Source of the DNA: an uncultured archaeon
Lineage (GTDB): Archaea > Asgardarchaeota > Lokiarchaeia > Sigyniarchaeales > SOKP01
Assembly (NCBI GenBank): GCA_964447495.1
Contig: CAYUTF010000064.1
Location: forward strand, 1 to 19,127
Direction: 5' to 3'
DNA length: 19,127 bases
A program made the position numbers and the translations under genes. Of the stretch, positions 1-19,127 are shown one piece after another. Within the stretch, counting starts at the first letter, position 1. The number at the start of each line of letters is the position of its first letter. Below the pieces are notes generated by a model, which saw only the letters and a list, made by a program, of their open reading frames with translations, was not told where the DNA came from and made no database searches.

Positions 1-470
1 TTATCATCTAATTCTTTTTTAAGCATTTGTTGAGTTGTCCCTGTATCTTTACCCCATAGATTATTAGCATCCCTTATTTGTATATCATCATCTTTTATCC
101 ATAGATAAACTGGATCTTTTGCTTTACCTTCAATAATAATTCCATCATATCCCGCATGCTTTAATTCCGCGCCCCAATACCCTCCTACTTCAGATTCTCC
201 AAACCCGCCCGTTAATGGAGATTTTGCGCCAACAGCATTTCTACCAGATCCTGGAATATGAGTTCCTGTCAAAGGTCCCGTTGCGAATATCAAATGATTT
301 TTAGGACTCAACGCTTCGATTCCGGGGTCAATTTCTTTTAAAAGATAGTATGAAATAAATCCTTGACCTCCAATATATCTACGGAGAAAAAGATCATCTA
401 AGGGTTCAATTTTAGAAGTTTCATTACTAAGGTTTATCCTGAGTATTTTTCCAGCATAACCAAAATCCAT
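1..470 (-). CDS. aor: Tungsten-dependent aldehyde:ferredoxin oxidoreductase family protein, N-terminal part (runs off the left edge)
   Basis: Not in the ORF track. Manual translation from ATG at 470 gives MDFGYAGKILRINLS...YIGGQG...LIFATGPLTGTHIPGSGR...KSPLTGGFGESEVGGYWGAELKHAGYDGIIIEGKAKDPVYLWI, the typical AOR N-terminal domain. The frame is open to the window edge. Confidence 0.93.
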   Translation of the reverse strand, partial: MDFGYAGKILRINLSNETSKIEPLDDLFLRRYIGGQGFISYYLLKEIDPGIEALSPKNHLIFATGPLTGTHIPGSGRNAVGAKSPLTGGFGESEVGGYWGAELKHAGYDGIIIEGKAKDPVYLWIKDDDIQIRDANNLWGKDTGTTQQMLKKELDD

Positions 471-610
471 GTTTTACTCACATTATTTAGAAATTGTCTA
501 AGTATCCATTTTATTTTAATACTAAATAATAAAACTTCCTTTAAATTATAGGTTATATTCTAAAACTTTATCAAAAGTTTATTGATACTATAAAGTCATC
601 TATAATGATA

Positions 611-1780
611 TTAGAATTCGAATTTTTTGAAGGCTGAAATCACTTTTTCGATATCGTTTTCGTTATTATAATAATTAAAAGAAAATCGTAAAAGTGTATT
701 TTTAGTAGCATTAGGATATCTTTTTAAAGTTACATAAATGTTATTTTTAACAAGAAAGTCATAGATTTTATCTGCTTTCTCATGTTCAAGGGTAATTATA
801 CCCGATCTGAATTCCTTTTCTAAAGGGGTAATGATTGTAACATTAAAATCCTTTATCTTTTCAATAAATGAATCTGTTAATGAGATGATTCTCGCTTGGA
901 TAGAACTAATTCCTTTTTTGATATTACCTCCGCCGATTTGTTCTTTTATCAAATCAAAACTTCCTTTCAATGCGAGAAGTGCGCCGTAATTTGGACATCC
1001 TCCAAATGTATCCATATATCGTGGATAATTTATCACTTTCACATTATCATTATCCATCGAAAAGGGATCGTTAACACTTAACCATCCAGTAAAAGGAATT
1101 TCCTTTTCTTTGAAGAATTTTTGATTAATATATAATATTCCCGCGCCATAACCACAACCAACCCATTTGAGGGTATTACTCACCATAATGTCGATATTAT
1201 CTTCTTTAACATCGATCTCGAATGCTCCAAACGATTGTGTTGTGTTTATTATACTTATTATATGATTTTTTTGACAGAAAATACCTAATTTTCCTAAATC
1301 TTGTCGAAATCCCGTTAAAGATTGCACATGGCTATGAATTAAGATTTTAGTATTTATAGATTTTGCTTCACTGATATTATTTAGAAGGAATTTATTATTG
1401 GTATGTGTAATTTTTATGCCGGGAAAACCAAGCTTTTTAAAGATATGCACCGATGCGGGAAATTCAATCGATGGGTATATAAATTCCCCTTTTTCTAATA
1501 TACGTGCTACTACGTTCATACATGAAGATACATTAGGAAGAAAAGCTATTTCTTCTGGTTTTGCATTGATATATCTTGCTATTATTTCTCGATTTAAATC
1601 AACATCTTCCTTAAATTTTTCATAATACATATCTCCATGTTCAAGCATGGTTTTTAAATAATGTAATCCTCCTTCATATGCTTTAAAATTCATAGGAGAA
1701 GCTGAAGCTGCCATAATATAAGTATGCGAATTAAGCGCGGGGAAAAAGTCCCTCCTAATCTGGTCCCAATCAACTGCCAT
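611..1780 (-). CDS. Class V aminotransferase-fold PLP enzyme (cysteine desulfurase/selenocysteine lyase superfamily, probable C-S lyase)
   Basis: IRRDFFP N-terminus, EEIAFLPNVS, EFPAS, SHVQSLTGFRQDL, SNTLKW (PLP Lys205), RSGII and LRFSFNYYNNENDI motifs. No NifS/SufS catalytic Cys loop. Confidence 0.85.
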   Translation of the reverse strand: MAVDWDQIRRDFFPALNSHTYIMAASASPMNFKAYEGGLHYLKTMLEHGDMYYEKFKEDVDLNREIIARYINAKPEEIAFLPNVSSCMNVVARILEKGEFIYPSIEFPASVHIFKKLGFPGIKITHTNNKFLLNNISEAKSINTKILIHSHVQSLTGFRQDLGKLGIFCQKNHIISIINTTQSFGAFEIDVKEDNIDIMVSNTLKWVGCGYGAGILYINQKFFKEKEIPFTGWLSVNDPFSMDNDNVKVINYPRYMDTFGGCPNYGALLALKGSFDLIKEQIGGGNIKKGISSIQARIISLTDSFIEKIKDFNVTIITPLEKEFRSGIITLEHEKADKIYDFLVKNNIYVTLKRYPNATKNTLLRFSFNYYNNENDIEKVISAFKKFEF

Positions 1781-1942
1781 AATTTTTTATTAACTTGCTT
1801 TATTTAATTAAAAATCTATTGGAGTATTATTTCATTCTACTAAGCATATATTTATGAAATATAATCTGAAATTTTTTGATTATACTATCTTTAGTTAATA
1901 ATTAAATATGTTTTTATTAAAAAAAAGGGTACACATATTAGT

Positions 1943-2788
1943 ATGGAAATCGATGATTTTCTTAAATGTTTGAGTTGTAGTAAAAGATTAGGCGCAAAAT
2001 CTGAAAATACAGCTAGTGAATGCGCAGAATGTATATTAAAATTAGATTTTAAAACACATGACCTTGATCAAAATCAAATTGATACGGATTTACAGAGTAT
2101 ATTAGATTTCTTTGTTTCTGATGTAAACGCGGCTTTTAAAAAAGATCCTGCAGCTCGTTCTCTTATAGAAATTTTAACTAGTTACCCGGGTATAAAGGCA
2201 GTTTTATTGTATCGAATTGCTCACTTCTTTTGGAGATTGCATATGCCCTATATCCCCCGCTATATTTCAGACATTGCACGAGAGTTAACTGCTATCGATA
2301 TCCATCCAGGAGCTGTTATTGGGAGTGATTTTTTCATAGATCATGGTGCAGGAGTAGTAATTGGAGAGACTGCGGAAATTGGTAATAATTGCACTTTCTA
2401 TTCTGGCGTAGTCCTTGGAGGAACCAGCTTAAACAGGGGAAAAAGGCATCCTACCTTAGGTGATAACGTAGTTGCAGGAAGTGGTGCAAAAATATTGGGA
2501 CCAGTTGCGATTGGCGATAATGTGAGAATCGGAGCAAATTCTGTGGTAATTAATGATGTCCCGCCTAATTGTGTTGTTGTAGGAGTTCCAGGTAAAATAG
2601 TTGAAAAAGTCCATGAGAAAGTTCAGAAAATAGATTTAAGACATGGTGATTTGCCAGATCCTATTTCCATGGCGGTCTCTAGCCTGGACAAGAGAATCCG
2701 AGAGTTGGAAAAGCATTTTTTAAAAGATTCTGAAAAGAAGCAAGAAGATATAGAGATCTTTTATGGTGAATATGGAGGTGGAATTTAA
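1943..2788 (+). CDS. cysE: Serine O-acetyltransferase
   Basis: DPAARS, YPG, IDIHPGAVIG, FFIDHGAGVVIGETAEIG and KRHPTLGDNV hexapeptide-repeat motifs. C-terminal EYGGGI. Adjacent to cysK. Confidence 0.97.
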   Translation: MEIDDFLKCLSCSKRLGAKSENTASECAECILKLDFKTHDLDQNQIDTDLQSILDFFVSDVNAAFKKDPAARSLIEILTSYPGIKAVLLYRIAHFFWRLHMPYIPRYISDIARELTAIDIHPGAVIGSDFFIDHGAGVVIGETAEIGNNCTFYSGVVLGGTSLNRGKRHPTLGDNVVAGSGAKILGPVAIGDNVRIGANSVVINDVPPNCVVVGVPGKIVEKVHEKVQKIDLRHGDLPDPISMAVSSLDKRIRELEKHFLKDSEKKQEDIEIFYGEYGGGI

Positions 2789-2822
2789 AGAATGTTCAAG
2801 AAGGTTAAAATAGGTGGATTAG

Positions 2823-3752
2823 ATGGTTAATTATTATAATAGTATAATAGATACAATAGGAAAAACTCCTTTAGTAAAATTAAATCGGATTACAAAAGGA
2901 TTAAAGCCAAATATATTTGGAAAAATAGAATATTTCAATCCTGGGGGCAGTATTAAGGACAGAATAGGAATGAACATGATCCTATCCGCAGAAGAAGAAG
3001 GTATGATTAATTTGAATAGTACTATTGTTGAACCAACTTCTGGGAATACTGGGATAGGTTTAGCATTAGTCTGTGCTTCAAAAGGTTATAAATTGATATT
3101 GGTAATGCCTGAAGGAGTTTCTATTGAAAGGGTTCAAATTCTAAAAGCTTATGGGGCAGAAGTGCTACTTACCCCCAATGAAGGAGGAATGAAAGCTGCG
3201 ATTAAAAAAGCCGAAGAACTTGCGGAAAAAGATGACAATATTTTTATTCCACAACAATTTAAAAACAAGGCTAATCCTGATATCCATAGAAGAACTACAG
3301 CAAAAGAAATATTTAATGACTTAGATGGTCGAATAGATGCATTTATTGCGGGAGTGGGTACTGGTGGTACGATCACTGGTGTTGGTGAAGTTTTAAAAGA
3401 TCGAGTGGGATCTAGATTAAAAGTGTACGCTGTTGAACCCAAGGATTCACCTGTATTATCAGGAGGTTCTCCTGGACCACACAAACTTCAAGGAATTGGC
3501 GCAGGATTTATTCCTGAAATACTCAATACCGCGATTTATGATCAAGTTATTCAAGTGACATATCAAGACGCAATAAATACTGCTAGGAAATTAGCAAAAC
3601 AAGAAGGGATATTTGCAGGGATAAGTACTGGAGCAATAGCATGGGCCACTTTAAACGTTGTTGCTAAAAAATTTGATGTGGATGAGAATCTAGTTTTTAT
3701 TGTATGTGACACTGGAGAGCGATATTTATCAACAGAACTCTATACTTTTTAA
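2823..3752 (+). CDS. cysK: Cysteine synthase A (O-acetylserine sulfhydrylase)
   Basis: IGKTPLV, NPGGSIKDR (PLP Lys), EPTSGNTG, GVGTGGT, PGPHKLQGIGAGFIP and DTGERYLST motifs. Confidence 0.97.
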   Translation: MVNYYNSIIDTIGKTPLVKLNRITKGLKPNIFGKIEYFNPGGSIKDRIGMNMILSAEEEGMINLNSTIVEPTSGNTGIGLALVCASKGYKLILVMPEGVSIERVQILKAYGAEVLLTPNEGGMKAAIKKAEELAEKDDNIFIPQQFKNKANPDIHRRTTAKEIFNDLDGRIDAFIAGVGTGGTITGVGEVLKDRVGSRLKVYAVEPKDSPVLSGGSPGPHKLQGIGAGFIPEILNTAIYDQVIQVTYQDAINTARKLAKQEGIFAGISTGAIAWATLNVVAKKFDVDENLVFIVCDTGERYLSTELYTF

Positions 3753-3756
3753 GAAA

Positions 3757-4674
3757 TTATTTAAGAACAGTTACTTTTGATTTTAAAATTTTATAAACCG
3801 TATTCCAATTATCCTTTAAGTCCCATTTACCTTTCTCTTTAATAATTTTCGATAGCATATAAAAGAGTTTTTTGATTTCCAAGGAATGGAAGAAATTGAT
3901 CTTTGGTGCTAATATAGCTATCATATATTGTTTTTCACCAAATCGCTCCCCTTGATCGGGATATGAATCAAAGAGTAAATATGCATCTGTTTTTAAATTT
4001 TTTAAATTTAACAATATATCTTCTGATTTAGTTATTTTACCATGCCCATATATGGGTAAAGAGGCTGAGAATAATTGATTAACAAGATCATCAATTGAAA
4101 TTGCTATTTGTTTATTTGGAGGATAAAAATCGATAACTTTAGGTCCGTATCTGTCATCCCAGAAAGCAATTAAAATGTAGAGCGCTCTATTTGCATTTTC
4201 ATTTAAAGGGGATACCAACTCAGAACCAATTGGTGCAATTATTTTTTCCAATTCATTATTTAGTAATTTTGACCTATTTATTCTTGCAATTTTACCAGAA
4301 ATCACCGCTAATAGATCTTTCTCTTCAAATGGTTTTGTAATATAATCATCGGCACCTAATAATTTACCCAATCTAATATCCTTTTGGGAGCTCTTAGCAG
4401 AAAGAAAGATAAATGGAATGCTATTCCATCGGGGGTCAATTGATATCTCTTTAAAGAATTCATATCCATCTAACTCAGGCATCATTATATCACTTATAAT
4501 AATATCTGGAAGGTGATCTAACTTAGAAAGTAATTTTAATGCTTCTTTTCCATTTTTTGCAGTTAAAACATTATATTTATTACTTTTTAATATCAGTTCA
4601 ATATTAAATAATAAATCCGTATTATCTTCGACAACAAGAATCTCTGCTTGCATATTTAAATCATTATTTTTCAT
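3757..4674 (-). CDS. Response regulator: N-terminal REC domain fused to a longin/uDENN-like C-terminal domain
   Basis: The REC domain is intact (VVED16-17, phosphoacceptor D62 in SDIMMP, S92, K114-P115). Residues ~164-305 begin LYILIAFWDDRYGPKVIDFYP, the longin/uDENN beta1-beta2 signature. REC is high confidence; the output-domain call is an inference. Confidence 0.9.
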   Translation of the reverse strand: MKNNDLNMQAEILVVEDNTDLLFNIELILKSNKYNVLTAKNGKEALKLLSKLDHLPDIIISDIMMPELDGYEFFKEISIDPRWNSIPFIFLSAKSSQKDIRLGKLLGADDYITKPFEEKDLLAVISGKIARINRSKLLNNELEKIIAPIGSELVSPLNENANRALYILIAFWDDRYGPKVIDFYPPNKQIAISIDDLVNQLFSASLPIYGHGKITKSEDILLNLKNLKTDAYLLFDSYPDQGERFGEKQYMIAILAPKINFFHSLEIKKLFYMLSKIIKEKGKWDLKDNWNTVYKILKSKVTVLK

Positions 4675-4715
4675 TTTGTCGATTGCCTATACATATTATT
4701 CTATACATATAATAT

Positions 4716-7301
4716 TTATAAACTTTTGATTCTGGGGATGAAAATATAAAAAGTTGTACCTTTCATTAATTCACTTTCAACATACACAGAACCTTTATGA
4801 AGTTCGATTAATTCTTTTGCAATACTCAATCCAAGTCCTGTTCCAGGGATATCACTTACTTTATCAGATCTAAAGAACCGTTCAAATAAATGGTTTAAAT
4901 CGTCTTTTGAAACTCCAATCCCATGATCTTGAATTTTAAATAAAATACCATCTAATCCTTCTTCATTATAAATACCCTTATACTGATCAATTGTCTCAAT
5001 TTCTATTATACTATTTTTTGCTGAATATTTTATCGCATTATCTATAAATATACGAAATATTTGATCTAACCGTTTAGCATCGGCATAAAGGATGAGATTA
5101 GGATCAATTTTTACATTAAAAGTTATATTTTTCATATTACCAATAGGTTCCATGAGAACTAGGATTTCCTGGATAAGATCGTAAGGTTTCAATTCTTTCC
5201 ATTCTAAAACTATTTTTCGGTCATCAATCCGCGAAAGCATTAAGATATCATCCACTAAATCTTTTAGTAGATGAATATTCTTTGTCATTCCTTCTTTTAA
5301 TTTCTTTTCTATATCCTGCGTTACTTTCTCAGCGTGATTTTCTAGAAAATCGATTGAAGTTACCAGAACCGAAATAGGATTGCGTAGTTCATGAGAAACG
5401 GTCGATACAAATCTTTCTAATCGTCGTTTCGCTTTTAATCGTTCAGTAATATTTAAACCATATATATTTACATATCGTTTTTTTTCATTCAATATAAAGA
5501 AAAAAGTATAAAACTCATTTTTTATGTGTAATTCCGCTTCATTATTTTGTAGTTCTAAAAAGCACTGCTTAATTGGTTCTCTTAATAGTTCAGGAAGCAG
5601 ACTAGCCTCTCCAATATTAAAAAGCTCTTGACTTGCATTATTAGCTAATAAAACGTACTTTTCGTTTACTCTTAAAACGGGATTAGGGTTTTCTAAAGGA
5701 AATCTTGCCATATCTTCTATTTTTTCTTCCGCTCTTTTCCTTTCAGTGATGTCTCTACATATTGATTGGAAATATTTCTTTCCTGAGAGCTCCATGATAT
5801 TTGTTAATACACTGACATCCTTTATTTCTCCAGTTTTAGTTTTAAATTTTGTTTCAAATGTATCACTGCCCTCTCTCAATATTTTATTAATATGCATTCT
5901 TGTCTCAGCGGCAGATTCGTTTATGTCATAATCATTTACGTTTAATTTCGAAAATTCTTCCCTTGTATATCCCAACATTTTGCATATTGCATTATTGAAC
6001 TCATAAGCTTTTGCAGTATCAGGGTCAAAGATGATAATACCGTCGGGTGATTGTTCAAAAGTAGTACGATAACGATATTCTGATATCTCAAGCTTTTCTT
6101 GAGCCTCTCTGCGTTGGGTAATATCTGTAAAATTCTGTATTATTCCTAGAAAATCACCTCTAACGTTTAAATACGGAACAGAGTGTACAATAAATACTCG
6201 TTTTTTATTAGTATCTAATGCTTGCTCCGCAACGTACTCATAATTTCTTGTTCCAGAAAGTACTTGCTTCATAGAACACATTTCAGAGTTACAATAACTT
6301 ACTGGAGAGCAATCATAACATTTCTTTCCAAGGATGTCTTCTCTTTTTATATTGAATAAAGCACAATATGTATCATTTACTCTAATTATATTGCATTCCT
6401 TATCGATGATACGAAGGGGCAGAGAGGCTTCAAAAATTTGATTAAAATCGACATTTACAATTTCAAGTTCAGCAGCTTTTTTTGTTAACTCATTTTCATT
6501 TAACTTTATCTTTCTAAAAAGTGAATTGTATGGTTCTTTTATGCCAATTTTAATTATCGCTTTGTAGATATGATAAAATGCGATAATCTTGAAAAGATGT
6601 CCAACTAAATTAGCTAACCCATAGACATCAGTATAAAGCGTAAATGCTAGTTCTGAAAAAATCATAAAAATAATAGAAATAATGATAAAAGTAAAAACCT
6701 TTCGATCAAATTCGTTCCTTAGCTTATACATCCAAATAAATGAGATGATAAAAATTGAATCAATAACATATTCACTAATTATTTTGAACGGAGTTAACTG
6801 TTCAATTTCCTCAATATAACATATAGGAAATAAACCTTGAAATATCAAAGTAAGAAATAGCGTTACAAGAATAATTTGTGCAACAGTTAAATAGTAAAAG
6901 TTAACTTTCTTATTGAATAAAATTAAAGCCACCACAAAAGAAATTGATTGCCAATATCTTGCCAAAATCCATAAAGAGGTGGGTAAATTTGAATCAAAAC
7001 CAACAAATATATTCAACCCTGTATACGCCAAGGTATGAATTAAATCGATAACAGCAATGAATAAAAATGATAATCCCACCACCAAATAAAAGGAATTTTT
7101 GATGTATATTCTTGAATTCCATCCGACAACAAAAATGCCCACACTTATAATAATGGCAGAAAGTTCAGCTATGGTATGAAATAATAAATAATTGTATAAG
7201 CTTGAGAGATACATCAAGAATAATAGTCCACTTAAAATAAGATATTCAATAATGCCAAACCTCATATATGAGGATTGATCTATATTTGGACGATTAAACA
7301 T
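4716..7301 (-). CDS. Membrane sensor histidine kinase (MASE3-PAS-PAS-degenerate PAS-HisKA-HATPase)
   Basis: Multi-TM N-terminus with MASE3-type motifs (YLLFHTIAE, IDLIHTLAY, WILAR, LVGHLFK). Two PAS/PAC units ending DITQRR and DITERK. H-box VSHELRNP (H637), N-box DNAIKY, G1 DHGIG, F-box LFERFFR, G2 GTGLGL. Confidence 0.95.
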   Translation of the reverse strand: MFNRPNIDQSSYMRFGIIEYLILSGLLFLMYLSSLYNYLLFHTIAELSAIIISVGIFVVGWNSRIYIKNSFYLVVGLSFLFIAVIDLIHTLAYTGLNIFVGFDSNLPTSLWILARYWQSISFVVALILFNKKVNFYYLTVAQIILVTLFLTLIFQGLFPICYIEEIEQLTPFKIISEYVIDSIFIISFIWMYKLRNEFDRKVFTFIIISIIFMIFSELAFTLYTDVYGLANLVGHLFKIIAFYHIYKAIIKIGIKEPYNSLFRKIKLNENELTKKAAELEIVNVDFNQIFEASLPLRIIDKECNIIRVNDTYCALFNIKREDILGKKCYDCSPVSYCNSEMCSMKQVLSGTRNYEYVAEQALDTNKKRVFIVHSVPYLNVRGDFLGIIQNFTDITQRREAQEKLEISEYRYRTTFEQSPDGIIIFDPDTAKAYEFNNAICKMLGYTREEFSKLNVNDYDINESAAETRMHINKILREGSDTFETKFKTKTGEIKDVSVLTNIMELSGKKYFQSICRDITERKRAEEKIEDMARFPLENPNPVLRVNEKYVLLANNASQELFNIGEASLLPELLREPIKQCFLELQNNEAELHIKNEFYTFFFILNEKKRYVNIYGLNITERLKAKRRLERFVSTVSHELRNPISVLVTSIDFLENHAEKVTQDIEKKLKEGMTKNIHLLKDLVDDILMLSRIDDRKIVLEWKELKPYDLIQEILVLMEPIGNMKNITFNVKIDPNLILYADAKRLDQIFRIFIDNAIKYSAKNSIIEIETIDQYKGIYNEEGLDGILFKIQDHGIGVSKDDLNHLFERFFRSDKVSDIPGTGLGLSIAKELIELHKGSVYVESELMKGTTFYIFIPRIKSL

Positions 7302-7359
7302 GATTTGTTATTAATTTTTCCATTCAATTCAACATTCTTCATAAAAATAGTGTATATTG

Positions 7360-7908
7360 TTAATTAATGTTTGTTTTTTGGAATATAGTAAAAATACACG
7401 TCTTAGCAAGTTCATAATTAAAATTTAAAGGGAGTGCTTCTTTAATTTGTTTGATGTATTCCTCCGCTTCTTTTGAATCAAAATTGCTATTTACAGTGTC
7501 AATATCAGGGTCATATTTATGTAAAAATATTGAGAAATCAACATTTTGATTGCTTTTTTGTAATAAGTCAACTACTTCTACTAAATATTGTAATGCCAAA
7601 CTATATCTAGCAGTATCTTGGATATCAATTACAAAAATAATTTTATTAGTCCCTACAATATTTTTTTTAAAATCAATTGAATAATCTTTTCGAAATTGCT
7701 CCTGCCCTCCGAAATCCCAGACATTAAATTCGGATCCAAAGACAGTAAAGATTTCTCTTTTTATCCCTCTTGTCGGATTTAAAGAATAAAATGACATTAA
7801 ATTCTTTATTCCTTTCAAACATAAAACAATGGAAGTTTTACCACTCTTATCTAAACCCATGATAAGAATCTTTTTTATATTGTTTACATTAGATATGTCC
7901 TTTTCCAT
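7360..7908 (-). CDS. Small Ras-superfamily GTPase, Arf/Rag(Gtr)-like
   Basis: G1 GLDKSGKTS, G2 PTRG, G3 WDFGGQ, G4 HKYD, G5-like TCIF. Stand-alone 182-aa G domain. Confidence 0.93.
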   Translation of the reverse strand: MEKDISNVNNIKKILIMGLDKSGKTSIVLCLKGIKNLMSFYSLNPTRGIKREIFTVFGSEFNVWDFGGQEQFRKDYSIDFKKNIVGTNKIIFVIDIQDTARYSLALQYLVEVVDLLQKSNQNVDFSIFLHKYDPDIDTVNSNFDSKEAEEYIKQIKEALPLNFNYELAKTCIFTIFQKTNIN

Positions 7909-7956
7909 GTATATGACCTAACTCCGTGATAATTTATTCAGCAATTTTATGAAATT

Positions 7957-8292
7957 TTATGGTAGAACATCTTTTACATCTGAATCTATAAAATCTACTA
8001 ACTTTTCCTTATTTTTCTTGATTACAAAAGAATTTATCTGCGAAAGAAAATTGGAGGTATCCAAATCTTTGATATTATAACAATTCTCCTTGTCTTTTTT
8101 CTCAAAGATAATTAAATTATTACTTAGTAGAATTTTCAGGTGTTGAGAGATAGTGGATTGCGATTTTTGCAAAATATTTTGAAGATCATTAGATGTTCTT
8201 CCCTCTTTTTGTAATAAGAACAATATATCTAATCGAGTTTGATCTGAAAGTGCTTTCAAAAAATCGCTGATATAACTATTAATGTCGCTCAT
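7957..8292 (-). CDS. ArsR/SmtB family transcriptional regulator
   Basis: FLKALSDQTRLDIL and SQSTISQHLKIL winged-HTH motifs. Confidence 0.92.
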   Translation of the reverse strand: MSDINSYISDFLKALSDQTRLDILFLLQKEGRTSNDLQNILQKSQSTISQHLKILLSNNLIIFEKKDKENCYNIKDLDTSNFLSQINSFVIKKNKEKLVDFIDSDVKDVLP

Positions 8293-8558
8293 AAATGATG
8301 TTCAATTTTTTCTAATATTATATATGGTTATACCGTTATAAATCAATATTATTTATAAAATGGAAATTTTTGATTATTAAAGATTTGTCTAATTAATTAT
8401 AGATAATCTATTTTTTCGCTAAAAGAGACGTGTTCTTATTAAATTGTGAATGAACATTCGCTATATGAAAATATTTAAATATCGGCATATCGTTAATAAT
8501 GAATAATGAAATATAATATTCCAATAAGATATTATTACAAAATTTAAAGGTTATAACC

Positions 8559-9074
8559 ATGGAAAGTAAAGTCTTTGAAATTGATGAGATTGATAAAAAT
8601 ATTATTGAACTAATTCAGAAGGAACCCACCCTTACTCATACTGAAATAGCAAAGAGAGTTAATAGAAGCCAACCAACAATCGGTATGAGAATTCGGAAAC
8701 TTGAAGATTCGGGGGTTTTAAAATTTCAAGCAGGAATTAATGTAAAAACAATGGATCTTATTCTTGCTCGGGTAGAAATTCAAACTTTAAACCCAAAAGA
8801 AATCATTGAATTAGTAAAAAAATGTCCTTATATGTTAAACGCTTTTCGATTAAGCGGAGATTCAAATGTTAGTGTTTTTATAGCAAGCACTAAATTAGAA
8901 CATCTTGATAATATTATTAATTGTCACTTTAGGAAAAATCCAAATGTTTCAAATGTATATATGAATATTGTAACTGACGTGGTAAAAGATTTCGTTTTGC
9001 CATTTGATTTTGATTTTGGCAAGTGTGAAAATACAACAGGTGGATTCTGTTGTGGTAAATGTATTAAAGAATAA
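8559..9074 (+). CDS. Lrp/AsnC family transcriptional regulator with Cys-rich C-terminal tail
   Basis: IDEIDKNIIELIQ...THTEIAKRVNRSQPTIGMRIRKLEDSGVL HTH, a RAM-like domain (FRLSGDSNV) and tail CENTTGGFCCGKC. Confidence 0.93.
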   Translation: MESKVFEIDEIDKNIIELIQKEPTLTHTEIAKRVNRSQPTIGMRIRKLEDSGVLKFQAGINVKTMDLILARVEIQTLNPKEIIELVKKCPYMLNAFRLSGDSNVSVFIASTKLEHLDNIINCHFRKNPNVSNVYMNIVTDVVKDFVLPFDFDFGKCENTTGGFCCGKCIKE

Positions 9075-9101
9075 TTTTTTTATATATTCTTTTCTCTTTT
9101 T
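9075..9101 (+). terminator. Probable archaeal oligo-T terminator after the Lrp gene
   Basis: TTTTTTT directly after the stop, followed by TTCTTTTCTCTTTTT. Confidence 0.5.
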
Positions 9102-9275
9102 AATGAATCTCTATTTGAATATTATTAGATTTAAGATCTTCAATACTGTAAAAATGGATTAGTTAGATACATATAGATCAAGTTTTTAGGTAATCAAAAA
9201 TTATGAAACAAAGTTATAAATCTTACAACATAAAAGTAGATCATCAACATGTATCATAAAATTTCTTACACTATG

Positions 9276-9291
9276 AATAAACTTTTATTAT
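9276..9291 (+). promoter_or_regulatory. Candidate BRE/TATA promoter for the tRNA-Cys (and possibly cysS) transcript
   Basis: AATAAACTTTTATTAT about 75-90 nt upstream of the tRNA and about 20 nt upstream of a hairpin. The AT-rich background limits certainty. Confidence 0.4.
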
Positions 9292-9364
9292 GTTCAATAT
9301 ATACATGTCATTGAGCAGAGTATGCCTTTAGAAGCATAAATCTGCTGAATTGGTCTATATCAAT

Positions 9365-9465
9365 GCCAGTATATCCGAGGTTAGATCTCAAACAAATCTG
9401 ACGGTAATAGTTAAGGAGGCGGCCTGCAGAGCCGTTATTCAAGGGTGCAAATCCCTTTACTGGCT
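9365..9465 (+). tRNA. tRNA-Cys(GCA) with a predicted 28-nt intron (9380-9407) in the D-loop
   Basis: Acceptor GCCAGTA/TACTGGC, discriminator U73 (Cys identity), D-stem TCC/GGA, anticodon arm GCGGC-CTGCAGA-GCCGT (GCA at 9426-9428), variable TATTC, T-arm AAGGG-TGCAAAT-CCCTT. It is 101 nt unspliced and 73 nt after intron removal. It lies 25 nt upstream of cysS. Confidence 0.92.
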
Positions 9466-9490
9466 TTTAAAGCCGATCAAGTGATAAATA

Positions 9491-10933
9491 ATGCAGATAT
9501 ACAATAGTTTAACATTTCAGAAGGAAGAATTTAGGTCCATTGATCCAATGGAAGTTAAAATTTATTGGTGTGGTCCCACAGTCTATGAAAGTCCGCATTT
9601 GGGACATATGAAGTCCGCTATAGCTTTAGATATCATTCATAGGTATTTTAAGTATAAGAATTTAAAGGTAATAGTTGTTAAGAATTACACAGATATCGAT
9701 GATAAAATAATTAAGCGTTCTAAGGAATTAAACTTAGATTATCAGACCATTAGCAAAAAATATATCAAAGAGTACGAAGATATGATGAACGTTTTAAATA
9801 TTTTAAAAGATACGAAAAATCCGAAAGCAACGGAAGTGATTCCTTTTATAATCAATTTTATCAAGAAACTCATTCAAGATAATCATGCATATGAGCAAGG
9901 AGGTTCAGTCTATTTTTCAGTTAAAAGCTTTCCACGATATGACTCAATTATGCAAAATGTTAAAGATAAAGATGCTGATGAAGATGATGACTATTCGACC
10001 GATCAAGATACTGCATACGGTGAAGATAAACATGATTCTCGAGATTTTGCGCTCTGGAAAAAAATGAAAGAAGGAGAACCTTATTGGGAAAGCCCCTGGG
10101 GGAAAGGAAGGCCAGGGTGGCATATTGAATGCTCAGCAATGGTTCTGAATTTGCTTGGGGAGACTATAGATATTCACGGAGGAGGACAAGATTTAAAATT
10201 TCCCCATCATAGAAATGAAATTGCTCAATCAGAATCATATTCAGGTAAACCTTTTGCTCATTACTTTATCCATAACGGGTTTATAAATGTGAACGATGAG
10301 AAAATGTCAAAAAGTCTAGGGAATTATTTTCTTATCTCTGAAATTCTTAAAGAATATGATCCTATGGTAATTAGATGGTTCTTACTCTCAAGCCATTATC
10401 GAAGTTCTATAAATTACTCTTTAGAAAATATGGAGCAATCTAAAAAGACATACAATAGACTTATAAACACAATTAAACAAGTTCATGATATAAAACCATC
10501 TTCTAAAGGTTCTAAAGAAAGTGAAGAATTAATTACAGAGATTTCAAAAGCGAGAACTTACATTATAAAAGCATTAGACAATGATTTTGATACACCTAAA
10601 GCTATCGCAGAGTTATTAACTTTATTTAGACAAATAAATAGGACGTTTCTCCAAGAAGCTAAACCAATAAATCAGAAGTTTAAGGATAGCTTCTTTCAAT
10701 TTATTGATGATATTGAAGCTATATTCGGTATATTTCCTAATATAGATTTCATAATGTCCCAATTATCAGCTATTTCTATTGGCGAAGATGAAAATTTAAT
10801 AAAAGCATTAATAGAGTTACTACAAAACACAAGAGAGCAACTTCGTAAAAAGAAAATATTTGATCTAAGTGATACAATTAGGGATAAGCTGCGAGAACTT
10901 GGTATAGATATTGAAGATAACAAAATCAAGTAA
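9491..10933 (+). CDS. cysS: Cysteine--tRNA ligase
   Basis: WCGPTVY, HLGH (HIGH), NYTDIDDKII, DFALWK, GRPGWHIECSAM, DIHGGGQDLKFPHHRNE, KMSKSLGN and SDTIRDKL motifs. Confidence 0.98.
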   Translation: MQIYNSLTFQKEEFRSIDPMEVKIYWCGPTVYESPHLGHMKSAIALDIIHRYFKYKNLKVIVVKNYTDIDDKIIKRSKELNLDYQTISKKYIKEYEDMMNVLNILKDTKNPKATEVIPFIINFIKKLIQDNHAYEQGGSVYFSVKSFPRYDSIMQNVKDKDADEDDDYSTDQDTAYGEDKHDSRDFALWKKMKEGEPYWESPWGKGRPGWHIECSAMVLNLLGETIDIHGGGQDLKFPHHRNEIAQSESYSGKPFAHYFIHNGFINVNDEKMSKSLGNYFLISEILKEYDPMVIRWFLLSSHYRSSINYSLENMEQSKKTYNRLINTIKQVHDIKPSSKGSKESEELITEISKARTYIIKALDNDFDTPKAIAELLTLFRQINRTFLQEAKPINQKFKDSFFQFIDDIEAIFGIFPNIDFIMSQLSAISIGEDENLIKALIELLQNTREQLRKKKIFDLSDTIRDKLRELGIDIEDNKIK

Positions 10934-10969
10934 CATATCCCCTTTTTGTAATAAAAATTAGGAGAAGAA

Positions 10970-11782
10970 TTGATTTACATGAAATTTAATAATAAGAAAC
11001 CTACCATCCTCATCCTTTCTCCTCATATTGATGATATTGAATTTGGAGTTCCCTTCTTCTATATACGATCCTTGAGCTTGGGATATAATGTTATTGAGGT
11101 TATAATGACCAATAGCGAATTTGGAACCCATGAAATTGAATTTAAAGGAGCCAGATTAAGTAAAATTAGATTTCATGAGTTAATGAAGGTTAATCAGTTA
11201 TTTACTACATATACAACTAATGTTCCTGAGTTAATTAGATTAAATTATATCGATGGTCATCTTCCAGTAGATATAAAGGCAATAGATCGAATCTCTGCTA
11301 TAATCAGAGATAAAAAGCCAGATATTATCCTTGCTCCAGACCCGTGGTATACTCTTGACCCTCATCCGGATCATCTCAATACCGGTAAAATTCTTTTTTT
11401 TGCTCTAAGAAATGTCGAACAAAATATCTTACCAAAGAAGATTTATTATTTCTATACCTTTAATTCGAATTCTCATTTTAAAGTGCACTGGAAAGATAAA
11501 ACTATCCTATTCAAAGCATACCTTCTATTCAAAAGCCAAATTACTCCACTAGAAATAAACTACTTAAAAATAGTGTATTTATTTTTACTTTTTAGAAGGA
11601 TTTTTAAGTTTGGAGGTTTTACAGAAAACTTTAGACAGCAAACAATATCAAATGACAAATCTGATTTCCCGAAGAAACTCAATTTACTCCAGAGAGTTAA
11701 ATATCACTTTTTTAGTATAAGATCAATCCCAAATATTCAAAAATTTCACAATCTTACACCAAAAGAGATTGGTATAGAATAA
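10970..11782 (+). CDS. PIG-L/LmbE family zinc-dependent deacetylase
   Basis: SPHIDD and HPDH metal-binding motifs, RFHE, YIDG, IRDKKPDIILAPDP. The start may be ATG 10979 rather than TTG 10970. Substrate unknown. Confidence 0.88.
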   Translation: MIYMKFNNKKPTILILSPHIDDIEFGVPFFYIRSLSLGYNVIEVIMTNSEFGTHEIEFKGARLSKIRFHELMKVNQLFTTYTTNVPELIRLNYIDGHLPVDIKAIDRISAIIRDKKPDIILAPDPWYTLDPHPDHLNTGKILFFALRNVEQNILPKKIYYFYTFNSNSHFKVHWKDKTILFKAYLLFKSQITPLEINYLKIVYLFLLFRRIFKFGGFTENFRQQTISNDKSDFPKKLNLLQRVKYHFFSIRSIPNIQKFHNLTPKEIGIE

Positions 11783-11783
11783 A

Positions 11784-12191
11784 TTAAAGTGGTGCTTCAC
11801 TACTTATTAGATTTTCATCATCATCTTCAAAGCGCTTATAATGCTTAAATAAAATTGGTGCAAGTTGAATCTCGTTTGTTGTCGAGACGGTAAGTACCTG
11901 ATCTTCTCCTGCATGTAATATTAACAAATATCCCTTTTTACCCTTGACATAAGCTTGTTCAAAATCACCTAAACCCATCTCAGTAATAGCTCTTTCACTT
12001 AGAGAACATAAAGCAGCAGTGACAGCAGCAAAACGCATTTCATCTACACTAGAAGGTAAAACAGAGGCAAGTGCTTGACCCGTATCAGCAGATATTTGAG
12101 CTGCTTTAATTCCTTTCACATCATCCATTACATTTTTAAGCAGTTCTTCGAGTGAAGACTTAAACTCCCTTTTTTCTTTTAAAATTCGCAT
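11784..12191 (-). CDS. Roadblock/LC7 (MglB/LAMTOR-like) domain protein
   Basis: VKGIKAAQISADTGQALASVLP, RFAAVTAALCSLSERAITEMGLGDFEQAYVKGKKGYLLI: the classic roadblock pattern. Confidence 0.92.
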   Translation of the reverse strand: MRILKEKREFKSSLEELLKNVMDDVKGIKAAQISADTGQALASVLPSSVDEMRFAAVTAALCSLSERAITEMGLGDFEQAYVKGKKGYLLILHAGEDQVLTVSTTNEIQLAPILFKHYKRFEDDDENLISSEAPL

Positions 12192-12561
12192 GATATTAGA
12201 TAAATTTTGATGATGAAAAGCTTAATCCATAAAAAAGAGACTTTAAAATTTAAAGTTTGGCATCAATTTGAAAATAAGATGCGGATAGAAGATACATGAT
12301 GGGAAAGCAGGTTTGGAAGTAGATTTGGCGGCTTATCAATCTCAACGTACACAAAATACTATTCATTTACTTTTAGAATAAATCAATGCGATTCATAGGA
12401 AAAACTAACCTTAAATAATGTTATTTCAAGCATTTTTGTAATTTTAATTTCAGTCAATTGCCTAATGTCTAAGCATAAGTATTTAAAAATCTACAAATCA
12501 ATATTCTATATTAGCTATAAATCTAAGATAGTTAAATTACATATAAATAGGTGAAAAAAAT

Positions 12562-13386
12562 ATGTCTAAACCACAATTTGAACATATTAAAATTGAGGAA
12601 AAAAAAGATAATTATTATGTCATTATCTCAATAAACAGGCCGGATAAACTAAATGCTCTTGCAACGGATACATTAAGTGAAATTGCGAATGCTCTTGAGA
12701 ATATGGTCTTAAATAAATCTATTAGGTGTGTCATTTTAAGAGGAACAAAAGACTTTACAAAAAAGCCAGCATTTTCTGCTGGAGCTGACTTATCTACTCG
12801 TGGTCATCCAGATATTGATCCTAAGAACTTAATGGATCAAAGCCATGCTATGTATATAAGACATAAGTATTATGACATAATAGAGCGATTTCCAAAGCCA
12901 ATCATCGCTGCCGTAGATGGATATGCACTAGGTGGAGGTTTTGAGTTAGTGCTAGTTTGTGATATTATTATTGCTTCAAGACGCTCAATATTTGGTTTCC
13001 CTGAAATTAATAGAGGGATAGCCCCTTTTAATGGAGGAACCCAGAGGTTAATACGAAATATCGGTAAGATAAGAGTTAAGAGAATGATTTTTTTTGGTGA
13101 GCATTATACCGCCGAAGAGATGTATAATTGGGGGCTAATCTCGTTTCTCGTTAATGATGATGATTTTGAAGAATTTGTTCATGAAAAAGCATCCTGGATT
13201 GGCAACGCACCAACCAAAAGTCTGTTTGTCATTAAAAAAGCTATCGATTATGGAACCCAGGCGCCATTAAATTTGGGACTTCAGTTCGAGCAACTAGGAT
13301 ATGCCATCAATTCTCAATCAAAGGATGCAAAAGAAGGTGTAACGGCTTTCTTAGAAAAGAGAAAACCCCAATTCACTGGAGATTAA
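12562..13386 (+). CDS. Enoyl-CoA hydratase/isomerase (crotonase) family protein
   Basis: NRPDKLNAL, AFSAGADL, KPIIAAVDGYALGGGFEL, FGFPE, GGTQRL and EGVTAFLEKRKPQF. Both catalytic Glu are present. Confidence 0.95.
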   Translation: MSKPQFEHIKIEEKKDNYYVIISINRPDKLNALATDTLSEIANALENMVLNKSIRCVILRGTKDFTKKPAFSAGADLSTRGHPDIDPKNLMDQSHAMYIRHKYYDIIERFPKPIIAAVDGYALGGGFELVLVCDIIIASRRSIFGFPEINRGIAPFNGGTQRLIRNIGKIRVKRMIFFGEHYTAEEMYNWGLISFLVNDDDFEEFVHEKASWIGNAPTKSLFVIKKAIDYGTQAPLNLGLQFEQLGYAINSQSKDAKEGVTAFLEKRKPQFTGD

Positions 13387-13522
13387 CCTTAAGTTCTTTT
13401 TTACTATTTTAAAGTAATGAACACGTGTTTGAGTGAATATCAATTGTTCAAAGGATTAGATTCAAAATAAGGATTTGCGTTCCTAACTCAATATATTATT
13501 TAAAAAAAGAAGTATAAAAAAA

Positions 13523-15244
13523 TTAGGCTCCATTAACCAATTTCACTTTAGGAGCGTAAACTTCTTGGACTTGGTAATTATTAAAGTTAATACTATAGTG
13601 ATCTCTCCAATGGGCTTTCACTTCGTATAGCATAGCTTCCATATCACTGTCTTTAACTTTACCTTTTGTCTGTAATAATGTCCCCATTGGTGATGCTATG
13701 ATTTCTCCATCTTTCACTACAATTTGACCATCTTTTATGGTATAAGCTGCTAGGGTAAACGCTTTTTCAATAGCTTCGCCATCCATCTTCTCGGGATTTA
13801 AATTATATATCGCAACATCTCCAATCGCACCAACCCCTAGATGACCTCGATCTTTCATTCCTAAACACTTTGCAGTCCCAGCTCGCGTAACAATGCATAG
13901 ATCATTTATGGTAAACTCATAATCAATATCCTTCAGATGTGTTTGCGTAACTGCTTTTTGAGAGCATTGATTGAGTAATAAATCATCTCGCGTCTTCTTA
14001 TCCATTAACCAGCGGAACGCTTTTGGATAAGCTGTAAAAGGACCGCCATTTGGGTGATCAGTCGTAAAGAATATTTGATATTTATTTTTAGTTAATAGTA
14101 ATAATTCAAGTCCTATAGCCCATTGAATCGCGTTTACCGCTACTTTTGGACTAAAGAAATATGGGACAATGCCCGAACCTGATTCGCCTTCTACTTGCCC
14201 ATTTACCCATTTCATTCCTGGTTTTGCGCCCCAGCTGCTCATTCCTCCAAGATGATGGAGTGCAAATTCCCATGGGCCATCTGCCGTCATTGTAGTGGTT
14301 GCTGCTTTTCCAAAAATAACTTGTCCAACGTCAGTAGTGATATGCTTATGTGAATTTAAATATTCAGCTATTTTAGATGCTCCCGACTCAAAATTATTCC
14401 AGTTGCTTCCCCCATAAGCATTAAATTGCATATGAGTAATATGCATGATTGAATCCCTGTCAGCTTGGGGTTTTATTTTTGCTACGGTCTCCATTGAAGC
14501 GAGAGTATGCTCTACATTTCCAGGATGGCCTAAATTATTACAATGAACGTGAATAGTATGTGGTAATCCTATTTTTTCGTTCGCAGTCGCTAATCCTTCT
14601 AATATCTCACGTGGTGTTACATCAAAATGAAGAACATGGTCATCAAGAGAATCCACGTTCTTTCCCCAAGCCCAATTCTCGACTCCTCCCGGATTCACGA
14701 TTTTAACAGCGTAACCTTTTGTAACATCCATTACCCATGAGATATAAGCTGCCAATTTATCATATTCTTGATCCTTTATGAATCGCATGACAAACCAATT
14801 ATTTCCAAGGAGAGGAAATGCCGCTTTATCAATGATAGGCATCTCATTGAACTCTTCATGGGTATGTCGCGCTTCTAACAAAGGTAAGGCGGGTTCCACT
14901 ACAGTGGTATATCCTAATCTTGCATATCGATACCCTGTCACCCAAGTTGAGGGAACAGAGTATCCTGTACCAGAGCGAGATACTTTGGTTTTCTTTTCAT
15001 TGTACTCTGGAAGTTTATCTTCGGGTCGAAATGCTCGTCCTGTGTTCACTTTTGCGCCAGCGATATGCGAATGAATATCAACACCCCCTGGCATAACAAT
15101 CATGCCAGACGCATCAATAATCTTTGCATCACCATTCACTTTATCAACTACTTTCCCATCTTTGATATGAATTTCCTTTTTTTCGCCATCTAAATTATTG
15201 AGAGGATCGTAAACTAACCCATTTTTTATTATTATATCTTTCAT
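13523..15244 (-). CDS. fwdA: Formylmethanofuran dehydrogenase subunit A
   Basis: MPGGVDIHSHIAG, GYRYARLGYTT, KIVNPGG, HVHCNNLGHPGN, TMTADGP, TTDHPNGGPF and GHLGVGAIGDVAIY motifs; 573 aa. Confidence 0.96.
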   Translation of the reverse strand: MKDIIIKNGLVYDPLNNLDGEKKEIHIKDGKVVDKVNGDAKIIDASGMIVMPGGVDIHSHIAGAKVNTGRAFRPEDKLPEYNEKKTKVSRSGTGYSVPSTWVTGYRYARLGYTTVVEPALPLLEARHTHEEFNEMPIIDKAAFPLLGNNWFVMRFIKDQEYDKLAAYISWVMDVTKGYAVKIVNPGGVENWAWGKNVDSLDDHVLHFDVTPREILEGLATANEKIGLPHTIHVHCNNLGHPGNVEHTLASMETVAKIKPQADRDSIMHITHMQFNAYGGSNWNNFESGASKIAEYLNSHKHITTDVGQVIFGKAATTTMTADGPWEFALHHLGGMSSWGAKPGMKWVNGQVEGESGSGIVPYFFSPKVAVNAIQWAIGLELLLLTKNKYQIFFTTDHPNGGPFTAYPKAFRWLMDKKTRDDLLLNQCSQKAVTQTHLKDIDYEFTINDLCIVTRAGTAKCLGMKDRGHLGVGAIGDVAIYNLNPEKMDGEAIEKAFTLAAYTIKDGQIVVKDGEIIASPMGTLLQTKGKVKDSDMEAMLYEVKAHWRDHYSINFNNYQVQEVYAPKVKLVNGA

Positions 15245-15507
15245 TGTAAATTTCCTTGATTATAGGTATATTTTTGATTTTTCTACAAATACTAATTCTT
15301 AGTACTTATTCTAATACTTGTAAAAATCTATTATTTTTATAAAGATTTATTATTATTTTTAGGTTTAGATAGGATTAAGATTATAAATATTAAAAAATTG
15401 CTTTTATAAGAATCAGAGTTATTTTATATGATATAATGATAATTGGAATGATTTCTTAACATATAGTGTAAAATTTAACATTATTATCTAAAAGGAAAGA
15501 ATATATC

Positions 15508-16647
15508 ATGAATAATGAACCATTGGAGAAAGAAATTGAAGATTTCTTATATGATTGGGGGGTATTAAGTATAGGATTTGCGACTAAAAAATCGCTAGAG
15601 GGTGGTCCATCAACCTTAGATATAACATACCCTATGAAAAATGCAGAAACTGCAATATGTTTTGCTCTTCCCTTGGATCGAGAGAAAACCAAGGCATTTT
15701 TAAGAAAAGATATGCCAAATGGGCGACGAGGTCATGAGCTTGATAATATTGAGACAAATATCAAAGCCTTTCAAATCGCAATTAAAACCACTAACTTTTT
15801 AAAAGAAAAAGGTTTTGACGCTAAACCTGTATTTCCTAATTATAAGTATAGAGAAGACGTTCCTGGATGGGAAATCAATATGATACCCGAACTTTCCTTA
15901 AAATTGATAGCTGCTCGTTCAGGAGTGGGCTCAGTGGGATGGTCTGGAAACATTGGTATAAAAGTTTATGGAGCAAATATCATATTGGGATGTGTGGTTA
16001 CTTCTGCGAAACTTCGAGCTAGCGATCCTATTCCTCCTGAAGAATTATTTTGTACGAAATGCAAAATATGTCAGAAAGTATGTGCTCTACGAATGTTTGA
16101 GAGTGATGAGATCGACGAACTTACTATTGGCGGATTTACTTTTAGTTGCTCAAAACGCCTTAATTTGGAAAGGTGTAAGATAGTCTGCGGAGGGCTTTCT
16201 GGATTAGAAAAAAATGGTAAATGGTCGACATGGTCCCCGGGAAGATATTCTTATCCAGAAACTGATAAAGAAGTTATGAAATTGCTTGCGATTGCGGTTA
16301 ATAATGCTCTTAAATGGCCAGATGACGGAACCGAAATTGGATTAGACGTTAACCAACTCGAAGGAGCCGAAGAAATTATGAATGCCCTTGGGGATGATAA
16401 AGAGAAGCTCCAAAAAATGATAATGGATACAAAGCTCACTTGTGGAAATTGTCAACTAGTCTGCTGGGGCGACTTAGAACAAACGAAGGAAAATTATGAG
16501 CTTTTACTTAATTCAGGTTGTGTAATTCAAAATGAGAAGGGTAAAATCGAAATATTATCTTCAGAAAAGGCAGAGCAAGAATTTAAATCATTTACCTCTA
16601 AACATCAGCGCCTATATTATAAAAATTACAAAAAAAGTAAAAAATAG
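15508..16647 (+). CDS. Epoxyqueuosine reductase (QueG)/reductive dehalogenase-like iron-sulfur protein
   Basis: SLKLIAARSGVGSVGWSG, YGANIILGCVVT, CTKCKICQKVC, RCKIVC and TCGNCQLVC (two Fe-S cluster motif sets). The true substrate cannot be determined. Confidence 0.75.
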   Translation: MNNEPLEKEIEDFLYDWGVLSIGFATKKSLEGGPSTLDITYPMKNAETAICFALPLDREKTKAFLRKDMPNGRRGHELDNIETNIKAFQIAIKTTNFLKEKGFDAKPVFPNYKYREDVPGWEINMIPELSLKLIAARSGVGSVGWSGNIGIKVYGANIILGCVVTSAKLRASDPIPPEELFCTKCKICQKVCALRMFESDEIDELTIGGFTFSCSKRLNLERCKIVCGGLSGLEKNGKWSTWSPGRYSYPETDKEVMKLLAIAVNNALKWPDDGTEIGLDVNQLEGAEEIMNALGDDKEKLQKMIMDTKLTCGNCQLVCWGDLEQTKENYELLLNSGCVIQNEKGKIEILSSEKAEQEFKSFTSKHQRLYYKNYKKSKK

Positions 16648-16824
16648 AATATTTTTTTATTCTTTTTTTTAAAAAAACAAGTTTCTATGTATAAATATAG
16701 TAATATAGTTATAATGAAAGATATAGAAAGATAGATATAATATTATAAAGAAAGAAAAATAATGTTACGATAATTATTTATCTAAATATAACTATTAATG
16801 ATTTTAAATTAAAGGTGTTAAATT

Positions 16825-17322
16825 TTGGAATCTGGAGAAATTTTTATTATTTTGGGTGGAATTTTAACCTTACTCGGTACTTATGTCTTTGCGATTTATG
16901 GAGTAGCAGGTTTATTTGCTGGTTCAGGAATAGGGTTCATTACCAATTTACCTGATTTATTTGGAAATGCTGACGCAATAGCTCTTGCAACAGGGTGGAA
17001 TGTGATATTTATATATGTATTCACAATCTTATTTTTAGTCTTTCTGGCTTCCGGTGTACTCCAATTATTAGGCATAAAGAATAGAGGCGTAGCTTTTATT
17101 TTTTCACTATTTCCACTAGTCGTTGGCGCGATGATCATACTCCTTTTCTATACGACAATATTAGGACCTACAACGGGTATTTTTACTCTCTATTTCATAG
17201 GCGAACATTTCGGGGGTATCTTTCCATTCATAGTGAATCTTGGAGATGTAGGTTTAGGAGCTTATCTTTTACTTGGTGGAGGAATTTTAGGATTAATTAG
17301 CGTATTTTTACCACGAGATTAA
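16825..17322 (+). CDS. Hypothetical Gly-rich integral membrane protein (about 4 TM segments)
   Basis: TTG start preceded by AAGGTG. Long hydrophobic stretches. Fills the gap between flanking genes. Confidence 0.8.
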   Translation: MESGEIFIILGGILTLLGTYVFAIYGVAGLFAGSGIGFITNLPDLFGNADAIALATGWNVIFIYVFTILFLVFLASGVLQLLGIKNRGVAFIFSLFPLVVGAMIILLFYTTILGPTTGIFTLYFIGEHFGGIFPFIVNLGDVGLGAYLLLGGGILGLISVFLPRD

Positions 17323-17356
17323 ATTAAAAAATTAAACTATTTTATTTTTTTTTAAT

Positions 17357-18028
17357 TTATTTGTAAAGTAGTTTTTCAAGTTCTTTAATATCAGTAAAGT
17401 TATTTATATTTTTAAAAGACAAGAGAAGTGGGTCTAACTTTTTGATTGAATCTTCTATTGAGACATATCGCGTTTTCCATTCTTGGCTTAAAATATTTGT
17501 TAATTTAAATTTTCGCGCCTTAATATTGCTTAAAGTTGTTTGATAAGCTTTTTCAGGGGGATATATAGCAAATAAAGGCTCAATAAATTTATTTTTCCAT
17601 TGTGGGACACAACAATCATATGTTCTGGCTTCTTGAATTAAAAAATCAATGACTTCTTTTTTGATAAGTGGATTATCACATGATAACGCAAATAATTTTT
17701 CATAAGCTAGCTCTTTTAGTTCTTTAAAAGCCGAATAGAGCCCAATCATAGGAGAACGTGCAGTTTTGTCTAAATTAAAATCATAATCATCTATGATAAA
17801 ACCGGTAATCTCTTTTATATTTACTTCATCTATATAGGATTGAACTTGCTGCTTGGAATTAGCTACAAGAAAAATATCATAATTGAACTGCCTTAATATC
17901 TCTAGTTGGTATTCTATTAAGAGTTTTCCTCGAAGTTTAAATAACCCTTTATCTGTTCCAAATCGAATACTTTTCCCACCAACTAATATTGCAAAAGCTA
18001 GATATTTATTTTTTGAACTAATTTTCAA
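17357..18028 (-). CDS. mobA: Molybdenum cofactor guanylyltransferase (MobA-like NTP transferase)
   Basis: ILVGGKSIRFGTDKG, SPMIGLYSA, LSCDNPLI, IEPLFAIY and FKNINNFTD motifs. The start codon (TTG) is approximate. Confidence 0.9.
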   Translation of the reverse strand: MKISSKNKYLAFAILVGGKSIRFGTDKGLFKLRGKLLIEYQLEILRQFNYDIFLVANSKQQVQSYIDEVNIKEITGFIIDDYDFNLDKTARSPMIGLYSAFKELKELAYEKLFALSCDNPLIKKEVIDFLIQEARTYDCCVPQWKNKFIEPLFAIYPPEKAYQTTLSNIKARKFKLTNILSQEWKTRYVSIEDSIKKLDPLLLSFKNINNFTDIKELEKLLYK

Positions 18029-18147
18029 ACAGCTTTTCCTTTATTTTATTAATATTCTATTACACCAATTATTAAAAAATATAAATCATTTAAATTAATT
18101 GCAGTTAAAGTAGATAATGAAATTATCTCTCTAAAACCGACAATATT

Positions 18148-19127
18148 ATGACGAAAAAATATAATAGTGAATCCCAGAGAGATAAACCGCATGAACATTG
18201 TGCTATTTTTGGTGTCGCGTGTAATGATATTGGATTTTCCATCTCAAAATTATTATATAGCGGTTTGATTGCTCAACAGCATAGGGGACAAGAGGCTACA
18301 GGAATATCTCTATTAGAAACTGGTGGGAAGATCTTCACCTATAAAAGAAAGGGTTTAGTTTCAAAAGTCCTAAATACTAAGGTATTATCTAAGCTCTGGG
18401 GGAATGTAGGTATCGGTCATAATAGATATGCAACCACAGGAGCACAGGAATATGATTCACTTGACTATCTTCAACCATTTCATTTCAAAAATAATGAGAT
18501 TGAATTTTCGTTAGCATTTAATGGTACTATTCCAAATTACGCTGAACTCATGAAAAAGTTAGAAGATATGGGTCGAGTATTCGTAACTAATACTGATACG
18601 GAAGTTATTGCTCAGTTTATCGCGTCACTTTCCATTGGTACCGAAGATTGGCCAGAAATATTAAGATTAGCAAGTAAATTCTTTGATGGTTCATATTCTC
18701 TAATATTGTTAACTTCTAAGGGAGATATTTATGCTATGAGAGACCCTTTAGGGTTTAAACCCTTATGTATTGGAGAGTTAAAAACAGCTAAAAGAAATAT
18801 ATATTTTGTATCCTCAGAGTCGTGTGGTATTGACGCAGTTGATGGTGAATTCTTAAGAGATGTAAAACCGGGTGAGATAGTTCATTTAAGCCACCAAAAG
18901 GATATTCATTCTGAGATGGTTTTAGGGACGGATAAAACAGCAATATGCCAATTTGAATATGTATATTTTGCCCGCCCAGATTCAATAATTGATGGTGTAT
19001 CTGTAGCTGAAGCACGAGTACGATTAGGAATGTATTTAGCGAAAAACGACCCAATTTTAAACGATCCAGAGATTAAAGAAAATGCTATTGTAGTACCCGT
19101 ACCCGATTCTGGTAGAAGTGTTGCTGT
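18148..19127 (+). CDS. purF: Amidophosphoribosyltransferase, N-terminal part (runs off the right edge)
   Basis: Not in the ORF track. Manual translation gives MTKKYNSESQRDKPHEH-CAIFG (17-aa propeptide, then the Ntn Cys), QHRGQE, GIGHNRYATTG, AFNG, DTEVI, RDPLGFKPL, CQFEYVYFARPDS and VPVPDSG. Confidence 0.96.
   Translation, partial: MTKKYNSESQRDKPHEHCAIFGVACNDIGFSISKLLYSGLIAQQHRGQEATGISLLETGGKIFTYKRKGLVSKVLNTKVLSKLWGNVGIGHNRYATTGAQEYDSLDYLQPFHFKNNEIEFSLAFNGTIPNYAELMKKLEDMGRVFVTNTDTEVIAQFIASLSIGTEDWPEILRLASKFFDGSYSLILLTSKGDIYAMRDPLGFKPLCIGELKTAKRNIYFVSSESCGIDAVDGEFLRDVKPGEIVHLSHQKDIHSEMVLGTDKTAICQFEYVYFARPDSIIDGVSVAEARVRLGMYLAKNDPILNDPEIKENAIVVPVPDSGRSVA

Follow-up and report, generated by a model that had tools for sequence, protein, structure and literature searches.

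A four-gene cluster with a kinase, a response regulator, and a small GTPase

The window (the whole stretch of DNA that we analysed, 19,127 nucleotides) contains a cluster of four minus-strand open reading frames (ORFs). In order, they encode an ArsR-type regulator, a small GTPase, a histidine kinase, and a response regulator that we refer to as REC-longin. They are separated by gaps of 48, 58, and 41 bp. A previous sequence-only reading of this DNA had described four co-oriented genes with these gaps and had identified their products as an ArsR regulator, an Arf/Rag-like GTPase, a MASE3-PAS kinase, and a response regulator. The ORF list gives the same gaps, and Pfam matches for each protein agree with the identifications. 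REC-longin is the only longin gene that the cluster contains.

The first gene (7957..8292) encodes a winged-helix regulator of the ArsR/SmtB family (111 amino acids; Pfam HTH_5, 6.1e-13; NCBIfam HTH_metalloreg, 63.3 bits with a cut-off of 55). It has a single cysteine. Divergent from the cluster, on the plus strand, is a gene for an Lrp/AsnC-family regulator (8559..9074; 171 amino acids; Pfam HTH_24, HTH_AsnC-type, and AsnC_trans_reg), which has a cysteine-rich C-terminal tail (Cys 156, 164, 165, and 168). As read from the sequence, the two genes share an AT-rich spacer of 266 bp (8293..8558), and the promoters of both the cluster and the Lrp/AsnC gene are presumably within it. (The palindrome GGTTATAACC, at 8549-8558, is no more frequent than expected by chance.) The spacer between the GTPase and kinase genes includes a T5 run, which is a point against joint transcription. 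The window also contains a Roadblock ORF (11784-12191; Pfam Robl_LC7, 5.6e-15).

The GTPase gene (7360..7908, minus strand) encodes a protein of 182 amino acids. The G domain fills its entire length, and the C-terminal roadblock dimerisation domain of Rag proteins is absent. In Pfam, the GTPase matches Gtr1_RagA (2.5e-20; 73.3 bits with a cut-off of 22) and, nearly equally, Arf (2.3e-19; 69.9 bits, also above the cut-off). It has a P-loop (GLDKSGKT, residues 18-25, nt 7834-7857), a switch I threonine (T46), a WDFGGQ motif (residues 64-69, nt 7702-7719), and a G4 motif (HKYD, residues 130-133, nt 7510-7521). Across 27 linked orthologues, G18, G23, K24, T46, W64, D65, G68, Q69, H130, K131, and D133 are invariant. 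When we compared a profile of the GTPase to the PDB, it matched RagC, RagD, Gtr2, Gtr1, and RagA along the entire G domain (1e-21 to 1e-19), and the best named relatives were RagC, RagD, Gtr, and RagA. Matches to Arf/Arl proteins covered positions 8-148 only. The N-terminus (MEKD...) lacks Gly2, which together with an N-terminal amphipathic helix is an Arf-type feature, and the G4 motif is HKxD (which we take to be a Rag signature) rather than NKxD. Judging from the Gtr1_RagA match and the HKxD motif, the GTPase belongs with the Rag/Gtr type.

Among solved structures, its closest relatives by sequence are 8YL2_A (E = 3.1e-44) and 8ZLA_A (E = 7.7e-40), both labelled "GTP-binding protein"; Asgard Rag-like GTPases have been described (Tran et al. 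2024, PMC10933270). These two chains share the WDxGGQ and HKxDP motifs with the GTPase from the cluster, but they are 342-385 amino acids long, so they carry extra domains. Our literature search found no paper describing entries 8YL2 and 8ZLA.

The third gene (4716..7301, minus strand) encodes a membrane sensor histidine kinase of 861 amino acids. Besides a MASE3 domain (residues 34-257, nt 6531-7202; Pfam, 2e-74), it has PAS_4, PAS_9, HisKA (1.9e-11), and HATPase_c (1.6e-25) domains. As the sequence-only reading had claimed, its phospho-acceptor histidine would be His637 (nt 5391-5393), which lies in the SHELRNP box of HisKA, and the aspartate in the receiver would be D62 (nt 4489-4491). We also located the N and G boxes. 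The REC-longin gene (3757-4674 in the ORF list, minus strand) encodes 305 amino acids, with the receiver (REC) domain at residues 12-125 (4300..4641; Pfam Response_reg, 5.2e-26). In an alignment of 52 sequences (A1), E16, D17, D62, S92, Y111, and K114 are each at least 90% conserved. The kinase has the histidine, the HATPase_c domain, and the N and G boxes of a two-component system, the receiver has E16, D17, D62, and K114, and the two genes are 41 bp apart. Based on these sequence features, we predict that His-Asp phosphotransfer occurs between the adjacent kinase and receiver.

The output domain is related to folliculin and C9orf72

Residues 135-305 of REC-longin have no match in Pfam. Profile comparisons indicate that the C-terminal part (residues 164-301; 3772..4185, minus strand) is a longin-like output domain of the folliculin/C9orf72 type, about 140 amino acids long. 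The sequence-only reading had proposed a longin-like output domain, and the profile tests support this. We compared an alignment of 30 sequences from the longin-like family (A2) with the Asgard proteins that pass the cut-off for Pfam's Folliculin family (PF11704; A3). None of the 30 family members reaches that cut-off themselves: the best E value was 0.057, in 2 of the 30. The fusion-search protein P0224 scored 17.7 bits, with a cut-off of 23.3. Using hhalign, A2 aligns to A3 over 128 columns with a probability of 95.9% (E = 6.3e-9). As controls, a Roadblock profile (A6) and a GTPase profile gave 0.3% against the longin-like domain.

The domain's own profile found nothing in the PDB. The links to known structures come by way of the related set A3 or a merged profile (A5), and their E values (near 1e-3) are marginal. 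The top match for A3 was human folliculin (6ULG_L, E = 8.9e-4). The top match for A5 was human C9orf72 (6LT0_C, E = 1.1e-3), and the match (residues 30-158) spans its whole longin domain.

We then considered the conserved residues. In the A5 profile, W172-D173 (nt 4156-4161) and G177-P178 (nt 4141-4146) align on W33-D34 and G38-P39 of C9orf72, with identical W-D-x3-G-P spacing. Across the 30 sequences of A2, W172 and G177 are invariant and P178 is present in at least 90%. R244 (nt 3943-3945) is invariant in the 52 sequences of A1, and an arginine is present in 24 of the 30 sequences of A2 and missing in 6. By a two-step alignment, R244 corresponds to the invariant arginine of A3, which in turn aligns on R164 of folliculin. 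(We take R164 to be folliculin's catalytic residue.) In A2, hydrophobic strands and helices follow each other in a way that is compatible with a longin fold (beta-beta-alpha-beta-beta-beta-alpha). There is no DENN module: the protein ends at residue 305, right after the longin domain. PMC12290439 defines two motifs, a GP that precedes the second strand and the WD of C9orf72; according to the accessible part of that paper, the GP motif is specific to GAP-type longins and is absent from GEF-type longins. Overall, the profile comparisons support homology of the output domain to longins of the folliculin/C9orf72 type, with their WD and GP motifs and a putative arginine finger.

The GTPase and REC-longin genes are linked across related genomes

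The sequence-only reading would have been refuted by a lack of conserved linkage in relatives, but the linkage is conserved. We retrieved 40 related loci (from 36 genomes), and at 29 of them a Gtr1/RagA-type GTPase gene lies no more than 3.4 kb from REC-longin. The full order of ArsR, GTPase, kinase, and REC-longin is found at 20 loci, and at 9 others the GTPase gene still adjoins REC-longin after a rearrangement or loss of the kinase. The MASE3 and kinase-core regions of the kinase are kept between the GTPase and REC-longin genes at 20 loci. In 17 of the 18 loci that were measured, each of the three gaps spans 5-114 bp. At all 20 loci with the full order, the Lrp/AsnC gene adjoins the ArsR gene in the opposite orientation.

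The 3.81-Mb genome that the window comes from contains 20 GTPase-like matches, so the chance of meeting one in a 7-kb interval is about 4%. Since 29 of 40 loci are linked, the arrangement of GTPase and longin is not due to chance. At the other 11 loci, we saw no Rag-type GTPase in the vicinity. (Contig ends truncate two of them, and in genomes G180 and G141, both genes are present but apart.) Presence and absence also agree: of 23 genomes from one family (f1), both genes are present in 18 and absent from 4, the longin alone is present in 1 (at the threshold used), and the GTPase alone in none.

The two genes have also been duplicated together. Three paralogous pairs (L125, L135, and L139, or group B) form a clade with 100/100 support whether the tree is built from the longins or from the GTPases, and longin and GTPase distances are correlated (Mantel r = 0.648; none of 2000 permutations reached this value). 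In the group B pairs, the GTPase gene is 106-177 bp from REC-longin and there is no ArsR gene. Furthermore, the domains can be fused. An Arf-type GTPase (P0176) and a Ras-type GTPase (P0137) are each fused to a longin, and at locus L151 of the source genome, a Folliculin-like longin is fused to a Gtr1/RagA GTPase. Other longins are fused to a kinase (P0247), to a kinase and a receiver (P0145 and P0160), or to PAS, GAF, or RsbRD_N domains. The group B pairs and the direct fusions point to the longin and the GTPase as the conserved contact. Our best reading of these sequence comparisons is that the four genes form a signalling module, one that is conserved among Asgard archaea of the Lokiarchaeia type.

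A proposed mechanism and its alternatives

We propose that the membrane MASE3-PAS kinase senses a signal and autophosphorylates on His637. The phosphate would pass to Asp62 of REC-longin, whose longin domain (of the folliculin/NPRL2/SMCR8-C9orf72 class) would act on the co-encoded Rag-like GTPase. Most probably the longin would be a GTPase-activating protein (GAP), with R244 as an arginine finger beside the WD motif and the GP loop. Phosphorylation of the receiver would switch the longin's activity, plausibly via a change in dimerisation through the long helix between REC and longin. The ArsR-type protein is likely to be either a regulator of the cluster or a relay for its output.

This proposal builds on what the computations established directly: the domain identities, the conservation of the motifs, the linkage and co-duplication of the genes, and the fusions. 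The longin fold, its interface with the GTPase, and the binding of the two proteins are predictions from sequence. What the longin does (GAP rather than guanine nucleotide exchange, or GEF, activity), which way the phospho-switch works, and what lies downstream of it would be further steps of inference. The sequence-only reading had suggested a GAP, or a GEF or adaptor, that is switched through D62. Given the conserved linkage and the homology to longins with their motifs, this is the best-supported reading. We think it fairly likely that REC-longin is a phosphorylation-switched regulator, probably a GAP, of the neighbouring Rag-like GTPase.

Several features count against this reading. The longin GAPs of eukaryotes work as heterodimers and carry DENN modules, and Rag GTPases pair via a roadblock domain at their C-terminus. 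In contrast, the cluster has a single longin gene without a DENN module, and its GTPase consists of a G domain only. Also, longin domains are more often platforms for GEFs than GAPs, and most longin or roadblock proteins are exchange factors, scaffolds, or effector platforms (DENN, Mon1-Ccz1, TRAPP, Ragulator). REC-longin might bind the GTPase in one of these roles, with phosphorylation controlling recruitment instead of hydrolysis. The linkage and the fusions show a functional tie without indicating which activity is involved, and the six family members that lack the arginine are nevertheless conserved. RomR-RomX from Myxococcus, which was once called a GEF, is now described as an effector (in the accessible part of PMC13408092). 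But the GP motif that is reported to be specific to GAPs (accessible part of PMC12290439) is invariant or nearly so, and the arginine aligns on R164 of folliculin. Loss of the arginine also tends to accompany loss of the GTPase neighbour: just 1 of 5-6 longins without the arginine has a GTPase neighbour, versus 18 of 24 with it (Fisher p = 0.016-0.036, which overstates the effect because the rows are related). We consider a role other than GAP to be unlikely.

Alternatively, signals might flow in reverse or in parallel: the GTPase and ArsR proteins would be the core pair, with the GTP-bound GTPase, for example, controlling DNA binding by ArsR, or with the GTPase gating the kinase (as has been proposed for conservons). 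The kinase would then control REC-longin separately, as another of its outputs. ArsR and GTPase are the tightest gene pair (gaps of 12-43 bp). They adjoin at all 20 loci with the full order, and they remain paired at loci that lack the kinase (L134, L136, and L137) or have it inverted (L149). A GTPase as the output of a kinase, with no response regulator, has been proposed for the bacterial conservons (accessible part of PMC4316618). However, the group B pairs keep the GTPase beside REC-longin without ArsR, and direct GTPase-longin fusions exist. We consider this arrangement quite improbable. A third explanation is that, in one lineage, an ordinary two-component pair happens to have an unrelated GTPase gene as its neighbour. 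Because all 20 loci with the full order are from family f1, shared ancestry does explain part of the conservation, and the flanking cysteine genes are likewise syntenic in close relatives. But the cysteine genes leave this synteny beyond the closest genera and the GTPase stays. Adjacency of GTPase and longin outlasts rearrangements and loss of the kinase, it recurs in the separately duplicated pairs and in family f22 (L129 and L133, where the longin adjoins multidomain Rag-type GTPases), and gene fusions unite the two domain types. We therefore disfavour descent alone, and rate it as very improbable.

Relation to known systems

The regulatory reading of REC-longin resembles several eukaryotic systems: FLCN-FNIP acts on RagC/D, GATOR1 (NPRL2-NPRL3) on RagA/B, and C9orf72-SMCR8 on Arf/Rab GTPases. 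The cluster has a longin that is detectable by profiles and a partner GTPase of the Rag/Gtr type, and its longin shares the motif spacing of C9orf72 and has an arginine that aligns on R164 of folliculin. It differs in being a single polypeptide that is fused to a receiver and in falling below Pfam's cut-off for Folliculin. With a single polypeptide, no DENN module, and no other longin gene in the cluster, REC-longin could dimerise only with itself, and such a homodimer would carry both the WD motif and the arginine finger.

This raises the more tentative idea that the cluster represents an ancestral homodimeric longin GAP, with C9orf72-type WD and GP motifs and a FLCN/SMCR8/NPRL2-type arginine finger on one polypeptide, which acts on a bare Rag-type G domain under His-Asp control. 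We view this as possible but rather doubtful. If it is true, then the Rag-longin-GAP axis that feeds into mTORC1 in eukaryotes has its origin in an archaeal two-component sensor, whose output arm it was, and the FLCN-FNIP, NPRL2-NPRL3, and SMCR8-C9orf72 heterodimers arose by duplication and division of labour. The cluster would offer a testable prokaryotic forerunner of the switch that controls eukaryotic Rag GTPases.

The sequence-only reading knew of no described example of such a module, which was too strong, and the cluster is less new than it held. Liu et al. 2021 (10.1101/2020.10.19.343400) reported Asgard NPRL2-like longins fused to two-component domains, and these are probably the same family as ours or an overlapping one (NPRL2/FLCN-class longins with REC, PAS, GAF, or kinase domains). 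The accessible part of that paper gives domain architectures only (legend of Fig 5c), and the operons it names are ESCRT and LAMTOR1-like/Rab-like/DENN, not this cluster. We found no description of the conserved, putative Rag-type operon in the literature that was covered, but Liu et al. may already list the neighbourhood.

Links between small GTPases and kinases or response regulators are also known from bacteria. According to the accessible part of PMC4316618, actinobacterial conservons are operons with a membrane histidine kinase (CvnA), a roadblock/MglB-like protein of the roadblock/longin superfamily (CvnB), CvnC, and an MglA-like small GTPase (CvnD). Conservons have no response regulator, and their GTPase is MglA-like and its regulator a Roadblock protein. 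The cluster has a REC domain and a Rag/Arf-like GTPase, and its longin gives an hhalign probability of 0.3% against the Roadblock profile (A6), so it does not fit the definition of a conservon. In Myxococcus, the genes for MglA/MglB, RomR-RomX, and Frz are not neighbours, the receiver is not part of the same protein as the GAP, and the GTPase is from a different family. Nevertheless, as in our proposal, response regulators feed into a small-GTPase switch with a GAP from the roadblock superfamily (accessible parts of PMC4316618, PMC9481161, and PMC13408092).

A four-gene cluster and its surroundings

The contig (CAYUTF010000064.1) belongs to a 3.81-Mb genome that is 98%-complete. In public records, relatives of the window's proteins are labelled Promethearchaeota, Lokiarchaeota, or Hermodarchaeota. 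The sequence-only reading had described four co-oriented genes, and our ORFs agree: they are arranged in tandem on the minus strand, with gaps of 48, 58, and 41 bp. The first encodes an ArsR/SmtB winged-helix protein (7957-8292; identified from its ORF and from Pfam and NCBIfam) and the second encodes a 182-aa small GTPase (7360-7908), for which the Pfam families Gtr1_RagA (73.3 bits) and Arf (69.9 bits) score about the same. They are followed by an 861-aa kinase (4716-7301), with Pfam matches to MASE3, two PAS domains, HisKA, and HATPase_c, and by the 305-aa REC-longin protein (3757-4674), which has a receiver domain at residues 12-125 and a C-terminal half with no Pfam assignment. The predicted phosphorelay residues, His637 in the SHELRNP box of the kinase and Asp62 of the receiver (with E16, D17, and K114), were also found where that reading had placed them.

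The cluster starts at a 266-bp spacer that it shares with a divergent Lrp/AsnC gene. At its 3' end, a cysK-like gene is convergent with it, and 4 bp separate the cluster from the stop codon of that gene. A palindrome at 8549-8558 (GGTTATAACC) is not above chance (it was matched in 68 of 200 shuffles). In a sediment metatranscriptome run (X1), two 151-nt contigs are identical to 6931-7081 and 7093-7243, both within the kinase gene. The run's matches to the window are restricted to these two contigs, which are uninformative on co-transcription and might reflect DNA carry-over.

Profiles relate the output domain to folliculin and C9orf72

The C-terminal 166 residues of the REC-longin protein form a compact family, with 152 matches among 5.8 billion searched proteins; nearly all of these proteins are about 298 aa long and have a receiver domain ahead of the match. 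Among 1.84 billion cluster representatives, a profile search gave 292 matches with E of 0.001 or lower. When 30 of the longin domains were aligned (A2), the W-D-D-x-x-G-P loop had an invariant W and G and a nearly invariant P; the Arg of D-S-Y-P-D-x-x-x-R-x-G is present in 24 of the 30.

With the A2 profile, a PDB search at E up to 10 gave no match. Against Pfam, the 30 domains had nothing above threshold: Folliculin matched two of them, at E of 0.057 or worse, and other matches were scattered and single. A search of the window's own genome with PF11704 did not match the REC-longin gene, and a protein-atlas search with one homologue (P0074) returned an archaeal cluster only (score 0.75, below lead level). 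Because the domain's own profile gave nothing above threshold in Pfam and nothing in the PDB, we bridged through Asgard proteins that do match Folliculin. Proteins above that family's Pfam cut-off are found in 32 of 201 genomes, and we aligned 15 of them (A3). Comparing A2 to A3 with hhalign gave a probability of 95.9% (E = 6.3e-9 over 128 columns), with WDDxxGP placed on FDExxGP and the Arg placed on the invariant Arg of A-R-G-G.

The top PDB match for the A3 profile is human folliculin (6ULG_L, E = 8.9e-4), and the invariant Arg of A3 corresponds to residue 164 of the 579-aa folliculin chain. We take R164 to be the catalytic arginine of folliculin. For the merged profile (A5), the top PDB match is human C9orf72 (6LT0_C, E = 1.1e-3). 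The match spans the entire longin domain (residues 30-158) and places W-D-x3-G-P on F-A-Y-W-D-N-I-L-G-P. W33-D34 of C9orf72 are named as essential in PMC12290439. As controls, we compared A2 to the profile of the linked GTPases (0.3%) and to 13 Roadblock proteins from the window's own genome (0.3%), and A3 to Roadblock (0.1%). These profile matches and the low control scores support the earlier "longin-like" label, and they support a domain of the folliculin/C9orf72 type, with marginal E-values to solved structures and scores below the Pfam cut-off.

The window's own longin domain (3757-4257) sits on a long terminal branch (0.92 vs. a median of 0.24) and is only 52-55% identical to same-genus orthologues.

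The GTPase is Rag-like

The 27 orthologues of the GTPase from linked loci have GLDNxGKT, T46, WDxGGQ, and a K-T-x-I-Y-T end in common; H-K-x-D is invariant, and P134 is found in at least 90% of them. The best PDB matches for the GTPase profile are 8YL2_A (3.1e-44) and 8ZLA_A (7.7e-40), two unnamed "GTP-binding protein" entries for which we found no describing paper. RagC, RagD, Gtr2, Gtr1, and RagA follow at 1e-21 to 1e-19, matching along the entire G domain; Arl/Arf proteins rank closely after them but match a shorter stretch. The window's GTPase has neither a C-terminal roadblock domain nor Gly2. We class it as a Rag-like G domain; Arf-like is the close alternative. It is the sole short copy in its genome. 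None of the 19 other GTPase-like matches exceeds 41% identity to it, and 17 of these 19 are in longer ORFs (294 aa or more).

The GTPase and the REC-longin are linked across relatives

Of 201 genomes sampled from the phylum, 50 have the longin domain, including 34 of 40 genomes in family f1 and all 10 in family f22. For 40 of the 77 non-self places, drawn from 36 genomes, we retrieved as much as 20 kb of surrounding sequence, to which the window's proteins were then mapped. Loci were chosen from the ~300-aa class, favoring longer contigs and a spread of genera; not included were the ~650-aa class (longin-TPR type, exemplified by P0268), weak matches in ORFs of >900 aa, and places on short contigs. 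(A separate scan of the genome collection's contigs was dominated by the receiver domain, with the longin part covered in just one of 80 loci, L001, and the others were unused.)

The sequence-only reading would have been refuted by a lack of conserved linkage in relatives, but the linkage is conserved. In 20 of the 40 loci, the ArsR, GTPase, MASE3 kinase, and REC-longin genes are in the same order on one strand, and each of these loci also has the divergent Lrp/AsnC gene. Gaps were measured in 18 of the full loci, and in 17 of them every gap is 5-114 bp (ORF calling missed the MASE3 ORF in the other two full loci). A GTPase is beside the REC-longin in other arrangements at 9 further loci. The kinase is missing from ArsR-GTPase-REC-longin at L134, L136, and L137; the arrangement is convergent at L149; and at L125, L135, and L139 (group B), the GTPase is directly downstream of the REC-longin, at 106-177 bp, without ArsR. 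At the f22 loci L129 and L133, multidomain Gtr1/RagA proteins are near the REC-longin. For every GTPase neighbor that we ran against Pfam, the best family was Gtr1_RagA.

Such a GTPase neighbor is absent from 11 of the 40 loci, two of which end at contig edges (L140 and L143). L128 and L132 have Arf-type genes only, 4-8 kb away, and in two genomes (G180 and G141) the GTPase orthologue is elsewhere in the genome. By chance, a GTPase neighbor would be expected at ~4% of loci (20 matches in 3.81 Mb, with a 7-kb span).

There is also evidence that the two genes were duplicated together. Among 17 longin-GTPase pairs, the group B pairs, which come from two genera, form a 100/100 clade in both maximum-likelihood trees, and four further clades agree between the trees. 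The distance matrices for these 17 pairs have a Mantel r of 0.648, which was reached by 0 of 2000 permutations and to which shared species history contributes. Both searches covered 23 of the f1 genomes: 18 of them carry the longin and the GTPase, 4 carry neither, and none has the GTPase alone. The other genome has only the longin at the threshold used, yet a group B GTPase is next door. The four genomes with neither gene are all from genus g4, so they may represent one loss.

At L111 (G159:C54), the kinase is split: a 272-aa MASE3 ORF is followed by a 1839-bp stretch before the REC-longin gene, which may be due to a frameshift or an assembly error. L136 has a short second longin (4201-4449), a 105-aa fragment near the first one, and L137 has two REC-longin genes (4476-5354 and 9079-9951), one of which lacks the Arg. 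It is possible that these second longins are heterodimer partners.

Fusions of the longin

Members of this longin family differ in their N-terminal partner, which is most often REC. Longins are also fused to PAS (P0144), to GAF (P0262), to RsbRD_N (P0133), to DUF1638 (P0131), to kinase plus REC (P0145 and P0160), and to kinase alone (P0247), and in P0268 TPR is on the C-terminal side. In P0176 the partner is an Arf-type GTPase, and in P0137 it is a Ras-type domain whose motifs are degenerate. WD[DE]xxGP and the Arg are kept in all of the fusion longins that we inspected. In the window's own genome, a 470-aa protein (L151) combines a Folliculin-like longin with a Gtr1/RagA GTPase. Given these varied partners and the GTPase fusions, the longin is a portable output module for sensor domains that has repeatedly been joined to small GTPases.

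P0137 (378 aa) combines its Ras-family domain with a longin of the group B type. The Ras domain may be a pseudo-GTPase because its P-loop is GDSGIGKE and its G3 is NFSGEE. The window's genome also has GTPase islands, with five GTPase-like matches on contig C45 and three on C46 (L151 and L152), and besides the 470-aa protein these islands contain a 232-aa ORF that matches Folliculin weakly.

Proposed signaling path and alternatives

A longin with the GP motif and the Arg is tied to one small Rag-type GTPase by conserved order, co-duplication, and gene fusion. Beside these ties, mere synteny of the cluster genes would be a very improbable account. The most economical reading is that the signal would pass from the sensor kinase to Asp62, then to the longin, and then to the GTPase. 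We favor a role for the longin as a GAP for the GTPase, because the GP motif is reported to be GAP-specific, because the Arg aligns with R164 of folliculin, and because most longins that lack the Arg also lack a GTPase neighbor. (Of the longins with the Arg, 18 of 24 are GTPase-linked, vs. 1 of 5-6 without it; Fisher p is 0.016-0.036, and the rows are related, so the effect is overstated.) That the REC-longin is instead a GEF, a scaffold, or an effector seems rather unlikely to us. ArsR is the GTPase's most constant companion, and it may autoregulate the cluster or relay its output. The same companionship could be read as a GTPase-ArsR core with the signal flowing the other way, which we consider improbable.

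Returning to the GAP reading, a long helical linker (residues about 120-147) joins REC to the longin, which suggests that the longin might be controlled through dimerisation. A homodimer would combine a C9orf72-type WD loop with an SMCR8/FLCN-type Arg. In eukaryotes these two features are split between two subunits, whereas here both are on one polypeptide.

Relation to previous work

The sequence-only reading knew of no described example of such a hybrid, and in that general form the claim goes too far. Two-component input into small GTPases is not new: bacterial kinase-roadblock-GTPase conservons and links between MglA and response regulators (MglA-RomR) are known (PMC4316618), and Liu et al. 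(2021; preprint 10.1101/2020.10.19.343400) reported Asgard NPRL2-like longins fused to two-component domains. Liu et al. suggested that growth control in Asgard archaea is still centred on two-component systems with "eukaryotic" regulators. The legend of their Fig 5c covers protein architectures only, and we did not find the operon in their text; the supplements or figures may already list the longin family or its neighborhood. More broadly, we found no description of a conserved operon of REC-longin with a specific Rag-type GTPase or of longin-GTPase co-duplication, and no mention of the WD loop and the Arg on one polypeptide (supplements and figures may hold more).

Longins with the GP motif and an Arg finger were found in Asgard archaea by PMC12290439, which raises the question of whether they act with Arf-related or with Rag/Gtr GTPases. 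According to PMC10933270, partners are unreadable from Asgard genomes because the genes for GTPases and their regulators do not, as a rule, form operons. The cluster fills the gap left by these two papers: it is a rare instance in which genome data allow an Asgard GTPase to be matched with its likely regulator. Asp62 is an obvious candidate for an on/off handle, and the defined set of three proteins allows a direct test of whether an archaeal longin acts as a GAP. The cluster also bears on how a eukaryote-type GTPase switch was wired to prokaryote-type sensing.

Flanking genes

Near the cluster are genes for a class-V aminotransferase (611-1780), a hexapeptide acetyltransferase of the cysE type (1943-2788), a PALP enzyme of the cysK type (2823-3752), and cysteinyl-tRNA synthetase (cysS, 9491-10933). 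(The names cysE and cysK are our reading of the Pfam matches.) We excluded these cysteine genes from the system because they flank the cluster in the closest relatives only; any of them are present in 17 of the 40 loci. A stand-alone Roadblock/LC7 gene (135 aa, 11784-12191), on the same strand as the cluster and 3.5 kb upstream, was excluded because it is kept nearby in just 2 of 40 related loci (L112 and L113). The window's genome has 13 Roadblock matches in all. At E up to 1e-5, Pfam gave no match for two further ORFs, 15508-16647 (379 aa) and 16825-17322 (165 aa).

In all 20 full loci, the divergent neighbor of the ArsR gene is the Lrp/AsnC gene (8559-9074 in the window), whose product has a Cys-rich C-terminal tail (C156, C164, C165, and C168). 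Several relatives have 2-4 extra Lrp paralogues close by (for instance, at L119, L120, L123, and L146). The first PAS domain of the kinase also has a cluster of cysteines (C328, C331, C337, and C342; residues 328-342, encoded at 6276-6320), which may be a redox- or metal-sensing site. C328, C337, and C342 are kept in 7 of 7 orthologues that align at E up to 1e-5.
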